A stretch of DNA of 64,000 nucleotides from Anolis carolinensis (taxonomy: Eukaryota). The translations under genes were made by a program, and so were the position numbers. Shown one piece after another: positions 1 through 64,000 of this stretch (its first letter is position 1; each line of letters begins with the position of its first letter). The stretch is from contig NC_085841.1 in NCBI RefSeq assembly GCF_035594765.1, positions 239,340,689-239,404,688 of the forward strand, written 5' to 3'. The notes under the pieces are model-generated. The model saw nothing but the letters and a program-made list of their open reading frames with translations. It had not been told where the DNA came from and did no database searches.

Positions 1-3000
1 TGGATAGCACCACGCAAACTCCTTCCTTCAATCAATTTGGCAGTTCCAGAACCTATTGTCCCTACATGGCATAGCCAGGCCGCTGGGGCACACTCTGGGC
101 ATCTGCTGCCAAGATGACATGCTGAGCATAAACAAGAAGGGAGGAGGGAAGTATACCAAAAAGATGCAGAGCTTCTGGACCCAGTGCTTAGCATAACCTG
201 GCCTCCTTCTCACTGGAACTGGTGGACACGGCTTCTTTTCCTCACTGTTAACAAAAACTACATTATGTATTTATTTAATATCCTTCGTAGCTCCCAAGAA
301 GACTTACAGGAAAAAAACAATTATAATTCACTATCATATTGTAAACACATTTAATTTAAGCATGTTTAAAATGTAACCATAATAATAAAATAAAAAGACA
401 AATATCTGACAACTGCCATCACCTTTTAGAAGGGGATTTCCATTTTAACTGATGCAGAAACTGAAAAACTAACTATTCCTACATCATCCAAAGATAAATT
501 GATTTTTTAAAAAGTAGACAGTGTCTTAACCAATTTTTCCATTATTTTTGGAGACTGAAAAGAAAGCAATGGATGTATTTCCTAAGGTGACTTTCTGTCA
601 TGTACTAAATGACACAGCAAGAGAGGAGAGGGATGGTGTCTTTGTATCCTGGACATAGTGGCCCTGACCTGAGGCCCAGCTGCCAGAAAATGCAGAGATG
701 CTATGCACTCCTTTGGCAGCTCAAAACAGAGTTTGTCTACATGGGAACTTACTGTCAATAGTAAGCATCTAGATTGTTCATTCATAGTACAATCAAGCTT
801 TAAAGAAACCTGGGGAATATCCTGAAGCTACCATTGGGCTGAAAGGTATAGAAGGAATATCTCCAGTCATATGTGTACAGAATTACCTCCTCCCAAATAT
901 ATTTTCTGGACTTGCTAGAACCATCATCTTGTAGGAACAGGAGAGTATAGCAGAGAAGAGACTTCAGGGTCCAGAGATAATGGAAAAAAAATTGTGGTAA
1001 TTTTGGTAGAATGACATTCAACCCAGAAAGTCCATACCCAGAGGTCCCAAATCAAATTAAAATCCCACAAATTGCCAAAAAATCATATATGGTGATATTC
1101 TTAGAGAAAGTCATACTCTCTCTATGGTCAAAGGGAAAATCCCAGAGCTACAAAAGTTAAGACTTCTACAAAGAAAAAGCCTTCAAGGGATCCTGAGTGC
1201 TTATCCTACTTGCAGGGGCAAGCCCAAAGTATATTTTCCATCAGAGTGGAATATTGCTGCAGATTAGTGGGGATCAAACAAAGGATCCTTCTCAAAGGCA
1301 TCTTAGGCTGAGAAGCTTTCTGGTAACATTTTCCTGTTGACTTATCTATCCTTGCATCTCAACCTTTGTACCTTGTATTGAGGAGCTGAATTTGTCCCCA
1401 CAGAAATGAAAGCTATACTCCAGCCTCAGAACTAATGCAAAAATAACAAGGCTCAAAGCGCGTGCGGGGGGCGGGGGGGTTGACAGGGTCAGGTTGTCCC
1501 TTGACACCAGGGCAAAGGTGGGCACTCACAATGTATGCACCTGCTGTCGCCATCCGCCGAGCAGGAAGAGCAGCTTGAAGGAGGCTCCTTGGGCCCAGTG
1601 CGCACACATTCCCTGACAATATTACAGACAAGCTTATTAAGTGTGTAATATTAAATTAACCCAGATAAGAGCGTAAGAGCTTTTAAAGTCAATTCATTAA
1701 ATATAATTATGAAGATAGCTTTTTTATGCGTGGCAGCAATCTGATCTCAATCACAGTGACGGTGCTGAGCCTGCAGCCCCCACGGCATCTCTGCTCCCTA
1801 CTGAGTTTCTTCCATAGCCATGCCATTACTCTTAAGCAATAAGGATGACTACTCACCCTCTCCCACTCTGGCATTTGAGGACCAACATACCACATGAACC
1901 CTCCTATCTGATCCTTGGCTGCCTTTATGAGCAGATGGTTCATTTCTCATTCAGGTCTCTCGACATACTTGAAGCCCCATCACTGGAATGTGTGGATTTC
2001 CCTCAGTTTCTATTTGAGCCTCAACTGAAACCTGAAGGAGTAGCAGAATGAGAGACGATGAGCTGCTATATCTTGTATTTATCTTCTTCCATTCGGAAAT
2101 ACTTGAATTTCTGCTCAACGGGGCACACACTGACCCAGCATACACATACCCTGAAAGAAAAATGCCCCACACTTCCAGCCAAATGCTTTCCCCCACTCCC
2201 CCCAGGAATTAATGAGGCTTTTGCTCTCCCAAGGCTGCTTGCGCTCCTGCCCCAGTTAATTAACTGCTCCTGGGGAACAATTAATATCTGTCAGGAGACG
2301 TGGGGCCCATGCCAGCCACTCTGCCAAGTTTTGCTCAGCAGAGATCAGGGGACAGAACGATAACGCCTAGCCCATCCTATACAGCTGAAGGTTGGATTTG
2401 GAACAGCCCTACACCATAGATCAGGCACATTTTTGCTAATCATCAGTCAATGATAGGAACAAGTTTCCTGATAGTCTTGAGAGTGATGCTGGTCTTTATG
2501 GAAGTGTGACAGCAAACTTTACTATAGCTAGATTTACAACAAGTGGAAGTAGAGAAAGAATCCATGCCTCTGAGGAAACACAATGAGTTTACAGTTTCAG
2601 CTGAAGCTCCCCTACTCCAAATCTATTTAAGTAGAGGCAGTTTAGACAGATGTTGGTGTTAATAGAGTTCCCCGATTGAAAGCTGGAAATGATTTTTGCA
2701 CCTTTAATGGTTGTATAGAAGAAGGAACCTCAGCAGATGTTGCTTTGTGGCATAATAAAGTAGCAAGCTGAAATTCCCTCTCTAGTTTTCATTCTGGCAA
2801 CCCCATTAGTGCAGTCAATGAAACCTGAAGGCTGGGGAGGAATGAAGGTGCTGGAAAGTAAATTGGGTCCTGACAGAATAGACATGTATACATCTGCCCA
2901 AGTGACTAATAGTGAAAGCAACATATAATTATTGAATAAGACCTGTAGTAAGATTACGTTATCTGGTGGTCAGTGGTTTTTATGTCAGTAGAGTGATAGA

Positions 3001-6000
3001 CCTTGGGTTTTAGTTCTGACTGTAAAAGAGCTAACCAAGGGGCTGAGTCCTGTCCCTAAAATATGTCTAGCATCTTGGATAATTTGTTTTATATTCAGAC
3101 TAAAACCTGGAGTAATTAACCAACTCATTGACATGGAAGTGACTAACCATCACTGCTGAGGTTGGAAGACATTATGATAGCTTCTTTTTGCAAGACAAAA
3201 TAAAGAGTTTGGACATTTTAGATTCCCTACCCCACCAGTCTCCTAGATGCCCCCCTAGGAAGAACCAGGGCAAAAGCCTAGAATATTTTCACTTACTGCC
3301 TCTACAGAAAATGTCTGCTTATGCTAGGGTAATATAAAATAGCTAGGTGTGACAGGAGGGGAAGCAAAGAGGAAGAAAAACAACAAGCATTCAATGAGTT
3401 GCCATAAATTGTGGGTCACTGCATCTACAGAAGGAGTGCAGTCTACCCTTGGGGGAGTCCACCTCAGGTCCATGCCATGCAGGGCTTTATGGAGGGCTCA
3501 AGCAAACAAACACCCAGAGCAGCAATCATGCATCTTTGCACAGACTCAGCATTGATTGGTAGCTACAAGGAAGGGGCGCAGAGACTGGAGGCGGCATCAG
3601 CTCCTGGGACCAGTTACTTATTCAGATGCTTTGGACATAGATTCCCTCTCCTTGCTGGTTGCTTATTTGCATTTTCTAGCCTGCAGGCTGCACTGATGGA
3701 TGGAGCACAGCATCGGCCTTCTATTATTACAGAACCAAGGCCGAGAACCCTTCTGTGGCTATAATGAAGGCTTTGATCCCTATCGCTCTCACTCCTGCAC
3801 TAGAGTAGTCAGAGCTTTGAGTTCAACAGGGCACAGTCCCCAGATACAAGAAATAAGGAAAGTAGTGTTGTCCCCCTCACCCCTCCCTGGCAAGGGCATG
3901 GGATTAATTAACTGCCCTGAACTTGCAAGACCTCATAATTGCGACAAGGGATTAATAGAAGAGGTAAAACTAGAATGGAGTAAGATTTATCAGTGAGGAA
4001 AAGATGGAAGCATAGGCTACACTTGCCTCTATGTCACTCATTCTCATGCCAAAGGATAGCTCACACATGCATGGTCATCATTCATTGATTGTACAGTCAA
4101 AGATGACTTACTTGTGCGAATGTAGTCATCATAAATTAATTGCTGTAGCCATCATCAATTAATTGTCCCAGACAGAACTTTTCTTTCAACCAGTGCTGCT
4201 GATTAAATTATTTCCAAGGGAAGGATAATTCACTACCTGAAAATGAGAATCATCATGGACTAAGTAGTCAATGACGTACACATACATGTGTGAATGAGTC
4301 CGGAGAGAAAGATGCCAATATGAACCAGCAGATCTCAGGGGGTTTCAATATACTGTTTAAAGCAGCTAAGGGGAGAGACATATTATGTTGTACTTGTTCA
4401 CGTTAGAGGCAAGGCAACAGGGTAGTTTTTTCATTATGGGTTCTAACATCAAGTGGATCATATGGTCACAAGGACATCCACAAACAATAAGCAGTGCTGT
4501 GCTATGCTAAATCATTACAGTAGTCTACTCAGCTTCTGTGGGCTTCCTAGACTCTTTTTCATGAGATAATTAATTGTGTCCATAATAAAGAGAACTATGC
4601 TAACAAATGTTTTAAGCACTCTATAGAGGGGTAGGGCTTCAGGTAATATCAACTCCCAAACAAGTGTCGAAGGATACAATAAAAACAAGATGAGGATGTG
4701 ACCTTGGACCAGTCACACTTAGTCTCGTTTAGCCTCACCATCTTCACAGGGTTACTATGACAGTCAAAGAGGTGAAAGGGAGAAAGCTGGGCATGTCCTA
4801 AGCTCTTTGGCGAAAGGAATAAAGGAAGGGATACATGTGCAATAAACAAGCTACATAAAAAGCCATACATAACAGGTACCATCAGTGTTCTGTGCCAATC
4901 TAGGGCTAGCAACAGAATCTCCTAACAAACCTAGAAAGAAGAGGCAGTGGAAGTTAGCATGAACAAACACAGCATAGCAATGATAACTCCCTAAATCATC
5001 CTTTCCCAACCAGGTGCGCTCCAGTTGTCTTGGACTACTATTCCCAGAAGCCCTCAGTATATTACTAAACATGAAACCTGTGCTCATGTTGTTTGAGAAA
5101 GAAGGGACAGAATTGGAATTACACTGTTTCCAAACTTATGACGGAAAGGACAGAGTCCCTCAGTGATAGAAAAGAGCCTTTTGGGTAAAGATGGCTCCCA
5201 CTTTCATTTTGATAGCCTTTGTTGAATATCAAAATTAGTAGGAGAGTGGTGTCGCTGCTGCAAAGCATTGCCAGAAAAGCATTTTTGGAAACATAAAATA
5301 TCTTTAAAACCACATGAAAAAGCTTTAAAATTGAACTTGTTTAGTATTCTTTAGAGGATTATATCTTCCCTCAGGTCAATCTGTGTTTTCCCCCAGGCTT
5401 GGACGAATTAAGCCTTCCAACTAGTCACCCACATTGGTGGGACTGCCTATGTTCTTTTTTTCTCACTTTTCCCTCCCTTGTACAGGCCAAGGTTAGGGAA
5501 ATGGATTGTGCCGCTGCCTCCAAAAAGCGGTGGTTGGTGGTCGAGGAGCTGCATCAATGGGCAGGCAGGAGGCGGCAGGTGGAGGGGGAGGCAGCGCAGG
5601 CAACTCATTTACCCAGTGTAAAAATAGGCTGGAAAATGTGACATTTATTAAGTACGATTGTGGAGGAAAGGTCATCGCCAGCCCCAGCACCGAGACGGGG
5701 TGCCGCTGATTATACAGCTGGGGAACAAGGCGGCAAAGCCAGCCTAAGCAACAGCAATTTAGTGGAGGGGGTGGAGAGGAAGCGAAATGTGTGCTCTTTT
5801 GTGCCTCAAGCCCAACAATACTCTAGGCAGTGCTGCCTTCTTTTTATTGCCTGGCATACTTTAGGATCAACATCTGCCAACGCCCTATGACCCAAAGCAC
5901 CCAAATCCCTATCCCTCATCCTAAAGTTCCACTGTTCAGGAATCAGCCAAACAAAGCTAGTGGATGTAGCAGTTACCATCCCCACCAAACCATTTCAAAA

Positions 6001-9000
6001 TTGTATATCATGAAAATCCCAGCACTTTTGTGCTTTCCCTTCCCATGCTCCTATCCAACTCTTCCAGTGCCTTGTAAGCCTGACCAGCAGCATTTTAAAT
6101 GTCTGAACACCTCTGGCACTGCTCCCCTCCCTCTTCTAATTCTGATTGTATCAAATAGGTTCCTCACTGAGCCTGCATTTTTCACATGGCACTCCTCCCA
6201 ATTACCCCATGCCGAGAAACACATAATAAAAGAGGGAAAGTCATGACTGCCCGCATTTGGTGACCTCTTCTACAATGCCTTCAGGTGAATAAGTTGAGAA
6301 GCAAGATTTATATTAAAAAAAATCTTTTAAAATCTTTTAAAAAAAAAACCAGACCAAAAATAACCCTCTTTGACATCAGTTCCAATTTTTTAAAAATGCA
6401 TTAGGTTCTCCTCTCAAGTACTGGAAGTAGAACCCCTGCAGAGGAGGTGACAAATGGGTAATTGTTCTTTTGAGTGTGCACTGGTGGTGTGCCTGAGCAC
6501 ATCTCATTCCCACATATCTCCTTACATGCCCATCACACTCCTTACTTCAGTCCCCAATACTGCCACATGCCCCCGCCTTGACAGCCTTTCCACCTTGCGT
6601 CCTGCACTGTGCATCCTTGAAAAGCTCTTCAGGTAGCCTAACACATCACACACAGGAGAAAAAGGCTGACATCCAAGGGTCAGCACCAACAGAAGCAGGC
6701 CATTTGTCCTGTAAAGAAGACTGCTCTTGCCAATTTGGACAGAGGGAGTACCGGTAGCTAATAAAAACAAAGAAACTGGGGCTCAAGCCCACTTCTAACA
6801 AGAATGTCTCAGAGGCAAAATGCAAAGTACTATAATCTGTGACCCCAATGTGTTTTGAGATAAACCCCCAATCAAATTCTGAGAGTTAATAGTCAACTAT
6901 TTTGTGGCCTCCTGCTTAGAGGCAAGCATCTTGTAACCCCAGGGCAGGGATACAAGGAAAGGAGGGGTTGAAAAGCAGTGTGCAGCCGCTGGGCCCTGAC
7001 TTCCCCCAGCTGGTGTGGGGGAGGGCAGGACTGTCAGGGAATCTCCTGTCCATCAGAGTACAAAGAGCCAATTGATTTTCCCTGCACAATTCAAGCAGCG
7101 GCACAGCCAGTCTAGGAGTCCAAGGCACAGGGTGGGTACACAGATTTATTCAGGGACAGTAAGGGGTGTCTAGTTTGTAGACTACTTTTTAAACCATTTT
7201 CCATCACCACCTTACACACACATGCACACACACACAGAAGCACCACAGCTCCATCGGAGCAGAAGGTACACGGCAGTTAGACCAATGCCAAGAATTTCTC
7301 GCTGCAGTTCAGCAAATGGCCCACCAAGATTTACTATGCTAGCTGGGCTTTACTGCACACTAGATGCTTACGCTGGGGAATCTTCCCGGCGGCCCCTTAA
7401 TTTGCCATCCCATAAAGAATGTGGATTTGTGACGCTAAATAGAGGGAGATCATTTACCAAGCACAGCTCTTACTTACAAGATCTTTAAAGGAGATTCATC
7501 ATGCGATGCAACGACGCGAGAGCAGCTCAGCGGCAAGGCAAGAGAACAGCCACGGCAATGGTAGGCAGGTAGCAGCAGAAGCTTCTTCCAAAGGAAAGCC
7601 CAACTTGTACTAGCCTCCAGAATGGCTATTTCAAACTGTCATTCAGCTCCTAATTTCCCACTATTTAATTTATACTCCTGTCTCAAATCTCTTGAGCTAC
7701 AAATCCCTAAACAGTAGAGAACAAAGATTTGCAATGTTGCACAGGACCATCACAATGCCTCCAGTTTGGAGAGAGGGTCCTATTCACTATCTCCTAAATC
7801 CATATATCAAGACCTTTGCACTAGGATTCACCAGAGGAATAATCCCCAACCATCTCCCAGCACAAAGAAAGATTTTCTTCTTTTCATTATGGACATGGCT
7901 GTATGTGTTCTTTTAGTCCACAAGTACCAAATTTAATACTACCTCAGAATTGAGTATCCTGAAAAATTGGAGCTTTAATTTAAACCATAATTACTACTCA
8001 AGTTTCTCGTTCTTTAGGGGTGGGAGGTGGGGGTAAAAATAAGCTTGCGTATAGAGGCAATATTTAGAAAAATCCTAGGGTGAAAAAGGCAGCAAATACA
8101 AACATGGGATTTCCAACATTTTGTTTGTTTGTTTCCTTTGATTGTTTGCTTTTTACCGGAGAGCACTTTTGGACTACTAATTTCCTTTCAAATGTGGTGG
8201 GAAATCAGGAAGTATCCCAATACACCATTTGCCCAGGGAAATTCCACCCTGAATGGCTGTTTTCCTGAACTTCCCTCTCTGTGGACAGCATAAGGAGTAG
8301 GTAGGCTGATTTGGATCAGGAAAAAGTGCAGGGATGGGAGATGTTATTCACCCCCTTCTTTCCATGTAGCTGTTCTGAAAAATTGGCAGTCTCTGCCTGT
8401 GCAGCTGTGTTTCAACAACAAGAACCATCATAATATTTTTTAAATTGAAAAAAATTGAAAAGATTTGGGCAAACATAAAGTTTGGTACTTAGAATCCTGA
8501 GGAATACAGAACAGAGCAGTAGAGGATGGAGCAGGTGGCCAGGAGGAAGGGCCAAATTTACCAAACTATATAGCCTGCAGAATTCTTTGAGCACTGAATC
8601 TGCACACAGAAGTTTCAGAGGGGCCCATGCCATCCTGGAATATACTACATGTAGTCATTTGCAGCCCTTTCTTTCTCACTCCAGCCAGGCACTTGACAGC
8701 TCATGCAACAAAGCATTTGAAAGAACCCTTGCCCACTGCAGGGCAAGGAAGTCCTACAGACCTCTGAGAAGACATATTCCAGGAGCCCAAGCTCTGTCTT
8801 CTTGCCTCTATTTCAGGCATACTTACTCACAACAGAGGCTTGAAAACAAAGTAGTCAGGAAGCCAGTCTTTTGATCCAATTGGCATGTGTGTTCATGCCT
8901 CTATGTGTGTACATTCTCACATTTGTATGTGTCTTCCTCCTGGCCTTATCTTCCAAGTTTCTCCCTGCCCTGCACTCCCCCCTCTCTCATCCCTCCACAC

Positions 9001-9737
9001 AATCACACACACACAGAGTGATCAAGAGGCGAACCAGCCTCCGTTGTCCGCAGGAGCTCATTTCCAGAGTCATTACAGTCTGAAAAGGGTCCCATCAGGT
9101 ATTCCGCCTGCTCAGCACATTTATTTCCCCAAACCACAGCAGGGATTTGTGATTTTCAGACTCAATATTAGACCAAGCCCAGAGCTGGCTCATTCCACCC
9201 AGTGGGAAGCTTCCCTGTCAGTGCAGGCAGAACAATACCAGAAAGTGCAGAGAGGATGGCAGAGTGGGTTGCTAGTGGTAGTGGGACAGTGGTAGTGCCA
9301 CCCTGGCACTCACTAAGTTGGAAGCAAAGTATTCTTGACGCCGGAGAAAGTTGGAGAAAGCTCCTCATCTCCAAACCACTGAGGGTGTGTAAGTACTGAA
9401 ATCACTAAGAGAGCTTGTGGCCTTCCTCTCACAACTTATACATTACACATTTCCTGCCAAACTCTTCATGCCATGCTCACGCCTACTCAAGAAATGAAAG
9501 GATTGTCCAGACTCTGAAGTACGCAGGTGATTCCCAATGAGTGCCCAGCCAACTTATATGCGCTATAAGTTAGCCTGGTCTACAATCACTTATTTTCTTG
9601 AGCAGCTCATGTCCATCAAAAGGTTATCTCCTAGAATGGACCTTATTAGGACAAAAGTTCAAAACTACATGGAAGTTGGGTGCTAACAACTCATTCACTT
9701 AAGAAGAGAAGGAAGAGCAGGAAGAGCAAGTACTCAC

Positions 9738-10313
9738 CACTGTGAAGTTCTCTGCTGAGCAGTTCTCTCCACTGAAGCTGCAATTCTTGAGCATGTCATC
9801 AAGCTGGTGCCCAGTGCGGTTGACAATGTCAGCCATGTCTGGGTCTGGATAGAGCAGGTCTGAGGCCCTGTGTCCATCTCGGTCCTTGGGGGGCAACCCA
9901 GTCATGTTGGCCAGGTGGAAAATGTCGGCGTCAGTAAGAGCCGAGTGACGGAAGCGATTGATGTTGCAGATGGTGACGGCCGGGAAGACCATCCTTTGGG
10001 TGGCTTCCTCGTCCAGGGTGGTGACGTGGGGGTGCTCCAGGTAGAAGAGTGCCGACCGGGCCGCTTGGTACAGGAAGAAGGCCAGGGAGGCCGCAAAGGC
10101 CAGGGCCCAGAGGGCCTGCCGGACCCCCAGTCGCCCCGAGCGGCAAATGTGGCCGAAGCCGTGCAGGGTGCTGGCCCCGGCGAAGGCGGCCAGGTCCCGG
10201 CGGTGTGGCCGTCGAGGCTCTTCTAGCAAGCTCTCCTTGTCCCCTTCCTCTTTCGCCGCCTGCTTCTCATCCTCCTCTGCAAATTTGATTTTGCAGACAA
10301 TCTCAATCGGCAT
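9738..10313 (-). CDS. ASIC4: Acid-sensing ion channel 4, first coding exon (192 codons); the gene continues leftwards beyond the window
   Basis: Translation starts MPIEIVCKIKFAEED and contains STLHG (pre-TM1 HG motif), TM1 ALWALAFAASLAFFLYQA and FPAVTICNINRFRHSALTDADIFHLANMTGLPPKDRDGHR, all typical of vertebrate ASIC4. ATG at 10313-10311; phase-0 donor GTG|GTGAGTA after ENFTV (intron begins at 9737). No further exon recognised in 1-9737. Confidence 0.96.
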
Positions 10314-11800
10314 TTGTGCCGAGGCACCAGGCAGCACGCTACCCCCCCAGCGAGGGGAGGCAGCGGGAGCCTGGGGTGCCCGGCACCGGCCGCTCTCCGC
10401 CTGATGCTGCAGGACGCCCCTCAGTCAGGAAGCCCAGCAGAAGAGGAGCAGGAGGAGCAGGAGGACCGGGCAGGAGCCTGGCCCTGCTCTCTCTGGAGCT
10501 CCCGCTGCCGCTTGGCTCTTCTTGTCAGACTAGTGATCTCCTCCTGGAGCTTCTGCCGCCTTCTTATCTGCACAAGCCCAGCTGCCAGAGCTGCCCGGTG
10601 GTGCCGCTGCGTGTGCCGCTCCTCCGCTCGCCCGGTTAAGACCCCACCAGGCACAGGCAGCATTTAGGCATCGTGTGCTCATAAAATCCAGGGGATACTT
10701 AATAATTCAAGGCATGTCAACATTATTTCATCCTCAAATAAAAAGAGGAGGGGGAGGAAAGAGCGGGAGGAGGAAGGCAGAGCCCGCTCTCTGGAGTGAG
10801 GCTGGAGCCACTTGTTTGAATGGCTCGCAAGCTGGCAAAGTCTATGCCAACCCAAGAAGGCGGCAATAGAGACCGACGGGCTTCCCTCCCTCCGACGTGG
10901 GCTTTTCTGGCTTGACGCTCCCCTTTCTTGGCTTGCTCGACACCCACTTCCTCGCTGGGTCCCTTTCCCGGTGGTGCCCCCCGACGGGCGGAGAGCTCCC
11001 GCTTAAAACCTACCCCCGTACCTTCCTTCCTTTCCGGCGGACCTTCAACGGCTCCTTGCCAAAGACTGAAGCGGAAGAAGGAAAAGGAAGAGAAGGAAAA
11101 AGTTGAGAGAGGGAGAAAGCGGCGGAGGGGGAAGGAGGGAGGGAGCGACGCAAGCAGCTCCGGGTGGGGGAATCCTCCTCGCGCGTCGCCGGCGAGTGGT
11201 GCCCGGCCCAATGGGCAGCCACGCCACGCGCCGCCCGCTCACTCGTTCGCCCCCCCCCCGCACCTCCAGGGCAGACTAATTGGAGCAGGCGGGGCCCAGG
11301 AAGGCGGGGAGGGGAGCGGAAGCGCGGAGGAGACGCCCCCTCCCGCGATCAATCGATCCCGCTCCCCGCGGAACAAACAAGAGGCAAAAAGTGAATTGAT
11401 TGGCGGAGGGAAGGATAGAGAGGGGGGGGGGAGGGATGGAAGGCTGCGCAGCCGGCGGGACCAGGGCGGCACTCAAGGCAGCCCGCTCGCCTGCCTTCCC
11501 GCTGCACCATTGATCACTCCTCCGCTCTGCGCGCCCAGCCCCGTTGGAGGAGGCTCTTTGGTGGCTCCCGTCCGAGGGAAGCCCCCGAGGGAGCCCCCTT
11601 GGCGCAGGGCCACCTCCGCCGCTACGCCAGGGCCGCCGGGCAGCCCCAGGCCACGTGACCCCCCAGTGGGGCGGGGCGGAGCGGAGCAGAGACGGAGGGA
11701 AAAGGACAGGAGGATACGGAGGGCCCGGGGCCCGATGGTGGTGGAGTCTCCTCCTCTGGAACATTGTCATCCGCGGCTGCATGGCCATCTGTCGGGGGTA
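9980..11800 (-). promoter_or_regulatory. CpG island / ASIC4 promoter and 5' UTR
   Basis: Abrupt GC- and CpG-rich block over and upstream of exon 1. Minus-strand CCAAT boxes (ATTGG near 11279 and 11399) and a GC box GGGGCGGGG near 11668. The TSS cannot be determined from sequence. Confidence 0.8.
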
Positions 11801-11984
11801 CACATACACTAATTAAGCGGGCCAATTGCAACAGTCACACTTGCCTCAGACAGACAAGAGTTCTTCCTCCCAACCTGGACTTTCCTCAGGCATATAAACC
11901 CCACCTGCCTAGTTTCCAACAAACCTCATAACGGGTTGCTGTGAGTTTTCCGGGCTGTATGGCCACGTTCCAGAAGCATTCTCT

Positions 11985-12025
11985 CCTGACGTTTCGCCCA
12001 CATCTATGACAGGCATCCTCAGAGA
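11985..12025 (-). ncRNA. Minimal type I hammerhead ribozyme motif in a Penelope pLTR
   Basis: Minus strand reads tct-CTGAGGA-tgcctgtcatagatgtgggc-GAAAC-GTC-agg: intact CUGANGA, stem II, GAAAC, GUC triplet and a short stem I. PLE-borne minimal hammerheads are an established class. Confidence 0.7.
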
Positions 12026-12047
12026 TTATGAGGAATACTGGAGGTTT

Positions 12048-12358
12048 GGAGCTCCGGTGGCGAAGTGCTGTTGAATTTACAGACCGAAAGGTCGCAGGTT
12101 CAAATCCCGGGAGCGGAATGAGCGCCCGCTGTTAGCTCCAGCTTCTGCCAACCTAGCAGTTCGAAAACATGCCAATGTAAGTAGATCAATAGGTATCGCT
12201 CCAGTGGGAAGGTAACGGCGCTCCATGCAGTCATGCCGGCCACATGACCTTGGAGGTGTCTACGGACAACGCCGGCTCTTGGGCTTAGAAATGGAGATGA
12301 GCACCAACTCCCAGAGTCAGACATGACTGGACTTAACGTCAGGAGAAACCTTTACCTT
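12048..12358 (+). mobile_element. Sauria SINE (tRNA-derived), near full length, nested in Penelope
   Basis: 5' ggagctccggtggcg, B-box-like ggttcaaatcc, core gcagttcgaaaacatg..gtagatcaataggta, (ACCTTT)n tail. 12-bp TSD TACTGGAGGTTT at 12036-12047 and 12359-12370. Confidence 0.9.
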
Positions 12359-13510
12359 TACTGGAGGTTTATATATTTGTGGAGGGAAAGAACTCTTGTC
12401 TGTTGGAGGCAAGTGTGAATGCTAGACTTAATCAACCTTGATTAGCATTGAATAGCCTTGCAGCTTCAAGGGCTGGCTGATTCCTGCCCGGGGGATCAAT
12501 TGTTGGGAGGTGTTAGCTGGCCCTGATTGTTTCATGCCTGGGATCCCTCAAACACGAATCAAGGAAATGAAAGGCACTGCAGACTAGCGGAACCAGAGAA
12601 GCCATCCATAGCAGAGCACTGGACACAGCATATTATTTGAGAACACATAAATGCTGAACCACTCTAACAACCACCATGTCAGACAAGTCCACAAGTACCA
12701 CATTTAATATTACCTCAAAATTTAGTATCCTGCACTTAAGAGCCATGGAGATCCATATGTGGAGAATTTCAACAGAAAGGAGGAAACCATGAAAATGAAC
12801 AAAATCTGGCTACCAGTATTATTTTTTTTTAAAAAAATCTAAATTCAGGACAGTAAATAAAGAACAACACTCAGAAGACAGGGAAATTCCACACATGCAA
12901 CAATCAGGGCCAGCTAACAGCGACCAACAAAGGATCCCCCTGGCAGGAATCGGCCAGACCTTGTAGCTGCAAGGCTTTTCAATGGTGATTAATTACAACA
13001 TTCACGCCCACCTCAAGCAGACAAGAGTTCTTTCTCCCACCCTGAACATTCCACAGCTATATATATAAACCTCACTTGCCTAGTTTCCAACAGACCTCAC
13101 AACCTCCGAGGATGCCTGCCCTAGATGTGGGCGAAACGTCAGGAGAGAATGCTTCTGGAACGTGGCCAGACAGCCCGTGGCCAGACAGCCCAGTTAAGGC
13201 CTTTCTTGGGCGCGCTTTCGTGATGCCTGCTCCGCTCCCTTTTGGCCAAGGGCCGCAAAGGGCTCCTTGCGTCGAAGCCCAGCGGGCTCCCGGCGGGGGG
13301 GAAAGGGAGGCCTCGCTCGCCCCCGCGTCTATCCTTATTATGTCACAAACCACAAATGGCCTTCGCTCCGTGCGGCGGCCGAGGGGGCCCGCGCACGGCT
13401 TATGTTGACGGGAAGCGCGTCCACACACGAACTATATTGGTGCCTGTTCCCACCTCTTCGCGAAGGCGGGAATATCAATTGAGGAGGTTTCCCCCCCCCC
13501 CTCTCTAAAG

Positions 13511-13712
13511 CAGGCATGGGCAAAGTTGGGCCCTCCCTCCAGGTGTTTTGGAGTTCAAATCTCACCATTCCTCACAGCCTCAGGCCCTTTCCTTTTCCCC
13601 CTCAGCCGCTTAAGCGGCTGAGGGGGAAAAGGAAGGGGCCTGAGGCTGTGAGGAATGGTGAGATTCGAACTCCAAAACACCTGGAGGGAAGGCTAAAGTT
13701 TGCCCACGCCCG
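13511..13712. mobile_element. Palindromic hAT-type MITE
   Basis: Ends CAGGCATGGGCAAA / TTTGCCCACGCCCG; near-perfect fold-back centred on GCTTAAGC (~13611); perfect 8-bp TSD CTCTAAAG at 13503-13510 and 13713-13720. Confidence 0.9.
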
Positions 13713-13934
13713 CTCTAAAGTGACATTAGTCAATTTACTAATGGGGAAAAAGATGTAAACATGCAGACCGAGAGGAGCCGAAGCACCTCCCATTTTTGGA
13801 CGGAAGGGTGTTTCACATTATAGGGATCCGCGAGTGTCAGTAGGCAGAAGAAGGCGGGAACAAGGGCCCCCCTTTTCTCCCCCAAACGCTTGCACGTCGT
13901 AGAGAAATCTGAACTAAGCAATACTTTTCTTTGA

Positions 13935-14127
13935 GGAATGGCAGCCGGCGTCTTGGTTTGACCACCGAGGCCGCGGTCTGAATCGCTGCTCGGCTAGGAA
14001 ACCCACTGGGGAACCTTGAGCGAGTCACCCTCTCTCGGCCTCCGAGGAAAGCTCTCCTGAGGAAATCTTGGCAGTGAAATGGTGTGGCGGGTTCGCCTTC
14101 GGGACGGCTTGGCTCGGGAACAACAAT
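13935..14127 (+). mobile_element. Old tRNA/CORE-type SINE (POMSINE-like), diverged
   Basis: gctcggctaggaaacccactggggaaccttgagcgagtcaccctctctcggcctc ... aaatcttggca ... ttcgcctt ... aacaacaa matches the recalled lizard SINE layout. Confidence 0.55.
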
Positions 14128-14299
14128 CGGGATGGAAAGCGAAAATGGGGTGTGAGGAAAGAGCTCATTCCGATCCTGTATTACCAGTATGAAATACCTA
14201 CCAGTATTTAATACTTTTCAAGGCAGTCCAGCATGTCCCACATTGCAGCAGTCTATTCCAGATATTTTTTATTACCAGTATTTAATACTGGTAATGAAA

Positions 14300-14992
14300 T
14301 ACCTACCAGTATTTTTTTTTTAAAAAAATCTAAAATCAGGACAGTAAATAAAGAACAAGACTCAGAAGACAGAGGAATTCCAGACAAGAAACAATCAGGG
14401 CCAGCTAACACCCCCCAACAAAGGATTCCCCCAGGCAGTAAGCAGCCAGACCTCGAAGCTGAAAGGCTAATCAATCAAGGTGGCCAATTGCAACATTCAC
14501 ACTTGCCTCAGGCAGACAAGAGTTCTTTCTCCCACCCTGGACCTTCCACAGATATATAAGCTCCACTTTCACAGTTTTTCACCCAGGCAGATAACAGGCA
14601 GGCTTTGAAGCTGCCAGGATATTCAATGCTAATCAAGCTGGCCAATTGCAACATTCACACTTGCCTCAGGCAGACAAGAGTTCATTCTCCCACCCTGGAA
14701 CTTCCACAGATATATAAGCTCCACTTGCACAGTTTTTCACCCAGGCAGGAAACAGGCAGGCTTTGAAGCTGCCAGGATATTCAATGCTAATCAAGCTGGC
14801 CAATTGCAACATTCACACTTGCCTCAGGCAGACAACAGTTCTTTCTCCCACCCAGAGATATATAAACGCCACTTGACTATTTTCCAATATACCTCACAAC
14901 CTCTGAGGATGCCTGCCATACATGTGGGTGCAATGTCAAGAGAAAATGCTTCTGGAACATGGCCATACAGCCCAGAATACTCACAGCAATCC
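14300..14992 (+). mobile_element. Penelope-like 3' fragment with an internal 158-bp triplication
   Basis: Collinear with 12810-13190; ggccaattgcaacattcacacttgcctcaggcagacaa recurs at 14482, 14640 and 14798; ends in a decayed pLTR/hammerhead motif. Confidence 0.85.
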
Positions 14993-15551
14993 AATCTTTG
15001 GTATCTTTTTAATGGCATCTTAACAGTCCATTATTCTCTTTTTATGAAACCAGCCACCAGAATCATCACCCCTGATGATGCTTATGGCATCTTCAGTGGG
15101 CCACTAACATTTTTCACAGCATGAAAAGAATGAAGGTTCATGCCAGATATATGTTTGGATAGTGTACTAATGACAAAAATTGAGTTTGGGAGGCTCTGCC
15201 GGCTTTGGTCTACCACTGGTACAACTCTTCAGCCTCCCTGCTCCAGGGATTTTTCAGGCCGTATGTGACACCACCAACAAGCCTCAAGCTCACCTCTTGT
15301 TGGTTACTATCCTTAACCAATTGGTAAGGATACCACAACAGATCTCAGGCTCCTCTGGCCTTTTTACAATTTAAGCTCTCACACACACAGTCATATTCAG
15401 AAGTAAACCCTGCCCTTGTTCTTCATCCTTAAAAAATAAATTGTACCCAGGGCTGGTTGCCCCTTCCAGAGACCTTCTTGCCTTCATTGCCACTGCCCCC
15501 TCTTTTTTCCCCACTTCCCAGTTGGTAAAATACGCCCTTATACACTCAGGG

Positions 15552-15760
15552 GTGTATGTGCACCTTCAAGCCACCTGTTGACTTATGATGACCCCAATGA
15601 ATTTCCTAGGGTTTTCTAAAGTAAGGAATACTCAGAAGTCGGTATGCCAGTTCCCTTTGTCCAAAATATAGCCTACAACTCCTGGTTTTCATTTACTCAT
15701 CCAAGCATTAACCTGATCTGACCTCACAGACCTTCCAAGATTAAATGGGATCTGGTACCT
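15552..15760 (-). mobile_element. 5S rRNA-derived SINE (SINE3 / 5S-Sauria-like), decayed
   Basis: Reverse strand ccagatcccatttaatcttggaag..ggtcagatcaggttaatgcttggatg..accaggagttgtaggct aligns with 5S rRNA and is followed by an RTE-type tail (cataagtcaacaggtggcttgaaggtgcacataca). Confidence 0.65.
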
Positions 15761-15994
15761 TCGGGATACTTTCCTTCCAAAGCCTGACACCCCCCCACCC
15801 CCCTTCTTGCTTTTAAACAACACAACTCTGCTACCATAAAACTGTGGCACAAGGATCCATTCTGCTTGGACCATGGCCTGCTATGAGGGACAATCATTCA
15901 TTGGCTAACTACCTTCCCTGGGAGCTTAGCTGAATCTTCACATTAGCATTCTCTCTCCCCCCGCACCTCCCTGCCAAGATTTCATTTCTAACTC

Positions 15995-16180
15995 TAAGAG
16001 ACTCCAAGCACCATCTAGTCAACCCCATTCTGCAATCTAAGCATCCCCGACAGATGGCCATCTAGCCTCTGTTTAAAAACCTTCAGCTTTTTAAACAGAG
16101 CCTGGATGTCCATCTATCATCCACCTTAAACTCCAATTCTTCCTTGTGTTTAAGGTGGAATTCCTTTTTCTAATTTCCAA
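15995..16180 (-). mobile_element. CR1 LINE 3' fragment
   Basis: catctagtcaacccc..cagatggccatctagcctctgtttaaaaacct..tgtttaaggtggaatt resembles the other minus-strand CR1 3' ends in this window. Confidence 0.6.
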
Positions 16181-16846
16181 GAAACAATATAAGAACCATT
16201 CATATTTTAATGCAAAGTGTTTGCCTTGAACAGAAAGCAAATACCAAGGTGCTCCCAAATACTTTGCTCTAAAAGAGCAATGGCTCATATGTCATTTATT
16301 GGAAAATCAATTTCATTCAAGATCCATTAGCTCCACAAAAGACCCACCCTTGCCAATAGTGAAAAAAGGTTAGACCTGTTCTATTAATATGGATAAATGC
16401 TGCAATACTGTACTGTATTTTGGACATTCTTTGTGGATGTGGCTATAGCAGCTGTCATGATGAATGCTTGAAATTCAAACTACACTGCCACTGGAAGATT
16501 ATCCTGTTATAAGTTAAACAACTTCATATATAATGACTAAGCAACACATATCATGCAACAAATTTTTGGGAAAATAGAAATGTAGCATAGAGTGGTGGAT
16601 ACTTCTGCATATTTGGGAACTGCATTAATTGAACTGAATGGGGTTAGAACAAATATTAGAACAAAACAGGCCATTTCATAAAATGTGTGCAAGAAATCCA
16701 GATTAATCATAGTTGAAACTAAATAGAAAGTTGTAGCGATCCCATTTTCTACGAGTGTACTTGCACAATATGTTTGCTGCACACACTTTTTCCAGAATTT
16801 AAAGTATACATGAAATGCATCTCAGTCGTAAACCTAAAATACATGT

Positions 16847-17061
16847 GTTGTTGAAGGCTTTCATGGCGGGGATCACAGGATTGTTGTATGTATTCTGGAC
16901 TGTATGGCCATGTTCCAGAAGTATTCTCTCCTGACGTTTCACCCACATCTATGGCAGGCATCCTCACAACCTCTGAGGATGCCTGCCATAGATGTGGGCA
17001 AAATGTCAGGAGAGAATACTTCTGGAACATGGCCATACATCCCGGAATACATACAACAACT
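16847..17061. mobile_element. Penelope pLTR inverted-repeat mini-insertion
   Basis: ~86-bp inverted arms (16881-16966 and 16974-17059) around a 7-nt spacer; 13-bp direct repeat CTAAAATACATGT at 16834-16846 and 17062-17074. Confidence 0.88.
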
Positions 17062-19047
17062 CTAAAATACATGTCATTAATCTCTGCATGTTTTGTTAGC
17101 ATTTGCCACTGTTAAACATATATGGGCCTTATTTTACTGTCTCCTCTTCCCCGACATTTCTGGCAGAGGGACAGAGAAGTCAAAAGAACAGGCAAATAGC
17201 AGACAGCTTCCCCCCTTTTTCTTTTAAAGTAAGCCAAGCACCTTTAAACCTGCCTGGATTATAATGTTGCTCCTCTACTGCTCTTCAAGAACTCTTGTTC
17301 TGAGATTCTCCCCTGGACGACTTTCCGGCCCTTTTAAGGCTGCATGTGGCCAGTGGCAGCAGTGAACAAGAGCCAGCTTGGGGGCTGCCTGAGCCCTGGC
17401 TCCTGGCTCTATGCTGGCTGGATTTGGCAACCTCCCTCTTCCAGGAACTTTCTAGCTCCCTGATTCAGATGCTGCCAGCTGGACACCAAGCCCCATGCCT
17501 AAAGGGGTTCCAATCGACGACTATCATTAATTTTGATCTAATTGAAGGGATTGTGGCTGCAGAGCCCAGCTGGTCACGGCATGCGCTCTCTGCCTCATGC
17601 CAAGCCAGATCTCCTGGACCTGCGGCTGAGACGGCAAGAGAAAGACAGGAGTTGGGGGTGGTTGGTGCTCTGCCTGTGCAGCTTGTTATTGCAGGCAGGT
17701 CAGGCTCTCGATAAGGGCAGCAGGCAGGCAGCACCGCTTTGGGGAGATCCGGGATGACAAGACGTCCAGTCCAATTATGTGTGTAGCGCCAAAGAGACTG
17801 GTGCAGCCATCAAGGTTGGTTCCTCTGCTCTCTGTTTGGAGAAGGCTAAAAGGAATGAAGAACATGGGATGTGGGAGGGGGTGAATGAGAGAGACAGTGG
17901 GGGCAGTGGGGAAAGAATAACACTTACATTTGGGTCTATACACACAGCATCAGTTAGGTAAAAGGCTTCGAAAACACATATCTGAAATGTACATTATGAG
18001 AAAAGCAGTCCAGCAATCCAGAGAGGAACATGGATGTGAACTCCTGAATGAATGTGTACACCAAAGCAGAGATTAAGGGCTAGGATTTTCTTTCTGTTAA
18101 TTGTAGGTCCCATCTCTGTTCCTAGGTGCATATACACATGTTTATGGTATTTGTATAGAATTTGGACCCAAATCCTTACAACCCAAGATTTATAATTATG
18201 CCAAGCAGGAAGTTCTTTCAGAGGATATTGTGGTGGTAGGGCTGCCTTTGTTAGTGCTCCATGCCAATGCGGTTTGGGTTGTTCTTTCAAACATGCATGC
18301 CATCAATGCTGCCATACTGTGTCTGCACATGTGTACCTGCTTGAGAACTAAACAGATGCTCATATGTCACCAAGTGCTGCCATGTGGAAAATCATAAAAA
18401 TTTGAGACAAATATTGGAATGAAATGAAAAAAAAGGGAAAATGTGCCTGCATCTGAAAATGAAACTTCAATCATATGTTTTATCTCTCTCCATACTAAGC
18501 AGCAACAGATTGGTAGGTATCACTTTTGCATACATTTCCACTTCTGTCCATGCTGAAATGCTTTCTTTCTTTAGGATGCTTTGTCTAAGCCAGGAGTGGG
18601 CGATCCATACCACCTTCAAATAATGTTGTATTTCATTTTCCATCAGCCAGGATGTCAATGGAAACGAAGGATGAGAAGGATATTTTTTTATTGGATTGTA
18701 TAAGTAGAGTATAACTTATCGCCATTATATTACAGAAGTATTAAGGAAACAAAATCAACCATTACAGGAAGAAGAAATTACACACCCTTCTAGTAGAATT
18801 CATTTTCTGCTCCTTTCTAATTCCATCTTAGTCTCCTACTTATACCTATCTCCTCTCTCCCCCTCCCTCCGGGAACAGTTGTGATTCTATTTCAGCTTTT
18901 AATCTATTTGTTGGATCATGGAGATGGTCCAATTTAGTTTCTTGTATTTTCTTTCCCCATTCACTCTGGCTATCAGTTCTTTCTATTTCGAGACCCAGTT
19001 TCCCATAGGATAGCCATTTATATAATTATTTTTCTTTTCAATAATAT

Positions 19048-19360
19048 GGGTTACATAAACCACTGAGCTGCTGAACTTGTTGACAGAAAGGTTGGCGGTT
19101 CGAATTTGTGGAGTGGGGTGAGCTCCTGTTAGACCTAGCTTCTGCGACCCTCGCAGTTCGAAAACATGCAAATGTGAGTAGATCAATAGGTACCGCTCCA
19201 GTGTGAAGCTAACGGTGCTCCATGCAGTCATGCTGGCCACAGGACCTTGGAGGCGCCTACGGACAACGCTGGTTCTTCGGCTTAGAAATCGAGATGAAAA
19301 CCAGCCCCCCCGAGTCGGGCACAATTAGACTTAAATGTTAAGGGGAAAACTTTACCTTTA
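19048..19360 (+). mobile_element. Sauria SINE, 5'-truncated
   Basis: Collinear with 12048-12358, including ggttcgaat, gcagttcgaaaacatgcaaatgtgagtagatcaatagg and the actttaccttta tail. Confidence 0.88.
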
Positions 19361-21404
19361 ATATAATCATGGAGCATATAGTCTACTAATATATAGTTTA
19401 CAATTTATTTTTGCCATTTTTGTACTTTTCCTTTCTAGATATTAGTCAACAACAGGAGAGCTGCAGATTTCCTGTCCCTGGCCTAAGCAGTTTTGGTTGA
19501 AGAGTATCAGAATGGCAGACATCAGGTTGTATGCTATTTTCTCAAGATTACACTGCATCCAAAATGGCTTACTGTTATATCAGAAAAAATACACAAATAT
19601 TTCCAGATAATTAAGTGACAATTGTAGGCCAGTCCCACCTGGATAATTTCTAGGCAGCTTCAGCAGCCTTTGTGGCTGAAATTAACCAGGATTTGCCCCC
19701 ACAGAGCGGGTGGAAAAAAAAGTAGACAGAGGAACAAACATGGTTTGCAGTTAGAGAAAAGCTCGCTTCCCAATTTTTCTTACTAAGTGGGGAGGCTTGG
19801 AAGCTGTGATCTATTAAATACTGGCATAACTGAGTGAATCTCTGCTTAAAGTTAGAGCGCTGTAAGGGGCTGCAATTTTGGTCCTGAAGGAAATATATTT
19901 GCATTTACTATCTTTGGCGTTGAAGGAGCTGGGGCTGCCACTACAAAAGAGACAGGCACAAATGTTCATAAATCGATGAACACCATATTGTGGAATGAGC
20001 ACGTGAGCCATAGCAAGAGTAAAATAGCATCCATTGTCACAATCCAGAAGTGCAGCGCAGTTGCTAACCATCATGAATAATGGAGGAATGGACAGATAAA
20101 CATACAAATGATGTATGAATGTATGGAAGAATTTATATTCCGTGAGAACGCAAAAGCAAGAACTGCTCACCTGAACTCTGAACAGCAGGGCAAATACTGA
20201 ACTGAGATTTCATTAATAATCAGTGCCTTAGTAAAACAAAATTTTATGGGTGCAAAACATCTCTGTCTCCCTCTTGGATAGGAGAAAAGATGCTGTCCCA
20301 AACATCAGCTTTACATATAGGTCAGGAGTGCATGAACTGCAACTTCAAACAGGTTACTGGGAGTCTTTTGTGTAAGTCATAAAGTATGACTTAAAATTGG
20401 TTGTTAAAAAACAGGACTGGAGGGAATAGGTTTTGAGGGGGAGAAACTTTCCCCAAAAAACAATTTTATTTGTATGCTAGGTCATACACAAGGCCAAGAG
20501 GCTGTAAATGTTTGTCATAGAATAGGTAAAGCAGATGAATGAGCAGTCTGAAGTCATCTAACTAAATATCGGGGGCTTCCAGTTAAGGCGTGGGTTGCCC
20601 TGTCCCATTCATGGAGTGTAATGGGGTGTGGAGATGATGACATCTTTTGTATTTTCCTGCTGACAAGCTGCTAGGGAGGGAAAAGAGTGTATAGCTTCAT
20701 AATGCCTTTTGATTGTTAATGCTGGTTGCCATGTCCCTTCTGATGGGCAGCAGATACTTAAGGTTTGGGTCACGGAACTTCGCCATTCCTACAGAGATCT
20801 TTCAAGGGAGAAGCCAAGAATTGGACCAGGACACTGTTCAAGGCAAAGCATATTCTCTTCTAATACCCTATAATTTCTCCCTCCTCTTTTCCTCTGGGGA
20901 CACAGATAGTACAGATTTTTGTTATACAGTACTACTGGTTCAAAGCATCAAAGCTACATTATTTTGATAGTGCAATCCAGGGTTTGCATGCAGGAGGCAT
21001 GTGCCCTTTAGTACAAGCTGGCATAACTGTATCTGTGTCTAACTCGGCCTAGACCTGAGTCTAAAATGAAAGTAAAGCTTAGAGAAACAACATTTTTAGG
21101 TGAGAGAAGGGTCATTTAAAAAAAAAGATGTGTTATGTTTTCTGTTCATAGAAGATTTGCCAAAGTTCCATCACTCTTGCCCTGCACTGAGAGTCTATTG
21201 ATTTGAAACTGCGGGAAGACATTGCCAGAAAATACTAGAATAAAATTTCACAAGTAAACAGAGTGAAGAAAAAGACCCTCTGGGAAGTTCTGAAGCTGTC
21301 TCCTTAGGACAGCTGTGTGGCTAAACATATAGCTTTTTTTAACATGATACAAGAACCCGCAGGAGATCTGACTTTTTAATGTAAAAGATTTGTATGTTTT
21401 TTTT

Positions 21405-21810
21405 TACTTATTTACATCATGTATGTCATGCTCAGCACTTTTCATCTCCTCCTCCACAAGCAACTGAAAAATTAAAAAGGAAAAGATAAAGTTATCCAAT
21501 AACACACAACAATTTAGAGGAGTGAAATACACAAAAACAGTGGCATCATAATAAAAAACTATAAAGATGCTGTGTCCAAAAGCACAATTAAAGAGCCAGG
21601 TTCTCTTTGCCTTCTGGAAGACAAGCAGTAACTGTCTGCTGGATCTCCTTTGAGAGCAAATCCCTCTTGAAGATGGAAAGAGCAAAATCCCTCTTTGGCC
21701 TGAGTGCACAAAGAGATGCACTTGTCATAAGAATATTCTTTAGATATCCTGGCCTCAAAGAGTGGTCTGTTGTTGATTCCTGGTATAAAACTTTGCAGTG
21801 GCATTGCAAT
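21405..21810 (-). mobile_element. Decayed L2-type LINE 3' fragment
   Basis: Reverse strand ggagatccagcagacagttactgcttgtcttccagaaggcaaagagaacctggctcttt followed by a T-rich 3' UTR ending gtaaataagtaaa. Confidence 0.45.
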
Positions 21811-22581
21811 CCTTTTACTAGTCACTACTGACATTTTTTATTTTTAAGATTTGTTTAGCAAGCAGTTGCTTAGTGAGGGGGTAAATGCACTCTGTATATG
21901 CACAAAACATTACCTAACCGAGGTCTTCTACTTTCCTGCAACATTTTATAAAATTGATTTAATAATGGCTGGTCTTTCTACACTGCAGGCACTTGGCAGC
22001 TGTTTTGAGCCTCCAGAGTAAAAAGGTAATGATTCTTATTCTCCACCTTAATTCTGCCTAGAAGGAAGCAGAAACTAATTTGCCTGTAGCTTTGGCCAAC
22101 ATACAGTCATGGTCAACTCAAAATACTTTTTTCCTGTTTTAAGCCTAGACAGGTTTCTCAGAATCTTACCTGTACTGGTACCACCACCGGCCTCCATACA
22201 CTGCTATTGCCCAAAAACCAGCATGCATCCCCAAATAAGGAGATTTGTATCCCCACTCTCCCCCCAAAAACAGAGCTTTTGGGGGGGGCGCTATATGCCA
22301 TCCCAATTAAAATCAGAATGGCATGCAGCCACCCTGAATCCCCCCAATTTACCCCTAAAAATAAACTAAACTAAAAATAAACTTTCCTCCTCAATCCCTC
22401 CTGGTGCGAGGAAATGACACACCAGGAGATTTGGGGGGGGGGGGGGGTGAGGAGGAAAGCTATTGCAGCCAGGTAAATTTTACTTTATTTTTAGGGCTAA
22501 ATGGGGGATTGGGGAGAGGGGTTGGTTGCCATCCCGGTCTTCCAGGCTTTTGGAAACTCTAAGAAGTGAGATGGTTGTGGG

Positions 22582-22860
22582 CAGGGCCGTAGCCAGAAAA
22601 AAATTTCGGGGGGGGGGGGGGGTTGAAAATTTCGGGCGGGGGGTTAACCCCTAGCACACACCCCTCCCTGCTACAAACCTGTCAATATCTGCTTGAGATA
22701 GTGCCTGGAGGGGCTCTTAATGTTTTGTGTCTCATAGACTTAGCATGGGGATTTGGTTAACCAGTTAAAATTCATGAGTAAACCAGGTTTTTTTTATAAC
22801 CTGAAAAATTTCGGGGGGGGGGGGTTGAACCCCTAAAACCGCCCCCTCGCTATAGGCCTG
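22582..22860. mobile_element. Non-autonomous hAT element with poly-G subterminal tracts
   Basis: Imperfect TIRs CAGGGCCGTAGC / GCTATAGGCCTG; perfect 8-bp TSD GTTGTGGG at 22574-22581 and 22861-22868. Confidence 0.88.
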
Positions 22861-25000
22861 GTTGTGGGGTCTCACCCCCGGGTAGTCCCAGGACTACCTG
22901 GGGGTGAGTCCCCACAGGCCCAATACCCCATTAGACCTGGGCCTTTCAGGCAGGCCTGGATCTAATGGGGTATTTAAATAATTCAGTTTTACCAGAGGCA
23001 TCGTTTGGACACCTCCAGTAAAACTGAGCTAGGTTGCAGGTTTGGGCCCTCCAGCCCATACGACAATATTAAGAGGCGGCAATGGGCTACACTGGTTCAC
23101 TGAATGAAGGCTACTCCATTCCATAATAACCAATGTAGTGTAGGAGCACAAGCTGAAACTGCTATTTAATTATCACCAAGGCTCAAATCAACCTATTGGT
23201 AATGGGAATTCACAAAAACTTTAGATTTATGGTTTCATTTCATTTTTGTTTTGGAAGCAGTAATGGACATCACAAAAGCAAAAAATTATCAAGATTTTTG
23301 AAGTACCTTACTCAATGGTTTGCAATTGTTTGTTTATATCACAGATTTTCCCTGAAACAGCGACTCAAGGTGGCAAAATTATTATTTGACACTCCCTTCT
23401 AAAAAACAAGTGCAAAAATATATAATAGCTGTTTTGCAGGGTGCAGAATATTGAACATAGTCCAGCCTAAGTTTAGCACTGTTAACTTCTTAATGAGGAA
23501 ACGGGCATTTTCCCCATTATAATCAATGGAACTTAAATGTGCCAAATTTAGCCTGGGCAAACTCCACTGTCAGCCCCTGATAATGTGTATTTATACACAG
23601 CATATGCTAGGCCAAAAAAGAGACTTTTATTTTGCATGAACCATATATTACAAAAAACCAAACAAACAACCTAACAATTCATTCAAGAAGAAAATACAAT
23701 ATTACTATGATAGACCATTTTGTTTTTTTCTTGTTATGCCTCAAAGTTTTTTCTTACAGCTTCCTTATTAAGATTTGTGAAAAAGATGATTGCACAGTGT
23801 TGCCCACTAAACCTTATTATGAATTCAAAAAACCAATAAAAGCTAACAAAAAGGGGGAAAATTAAACCCAACCATTTATTCTTGCCTGTCACATTGTTGC
23901 CTTTTGCTGCTATCTTTGTTCATGCAGAGTAATACATAGTCATATGGGGTCTAAGACCTGCATTTTTCTGACCTTTTCATGGGAAAGAAATTACCTCTGT
24001 GGGTCAGAGTTACAGATGTTTAAGGTTCAATGGTTTTAGTAAAACTGGGTTTTGCTTGTTGTGGCTGTTTTTCAAGAAATATTGTCAGTTCTCTACATTA
24101 ACTGGGGTCAGAGGCACAGGATCCCAGCAAAAGATGAAAAACGATGAATTAAAAATGCTATTTATTTTTTACTTGAGAATAAAGAATCTCTAGGACTTCC
24201 AGTGTGACTCTATGGAAATCTTCTGCCAGAAGCTGACCGTAGAGTTGACAGGTTGGGAGCTTTTTCCGTGGGGCCTGTGGATGCAGCCAGGCCCCTGCAG
24301 TAAGTTTATGGGGGAAATGAGGGGCTGGGAGGGGTGCCATCATGCTCCTTTGGCCTCTTAGAGCCCAAAGATCTGCGATGGCAATGGGAATTGGCCTTCG
24401 GGATCACGGAAGGCAATCCCAAGGGTTAATCTCCACAAGCCTCTGGTCGACCAGGGAGAGCATATAGGTCCCTCCCCTCCGGCAAAATCCCAGGGCTTGA
24501 GGCAGCTGTGTGGCTTCAATCCCAAGAGGAGCTGGGATTTAAAATCTCAATTCCTCTCAGGATTTCCCCCCCTTCTGGAAGAGCCCTGAGAAGGCTCTCT
24601 CCAGAGCTCCCATGAATTGAGCTTGCAATGGTGGTGGGATCAAGAGATGAGCCCCTCCTGAGGATCTTAGGGCCTGGGCAGGATCATACCAGGAGATACA
24701 ATCTGATAAATAGCCTCAGCCTGAGACATTTACCAAATTCCCCTCACTCTATTTTTTAAAAAATCAACAAACAACTTGCAATTGAAAAAAAAGAGAAGGA
24801 AAATTACACAAGAGGCGGGCAAGGTTATCCTGCCCACCTAGAAGTGTGGCTTCACATGACTGGGGAATTACAATCGTGCAACACCAGCAGCTGTGCAAAG
24901 CTATCACCATGATGGTAATTATCCTGCATTGTGGGAATCACACATTCAGTGGTAAGCATGTGGTAATGTCCTCAATTGATTCTCTTGTCTTCCTTTAGTC

Positions 25001-25135
25001 CAGTGGTTCTCAGCCTGGAGTCCCCAGATGTTTTTGGCCTTCAAATCCCAGAAATACTAACAGCTGGTAAACTGGCTGGGATTTCTAGGAGTTGTAGGCC
25101 AAAAGAATCTGGGGACCCCAGGTTGAGAACTACTG
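25001..25135. mobile_element. Palindromic hAT (Charlie-type) MITE
   Basis: CAGTGGTTCTCA...TGAGAACTACTG; TSD CTTTAGTC/CTCTAGTC; same family at 49112 and 60767. Confidence 0.85.
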
Positions 25136-26712
25136 CTCTAGTCACAGATAACAGATAGAGAAATTGTGGCCCATTACCAATCTTTGGAGGCCATAGTTTC
25201 CTTTTACTGCACTAGTTATCACCTAAGTCAGGGACTCTCATCTTCCTCCATGGCATCAAAGACGTAGCCTACCTTTGCTTCACTCCTACAATCAGCTGTC
25301 TTTGCCAGCTCCACTTGTATATCCTCTCAAGACATTTTCTTATTTAGTAAGCAGGAAATCATTTAGTGACCTCATTCTTGCCAGATGGAAAAATGTCAGA
25401 AGATGTCCACTTGTATTTTGTTATTGTTTGCCTTTGAATCATTTCCAGCCTATAGTGACAATCACAGGGTTTTGTTTTTGTTTTTTGGCAAAATTTGTCC
25501 AGCTTTTCCCTGAAGAAAACACACTGCTACCTCTTTGTGTTTCAAAGTCAGTTTATTCGTAATGGACTTTTCTGAGATTTTGTTCCCCTGTGATTTTTGG
25601 TGTCTATGAAACTATTCCAAGTGAACTTAGCCTGGAGACATGGACAAGTTCTGGACAGATTGCCTTTGAGGTCAAAAGCCACACTTCTGTTGTTATCCAG
25701 GCATAAGCACTTTTAACAAAGCCAAGAACAATTTTGTAACCTTTCCCAGGTCTTTTTCATGGGCCGGAGCAAGCAAAACTACTATTTGCAGCGTGGTTTG
25801 TAGACTAGGGGGTGGATATCATAGCAGAGGGAGAAACTCACGGTTCTCTCTTGGACAAGCCTTTTCTACAGTGTTATTCACATCCTTAACTAGTTCAAAT
25901 GAAGAGGAGGAGATGATGGCATTCAGGAAACACTTTCGTTAAAAGCTAAGAGGACACCAGTCAGCTGTTTTGTGGGGAAGGAGGAGCAAGTGGACAGGTG
26001 GGAAAGAGAAATTGAATTAGCTGTGGTTCTTCTTCCTGAACATATGGTCACTGTTTGATCCGTGAATTATACAACACATATAGAACCGTTCATCCACTTG
26101 GTCTTCTAAAGCAAAAGCTGGAAAATAAGAGACCAGCTGCAAAAGTAAAATAGAGCACAGTCACTGTACACTGCAATTGGCCTTATGCTGTTTATCTTGT
26201 GGGGTGTGTGGGTGGCTGCCAGTAGGTTACAATATAGTTAGTGATTGCAAAGTACTTTTAGCAGAGGTGTGAAACTGTGAGGTAGACGGAATAGCTAAGA
26301 GAAAGTAGTAAAGTCTATTAAGCAAAAAGAAAGTGATACCAGTGGAAAAATACAATTGTAATTATGCTACTTTACCTACCGAGTAAGTTTGTGATCACTT
26401 TAATATCTGCTACCAAGATGAAAGGACAAACAGATTCTGCTCTGGAAAGGAGTGACGATTCCCCATCCCTGACCATATTGTTCTGACAAACAATCCCTAG
26501 GAATTTTGTGCTTCAAGGATGTCTTGATCTTGTACTGCTTGCTTGAATTCCAAGCTCTTCAAAAGTCCATAGAAGGGCTAATGCAATCAAGCCAATTGTT
26601 GAATGGAGACCTTTTATAGATTTCCCATTGTGCAACTTTTTATACTAGCAGATACGTTTCAGGACCTTGCTCTTGGTAAACCATTGTAGCGCTGTGCAGC
26701 AGACACTGTGCA

Positions 26713-26940
26713 GGATGCGTCTATACTGTAGAATTAATGCAGATTGATACAACAGAGCTGCCATGGCTCAATGCTGTGGAATCCTGGGAGTTTCAAATCA
26801 GTGAAGCACCAGCATTGCTTGGCAGAGAAGGTGCTCCTTCTGGTAAAACTACACCACACCACCTCCCTAATTCCACAGCATTGAGCCATGGCAGTTAAAG
26901 TGGTGTGAAACTACATCTATTCTAAATTGTAGATGAACCC
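26713..26940. mobile_element. Palindromic MITE (Harbinger-like ends)
   Basis: ctgccatggctcaatgctgtggaat / attccacagcattgagccatggcag inverted arms; related copy at 50722-50918. Confidence 0.7.
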
Positions 26941-27169
26941 TCAATCTGCTGGGCCATCAACTTTCTATGCCTTTGATTCAGCCCTCTATATGACCAGTCA
27001 CTATATATCACCTGGAATGTAAAAAGCAATTGCTTCTCAATATCAGCTCATGAGAAACGTGAGAATAATTGCACTCAGGTCCTTCTTGAAGGCTTCTTAA
27101 AGACTTCTGGCTCACAAATACAAGGACAGGATGATGAACAGCATGCAAGTTTAGGCCTTTGGTCTAAAC

Positions 27170-27561
27170 CAGTAGTTCCCAACCTTTTTTTGACCAGGGC
27201 CCACTTTGACCAGGGCCCATTCTTCAACATTAGTACCAAAAGGGTTACGAATCAGTTTTTGGTCAACTTTAGATTCGGCTTGGTTATTTGGGATGCTAAT
27301 TCAAAAAATTGCACTGGATAGACCACATCAGCTCTAGTTTCTGATACAGAACATATGCCATCCAGTAGTTGCCATCTGCTTGCCCACAGAAAACCATATT
27401 TAATAATCTAGAGCTGATGTGGTCTATCCAATAAAATGGTCAGCTCTGTGGAAAGGAGCAGAAATAAAATTAATAAAATAAAATAAATAGAGAGTTCGTG
27501 GACCGGATTTTCATTCTCGTGGATCACTGCTGGTCTGCGGCCCACAGGTTGAGAACCACTG
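27170..27561. mobile_element. Non-autonomous hAT element
   Basis: TIR CAGTAGTTCCCAACCT / AGGTTGAGAACCACTG; perfect TSD GTCTAAAC at 27162-27169 and 27562-27569; internal inverted repeat tggatagaccacatcagctctag / ctagagctgatgtggtctatcca. Confidence 0.9.
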
Positions 27562-27734
27562 GTCTAAACTAACAGAGTTCTTTTTATATTTACTCCTTAT
27601 TGCAACTATATATCAATAACATCCAGAATTTCAGTATACCTGTTTCTATGATGTGACATGTGACCACTTAGAAAAGAATATCTTGATTACAATGAGCCAT
27701 CATGGAGTTCTTAAAAAAAAACACACACAAAAAA

Positions 27735-28845
27735 GATAAACCAGACAAATTCTATCAAATTTTTGTATAGGGTTACAAGCTTGATAGACCAGGGGGATGC
27801 TCTTGATGCGGTTGATCTTGATATCAGTACGGCTGTTGAGAGGCTCTTGTGTGATATTCTTGAAGACAACCTGGTAAAATATGTCTGACACAATGTACTG
27901 CTCAGTATAATTGAAAGTGGTTTACAGACCATTCCTCATTGTCTTAGTGATAAGAAACAAGTGGGATGCCACTGAGTTGTATCCTAGGGTGCTGTATTCA
28001 ACAGTTTTATAAATGACTTGGAATAGAGGGCATGCTCATCAAGTTTGCAGATGACACCAAACTGGAAGAGGGAGCTAATACTTCAGTATTCATGACAACC
28101 GTAACAGATGGGGGAGCTGGGCCAAAATTAACAAAATGAATTCCAACAGAATCAATGCAAGGCATTACATTTGAGCTGGAAAATTAGATGCACAAATAGA
28201 AGATGGGTGACACATGGCTTGACAGCAGTACATGTAAAAAGAATGTAGGGGTCTTGGTAGATTAGAAGTTTAACATCAGTTAACAGTGTGATGCAGCAGC
28301 CATAAAGGTATGTGTGGGGGATGGGGAGCAAATGCAATTCTAGGCTGCATTAGCGTAATTCTCATTTCCAGATCAAAAGCACCAATATAGTTTGTTTTGG
28401 ACAAACCTCATCAGGAATAATGCATCCAATTCTGGGCACCACAGTTTAAGACATTGGCAAATTGTCCAGAGGAGGATAAACTAGAGTGGCAAAAGCCCTA
28501 TAAAGAACTAACAATAATACCTAGGATGGTAGAAGGCAGCAGGAAAATAGGAAGGCCACATTACAGATGGATTGGATAGACTCAATCAAAGAATTCACAG
28601 CTGCCCTGAGTTTGAAAGGTTTGAGCAGGGCTGTTCATGGCAGGGTGATTCAAAGATTTCCCATTCATAAGATCACCATTAAGTTGAAGTAAACTTGTAC
28701 CTTTTAAGGTAATTGACTCTCATTCACTGTAGACTTTTAAACAGAGTTTAAATGGCCTCTTCTGGGTGGTATGTTGGTGTTGTATTCTGACAGGGCAGAA
28801 ATTAGGCTAAATGCCTTGGAGTTCCTTCCATTTCTATGATCCTAT
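27735..28845 (+). mobile_element. Decayed CR1 LINE (RT region to 3' end) with a nested RTE-like 3' fragment (~28510-28700)
   Basis: Decayed RT motifs (RVTSLIDQGDALDAVDLDIS; MLIKFADDTKL at ~28032) and the CR1 tail ttctatgatcctatga. Confidence 0.8.
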
Positions 28846-31800
28846 GAAAGTAGTAAGAAAAAAGCTGTTTCTGAGATGTGTAAGTATGCAATCATGTAAC
28901 GTTTTGCAGTTTTGAAAAAAAAATCAGTCAAATTGTAGGTCATTATGGTAAAACCAGGCAAATACTCTATGAACAAATATTGGGAAACTAAACTAGTGAA
29001 AGAAAGTAAAAAAAAAAAAGGGATATGGAGGAATTTGGGCCTAGGATCTACAGAGGTCAATGTGAAGGTAAGTACCGCAGCTTGGATATGGTCTTTCTTG
29101 TGTGGGTGGGCAATGCCAATGCATGACAAAACCTTAACCAAATCAATTTCAGAAAATAAGCAAGAAAAAACATTTTTAAAGCAAGATTGCACTACCACAG
29201 AGAAAACAATTGCAAACAGTAAGCATGCACTCTTAGTCATGATAATAAAGTAGTACAGCTGTATGTACCTCAGCGTTTTGGCACACACAAAGCTCCATAA
29301 CCTGCATCTGATTCTGAATGTAGCAGTTTATATGTGTATTAAAGCAAAACCAATCACATACATGGGAGATGAGCCTCAGCACAAACCCCTTACACCCAGA
29401 CAGTCCTGAATGACACAGGTTTAATTCTGTGGGTACCAGAAGACTCACTCTTTGAACTGCAAGGCAATCCCCCTTCCTTTTCCTGCAAGATCCCTCCCTG
29501 TGTGTGTTGTCTAATTCTCAACGTGTCACCTGCTTTATAAAACTTTAAAGCTAATAGCCCCATAAACCCCTATAATGATACTGCAGTGGGAGGGAGCAAG
29601 CCAGGATGCATGCAAAATGCCAGAAACCACAAGAAACAAGGGTCAGAGCAGTGCCCTTGCTTACCTGTATGATGCATCTCTGGTTATTCTCAGGTATTTT
29701 TTGTGCATATGTGTATTTGGGGATGTAAGTGGATAGTGAAAATAAGCTGGACTAGAAACCGCCTCTGACCTTGTACCTCAAAAGGTCACCTGACCTCAAT
29801 CACCCACTGCAGGCTGCTCTCCTGTCAGAACTCATAAACAGAGCAATGTTGGGCCTAACCGGGGAGACCCCGGAGGATAGACGGAATCGACGAACAAGAA
29901 ACATTAATCTTTTATGCACCTGCTGAGTCACCAGCACAAGAAGGGAGAGCTGGCAGGAGAACAGGCCATTCCATCAGGGAGATGAGTGTGGAAAGGTAGG
30001 CAGCGGGGCACAGGGCTGGGGCAAGAGAGGATTGCCTACTTCCTCCTCCCAGCATCATCAGAGCAAAGGGCAAGGACTGAAAGAGAGCAGGACTCCAAAG
30101 TTCAGAGAGGCCTAGAAAATCAGTTCACTGCCAACAATTTGATTCAACCACCTGCAAGTACAGGGGTGAGTGGGAATATACAGAACTCTTATTAAACAGC
30201 TGGAAAGTACCAGAATCATCAGGTGCAGGAGTGTGTTCCAAACGCTGCATATTCTGCTTGAATAATATCAGAAGCAGTCCCGGGGCATCTGGCTCCTCAT
30301 CCTGTTGAGCACCAGGTTTCGAAACTGTTCCTGCTTCCCCTGTGCTCTATTACAGGCTTCCTCATACAGACTTTTTGGTGATGAGTTTGCTGTGCTGACT
30401 CAATGGAAGAGCTCCCAAGAGAGTGGAGGATTCAGTATAAAACATTCACTCAATCAACAGAAATTCTCTCTGGTCTTCTTAGGCTCATTTCTGACGTACC
30501 AACACCTGCACCACATGATTGCTTGGATGTGACCCAGCGCAATTGCCATCCAACAGTCCTCAGGCCTCCTCTCCAGCTAGGTGTTTCTACTTCTTTCTCT
30601 TCTATGGAAAGGAAGCACTTGAGGGGTGGGTGGGAAGGTGGAGAGGAGAAGAGCAAACAGAATAGAAAACAGCTGGATAGATAGAGCCAGCAGAGCATGA
30701 GTGGATGAGGCGGTGCGTGCGGTGGGAGAATTGCTCAGCAGCTGTTACATTGCAGCTCAAGGCACTGGGACTGCACTACAGTCCAGCTGGGGACTTCGCT
30801 GAGGTGGAGATGACATCCCTGAAGGTGGGGAAAAAACAGAATGATCCAGAGGAAGTACATTCTTGCTTCTTGTGTGCAAGAAAGGAGCACAAGGACATTG
30901 TCAGCACGCACCTCGTGCACACATTTTACCAGCACATACAGGGCCCTTGCGCAAGCGGCATCTTCTCTCAATTTTGCATTTGTGGCTCCCTGCCCAACAC
31001 TCGCATTTCTCACTCCTCCCAAACAAAACACAACAGAAACAGAAGCAAAACAATAAAAATCCATTAATCCAGCATTTACTGCCAGGATTCTGAACATACC
31101 CAAGCTGAGAAATTCAAAGATATGGTTCCCAGAGCAGCCATTGCTCAATGGCACATGGAGCCCAATCATGGCACCCAGACATTGCAGGACACACGGGGCA
31201 GAGTTAGCATCGCCACGGGAACCATCGCTTTGAATTGCCTGACATGTCTGTGATTAAAGTCTCAATCTTACACAGACGCTGCAGAAGCCTAGTGCCATTC
31301 GCTGTAATCTCAGGCGCTTGGGCTAACTTAGCCTGCGGGATCATCATCCCACCCACGCCCCTCTGCTCCCTTTCTCCTCGCAGCTTTGAAACAAGGCAAG
31401 CGGAGACAATGCAAAGGAACCACGGGTATTTGCCCTGCTAACTGGTTTCTGCCGATTCCAGTTGCAGAGCAAGGAATCTTGGCAGGGCAGCATATTGATA
31501 TGCTCTCTGGAGCAAGAGAGAAGAGACAAGATGCAGATCGTTACTCATTTTACGGTCTTTTCACAAATGACATTAAAGGGGCTTTTGCATTTCACGCAAT
31601 GTAATGCAAAAGGGGGAAAAAACACCCAAAAACCTATACTGGCAAGAATGTATGTTCAATTTTTAAATGGTTCTTTTGTGTTTCTTAGAGCGCATTAACA
31701 ACAGTCACATGGGCTTCCTAACATTTCACAAGAAAAAAATCCAAGGCATTTTTCATATCATGTGTGAAAGTAGCATCCTTGCTCTGGTATATTTGGGAAT

Positions 31801-33297
31801 AATTACAAAACTAATAATACCATAACCCATATTCAGAAATCACAAACGAGCATTTCAATCATCTGCCCATACAAAGGAATAAATAAATGACTTATTTAAC
31901 TCATTTGTGTTCAGCCTTACTGCAAGCAGCAACATTTATAAGAATGTCCCCAAGTCTCTGAATGGTGAAAACGAATAGAATAACATGGTAGGGATTAATT
32001 TACTTTGCATGAGAGAATACGGGTGGGGGTGATTTTGGTATTTTTGCCCTATCTGTTGGCAAATATTTGTCAGGAATAATAGAGGCAAATCAATGCTTTT
32101 AACAGACAACAAAATGGCTGATCCCGCATCAGGTTCCCAAAGAAACACTACACACAAAGTGCTTCACATAATGTCAGCTCACAGTTCTCTTCCCTGAAAT
32201 TCAAAATGACAACAGTACTTCTCTGCTTTTTCCACTCCCTGAATAGAATTGCCTTCCAAAGGCAAGGGAGAGAAATCTCCAGCCATCAAGGGACATCAAT
32301 GCTATTTTGTTGAAGTCCCTACTATCCAGGATTTGCCCAGGGAAATCCCCATTCACAGACAAGAATGTCCCTCTCCTTTATTCTTTTCCCCCCAAGATGT
32401 ATGGAGTAGGAGGAAGATTTGGGGGAGGAAAACAGAAACACGTTTAAAGAAGAGATGGAAGTCACTACAGAAATAAGTCAAGCCAAAGAAACAGGAGGCA
32501 GGTAGTAATATAGAGATTTGAGGCCGGAAATGAAGCTTTGTGGTGCTTGGATCTTGTGACATTTTGAAGAGACCAAATCTACTTATTTTGGAATGCATAC
32601 AGTTTTCAAGGCAATTCACAAGCATATTTTCAGTTGTCCTTCTCACCAGTTTGGTAAGGTGCAACAGTACCTTCCCTACATTATAATTATACATGTATAA
32701 AACCACTTTTCTCCAAGACAACCCAGTGGTAAATCTAGCTCACTTCTGTATGCTATGACTCAAGATCTCAGGCACAGGCCTTTCCCAAGATTGCTATCCA
32801 TGGTCGTTTCAACTACAGCTGCCAGAAATTTAAGCTCAACTCATAAGGCATGTGTTCTCTTACTGAGGAATGAAGACTTGAGTGAATTAGCATGCTGTGG
32901 TTGAAACATAGGGATAGGTCACTTGTGCTCCTATTCATCATTGTAGCCGGCTAATTTTGCCCTTTTCCAGGAGACTCCATTCAACCACTGTCCATTTCCA
33001 GTTGCCATACTTGGCGCAGCTAGTTAGTATTCCATGCTCACTGATTAGGTTCAGTCCTCACAAAGATTTATACTTTGGAACTCTGCTTACCCTGCTGATA
33101 CTTTACTCTTTAATTGTAGAGGTTTAATTTTGCCCTCATAGGGATCTTAACCTGGGAGAAATAATTTTTTGTCCAACATAGTATATCCCTAATTTAGCAC
33201 TGTTGCCCTTCCTCAAGTAAGGCAGGCCTCTTAAACTGAGCAGTTAAGCAATCAGGGAATCTGAGAAATCTCTCCAAGTTTCACTTCTGTGCCAGAT

Positions 33298-33450
33298 CAC
33301 AGAAACAGAGTTGGAAGGGATCACAAGGGACATCCAGCCCAATCTCAATCTGCCATGCAGGAATACACAATCAAAGCACACTTAATAGATGGCCATCCAG
33401 CCTTTGTTGAAAAGGCTCCAAAGGAGGAAACTCTACCATACTCCAAGGAA
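33298..33450 (-). mobile_element. CR1 3' UTR fragment
   Basis: acagagttggaagggatcacaagggacatccagcccaa..aatcaaagcac..agatggccatccagcct matches 55965-56085. Confidence 0.7.
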
Positions 33451-34997
33451 ATGACCATCTCCCTCACACAGATAAATTCTGGCAGTGGCTTTGGGATTAT
33501 TTCCTTAGCTTCTTGGGAGCTCTGAGAATTACTTAGGCAAGATGAGAAAAAGGTGGCACTGATACCATATCATTCATCCTGGCACAGATAAACCACCTCT
33601 TGCTGTGGATCCATCTGGTACTTACTCAGTCCAAGGAGACAGACGATGCAATACTCTTTAGTTGGCTGCTTCTCCCTTCTAACTCTCACTGGACTGATCA
33701 TATATAACCTGTTCCAACAGGTTTTTTTTTAAAATAAAAAGGCTAAAAATGCTACAAACAAACCTTATAACCAGGGATTCTCAATAACGGCCTCTTACCT
33801 CCAAAACGCTCCATCCTTTCCTCCTATCAATTGGAAAGAGAGAGATAATTAACCATTTCTGACCTGCAACCCTTTAGACACAAATAATTTCCTTCTCGGT
33901 TACGCTGCCTAATCCACCATGATATTAAATTATATTTTCATGTGTGTTTTTATATTGTACTGTACTTCTGCTATATTGTCGATGCATACAGCCCTTGACA
34001 GATTCCAGTGCAACCCTTGGGACCCACACCAACCTCCAGTACAACCCTGGGGACCCACACTGACCTTCCAAACACCACTCCTAAAACAACAACAACAACA
34101 ACAAAAACACCTTTCCAGCCCAAACTAAACATTTTAAGGCTGATAAACAATCTGACTTAAAACAACCATCATGGGTTTAAATGCTATTTAGGAGATCCCA
34201 AACCCTAAAATAGCAATAAAGTATTCCCAAAATGGCCCTTAAGAACACTGGAAATGATGCAACATAATTTCGAATTACCTTGATTTGTGGCCACAATGCA
34301 CACCATCCAGAGGTGCCAAATAGAAGATGAATATGCATGGTCTTTTGGTGTCTGGAGTAGATAACAAGTATATTTAGATGAGTTTATGAATCTTGAGTGA
34401 TGTTGTGGATAGCTTGGAAACATGAGGATGAGATGCTGGTGGAAGACTCAGCAATTGAGCTGGAGCCCAGTAGTGCCCAGCAGCCCGTTCAGCCAGGCTT
34501 TGAAGCAGTACTCATGGAAGTAGCTACTACTTCTCAGCTTGCAGAACAAATGCAAGTTCCTCTCATCAGGCTGAGGAACTGTTCCAGCTTTCATGGACCT
34601 GTGAAGAGAGAGGTCTCAGCTGCACAGGTCCTTGAGATTAGCTGAAAAGCAAGCCAGCAACAGGTAACACCTGTGCGCTTAAGATTCAAGGAGCTTAAGA
34701 GTGGCACCTTGTTGCTGGCTGCAACGTCAGTTCTAGAAGTTAGACCTCAAGCTCCTGCTAACTTGTGTGCCTGAGCTTTGGGCTTACCTTTGGAGCTTGG
34801 CATATGGATTCTGATTCAACCTTGTACCCTGGACCCTCTGGTTCGACTTACAACCCTGAAATAGACATTTGAAATTTGGCATCCTGCTAATGTTTGCATC
34901 TCTGTTGGTCTATAAAAGGGGTTCACAGTCCTTCAGACTGTTTGGGGGGGGGGTATACTTTGAAAACAAATGAATCAATTCCTTTTTAAAAGGACAA

Positions 34998-35786
34998 CAA
35001 CAAGGACAAATGTAAAAAGAAATGAAATGGAAATGTACAGAATGGGTGATGCCTGGCTTGACAATAGTCCATGTGAAAAAGATCTTGGAGTCTTTGTGGC
35101 AAAAAAGCCAATGGGATTTTGGCCTGCATAAATAGGAATATAGTATCTAGATCCAGGGAAGTCATGCTACCCCTCTATTCTGCCTTGGTCAGACCACACC
35201 TGGAATACTGTGTCCAATTCTGGGCACTGCAATTGAAGGGAGATGTTGACAAGCTGGAAAGTGTTCAGAGGAGGGCAATTAAAATGATCAAGGGTCTGGA
35301 GAACAAGCCCTATGAGGAGCGGCTTAAAGAGTTGGGTATGTTTAGCCTGCCGAAGAGAAGGCTGAGAGGAGACATGATAGCCATGTACAAATACATGAAG
35401 GGAAGTCATAGGGAGGAGGGAGCAAGCTTGTTTTCTGCTGCCCTGGAGACTAGGACGTGGAACAATGGCTTCAAACTACAGGAAAGGAGATTCCACCTGA
35501 ACATTAGGAAGAACCTCTTCACTGTGAGAGCTGTTCGGCACTGGAACTCTTGGTTGAGGCTCCGTCTTTGGAGGCTTTTAAGCAGAGGCTGGATGGCCAT
35601 CTGTCAAGGGTGCTTTGAATGTCATTTTCCTGCTTTTTGGCAGGTGGTTGGATTGGATGGCCTGTGAGGTCTCTTCCAACTCTATGATTCTGTCAGGGCT
35701 GCTTTGATTGTGCTTTTCCTGTATGGCAAGGGGTTGGACTACATGGCCCATGTGATCTATTCCAACCCTATGATTCTATGATTCTA
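34998..35786 (+). mobile_element. CR1 LINE 3' fragment
   Basis: ORF 35119-35667 ([65 protein letters not shown]) is the CR1 ORF2 C-terminus; duplicated 3' end with (ATTCTATG)n tail. Confidence 0.93.
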
Positions 35787-37217
35787 CCAGTATTTTAATG
35801 GGAAGTGTGGGTCTGCTTTTGGCTGATGAAATAAGTCAGGTTAATTAAGATTGTTCTTGTTGTGTGCCTTCAAGACATTTCAGACTTAGGGTGACCCTAA
35901 ATCTAAAAGTTAGGGCCTGGGCCAGGTAAATGGCTTTGGAGGGCTGCATCCATCCCTTGGGCCTTAGTTTGGGGACCTCTGGTCTATCAATTTGACTTTG
36001 GGCTGTTGATTAATCCTCTGCTGATGTTTGCGGGTCAAGACTTCTGACAAGTGACAGAAGAATGTTGAGAGAACTTGCATTTGGTTCATGATTGGTGGAG
36101 AGATTGTGAATGACAACATATTCTTTGGAAGTGTGGGAGACCACCAAAATTATTCAACACCTTATGAGTTTCACAATTGGTGACATACATTGGGAGATTG
36201 AAAAGCACTGTTATCATCAGAGCACTGGAAGAAAGGACAGATAGTGCTTATTATATAATGCAACACCCATACCCACATCACTGGTATCTACCTGCATCCA
36301 ACAAAATATGTCCTCTCTAGGAATTTTCTAGATCCTACAGGCAATGCTTGGTATGCTTCGGCTAGAAGTTACCAGAGAGTTGTACTGGCAAATTCCTATA
36401 GAAGATACCTCTCTGAAAATTTTCTAGGTCCTCCAGGGTGACTCTATGGTAACATCCAGCAGAAATCGTTAATTTTACTAGGGTTTGTTATTATCCATTG
36501 TTTCCTGTTTCCATGGTAAGTTCAAGAACGTTTCCCTTGTAGATACAGGAAGTTTACTGTATATACTAGGCTTGAGTGATCCACGAAGAAATTGATTCTA
36601 AACTCGTTTCAAAAGTGGAGGGGGGTAGCGTTTCGTTTCTGTGATTAATTCCGAATTTTGCCCCCCCAAAAATTCGAAATTAACGAAAATTCGTTATTTT
36701 CAAAATTAGTTCGTTAATGGCGGACGCGCATGCGCAGTGGCCCAAAACAGCCCAAGGGGGGGGGGGTTTATGGGGCTCTCCTGCACTCATTTTTTCAGCT
36801 ATACTGATCAAATTTGGTACAGTGGGAGAACACAATCCACCCTGCTTGCTCGTTAAATTGCAGAGCGTTTGCCCTTTCCTAAGATTTATTGTGCAATTTC
36901 ATAGTTCATATAAAAAAACTTTATTTAACAATTGCAGAAATCTGTTCCTGCTTTTGAATTGTTATTTCCTGTTCAATAGGGTTCCTTCACTGTGAAAGTC
37001 CTTCTTCTACTTGTGTAACATTGTTTCAGTGCACGTAAATCTGTCAAAATGTTAGGACATTGGTGGCCATTGGCCAAGAGACACATTGTGCTGCCATGCG
37101 CAATGACTTTCCCCAGGCATCCAGATAGGAGGCCATTATACCACAGTGGTCAAGCCCCTCCCCCTTCCAATAAATGTAAGATTTCTGCGACGTTGGTTTG
37201 ATTTATCACCTGATGGC

Positions 37218-38174
37218 AAAATGGGGTCCCAAGCTCCACTCACCAGGGGGGCCGGCCACCGTTGGCCGGCCCCACGCCACCACCCCACCACCCAAGGGGA
37301 AGGGCGTGGCGCCTTTGAGGCAGCTAGTGAAAAGGGGTCCCAAGCCCCACTCACCAGGGGGGCCGGCCACCGTTGGCCGGCCCCACCCCACCACCCAAGG
37401 GGAAGGGCGTGGCGCCTTTGAGGCAGCTAGTGAAAAGGGGTCCCAAGCCCCACTCACCAGGGGGGCCGGCCACCGTTGGCCGGCCCCACGCCACCACCCC
37501 TCCACCCAAGGGGAAGGGCGTGGTGCCTTTGAGGCAGCTAGTGAAATGGGGTCCCAAGCTCCACTCACCAGGGGGGCCGGCCACCGTTGGCCGGCCCCAC
37601 GCCACCACCCCACCATCAAAGGGGAAGGGCGTGGTGCCTTTGAGGCAGCTAGTGAAAAGGGGTCCCAAGCCCCACTCACCAGGGGGGCCGGCCACCGTTG
37701 GCCAGCCCCACGCCACCACCCCACCACCCAAGGGGAAGGGCGTGGCGCCTTTGAGGCAGCTAGTGAAATGGGGTCCCAAGCTCCACTCACCAGGGGGGCC
37801 GGCCACCGTTGGCCGGCCCCACGCCACCACCCGTCCACCCAAGGGGAAGGGCGTGGCGCCTTTGAGGCAGCTAGTGAAAAGGGGTCCCAAGCCCCACTCA
37901 CCAGGGGGGCCGGCCACCGTTGGCCGGCCCCACGCCACCACCCCACCACCCAAGGGGAAGGGCGTGGCGCCTTTGAGGCAGCTAGTGAAATGGGGTCCCA
38001 AGCTCCACTCACCAGGGGGGCCGGCCACCGTTGGCCGGCCCCACGCCACCACCCCACCACCCAAGGGGAAGGGCGTGGCGCCTTTGAGGCAGCTAGTGAA
38101 ATGGGGTCCCAAGCTCCACTCACCAGGGGGGCCGGCCACTGTTGGCCGGCCCCACGCCACCACCCCACCACCCA
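37218..38174. repeat. GC-rich tandem array, 111-bp unit, ~8.7 copies
   Basis: gaggcagctagtg at 37317, 37420, 37531, 37642, 37753, 37864, 37975 and 38086 (one unit is 8 bp shorter). Confidence 0.97.
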
Positions 38175-38544
38175 TGACATCTCACCCAGCACTGGCCATT
38201 TCTGCCAAGCAGCAGGAATTTCCTTCTTGATTGTCTCTCTCATACCACAGTGTTTGTTGCATCACCCTGGCCAATCACAAACAAGATCCAAGCCTTCCGT
38301 TTGTCTGGGCACCACACTCGCATCAAACGTTGAAAAACTTGTTGAGATCCCCCAGGTGGGCTCCATTCCACCATGTTTCCTAACCAGACTTCTGTGTCAA
38401 CCAGACCAGAGCCCCAAAGTCTCTAGCCGCCAAAAAGGCACACTCCCTGACAGCAAACCGTCTGCGGCCCTGGCCGCAGCCCTACTGGATGGACACAAGC
38501 AAGCTGGCAGTCCGCAGGGTAGTCGTGGCCACCATCACATCAAC

Positions 38545-38945
38545 AATTATAATAATAATAATAACAACAGTAAGATCTTCATTTGTATTCCCCGCCCCAT
38601 CTTCCCGGAGGGACTCTGAGCGGCTTCCATGGGGCATGCCCGTCAACAATACCATGGCAGCAATTAAAAATATATATATATAGTAAAAAAAATGTTGCAT
38701 CAATAACACATAAAATAAAAAAGCTGTCACAGTCAGCATACAGCATTACCCGATTAAAAAACAGTGGTGTAAAAACACGGCTCTGGGCCGAGGGCTGAAT
38801 ACTTCAACAGAGATGAGGTAGTTTGACAGTTAAAAATCAATACAGTGCGAAATACTCTTGGCCTGGCAACCAATTCTTCAACTGGCAGCGATCCACCCCA
38901 CAGTCCTCGAAGGCTTTTTGGAAGTGGAAGGTTTTAAGGCTCTGA
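38545..38945 (-). mobile_element. L2-like LINE 3' fragment nested in the hAT
   Basis: Reverse strand aagccgctcagagtccctccgggaagatggggcggggaatacaaat followed by (TTA)n, as recalled for squamate L2 3' ends. Confidence 0.55.
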
Positions 38946-40614
38946 TGTTAGGTTCATGTTTCTATGGAGCTGCACAAGAGGGAAGACTTGTGTGTGTCTG
39001 GTGTTATTAAAGATCTCTAGCAGCTGAGCTGGAAAGAGGGATATGACTTCTGTTGGTATACAGTTTCAGTAAAGTTGTGGATGTAAAAAAATGAAAGATA
39101 CTGTCGTATGGAGTAGAAATGAATCCAAAGAACTAAAAAATAACACAAATGTTGAGACAAAGGAAACCATGAAGACATAACTCATTGTTTTTAATAGCAA
39201 TACAGAGTTTCTGAGTGCTTTGTTTCTCTACTTATGGGTCTGCGGAGGATTAGCATCACATACTTCCCCTCTGTGTCTTATCCTCTCAGACACACGCATA
39301 GAGAAAAAACTTGTCGCAGACAATGGCTGGGATCCATTTAAAAAAGGTTTATCCCAGTCAATGTAGGATTTCAGTTATCCCATATTGTAAAAGTATTGTA
39401 AAGGGGTTGGAGATAAATAAAATGTTTCCGTTATCCTAAAGGACAAGAGGCTTTAGGCAGGGTGTCCCACATATAACGATGGCTGGGTAAACTAATTTGG
39501 CTTGTAAGCCACCTTTCGTCTCATCCGTCAAAACACAGTCCTCATTATCAAATACAAAACGCTAAGAATTGTCCTGGACTGTTTCAGCACAAGTGTTAGA
39601 AAAGTGCACCTGATACGTTTGCACAGCAGACATTTCTGCAAGTACCATAATATTTTAAGATGTCAAGACATAAAATTATTTTATTTATTTCATTTTAAAA
39701 AAATAAATCTAATTTTTTTTTTAATTTTCTCCTCATGTTGCTTGGGCCGCTGCCCCAAGTAATCTGGACCGAGTCCACGCAGGGAGATGTTGTCGGGAAA
39801 TAGTAATTTTTTTAATCATTTAACATTGATTGTTTTAATAACTCTCACATAGTCCTCCTCGCTTCAAAGGGATTTCTGATAGTCCAGGACCGGAAGTTTG
39901 GTCTCGAGGAAGCATATTCTCTGATCGGTCAATCAGCAAGCTGCTGCAAGGGGTCACACCATCGTTGGCCATGTTGAATACTCTCTTCAAAGCCTTGAAC
40001 TGCTTGGAGGGTAATTAGTGGAATGAGCTGGGTTATTTGGGAATTCCAAGTCACCTTGTCTGTCCCACGAAAAGTGTTTGTTGACATGCTGGGAACAGAA
40101 AACGGATCAACCACCGTTTTAATGATTGGGAACGGGTTGCGGCAGGGCCGCATAAGTTCAGCCTCTGGAATCATCTACTTGTTTGTGTGGAACATTACAT
40201 GCGACATGCGTGCCTAGAGGACCTGTAGGCAGGATTTGAAATTTATGGAAGGCACATTTACAACCTATGGCATGAGATTACAGGCTGCTGGCTGAAAGAG
40301 ATTAGGGGCAGAGGAGCCTTCTCTCAAAGGTGAAAGAAGAAAGGACCTAAGCTTGGTTGTAAGAGAAGGAAGCCAAAGGGAACCACACACACAGATTAAT
40401 AACTGTCAACAACATGGATTGGATGTCGACGGCTTTACAGACGTTTTATTTATTCTTGCGACATATCACTGTAGGTGCGGACTGTGGCCTGCAAGTTCGT
40501 TGAGGTTTTGCAGAGCTATGTCCACACTAGACAAAATAAGGGCAGAGACTTCACCCAAACATAGGAGGACCGCATACTCACATTCTCATCGCAATGCCAT
40601 CGCCCAGAAACCTG

Positions 40615-40760
40615 AGGATGTGAGAGCTTGACCGTAAGGAAGGCAGAGCGTGGGAAGAATGGCACTTTTGAAAATAATTGCTTTTTGAAAAACAAGACAG
40701 TGCCTGGGAGTGTTAGAAGATCCAACTGGTCCATCCTCCATGTTTTAATGCCCGTCCGCT
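40615..40760 (+). mobile_element. RTE/Bov-B fragment nested in the hAT
   Basis: ggatgtgagagcttgaccgtaaggaaggcagagcg..gaagaatggcacttttgaa..agatccaactggtccatcctcca aligns with the copy at 58406-58530. Confidence 0.75.
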
Positions 40761-40900
40761 TCAAGGAGGGCATAGCATCAGGATGGCATGGACTTGAAGG
40801 AAATGTCGCCGTTGTTTTCCGACAGGGAATTCTTTTGTGAATCCGTCCGAGAGTTCTCCATAGATCGGAGAAGACTACAAGTCTTAGCTCAGAGTGTAAG

Positions 40901-42520
40901 ACTTTCTGCGGTGTGATTCCACCCTCTTCTATCGTCCTACCAACAAACAGAACCTGCGCCCACAGGTCACTAGCAGCCGCAAAGGCACACGCCCTGACGG
41001 GCAAACGGCACCGTCCTCGGGCGCGGACAGAGGGCGAGGGGACCCTAAGGCGGCCGTCCCTCGGCAACAGCGTCGACAACCGCCTCTCAAGGCGATGGGA
41101 CAGTGGAAGAAGAAAATTTTGAAAAGTGGTGGACAAGGCCGAGGTGTCCAGCTTTCTGCGGTGTGATTCCACCCTCTTCTATCGTCCTACCAGCAAACCA
41201 GCAAAAAACAGTTCCCACGCCACAGAACCTGCGCCCACAGGTCACTAGCAGCCGCAAAGGCACACGCCCTGACAGGCAAACGGCTCTGTCCGGAACCCTA
41301 AGGCGGCTGTCCCGCGGCCACTGCGTCGACCACACCCGCTCAAAGCGATGGGACAGTGAAAGAAAACGAATTAGAGAAATGGTGTCCAAGGCTGAGGTGT
41401 CCAGCTTTCTGCGGTGCGGTGATTCCACCCTCTTCTATCGTCGCTGCCAACAAGCCAGCAAAAAGCACTTCCGAAGCCAGAGAACCTGCGCCCAGAGGTC
41501 ACTAGCAGCCACAAAGGCACACGCCCTGACGGGCAAACGGCACCGTCCGCGTGCGCGGCCAGAGGGCGAGGGGACCATAAGGCGGCCGTTCCGCGGCCAC
41601 AGCGTCGAGTACACTGCCTTTCAAGGCGATGGGACAGTGGAAGAAGAAAATTTTGAAAAGTAGTGGACAAGGCCGAGGTGTCCAGCTTTCTGCGTTGCGG
41701 TGATTCCACCCTCTTCTATCGTCCCTGCCAACAAGCCAGCAAATTGAAGTTCCCACGCCACAGAACCTGCGCCCAGAGGTCACTAGCAGCCGCAAAGGCA
41801 CACGCCCTGACGGGCAAACGGCACCGTCCTCGGGCGCGGACAGAGGGCGAGGGATCCCTAAGGCGGCCGTCCCTCGGCAACAGCGTCGACCACAGCCTCT
41901 CAAGGCGATGGGACAGTGGAAGAAGAAAATTTTGAAAAGTGGTGGACAAGGCCGAGGTGTCCAGCTTTCTGCGGTGCGGTGATTCCACCCTCTTCTATCG
42001 TCCCAGCCAACAAGCCAGCAAATTGAAGTTCCCACGCCACAGAACCTGCGCCCAGAGGTCACTAGCAGCCGCAAAGGCACATGCCCTGACGGGCAAACGG
42101 CACCGTCCTCGGGCGCGGACAGAGGGCGAGGGAACCCTAAGGCGGCCGTCCCTCGGCAACAGCGTCGACCACAGCCTCTCAAGGCGATGGGACAGTGGAA
42201 GAAGAAAATTTTGAAAAGTGGTGGACAAGGCCGAGGTGTCCAGCTTTCTGCGGTGCGGTGATTCCACCCTCTTCTATCGTCGCTGCCAACAAGCCAGCAA
42301 AAAGCACTTCCGAAGCCAGAGAACCTGCGCCCAGAGGTCACTAGCAGCCGCAAAGGCACACGCCCTGACGGGCAAACGGCACCGTCCGCGTGCGCGGACA
42401 GAGGGCGCGGGGAACATAAGGCGGCTGTCCCGCGGCCACTGCGTCGACCACACCCGCTCAAGCCGATGGGACAGTGATAGATGAAAATTTTGAGAAGTGG
42501 TGGCCAAGGCAGAGGTGTAC
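40901..42520. repeat. CpG-rich tandem array, ~279-bp unit, ~6 copies
   Basis: gtcactagcagcc at 40966, 41241, 41498, 41779, 42058 and 42337 (spacings 275, 257, 281, 279, 279). Confidence 0.96.
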
Positions 42521-43072
42521 TAATTCATGCGGCAAGACACATCCACAAAGGTTCAGATGGAGCGTTATCTCTGTAAAGTGGGACTCTGCCGTATTCCTTC
42601 ACCAAATATGTCTTACCGAAGGATCCACATCAATTATAACAATGTTATTTCTGTACAGGAACAGCCAGGATCTGGAGAAGACCTAACATTCATGGCTCAT
42701 TCCCGAAATATTTTTGGACAAAAAAAGGATAGAGATTTGATAGTAATCCGTTCTGAACCCAAAGCGGAAGCATTTCCTACCTTGGCTTTTATGGACTAAT
42801 TTCCCCAAGAATATCAGAATCATTATTACAGGAGACAAAACCTCTAGGAACCTCAGGGAATGGCCCCTAGAGATTGATTTACCCAAAAACGACAGTGGGC
42901 AACGGTGTGTGATGATAAAGACGAGAACGGAAGGGAAGAGAGGAAGGAAAGCATGGTAGGATAGAGGAGAGAGTTGTTGGACATAGGCCAAAGGGGCAAC
43001 CCCCCCACCCCCCAACAGAAATAGCCATAGTTAATCAGAAGCAGAGCAGCTTAAAGGAGGAGAAATGTTGTT

Positions 43073-45540
43073 CTAGGAGCCATCGGAGTCAAAATCCAAA
43101 TCGGGGAAATTCAACACGGGGAGGTTGGCCTTCAGGAAGACCAGTTTCTCTACTGTTTGAGGGTCCAGCAAGCCGCGGTGGGGCGTGACTACATCTCCCG
43201 CTAGGCTGAAGACCCTTTTGCTCTGCACGCTGGTGGGTGGACAGCTGAGGAACTGGCGGGCTACGTGCGACAGATCCGGCCACATGTGTTCACGTGAAGC
43301 CCAATAGGCCAATGGATCACAAGATATTATCTCAGGAGGCTCCTCAAAGTACCTGTTGACCGAGCCTTCGGCCGAGTCTACCTTTTGAGCAGAAGCCAGC
43401 AAAGAGGAATCTTCCGAGCAGGCTAGTATGGCCACCGTCTCTGCAAAGAAAGTGTTTCCTGGTCGCGCTGGAAATCCGTAACCCTACGGCAACCCCCTGC
43501 CGGCTCCCCGGGACTATCACTCTCGCCACTAGCGCTAGTGCTGGGGGTGGCAGGCATTTCTGGTAGAGGGAACGCTGTGCCCGTTTCCCCCACCCTGGCA
43601 GCAAAGACCTCCCTCACAAGTTTAACTAGTTGGGCCTTCCATACGGTAAACTCTTTTGGGCAGACGTTGTACTTTAGCCGTGGATCACACAAGGCCGCCA
43701 GCATATGGACCTTGCTGGAAAGAAGTGGCTCAAGGCGTTTCCGTACAGCAAAGGACAACCTCCTCACCACCTCCTGGACCGGCGGTGTCAGTGGTCCAGC
43801 CAGGGAGTCCAGTGTTCGACCGGCCCCAAGCCTTTCTAGGTGCCTCCTTAGCCTCAAGACCATGGGCACTGCCTAGCTAAGAAGGGCTTTTGATTCCGAA
43901 AGGGTCTCTGTGGCATGTTTGAATGGCTTTAGTACGTCTACTAGCTGTGAGATGGTGTCCCACTCTTGCTTATTTGGAACAAGCTTGCTAACAGGCGCAA
44001 CCAATGTAAGGGAGATGCCGTGTACCGCCTTCTGCTGCTCGACCATGCGTTCGAGCATCTTATAGGTCGAATTCCACCGGGTTGAGACGTCCTGGAGCAG
44101 CTTGTGCTGCGGGAGGCCTTCAAGGCTCTGCCTGTCTCTCAGCTGCCGGGCTGCCTTGATGCTCCTGTGGAAGTAGCCCGCGATCTTCCTACAGCGCCCG
44201 ATCAGCAGGGAGATGTTTGCGGTGCTGGCCGGCTGCTCTTCCGGGCTCTTTAAATCTTCCTTGACGGTATTGTGAAGCAAGTGGGCCATGCAGGTGACAT
44301 TCAAAAACCCTGCACTTTCAACCGCTTTGATCATATTTTTACCAGCGTCAGTCACCATGAAGCCCCTCCTCATTTCTTCCGGCCTGCACCGCATCCACTC
44401 CCCCATCATGTTTTCCAGATAGCTGCAGATGGTCTCTGCCTTGTGATCACGATCAACTACCTCCAAAGTGAGGAGTGTCCAACGATGGGATGTATCCATA
44501 CTGCCTTCCTTCTCCCACCAATGTGCCGTGAGAGAGAGGTAGGAATGGCCTCCTCCCAAGCTTGACCAAATGTCAGAGGTAAAATGGATGTGTCCTCCCA
44601 TGGCGCTACGCAACATCTGGATAATGCGTTCCTTGCATCCCTCGTACAGTCCGGGAATAACTTTTCTGGAAAAGGTGTGACAAGAGGGGATTTTGTAGCG
44701 GGGGCACAGGCGTTTCATAAGGCGTACGAAGCCTTCTTGTTCAACCAGGCGGAAGGGATGGTGATCAAGGGCAATCATCTCTCCCACACTTTGGGTTATC
44801 TACTGGGGTGTGGGTAATGTTTCCCCCGTTCTCTTCCTGGCTAAAGGAATGGCCCAATCCTCCAAGGTGGACTGTGTCTGCCTTCCACCATCTTCACAAG
44901 GAGAACTTTGTGTGCTAATGCTGCCACTGGAAGGGCTTGCTGCTCCCCCTCCTACCGATATGGAGGGATGGTGTCGCTTCATGTGAGAGCTCAACCCCGA
45001 GGTCGCAAGATCTCTGCCTCTGCTGATATTTGCCCCACAGTGTCTACAAACTGCCAAAGTGGCACGCTGAGTGTGGACATGGAAATGGTCCCAAATATAT
45101 GACCTTGGCCTCCCCACAGCCACTGTGCCGACGCCCACGGAGATAGGAGTCGTGGGCACCCTTTCAGCAGCATGAGAAAGTCTATGATTTGATGGTACTA
45201 CCTCCTCTACCTCCTCCTCACTGTCAGTAGCGGGTGGAGGGGTGGGGTTATCTAGATCCTCACTATCCACCACCTGTAGTTCCAGGACTGTAACACTTGT
45301 ATGTTCCATTGATCGTCCAGTTTTCTCGGCTCCAACCGACAACTGGCTCCGGGTGGAGGGCTGTGAACTTTCAGCAGTCGAACAGCCAGCTTCTTCATCA
45401 AGTCCACCCACTCCCATCGTTCCGCGTTCCAGACGGATGGGACCCACCCTAACTTTTTTGGCCCCCCACAGTGTCCGGGCAGTTGCTTGACCACTAGCAG
45501 AAATTGCTCCACCAGACCCGCGTTCAGCTGAACGCTTCAT
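43073..45540 (-). pseudogene. hAT transposase (BED zinc finger, DDE/RNase H-like core, C-terminal dimerisation domain), disrupted
   Basis: BED: RSYIWDHF..AVCRHC..TSGLSSHMKRHHP. Core: FTSDIWS, VTDAGKNM, CMAHLLH, DVSTRWNSTYKML. C-terminus: DPLAYW..WPDLSHVARQFLSCPPTSVQSKRVFS. In-frame TAG at 44800-44802 and 43873-43875, a frameshift near 43440-43490, first ATG at 45540. Confidence 0.95.
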
Positions 45541-45744
45541 GATAACGGGAGTGTTTTCAGGTAACAGAAGGGAGGAAGGTATTGTGTTACTGGGGGGAAA
45601 GATGTGTTGTTTCTTGATTGGCAATGTGTTCAGGGTCTATTAACTGCCGCAAACCCTTCTATTACAGTTGTTCTTATTGTTATACGTTAAAAAGGGGATA
45701 CCTGTATTTTCCAGACCTTGAGTTTATGCAAGCCCTACTTTGGC

Positions 45745-48378
45745 AAACTTTTGCCAATCTTGGCTTTTGATTCACAGAGGGCCCTAAACAGACAAACAGC
45801 CCTGCTAGCAGTAAAGGAGGCCAAATCAGGCAGGCTCCCTTATTTCCCAAAAAGGTGGTGTAGTTCTACAAAGGAGTATGGGAGGTGCAACCCTTTTGCC
45901 AAACTTGGCTTTTGATTCACAGCGTCCCTGGCACAGACAAACAGCCCTGCTTGAGCAGCCTAGGGCCAAAGCAGGCTACCTTGTTTCCCAAAAAGGAGGT
46001 GTAGTTCTACAAAGGAGTATGGGACATGCAACCCTTTTGCCAAACTTGGCTTTTGATTCACAGCGTCCCTGGCAGAGACAAACAGCCCTGCTTGAGCAGC
46101 CTAGGGCCAAATCAGGCTCCCTTGTTTCCCAAAAAGGAGGTGTAGTTCTACAAAGGAGTATGGGGGGTGCAACCCTTTTGCCAAACTTGGCTTTTGATTC
46201 ACAGCGTCCCTGGCAGAGACAAACAGCCCTGCTTGAGCAGCCTAGGGCCAAATCAGGCTCCCTCATTTCCCCAAAAGGAGGTGTAGTTCTACAAAGGAGT
46301 ATGGGAGGTGCAACCCTTTTGCCAAACTTGGCTTTTGATTCACAGCGTCCCTGGCAGAGACAAACAGCCCTGCTTGAGCAGCCTAGGGCCAAATCAGGCT
46401 CCCTCGTTTCCCAAAAAGGAGGTGTAGTTCTACAAAGGAGTATGGGAGGTGCAACCCTTTTGCCAAACTTGGCTTTTGATTCACAGCGTCCCTGGCAGAG
46501 ACAAACATCCCTGATTGAGCAGCCTAGGGCCAAATCAGGCTCCCTTGTTTCCCAAAAAGGAGGTGTAGTTCTACAAAGGAGTATGGGTGGTGCAACCCTT
46601 TTGCCAAACTTGGCTTTTGATTCACAGCGTCCCTGGCACAGACAAACAGCCCTGCTTGAGCAGCCTAGGGCCAAATCAGGCTCCCTTGTTTCCCAAAAAG
46701 GAGGTGTAGTTCTACAAAGGAGTATGGGAGGTGCAACCCTTTTGCCAAACTTGGCTTTTGATTCACAGCGTCCCTGGCAGAGACAAACAGCCCTGCTTGA
46801 GCAGCCTAGGGCCAAAGCAGGCTCCCTCGTTTCCCAAAAAGGAGGTGTAGTTCTACAAAGGAGTATGGGAGGTGCAACCCTTTTGCCAAACTTGGCATTT
46901 GATTCACAGCGTCCCTGGCAGAGACAAACAGCCCTGCTTGAGCAGCCTAGGGCCAAATCAGACTCCCTTGTTTCCCAAAAAGGAGGTGTAGTTCTACAAA
47001 GGAGTATGGGACATGCAACCCTTTTGCCAAACTTGGCTTTTGATTCACAGCGTCCCTGGCACAGACAAACAGCCCTGCTTGAGCAGCCTAGGGGCAAATC
47101 AGGCTCCCTTGTTTCCCAAAAAGGAGGTGTAGTTCTACAAAGGAGTATGGGAGGTGCAACCCTTTTGCCAAACTTGGCTTTTGATTCACAGCGTCCCTGG
47201 CAGAGACAAACAGCCCTGCTTGAGCAGCCTAGGGCCAAATCAGGCTCCCTTGTTTCCCAAAAAGGAGGTGTAGTTCTACAAAGGAGTATGGGACATGCAA
47301 CCCTTTTGCCAAACTTGGCTTTTGATTCACAGCGTCCCTGGCAGAGACAAACAGCCCTGCTTGAGCAGCCTAGGGGCAAATCAGGCTCCCTTGTTTCCCA
47401 AAAAGGAGGTGTAGTTCTACAAAGGAGTATGGGAGGTGCAACCCTTTTGCCAAACTTGGCTTTTGATTCACAGCGTCCCTGGCAGAGACAAACAGCCCTG
47501 CTTGAGCAGCCTAGGGCCAAAGCAGGCTACCTTGTTTCCCAAAAAGGAGGTGTAGTTCTACAAAGGAGTATGGGACATGCAACCCTTTTGCCAAACTTGG
47601 CTTTTGATTCACAGCGTCCCTGGCAGAGACAAACAGCCCTGCTTGAGCAGCCTAGGGCCAAATCAGGCTGCCTTGTTTCCCAAAAAGGAGGTGTAGTTCT
47701 ACAAAGGAGTATGGGAGGTGCAACCCTTTTGCCAAACTTGGCTTTTGATTCACAGCGTCCCTGGCAGAGACAAACAGCCCTGCTTGAGTAGCCTAGGGCC
47801 AAATCAGGCTCCCTTGTTTCCCAAAAAGGAGGTGTAGTTCTACAAAGGAGTATGGGAGGTGCAACCCTTTTGCCAAACTTGGCTTTTGATTCACAGCATC
47901 CCTGGCAGAGACAAACAGCCCTGCTTGAGCAGCCTAGGGCCAAATCAGGCTCCCTTGTTTCCCAAAAAGGAGGTGTAGTTCTACAAAGGAGTATGGGAGG
48001 TGCAACCCTTTTGCCAAACTTGGCTTTTGATTCACAGCGTCCCTGGCAGAGACAAACATCCCTGCTTGAGCAGCCTAGGGCCAAAGCAGGCTGCCTTGTT
48101 TCCCAAAAAGGAGGTGTAGTTCTACAAAGGAGTATGGGAGGTGCAACCCTTTTGCCAAACTTGGCTTTTGATTCACAGCGTCCCTGGCAGAGACAAACAG
48201 CCCTGCTTGAGCAGCCTAGGGCCAAATCAGGCACCCTTGTTTCCCAAAAAGGAGGTGTAGTTCTACAAAGGAGTATGGGACATGCAACCCTTTTGCCAAA
48301 CTTGGCTTTTGATTCACAGCGGCCCTCAAACAGCCCTGCTTGAGCAGCCTAGGGCCAAATCAGGCTCCCTTGTTTCCA
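45745..48378. repeat. Tandem array, 141-bp unit, ~18.7 highly similar copies
   Basis: gagtATGgg recurs every 141 bp from 45878 to 48275 (18 occurrences), giving the 47-aa periodic ORFs on both strands. Confidence 0.98.
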
Positions 48379-49111
48379 AAAACCCTTTTGCGTTGAAAAA
48401 AGAAAGAAGAAAGCCCACCCCGCCCGCAACTGGAAAAATGGCGCAGCAGAAAAACTGCAGGCCGGGTGGGAAAACGGAAAACGCCAATCTCGTGAGGAAA
48501 AAAACACCCACAGGCCCTTTGGAAAAAAATAAAAAAGAAACACCCAACAGTTTCCAAACCCACCCCACCCCACCTCACCCACTTAACCCTTTCTCCCGGT
48601 CTTCTAATCTGTAGCCTAGCTCTAGCTCAGACAGCCAAGGAAGCTGTAACGCAGCAATCTTTCCTGCCTGCCTGCGTGCCTGCCTAGAATCTCACTTCCA
48701 CCCTCTCCAGATTCCCGGTGCAAATGAGCCACGAGGCTCCCTGTGCTCGCTCTTTTCATTCAGGACGTACCAGCCCCTCCCCAGGGTTAAACGTGCTCTC
48801 TGATTGGCCACAAGCTGCAAATAACACGCTAGGTTGCCCCAGTGCACTTAAACAAGTTTGGGTGATTTGCAAAAGCTTTTTTTACCAACGAAAAAAACGA
48901 CGACATAACTAAAAACGGCCAGTCGCGGTTCGAAACCGCGATATCCAGACGTGTGGACAATCAAGGCCGTATATTGCTTCAAAAGTAACGAAAATAACGA
49001 ATTAATAACGGTTAACGGGGAAATCGAATTATTTGAGCAAGCCTAGTATATACACTGAAAACCTGGGGGCTGGGATCTTAAAGGAAGGTATCCAAGATAG
49101 AATGGTTAGAA

Positions 49112-49235
49112 CAGTGGTTCTCAACCTGGAGTTCCCAGATGTTTTTGGCCGTCAACTCTCAGAAATCCTAACAGCTGGTAAACTGGCTGGGATTTCTGAG
49201 AGTTGTAGGCCAAAAACATCTGGGAACCCCAGGTT
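49112..49235. mobile_element. hAT MITE (same family as 25001-25135), right end truncated
   Basis: cagtggttctcaacctggagttcccagatgtttttggcc...ggccaaaaacatctgggaaccccaggtt. Confidence 0.8.
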
Positions 49236-49261
49236 AAAAGGTCTTGAGAAAGTGTGCAAAG

Positions 49262-50080
49262 CAAAATGGCGGATATATGGGTATGAGAAAGAGTCACTGA
49301 CTCAGAAATGTTCGGTATTAAAGCTCCCTCAGTAAGGAAAAAGCATGGAATTAAGAATTATGTTGATTCAGTACCAGGTGACAATCTCTAGCGAAATGGG
49401 TTCTGTGGAAATTTTCAAATTTAAAGCTATAGATCCTGCATATTTGGAAACCCCGAGGGAATAGCAGAGAATAAGAGTGCTTGAGCATAAGATACAGAGA
49501 AAACATAGAATGAAAGGGTTGAAAATGAGAACTGGGGAAGAAAGCTTAACATTTGGAATTGAGAACTTTAAATCCATAGACATTTGGCAGGAGAAGCAGA
49601 GAGAACAGGAAAAAGAAAGGGCTAAGACAAAAAGCCCCAGAACTCCCCAAATTACTCCCAGGGATTTAAAGCCTTACGAAGTGGGTGAAGATCCTCAGGT
49701 GTTTCTGTCTGCTTTTGAAAAGCAACACAAATGTGAGAAATTCCAAAAGAAGATTACATGAAATTTCTTCCGAGTTGAATAAAAGCAGGACAGGCAGAAA
49801 TATATATATTCGTTTCCCATTCCTATAACTCTATAAAGAGTACAAAGAAGCTGTCTATAAAAGGTTCAGACCAAGGCCAGATTATTTTAGAAAGCAATTT
49901 AGAAATTGTCAGTTACAACATGACAAATCACATTTGGAGCTGGGTGCAAAGTTCCCAGATTGGTTTGACAAAGGGCCGTCAAGTGCAAAGGTATACCTTT
50001 TTATACAAAAGTAGGTATATGGGATTTGATGATTTGGGACTTATTTCTTTATCAACAGTGTTCTGAGATAAGGCTGGGTA
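49262..50080 (+). mobile_element. Decayed Gypsy (Gmr1-like) gag with a SCAN-like capsid region
   Basis: Frameshifted peptides: charged/coiled-coil segment, then PQITPRDLKPYEVGEDPQVFLSAFEKQ, EIPKEDYMKFLPS and YKEYKEAVYKRFRPRPDYFRKQFRNCQLQHDKSHLELGAKFPDWFDK. Confidence 0.65.
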
Positions 50081-50259
50081 AGGGCCTTAAAAAAGGCCCT
50101 AAAGATATTAGTGAAGTGTGACCATCCTGATGTGCTGTGATCATCCTCCTAACCATCACTGGAGTTCTCACCACAAAATCTCCATGCCTTTTTCAAGGAT
50201 ATTGTGCTTCCAGGATTCCCACTGGATCCAGGCCTTCTGAGATCTGTTTATGATTTTTG

Positions 50260-50516
50260 TGTGTGTGTCAAAAATGACTTGAGAAACTGCAAGTCGCTTC
50301 TGGTGTGTGAGAACTAGCCGTCTCCAAGGACGTTGCCCAGGGGACACCCAGATGTTTGATGTTTTACCATCCTGTGGGAGGCTTCTCTCATTCCCCGCAT
50401 GGGGAGCTAGAGCTGACAGAGGGAGCTCACCTGGTCTTCGCAGATTCAAACTGCCGACCTGTCAGTCATCAGTCCTGCCGACACAAGGGTTTAACCCATT
50501 GTGCCACCAGGGGCTC
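50260..50516 (-). mobile_element. AnolisSINE2-like tRNA-derived SINE
   Basis: Reverse strand gagccctggtggcacaatgggttaaaccc (A box) ... agtttgaatc (B box) ... ccagaagcgacttgcagtttctcaagtc..tgacac tail. Confidence 0.8.
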
Positions 50517-50721
50517 TGTTTAAGATTGATCCTACTATAATAGCTGTTCTTTAGCTTTTAAGGCCTGATGGGTATACTAAGTAGACAGTAGGCATGATTG
50601 TAATGAACAAGCAAATACAATTTAATATATGTTTACGGTTGTTTGTAAAAATAACTATAAATCACTTAATGTCAAGGCAATACACAATCTACCCTCACAC
50701 AAACACTTTTGAGGAAGCAGA

Positions 50722-50918
50722 TTAATTATGATTGCAGTTTGACACCACTTTACATGCCATGACTCAGTGCTATGGAATCATGGAGGTTATAGTTTTACAA
50801 GGTCTTTAGCCTTATGCATAAGAATGCCTCACCAAATTACAATTTCCATGATTTCATAGCACTGACCATGGTAGCTAAAGTGGTGTCAAAGTACCTTATT
50901 CTAAAGTGTAGATGCACC
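50722..50918. mobile_element. Palindromic MITE (same family as 26713-26940)
   Basis: tttgacaccacttta..ccatgactcagtgctatggaatcatgga / ccatgatttcatagcactgaccatgg..taaagtggtgtcaaa. Confidence 0.7.
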
Positions 50919-53900
50919 CATACGACTTCATCAGATAGGCAAAATTGCCTGTCTTAAGATACTTTTGCCTGTCTGTAGGCACGGAGCCCACCAGATTCCA
51001 TCATATGACATCAATCTACTTCCGATGGGGCTCTGTGCCTGAAAAGAGGTATAAGCATCACAGGTGGCAGCGTCGGCAACACTGGAGGCTTCCCGTGTTG
51101 CATAGACAACAACAGGGAAGAAAGGCAGCGCCACTTCCCCCGTGGGATGAGGTGAGGGGCAAAGCTGGATGCAGGGATTGCCCCGCTGCCCCGTGGATTC
51201 ACCACAGAGGTTGGCGAATCATCCTGCTGCACCTCATAAATGTGATGTGGTTCTTTGTCTATTAAAAGCTTATGTTACGAACTCTCCATTAGGACCTCAT
51301 CATATGAAATCACCCAATGTGGGTGACAGCGGGAGGATTTCTCAGGCAGTGTGGTGACTCCGGCAGGCAGTGAGGGAATCTGTCACCCGCCTTCTCCATC
51401 CCACGGGGGAAAGCATTGCTGCCCGGCTTCACCCTGCGCTCGACCCGTTGCTGACAATGGGAACACAGGAAGCCTCCTGTGTTATCGTTGCTCCATAGTA
51501 TGACACTTTCACCACTGTTCAGAATGGAACCCCACCGAAAGAAGCTCTACATCATTTGATGGGATCTGGCTGGCTCTGTCCCCAAACTGTGGTGAAAGTG
51601 TCTTAATGGCAGGTAAATTTGCCCATGTGATGAAGTCCTTAGTCTCTAAGGTGCTACAAGACCCCATTGCATACTGATATTCCAGACTAATATGGAAATG
51701 TCTGTGAATTCTACACGCGCACATATAACTACCTCCTGTCTGTCATCTTATTCATTTTATCCTTACAGCAAATTTCCCGCCCCTCCAGCAGTCACAAAAT
51801 ATATGCTAATTCATCAAACTTCATCCTGTCACTCAGACTTCATACCCTCTTAGAAACACACTCTCCACATCACATCCACTTCTCTCCTGCTAATCTGTAA
51901 TAATAAATTAATGTTAAATGTCTTCAAATATAAAATTGGGCATTTCTCAGTTTAAATATTTAAATCAATTTATGCAAATCAAGCAAGTTGCAGCCTTAAA
52001 TCACAAACTACAAGAGTCTGGTGACTGGTCAGCTGGGAGAAAATATTTATCAGTGCGCATGCGTTGCTACAGGCCCAAACACACATGCAACTCCAAATGT
52101 GCAGAGACACCAAAGGGACTAGCACCTTGAAGCTCATAATTTTGATGGTGGATTGAAAAGAGGTATCACTTTTTCGAACTGCATGCAATTTCCTGAAAAC
52201 TGGGAGACTCTGAGGCTCGCAGGAAAGTAAGATTCAAGTTCAATATTGGTTTAACATGATTTCCATCTGTGAGGCTTTAGTTCTCAAGCGGCAGTGGGAA
52301 GACCCTCTCTATCACAAGCTGGGCAAGCATCTGTGACGGGTGCCGCAGGGGAGAAGCGAGACGGTGTCTTCCATCTTAGCAGCTTTAAATTCAGGTCACT
52401 TTCACACTGTTCCTAAAATCTGAGAAAGTGAATTCTCCATCATCAGCCCAAGACACAGGAAATGAGGGGCCACCGGAGCCATACCACTCCATCCTCTGGC
52501 CTCCTGCAAGTAACTCAGAGCTCTTGGCACCCCTGTGTCAGTCTCGCAAGAGAGGCACCTGCTCCATCAGCCCGTTATTTCATTCGCGCTTGTCCCTTCC
52601 CATTAGTGCAGCTGTCTGCCACCAGAGAAGGGGAAATTGATGCTAAACGGGATATCAATTTATCATGGAGTCTGTCACCCGCCACGCAGCTCTGCCAGGA
52701 GAGCAACGGGACACCGCTGCGCCAGCCAAGCAGCACCTGTAATTAACAGCCTGCCAGCGTTGCCCCCTTCTGCTGTGCTACAGTAGCAGAGCCCTCCAGG
52801 TAAGGCGCTGGGAAATCCCAGCTAGATGGACGCTCACTCAGATGGTTCAGCCAGTAATTGATGGTTACCGGATACGTCAGGAGCAGAGTTTGCTCAGAAG
52901 CCTGAAAATAAGGATAATAACGGTGTGAAAAGTATAGATCAAGGAGGTAAGATTTGAGTGAGCTGCCTCTTCTTTTTCTCCACAATGGGGTGTTGTTTGT
53001 GTTTACCTTCCCATGAATTTGCACTATTATCTTTCCCAGGGTGGGGAATATCAAATTCTGGAGATGTATCTGCCCTTCTGAGGTTCCTCTGATGGCACAC
53101 CTTCTTTGTCAGATATAGATTCCCTTGCTTTAACATCAGGGAGACAGGCTGATTTTTTTTTTTTTGCCTAAGGTGTAGATACGTCAAGTAAAAGCTTTGG
53201 GCAAAAATGTTGGTATTTTTGATCCCACCCTTCTGCCTTTAGCTTCCCCTGCCACTGGTATGCAGATCAAAAGAATATGCCTGAAATTGATTTCAGTCCT
53301 TGAAATCAAGGTTCCCCATTCTTCAGCTGATGATATCTAGTACTCAGCTCACTCCTAGGACATCTGCTACTTAGCTTCTACCTCCCCAACCAAACCCCAA
53401 CCTACAGGTGCCAGGTAGACCCCTACTTCATGCACACCTGATATTATGCAGTTGATTTGCCAGTATATTACCAAGTATGTAATAATGTATGTGATCAGCA
53501 TAAGCAAGACGTGATTTGCAAGAGTAGACCTGCAGGATCAAAGCAGAGCTCTGAGCAAGAACTCTGTTCCTCTGCCAGTTTCATAAAGATAAAATTTGCA
53601 AGCAGCCCGCTGTAGATTGCTTAATATTAAAAGTTACAAACTGAGCAATGCAACTACAAAAAAGGAACAGAAACACCAACACTTAGCCCTCTGTTTCAGT
53701 CTTAAAATATGCCCATATGGAGCCTTCTAACAATATTATTTAGTATTATGAATTAATAGAAATATAAAGATGCTGGAAGTCTGTTTTCTTCACACTTTCT
53801 TCCCATTTTGGTACGTAAATACCAGCTGGGCAAGGTTTGCAGAACAGAAGCATGGCAGGGAAGCATCTCCCAGTTTTGGTTGCTTGGCTGATTGCTCCCT

Positions 53901-55952
53901 GGACTCATTCCTTCAATCAAGTTCAGCTTTCTGATCTCTCACATTTGTCCCTGTGTCTCCAGTTCTAGTTTTGTATTTTATAGCTGGTCCACAGACTTCA
54001 TTACCTGAGAAGAGTCCACAGTTAACAAATTGGTTGCCTTTGAGAAGTTTGTGGGGAAAATGGGGGAGCCTAAGATTCAGAGCCCTGGCTAATTGCTCTT
54101 TACAACCAGCAATGCCTTCAGAGGAAAGTTTATTTCATTACAGCAGCTCCCTGAGGCTGCCAGATTGGAATTTTAGAAAAGAAGCTGTGAAATTATTTAC
54201 TTCAGTAAATGGTATAAACACAGAATGCTCTGAAATAAGGGGCAGTCAGGCACTGAGTTTTCTCAAGTGGCCCTCATAACAAGAGGCTTCCTTTTAAAAG
54301 AAGACTTGGCCAGCAATAGCAAACTATCAGGTAGACCCCATGGGATGAGGGCAGCCCCTCAGATGCCTGGTATGTTGGCTAAAGGATAAGAAAGGGTTTG
54401 GAGAGGGAAGGATTCCCCTCTCCTCTGTCCAGGCCTGGCTCATCTCTCTCCCTAGCCGCTGGCCTGCTCCATGCACTTTTCTCAGCACAGCAAGGCTGTA
54501 ATTCATAGGACTGACACCAACCTGTGAGTAACGAGCCGGGAGCCCGAGTCACGGGTGTGAGTTACGGCCGCTGCCTGCGTATAGGGGGACATCAATCGTG
54601 GGTGATGCACGGATAGAAATGTAACCATAAACGCTGCAGGGAAGGAGCTGCAGGGCAGGAAATAAATCGTGGGCAGCTAGGAGCGGAGTGAAATGAGGGA
54701 CTCCCTCCACAATGGGCTCTTCTCCATTCCAGTGATCCAGCAATGGGTGTGTGGTGGGGAAGGAGCAGGAGAGATGGTCCCTTTTGAGAGAAAGTTCCAT
54801 ATTTTAGGACATTTCAATAACAGAGCAGAGCAATCAATCACAAGCCTTGAAGCTCCATAGAGTCTGCTGCTTTCATAGCCCCATATAATGATCTCTTCAA
54901 AACTTTGTAAACTATGCACACTGAACACAATTCCTTCCAAAGCCTCAGGGCCCCATGGAACAATTCCCAACCCAAGCAAAGGTTGAAAAGGTCAAACAGA
55001 CAATCCAATTTAACCCATGTATCACAAGGCAGGCGATGGGGGTATAGCCAAGATTAACAAATGGGGAATGAGGGTATCACTATGTGTCTGATTCAGGGAA
55101 AAGTAAACGTCTACTGCTGAAGAAGTGAAAGGTGAAATACGCAAGAAGTGATATGTTGATTATTAGGAAAGAAGACAGGAGGCAAATCATACTGTTTCAA
55201 TTAGACATAGAATTAGCCTTCAGTATGTTTGGGTTTATTTCCTGGGATGGGATTGCACAACTGAAGGGAGACTGACAGATTTAATTATGGCAGTGAGAAG
55301 GGATTTAACAAAATGGGGAGATGTATTAGGAAAGTGAGGAAATTAGGAGACACATGCAGGCTTGTAGGATCTGTATCCTGCAGTTTGGGATGGGGGTGGG
55401 AGGAATAAGGCAGTTTGCTGCCATACATTCTATGACAGCGTTCTGGTTATTTTGTTTTGATTCCTCACCTCGCTTCCTTGACTTTGTGTAGAATGAAATA
55501 AGAATGGTTAATGGTTATTTGAAAGGAAAATTAAATACAGCGGTGCTTATCTAGTGTGGCCTGCCCAAATTCAATTCCCTCACTGTTATTCTCAAGGTTA
55601 TAAGATTTCTCTGCAACAGACAAGCTACTTGTATACTTGAGGGCACAGGGTGACAGAAAGAAATTCCTCAAGTGGTGACAGCAGCTGCTAATGCCAGCTA
55701 TAGATATCTCTCTTGCTCCCACAGGGTGAGATGTCATCAAACCATGCCGCTCCGCCCTGCAAAGTGCTTTCCATAGAAATGATTATCCACCTATTCAATG
55801 GTACCTCTCCTCTTCCTTCATGCACCCGCTCACACCCAGGGCCCTTTCACATTACAAGGAACTTCAGCAAGTGAACATAGTGGTCTTTCCTTTTCCCTTA
55901 AGTGCAGACAACAAGACTGTATTCATTCACAGCAGATTCTGGCTTAGCTGAA

Positions 55953-56668
55953 ATAGAATAATAGAATCACAGAGTTGGAAGAGACCTCATGGGCCATCCA
56001 GTCCAACCCTTTGACCAAAAGCAGGAAAATCGCACTCAAAGCACCCCCAACAGATGGCCACCCAGCCTCTGTTTAAAAGCCTCCAAACCTCCACCACACT
56101 CTGGGGCAGTGAGTTTTACTGCCAAACAGCTCTCACAGTGAGGAAGTTCTTACTAATGTTCAGGTGGAATCTCCTTTCCTGTAGTTTAAAGCCATTGTTC
56201 CGCGTCCTAGTCTCCAGGGTAGCAGAAAACAAGCTTGTTCTCTTCTCCCTATGACTTCCCCTCACATACTTATACATGGCCATCATGTCTCCTCTTAGCC
56301 TTCTCTTCTGAGGGTTAAACATGCCCAGCTCTTTAAGCCACTCCTCATATGGCTTATTCTACAGATCCTTGATCATTTTAATCATCATCCTCTGGACACA
56401 TTCCAGCTTGTCAACATCTCCCTTAAATTGCGGTGCCCAGAATTGGACACAGTGATTCCAGGTGTGGTCTGATCAAGGCAGAATAGATGGGTAGCATGAC
56501 TTCCCTGGATCTAGACACTATATTCCTATTTATTCAGGCCAAAATCCCATTGGCTTTTTTAGCTGCCGCATGACATTGTCGGCTCATATTTAATTTGTTG
56601 GCCACGAGGACTCCAATATTTTTTTTCACACATACTGCTAATCGAGCCAGGCATCCCCCATTCTGTAT
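55953..56668 (-). mobile_element. CR1 LINE 3' fragment
   Basis: Reverse-complement match to 35040-35690; ORF 56116-56322 [30 protein letters not shown]. Confidence 0.92.
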
Positions 56669-56857
56669 GGCTCAATAACAGTGTGTGTGAAAAAGATCTG
56701 GCTGCACCCATAGTATCCTGGGATGCTTGAAGATTAGAGAGAGAAGAAAAATCCTTTTTTGAGAGTCCTAAATGTCTCTTTGCAGACTGCCAGTTCCACT
56801 GTTTCACAAAATTGAACCATGGTAGTTAAAGTGAAGTCACAGTGCTATAACTGTGTA

Positions 56858-57200
56858 CAGTGCTCCCTCACTTATCAGGGGGGTTAGGTTCCAGGACCAC
56901 CCGCAATAAGTGAAAATCCGCGAAGTAGGGACACTATATTTATTTTAATATTTATACATTATTTTAGTAGTTATACACTATTTTAAGTCTTTATCAACCA
57001 ATCGTGTGTTGATAAATTGCCTCCTTCTCCTCCCGTTGCTGCTTGGGCTTCTTTTCTCTCCCTTCGGCTTCTCCTTTCCCTCTTCCTTAGGCTGTAAATT
57101 GTAATTTTTAATGATTTATAATAGTCTTTTAGAGTTTATTGAAAAACTGCAAAACAGCGAATCCACAAAAAGTGAACCGCAAAGTAGTGAGGGAACACTG
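56858..57200. mobile_element. Tc1/mariner (Tigger-type) MITE
   Basis: TIR CAGTGCTCCCTCACT / AGTGAGGGAACACTG flanked by TA on both sides. Confidence 0.88.
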
Positions 57201-57390
57201 TAGTGTGAAAGGAGTCCTCGTGTCTGCACTGCATGGAAAAGGCAAGAGTTCTTTATCTGGTGGTCGAGGTTCTGCATTCTGTATTCTGTCTCCAAAGAAC
57301 TTCTCCAATTTAGAAAGACCTAGCCTGGCTTTAAAGAGTTGAAAGATTTGTAGCTTTCAGTCAGCCTCAAAGCTAGGACATTCGTGGTCA

Positions 57391-57776
57391 CTTACTTACT
57401 TAGGCGATCCCTCGTAGTTCGAGGATGATGGTCCTCCATTTCTTGGAAGACGCCTGTGCGTGATTTTTTTTAATGTGTGGAGGTAGGTGCACGGCCGTTC
57501 AATACACAGTCTTCACAGATTGAGGTCCCAGCAGTGGTGTGATTAACACAACGAGAGTGGCTTCTCAGGCTGTTGCAGCCTTCTTCCGCCTTCATAGCCA
57601 TTGTAATATGTACCATGTTATCCTCCGCCTGCTCCGCCGTTGAGGTCTTTGGGTCTTCGGATTGTTCTTGGTCTGTAGCCACTCCTGGGAGTGTGTGACT
57701 CCCGTGGTTGTGCCCGCAGGTTCATTGGAACACGCAAGCCCCCTCACCACGTCAAGGTGACAATCCATCGAGGGGG
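57391..57776 (-). mobile_element. Short non-autonomous RTE-derived retroelement (5' end joined to 3' end)
   Basis: RTE-type 5' head GTCACCTTGACGTGGTGAGGGGGCTTGCGTG, 3' tail GAGGGATCGCC(TAAG)n, 11-bp TSD ATTCGTGGTCA / ATTCATGGTCA at 57380-57390 and 57777-57787. Confidence 0.8.
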
Positions 57777-58319
57777 ATTCATGGTCAACCTAGGTCTCTT
57801 ACTGTTTGTCACAAGCTGTCTTCCATTCAGTGAAAAATTGGAATATTTCATACAGTCTTTAGGCCTCCTCATTCACAAGTTAAACATCTGCAACTAGAGC
57901 ACGTTTTTAGTCTGAACTAAACAAAGGTCAGAGCGAACAGATATCTCAATCAAAAACAAACTAACACTCTGCAGGCATTGAGAACAGCAAGGATTCATGC
58001 GAACAAAGTCCTGTTGTGTCAGTTGACCATTGTGCCTCAGGGAAGGCAGGCTTGTGAAGGAGAGTCCGTTAGATGCCTTGGCTGCTCCTGTCTGGCTGGG
58101 GTTGTCTCAGCAGCAGTACTCTGGACAGAAAAGCAACAACACAAGTGCACCAAAGACATCCTTACACATCCTATCAATATATTTTCCTGGAAGATAGCCC
58201 TGCAGGATGCAAGATAGCTAACCAGCAGAAGGGTTTGTTTTACCAATAATTTTCACACCTTCCCTCCCCATCTCTCCTTAAGAACCTGCTGTTGAAATCC
58301 TTCATATCCTCCAACCATT

Positions 58320-58802
58320 CCAGTTTAGATAAAATAGTGAAGACGAGGACACTGGCAATGAAGGTCCGCACAGTTAAAGCAATGGTATTCCCTGTAGTAA
58401 CTTATGGATGTGAGAGGTGGAACATAAGGAGGGCTGAGCGAAGGAAGAGAGACGCTTTTGAACTCTGGTGCTGGAGGAAAATTCTGAGAGTTCCTTGGAC
58501 TGCAAGGAGATCCAACCAGTCCATGCTCCAGGAAATAATGCCCGGCTGCTCTCTGGAGGGAAGGATATTAGTGGCGAATATGGAGTACTTTGACCGCATA
58601 ATGAGATGACAGGAAAGCTTAAAGAATATAAAGACGCTGGGGAAAATAGAAGGAAAAAAGAAGAGGGGTTGACCAAAGGCAAGATGGATGGATGGTATCC
58701 TTGAAGGGATTGGCTTGACCTTGAAGGAGATGGGGGTGGCAATGGCCAACAGGGAACTCTGGCATGAAGAGTTGGAAGCGACTGAACAAATAAACAACAA
58801 AA
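58320..58802 (+). mobile_element. RTE/Bov-B LINE 3' fragment
   Basis: KVRTVKAMVFPVVTYGCERWNIRRAERRKRDAFELWCWRKILRVPWTARRSNQS is the Bov-B-type ORF C-terminus; tail gcgactgaac..aacaacaa. Confidence 0.92.
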
Positions 58803-59302
58803 AGGCCCCAATTAATCCTTTCATCCCACTTTTTCAGCTGCTTTGAAAATATCCAGATTTCTTCTCCCATTTTCTGCCTTTGCTTTCAGCTAACTTAGGT
58901 TAGTTCAAAATGCAAACATAGTTTTCACTCAAAGTAACTCAATAGTGGGAAAGGAGATGAGAGGCCAGAACTCTGCCCTTCCTTGATAAATCCAAGCAAA
59001 AGCAAACTGCTGAAGTTTCTTATAGCTGCTTCCCAATAAATAATGTTTGCCATCTTGAGCACACCAAAATATTCCTTGGTCACCCATGACCCAGTTTTCA
59101 TCTCTGAAAGGTTGGATAGGATGTTCCTTTCATACTTTTCTCCCCAACATCCTCTACTACTATGTGGGAGAATTTTAGGGGAATATTTGAGCATGCAGTC
59201 TCCTCCTTGCTTTCTTCACAGAAACATGGTGTGCATGCTTGCCCCTGGAATTTACTCCAAGTCCTCATTTCTTGTGGGGCCTTTTATTGCACCAGAGAAA
59301 CC

Positions 59303-60155
59303 ACAGAATCATAGAGCCAGATGAGACCCCAAGAGCCATCCAGCCCAACTCCCTGCTATGCAGGAACACACAATCAAAACACCCCTGTCAGATGGCCACC
59401 CAGTCTGTGCTTAAAAACCTCCACCAGGCTCCAAGACTGCATATTCCACATTAAGACCTGCTAAACTGGTCTTACTGTCAAGAAGTTCTTCCTAATATTT
59501 AAGTGGAATCTCTTTGCCTATACTTTTACATCCATTGCTCCATGGTCTCCCAAGCAAGTCTCCAGAGCAGCATAAAACAAGTTTGCTTCCCCTCTCAATG
59601 TAAGATCCTTTCAAATGTTTAAACATATCTATCACTTCCCCTCTCAGCCTTCTTTTGGCCAAGTAAACATGCCCAGCTCCCCCAGCTTCTCCTCATATGG
59701 CTTGACTTCCAAACCTTTGATCATTTTGATTGCTCTTCTCTGGACACATTCCAGCTTGTCAATATCTTTCTTGAATTGTAGTGCTCAGAAATGGACAGAG
59801 TATTCCAGGTGAGGTCTGACCAAAGCAGTGTAGAGTGGGACCATGATTTCCTTCGATCTTGACACTATACTTCTATTGATGCAGCCTAGAATCATATTGA
59901 CTTTTTAGCAGCCACAGCACACAGCTGACTCATGTCCAAATTGTGGTCCACTAAGACTCCTAGATCCCTTTCACATGTACTGTTTTCAAGCCATGTGTCC
60001 CCCAATCTAAGTCTGTGCATTCCATTTTTATTGCCAAAATGTAGTACTGTACATTTCTCCCTGCTGAAATTCATTTTGTTAGTTTTGGCCCAGCTCTCTA
60101 ATCTGATCCTGGATCCTGATCCTGTCCTCTGGGGTATTAGCTATCCTTCCCAATT
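59303..60155 (-). mobile_element. CR1 LINE 3' fragment
   Basis: MNFSREKCTVLHFGNKNGMHRLRLGDTWLENSTCERDLGVLVDHNLDMSQLCAVAAKK plus CR1 3' UTR. Confidence 0.92.
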
Positions 60156-60766
60156 TACCTTAACTATTTTTCTAGGTGTTTCAGCTTTTTTAGTTTTGGA
60201 CTACTAAAGTTCTTTGCACTGTTATTTTCTGATTCTGTTTTCTAGTCCAATGTTTTTTTCAGCTATTTAAGATGCTATATTTATATCTTGTTATATTTCA
60301 GTGTTTTTTGTTTATAAACTGCCCACGTAACATTTTCTTGATGAACAGTATCAAAAATGTTAAATACATCCATACATACCCTTTTTTTTGGTGAATACTT
60401 GCCTAGCTTGAACTCCCAACTTCTGATTTCTGTTCCCTCTCCTCCTAATCAAAACACTGAATGATGAATAACTGTGCCTATTTATATATCTAGTGAATCC
60501 AGTGACAAACCTTTGTCTGGTCTGTTCCTCTTCGAGTACTAAAAATAAAAATCTCTATCTATATGAAATGACCACAACACTACTTTGTTTTAGCCCAAAG
60601 CATTCATACATGTTTACATCTGCACCCTAAAGAGACTTTACTGGTTAAATTTCCTCATTGCGTAGACAGACCACACTCTTCCTGAGTGGGATTTGGTTCT
60701 CACCATCTCCTCATACATCAGTATTCCTTTTGCTTCTTCAACTTCATTTGTGTTATAGGCTTAGAG

Positions 60767-60901
60767 CAGTGGTTCTCAACCTGGGGTCCCCAGATGTTTT
60801 TGACCTTCAACTCCCAGAAATCCGAGCCAGTTTACCAGCTGTTAGGATTTTTAGGAGTTGAAGGCCAAAAATATCTGGGGACCCCAGGTTGAGAACCACT
60901 G
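60767..60901. mobile_element. Palindromic hAT MITE
   Basis: CAGTGGTTCTCAACCTGGGGTCCCCAGAT / ATCTGGGGACCCCAGGTTGAGAACCACTG. Confidence 0.88.
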
Positions 60902-61880
60902 GTCTAGAAGCAACTCTTGTTATGCTGGAGTACAGTATAAGGTATTGTGAGCCATCATTATAATTTCACCTGTAGGAATGACGTTCTTTCCTGACCCTCT
61001 CTGCTGATACATTTTTGAGAAATCTCAATCAGTTACTTGTCCACGATGGCCAACAGTCAGCCATTTGTTCCCGATACGAAGGAAAATTTTCCTCAGCGCC
61101 CTGGTCTAGCGACTCAGCTGGCTGTCATTCTGTATCTCCACCAGTGTGCCCCCCTCCTGCCCAGCAGCGATTGAGTATGGTGGCCTCATCTGCTCTGGTT
61201 GCCTGCGTGGCTTCAGGGGCTCTCTAAACCGAGACGCTCAGATTTTACCCCTTGCTGCTTTTGAACAGAGCTGAGTTAGGACAATCACTCCCCTTGGGCA
61301 CAAGTGTTGCTGGATGGGTAAGGGTCATTAGGCTGCAAGCAGGCAACTTAGCAAACTCCAGCCAGTCCGTGCATCTCAAAGGCACACACGAGACTCATGC
61401 CAGGAGAGCAGGACACAGAAGCATTTCATCCTATCAGCTTCATCACTTTTAAAGACACCCCTACCCCTGTTCTTTTAGCACAAAACCTGCAGTCAAGCAG
61501 GTCTCTTTCTCTTGGAGCAGATTTTCTTTAGCTGCCTTGATTCTGAATTTCTCTGGGATGTGCTATAATTCTGAAATGCTTTATTGGTATACATCAGTAT
61601 GAGGTCATTTCTAAAGGCAGTATATACATTTTTTGGGATGAAAGAGATAGACAGAGACAGAAGCATCCAGAGATCATTTCTTCAGAGGGTCCATGGCATG
61701 TCCCAAGAGAGACTACGGCACAACCTCTGTGAGTCAAGAGCCATGGGCTACTTCACAATTTGTGTGGGTGGTAGTTGTGTTTGTGTTACTCACAGTAATG
61801 ATTAACTGAGCAGCAGACAAACCACAGCATGTTCCAGACAGCCACAGCCCATACATGTTCTGTGCCACATGCCTTTGTTA

Positions 61881-62001
61881 CAGTAGAGTCTCGCTGATCC
61901 AACATAAACAGGCTGGCGAAACATTGGATAAGCAAAAATATTGGATAATAAGGAGTGATTAAGGAAAAGCCTATTAAACATAAAATTACGTTATGATTTT
62001 A
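61881..62001. mobile_element. Tc1/mariner MITE, one end only
   Basis: TA + cagtagagtctcgctgatccaac..ttggataa repeats. Confidence 0.55.
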
Positions 62002-63011
62002 CAGAATATCACTAGCCCCAGGTTGCTTATCCTCTAAATGCCAAAGATTGGCACAGATTTACTAGGTTGAACTGGCCATTATTTAGCATAGTTAAGGAAT
62101 GTTTGGCTACTGTCTGCAAGCACCAGAGATGAAACAGGCCAGTAACTGCCTGTGTTCTCCCGGTGCGGCTGTATCATTTTTATGTAAATATGACATTTTC
62201 CTGCATGCTCTTGAATGTGCACAAAATAAGAACATTTAATCAAATCGCATCGTGCTTGCCGTGGGCTAAATCCATCCTCTCCCAATCTCCATAGCCATGT
62301 TGCTTTTAAAAGCTTGGCTAACGTGCGCCATCCGCCTCCAACAGCCAGAGAAGCATTTTTCAGGTCTTAACCAAGTGGCAGCGATACTATTCCAGACGAC
62401 AGTGAGCCATAGGTTCTGCAGAACTTTAAGAATGGCTTTTGTTGACTCCAAGAAAAGCCAGGCGTGTTATACACCACCTTCTCGAAACCCCTGTATCTCA
62501 AATCAACAGGTTGGAAGGGCCCCACTAAAGCCTAAAGTTCTAATTAATGCTGATGACATTAGCATTACCCCATGGATACCAAGTATTCAGTCCTAAATTC
62601 AAGATAGGAGGGTTTCCTTGCTTAAGCATGGTAAGGAAAGGGAAATGCTGCAGAACCTTGGGGAAATCACTGAAAATGAAACATTGGATACAAAATTTAG
62701 ATTCATTCGAATCTTTGGTTGTTTTGTTTTTAAAGCATATTTCTAGTGATGCAATGTTCAAACACAGGGACAATATATATAGCAATGTCTGGAGCTGAAA
62801 CAAATGGTTGAATCAGATTCTTACCAGTCAGGAAGAGGGCTGCAACAGTACCTGAATTACACAGCTCTTCTCACCCATTTTGAGAACAAGTATTTAATGC
62901 AGAACAAGGTTGCATTTGCAGAATTCAGCATGTCTTGGTGCAGAATTTAATTTTTAAAAAGCAAGGCAGGGAACAGTCCCAGTTATATCAAATGGGTTCT
63001 CTGCAACTGAG

Positions 63012-63225
63012 TACCGTGGGCCCTGGGTATCCCCTGGAATTTGTTTCCAAGACCCTTCCATGGATACCAAAATGCATGGCTTCTCAAGTCCAGTTACTAC
63101 AATGATGTGGGGGAACTGGTGTCACTTATTTAAAATTGCAAAATCAAAGTTGCTTTTGGGATTAATTTTTTTTCTCCAGCCATGGCTGGTTGAAGCCATC
63201 TATGTAGAATCTATGGACGAATAGT
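63012..63225. mobile_element. Decayed Tigger-like MITE
   Basis: taccgtgggccctgggtatcc..ttccaagaccc..tggataccaaaat..tggttgaagccat..gaatctatgga. Confidence 0.5.
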
Positions 63226-63854
63226 AATGAATAATGCTGGTATATTGTTCTTGATGAGTAAGATGCATATGCAACCTCGAAAAAGAAGGCTAATGCATAT
63301 AAAGATACATATGATCCAAAGCTGTGCCATTCAAATGCCTTCCTGTATAGCAGGATATTCTGTGGTGTCTCCTGCAGCCTCATATCTAGGCTTCTATCAG
63401 TCATATTGAAGGGCAGTGTTTCCACAAACACTCCTTTGAAATGCAGGTTCCTGTCACTCTGCTCCAGGTCTTGTTTAGCATGTGCCTTCTGCCTGTCCCA
63501 GCTACTAATAACTGCCATAAAATCATTGGAAAAAGAGAAGGTTCCTCTGACATCTATCACCACGGACATTCAAGTTACCACAGCAACAAATCAAAGGTGG
63601 GAACAACCAGCATCAACTTTCTTTTATACCTCCAAATTATTTCAAGAGCCATATACACTTCCACAGTGAGATAGGCAATGGTATTGTACATGCTCACCAA
63701 ACATAAACTGAATAATATGAATGGGATTATATTTAAAAAAATAGTAAAGCAAAAAGTAAAATAGCAGTAATTGGAAAATGATTGGGATATTCTCTACTAT
63801 AACATAAATAGTGGGGGAAATTTTTCTATGAATGTTAATTGGGTTTTTTTATCA

Positions 63855-63915
63855 TGTCAAAAGCAACTTGAGAACATAACTGCAAGTCACTTCTGGTGTG
63901 AGAGAATTGGCCATC
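63855..63915 (-). mobile_element. 3' tail fragment of the SINE2/Vingi type
   Basis: tgtcaaaagcaacttgaga..actgcaagtcacttctggtgtgagagaattggcc matches 50266-50320. Confidence 0.65.
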
Positions 63916-64000
63916 TAATAATAATAATTATACATCACATAGTCCTAAACACTTGGGAAGTGTTTGACTTGTGATTTTGCATACGAAATCCAGCATATAT

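Follow-up and report, generated by a model that had tools for sequence, protein, structure and literature searches.

The longest hAT elements known as of 2010 are the hobo_AC elements of Anolis carolinensis, which are loaded with captured DNA and have hobo-N derivatives (Novick, Smith, Floumanhaft, Ray & Boissinot 2010, Genome Biol Evol 3:1-14, PMC3014272). The hobo_AC terminal inverted repeat (TIR) reads TAGGCTTGMTC, the target-site duplication (TSD) is 8 bp long, and the TSDs of the derivatives follow the pattern NTRNNYAN (PMC3014272, Table 1 and text). Copies that bear a transposase are 9–15 kb long owing to incorporated genomic DNA, in which fragments of RTE Bov-B, CR1, Sauria SINE and Chapaev3 predate the element; such DNA is gained and lost very rapidly, and all full-length copies share only ~3 kb (PMC3014272). 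The same work places the copies ~1–2% from the family consensus, many of them near-identical in A. carolinensis, reports recombinant hobo elements whose ends are mixed, and notes that anole hobo elements multiply whatever DNA they carry; it makes no mention of internal tandem arrays (PMC3014272). Two described systems are relevant to tandem repeats: in Drosophila virilis, the foldback DNA transposon Tetris has given rise to a satellite through its internal tandem repeats (PMC4079207), and in the green anole the 145-nt satellite sSat1Aca derives from Squam1 (Sauria SINE) (PMC10702118).

We analysed a 64-kb window of A. carolinensis DNA (64,000 nt; all positions are counted from its first letter) and found at 36567-49045 a single very long hAT insertion, 12,479 bp between its duplications with both ends read directly, whose interior is mostly non-transposase DNA (Table 1). 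Since the diagnostic termini, the TSD pattern and the length all agree, and the transposase domains are those of a hAT, this is very probably a single decayed hAT DNA transposon of the hobo_AC type found in anole lizards.

Table 1. Features of the insertion and its target site, in window coordinates.
Feature	Position	Strand	Remarks
Left TSD GTATATAC	36559..36566	.	Identical to 49046-49053; hobo family pattern NTRNNYAN
Element 3' end (window-left), terminus TAGGCTTGAGT and AACGA/TCGTT subterminal repeats	36567..37218	-	
111-bp array, 8.6 units, GC 70%	37219..38174	.	TRF; units 94-96% alike
Non-repetitive filler ('cargo'), GC ~43%	38175..40901	.	No Pfam domain in any frame
279-bp array, ~5.4 units and a degenerate edge unit	40902..42518	.	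CpG o/e 0.85
Spacer following the transposase stop codon	42519..43072	-	No domain, no repeat match
hAT transposase pseudogene: BED finger, DDE core, hAT C-terminal dimerisation domain	43073..45539	-	Pfam, Hermes matches
Short leader preceding the transposase ATG, next to the 141-bp array	45540..45747	-	
141-bp array, 18.7 units	45748..48382	.	Flanked by the element 5' end and the start of the transposase
Element 5' end (window-right) with terminus TAGGCTTGCTC (read inward) and AACGA subterminal repeats	48383..49045	-	
Right TSD GTATATAC	49046..49053	.	
Empty (pre-insertion) site, expected to read ...TTTACTGTATATACACTGAAAACC...			

The two 8-bp duplications match perfectly, as the first-pass annotation had claimed, and their sequence (G-T-A-T-A-T-A-C) satisfies all constrained positions of NTRNNYAN. 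Both TIRs had been claimed as well: inverted termini are indeed present, but perfect pairing stops at 8 bp (TAGGCTTG at 36567, CAAGCCTA ending at 49045). Read inward, the right terminus is an exact fit to the hobo_AC TIR, while the left one fits it at 9/11 positions, departing from the published consensus at positions 10–11, and fits the group-B variant TAGGCTTGAGC at 10/11. The two ends carry different TIR variants (GAGT vs GCTC). AACGA/TCGTT motifs occur at 18/kb in the terminal 250 nt, five of them within the first 250 nt at the left, compared with 0.8/kb in the element interior and 0.35/kb outside the element. The subterminal regions have a CpG o/e of 0.65 (left) and 0.87 (right) vs 0.13 and 0.33 in the flanks, which bears out the description of these repeats as CpG-intact. 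The hallmarks of the hAT superfamily, an 8-bp TSD and short TIRs with subterminal short repeats, are thus present, and the motif enrichment together with the high CpG at the ends indicates that the element is young.

A single hAT transposase gene of ~2.47 kb lies on the minus strand and retains both a zf-BED domain (PF02892, E 1.1e-12) and a hAT dimerisation domain (PF05699, E 1.5e-16). Its DDE core aligns to the Hermes transposase, and Hermes transposases were the only relatives with solved structures that we found. The equivalents of Hermes D180 and D248 are retained; at the equivalent of the catalytic Glu E572, which is kept in the 6 relatives compared, there is instead a Lys (43219-43217). 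The frame is further interrupted by two in-frame stops (44802-44800 and 43875-43873) and by a 1-nt frameshift near 43465. Thus the ~2.5-kb transposase reported earlier exists as a gene with both domains, but not with an intact frame or catalytic triad. As judged from these lesions the gene is dead, and, its transposase being broken, the copy is non-autonomous. The lesions concern the activity of this copy and leave its family descent unaffected.

Three tandem arrays were detected with TRF, with units of 111, 279 and 141 bp. They total ~5.1–5.2 kb, or ~40% of the copy, in agreement with the more than 5 kb in three unit sizes that had been annotated, and each block (1–2.6 kb) is on the minisatellite scale. 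Each 111-bp unit contains a 26-nt palindrome, GGGGCCGGCCACCGTTGGCCGGCCCC, and a 30–39-nt piece is common to the 111- and 279-bp units in inverted orientation. The 279-bp units are 80–95% alike. Those of the 141-bp array are 95–98% alike (~96% overall), with edge units at 80–89%, and its variant columns comprise 14 singleton and 9 shared ones; singleton differences amount to ~0.6% per unit in both the 141- and the 111-bp array. No array units were seen outside the element within the window. A word search with the 111-array ORF did retrieve a protein model from elsewhere in A. carolinensis, P0075, that contains a diverged array repeating every 37 aa (111 nt), while the same kind of protein search with the 141-array ORF gave no match elsewhere, a blank of little weight. 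Between the 141-bp unit and the right terminus there is a likeness (TAGGC-TGCTCAA, 12/13 including a gap); 9 of 300 shuffles did at least as well, so that it is not significant after six comparisons, and the 111- and 279-bp units scored below their own shuffles for a terminus-like motif. An origin of the 141-bp array from sSat1Aca or Squam1 was rejected, as probes for these match nothing in the element, and no Squam1 piece was found within it. Pfam matches of array ORFs to AMMECR1, Tenascin EGF and AAA_lid were likewise rejected: either no single stretch passed or the stretches were tiny, and they are artefacts of weak matches summed over repeats.

The filler has a single match outside the element in the window: an old interspersed-repeat piece of ~180 nt (40591-40770) that is 69% identical to 58379-58560. 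With 31% divergence from this relative, the repeat is far older than the element. Another stretch of the filler, 38405-38458, resembles a portion of the 279-bp unit. When 40 stop-to-stop frames of the non-array interior were compared with Pfam, only noise was obtained and no reverse transcriptase (RT) or endonuclease domain in any frame; Rfam and tRNA scans gave nothing within the element. The L2 and Bov-B labels proposed by the first-pass annotation for diverged fragments are thus unconfirmed: a single old repeat was recovered, with no RT or endonuclease domain to accompany it.

The proteins nearest to the transposase are Anolis 'ZBED4-like' models (59–84% identical) from A. carolinensis and A. 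sagrei; over the Anolis proteins found, pieces of the transposase are 59–87% identical, figures that compare pseudogene translations with gene models. The best A. carolinensis matches reach only 76–87% in a word search limited to proteins of 167–532 aa, so that the exact sublineage, and strictly speaking also the species, are only loosely fixed. It could be argued from the lack of a near-identical match, and from the left TIR being off consensus at positions 10–11, that the element belongs to a hobo-like hAT family of its own, as yet undescribed, or to one from another anole species, and has only the terminal octamer in common with hobo_AC. We consider this improbable: the full-length hobo_AC transposases (~820 aa) were beyond the reach of the length-limited search, while hobo_AC is matched by the right TIR, by the TSD pattern and by the 9–15 kb size class, and the filler architecture is in keeping with it. 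Were the argument correct, the element would still be a sister lineage within the same known kind. The unlike TIR variants might also mean that the ends come from different hobo-type elements paired by chance, and arrays of this length are difficult to assemble and might be collapsed or expanded. Such an artefact is very hard to credit, as an identical 8-bp duplication would arise by chance in only about 1 of 65,000 cases and this one also fits the family target pattern, the window is free of N runs, and hobo elements with mixed ends are on record (PMC3014272).

A more substantial alternative accepts the hobo-type insertion but takes it to have been shorter, the arrays having arisen or expanded in place by slippage and unequal exchange, in which case other copies would lack them. 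The few singleton differences in the 141- and 111-bp arrays suggest recent homogenisation, which could post-date insertion, and such a history would suit the rapid turnover of hobo_AC interiors (PMC3014272) and, for what a blank is worth, the 141-array ORF search. However, variant subtypes are shared and interspersed along the 141-bp array, which together with the divergent edge units gives it an older look; the 279-bp units differ among themselves by 5–12%; and an array related to the 111-bp one exists elsewhere in A. carolinensis. We therefore regard accretion at this locus as unlikely, though clearly less so than the two alternatives above, and infer that arrays and filler came with the donor copy instead of accumulating at the present locus.

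The hobo_AC copy would then have entered the site in a single cut-and-paste event, with duplication of the 8-bp target. A hAT transposase would be expected to bind the AACGA-type subterminal repeats and to cut at the TAGGCTTG termini; for the dead copy to move further, transposase would have to be supplied by an intact one. About 80% of the length is passive internal DNA, namely the three arrays and ~2.7 kb of filler with at least one ancient repeat fragment. By the precedent of hobo_AC, this DNA may have been incorporated from the genome and then copied along with the element (PMC3014272).

That anole hobo elements are giant and carry captured filler with old TEs has been known since 2010 (PMC3014272). 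The architecture is not new, given the published 9–15 kb hobo_AC copies. The claim of captured cargo agrees with what has been concluded for hobo_AC, where old TE pieces are filler that moves together with the element, but it is not new either; the annotation had itself named prior cataloguing as a ground for refutation, and this applies since the cargo inference is already drawn in PMC3014272. The copy at 36567-49045 is genuine but ordinary and in itself has little discovery value. What goes beyond PMC3014272 is the detail of the arrays. It is doubtful, at best a long shot, that a hobo_AC sublineage keeps the three arrays as conserved modules instead of passive filler, with hobo transposition as their main seeding route around the anole genome and some of them becoming free satellites. 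An example under such a reading would be the 141-bp array, which lies immediately upstream of the transposase and in each unit has a sequence close to the 5' terminus; the 111- and 279-bp arrays, both GC-rich, might be regulatory or transposase-binding blocks. The satellite-dispersing vehicle put forward by the first-pass annotation would call for the arrays to be found in other copies as well as free of any element, and hobo_AC would then provide a clean case of a vertebrate DNA transposon seeding minisatellites or satellites. Seeding of this kind by DNA transposons is already known in insects and molluscs.

Compared with known systems, the transposase resembles those of Hermes, hobo and Ac (PDB 2bw3, 4d1q, 6dww, 8edg) in its DDE core and C-terminal dimerisation region (E 3e-10 and 1e-8), and the likeness extends to the two retained Asp residues, the 8-bp TSD and the short TIRs. 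Those elements, however, are ~3–5 kb long without large filler, and differ from the present copy in its length, its Lys as third catalytic residue and its broken frame. sSat1Aca is likewise a tandem repeat of TE origin in this lizard, with a unit length close to 141 bp, but the sequences are unrelated: Squam1/sSat1Aca probes match only SINE copies at ~12.2 and 19.2 kb, and BLAST gave no match between these SINEs and the element. Tetris, too, is a DNA transposon with internal tandem repeats and so able to plant arrays at new sites, but it belongs to another superfamily and host, and free derived satellites have been demonstrated for Tetris whereas in the window the present arrays were seen inside the element alone. 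The closest system remains hobo_AC. Although the present copy differs from it in the large share taken by arrays, in its inactivated transposase and in its group-B left TIR, the two agree in the terminus TAGGCTTG(M/A)(T/G)C, in an 8-bp TSD fitting NTRNNYAN, in a length of 9–15 kb, in a single hAT transposase gene of ~2.5–3 kb, and in a young appearance; the remainder of the present copy, with at least one fragment of an older repeat, is probably incorporated DNA as in hobo_AC.

The element is genuine and stems from one insertion event; it belongs to a known family of giant hATs, and the copy present here is dead. The first-pass annotation had described one hAT insertion with terminal inverted repeats (TIRs), a perfect target-site duplication (TSD) and CpG-intact subterminal repeats, all of which are borne out (boundaries in the table), the TIR being perfect over 8 bp only. 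The window contains no runs of N. Both ends look young, with CpG observed/expected ratios of 0.65 (left) and 0.87 (right), whereas the 3.5-kb flanks give 0.13 and 0.33. Within the outermost 250 nt of either end, the pentamer AACGA/TCGTT has a density of 18 per kb, which falls to 0.8 per kb inside the element and 0.35 per kb in the remaining window. Short subterminal binding repeats are the usual look of hAT elements such as Ac and Hermes, and by analogy the pentamer enrichment would be of this kind.

Features of the element and its neighbourhood (window positions)
Feature	Position	Strand	Details
Element	36567-49045		12,479 bp; left terminus TAGGCTTGAGT, right end ...GAGCAAGCCTA
TSD	36559-36566 and 49046-49053		GTATATAC, 8 bp; abuts both element ends
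111-bp array	37219-38174		8.6 copies; units 94-96% identical
Solo copy, part of 279-bp unit	38405-38458
279-bp array	40902-42518		~5.4 copies + degenerate edge unit; units 80-95% identical
Transposase gene	45539 (ATG) to 43073 (stop)	minus	zf-BED + hAT C-terminal dimerisation domains
141-bp array	45748-48382		18.7 copies; units 95-98% identical, edge unit 89%
Palindromic MITE	49112-49236		~125 nt, start CAGTGGTTCTCAACCT; directly right of element
Squam1 (Sauria) SINE	12238-12316		identical to published consensus over 28 nt; 34/35 nt of second probe
Squam1 (Sauria) SINE	19235-19262
ORF, N-terminal part of ASC (amiloride-sensitive sodium channel) domain	9699-10337	minus	Pfam E 1.2e-26
Tandem duplication outside element	14473-14853		158 bp x 2.4, 96%
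Tandem duplication outside element	35600-35777		86 bp x 2, 78%

The family is very probably hobo_AC of A. carolinensis, with an 11-bp TIR (TAGGCTTGMTC), 8-bp TSDs, ~290 copies and 1–2% divergence; its non-autonomous derivatives have the TSD pattern NTRNNYAN (Novick et al. 2010, PMC3014272). The element agrees with hobo_AC in each diagnostic that can be tested: the right TIR, TAGGCTTGCTC, fits the consensus exactly, the left TIR, TAGGCTTGAGT, matches the group-B variant TAGGCTTGAGC at 10/11 positions, GTATATAC fits NTRNNYAN, and the length of 12.5 kb lies within the published range of 9–15 kb. The architecture is already catalogued, an outcome that the first-pass annotation had itself named as refuting its reading. 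Only the arrays go beyond Novick et al. 2010, since satellites and tandem arrays are unmentioned in that paper.

The reported ~2.5-kb transposase exists, with zf-BED in its first piece (Pfam E 1.1e-12) and the hAT dimerisation domain in its last (E 1.5e-16), but its frame is broken. Matches to structures of the Hermes transposase came from the middle and last pieces (E 3e-10 and 1e-8), and in these alignments the equivalents of D180 and D248 are both Asp. The catalytic Glu, E572 in Hermes, is replaced by Lys (codon 43219-43217), while it is Glu in all six relatives compared, four of them Anolis proteins. The gene is also interrupted by two in-frame TAG stops, at 44802-44800 and at 43875-43873. 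In addition, tblastn with P0042, an A. carolinensis protein model, switches frame near 43465, the mark of a 1-nt frameshift. Together these lesions leave the copy unable to make active transposase; it could be moved only in trans. The C-terminal 39 residues of P0042 also match window 35431-35547 and 56113-56229 (72–77%), so this tail derives from an unrelated interspersed repeat. A word search with a 304-aa core piece, covering proteins of 167–532 aa, gave as best matches one unnamed sequence (75%), 'ZBED4-like' models of Anolis sagrei and A. carolinensis, and A. carolinensis hAT-dimerisation proteins; identity to the best-matching relatives over aligned parts was 59–87%. The next relatives (a cordylid lizard, fishes, insects) were below 40%.

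The TE fragments inside hobo_AC are older than hobo_AC itself, and for that reason Novick et al. (PMC3014272) read them as brought in with captured genomic DNA, not as later insertions; they also describe recombination and rapid DNA gain and loss, with ~3 kb common to all full-length copies. Given the fit to hobo_AC, the proposal that old LINE pieces are cargo moving with the element is right as to cargo and coincides with this published reading. The L2 and Bov-B labels could not be confirmed: no reverse-transcriptase or endonuclease domain was found in 40 stop-to-stop frames of the non-array interior, nor any tRNA-like head or Squam1 piece in the element's interior. When the remaining window was searched by sensitive BLAST, the sole interspersed fragment was 40591-40770, 69% identical to 58379-58560 over 182 nt. 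Its 31% divergence makes this fragment much older than the element, an age in line with the published account of the filler.

Tandem Repeats Finder and unit-by-unit BLAST confirmed the claim of more than 5 kb of arrays in three unit sizes (combined span ~5.1–5.2 kb). Because the transposase is on the minus strand, the 5' end of the element is the one at the right of the window, with the 141-bp array placed between this end and the start codon. This array has 23 variable columns, 9 common to several non-adjacent units and 14 singletons (~0.6% per unit), and its most diverged units are at the edges. Such variation is ordinary array turnover and fits growth before or after insertion alike. A search with the array's ORF gave no protein match, though this blank counts for little. 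The published 145-nt anole satellite sSat1Aca has no relation to the 141-bp unit. A terminus-like motif in all three arrays was unsupported: the right terminus is resembled by the 141-bp unit alone (12/13 with a gap, a score reached by 9/300 shuffles, among six comparisons). The 111-bp and 279-bp units have in common an inverted 30–39-nt piece. In A. carolinensis, gene model P0075 (LOC134299277) represents a translated diverged array with the 37-aa (111-nt) period of the 111-bp array, so this unit has relatives at other places in an anole genome. Each 111-bp unit carries a 26-nt GC palindrome, GGGGCCGGCCACCGTTGGCCGGCCCC, with GC-box and CACCC-like strings, and a stretch, TCACCAGGGGGGCC, that we take to resemble the CTCF core loosely.

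Outside the element, the adjacent MITE has a TIR matching the hAT-N1_AC/SPIN type (Table 1 of Novick et al. 2010, PMC3014272); Rfam models mir-5408, mir-3160 and mir-249 matched it on both strands, all below gathering scores. Together with the Squam1 pieces and the Anolis relatives of the transposase, this MITE marks the genome as that of an anole. The ASC-domain ORF probably represents an exon from a gene of the ASIC/ENaC type, and the transposon sits ~26 kb upstream of it.

Arrays and filler may be shared across the hobo_AC family. Since each transposition copies the arrays, a 'satellite vehicle' is plausible in a trivial sense; the interesting sense, free satellites derived from the element, is unproven. 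The seeding of satellites by transposable elements is itself a known process, described for Tetris (PMC4079207) and for the SINE-derived satellites of squamates (PMC10702118).
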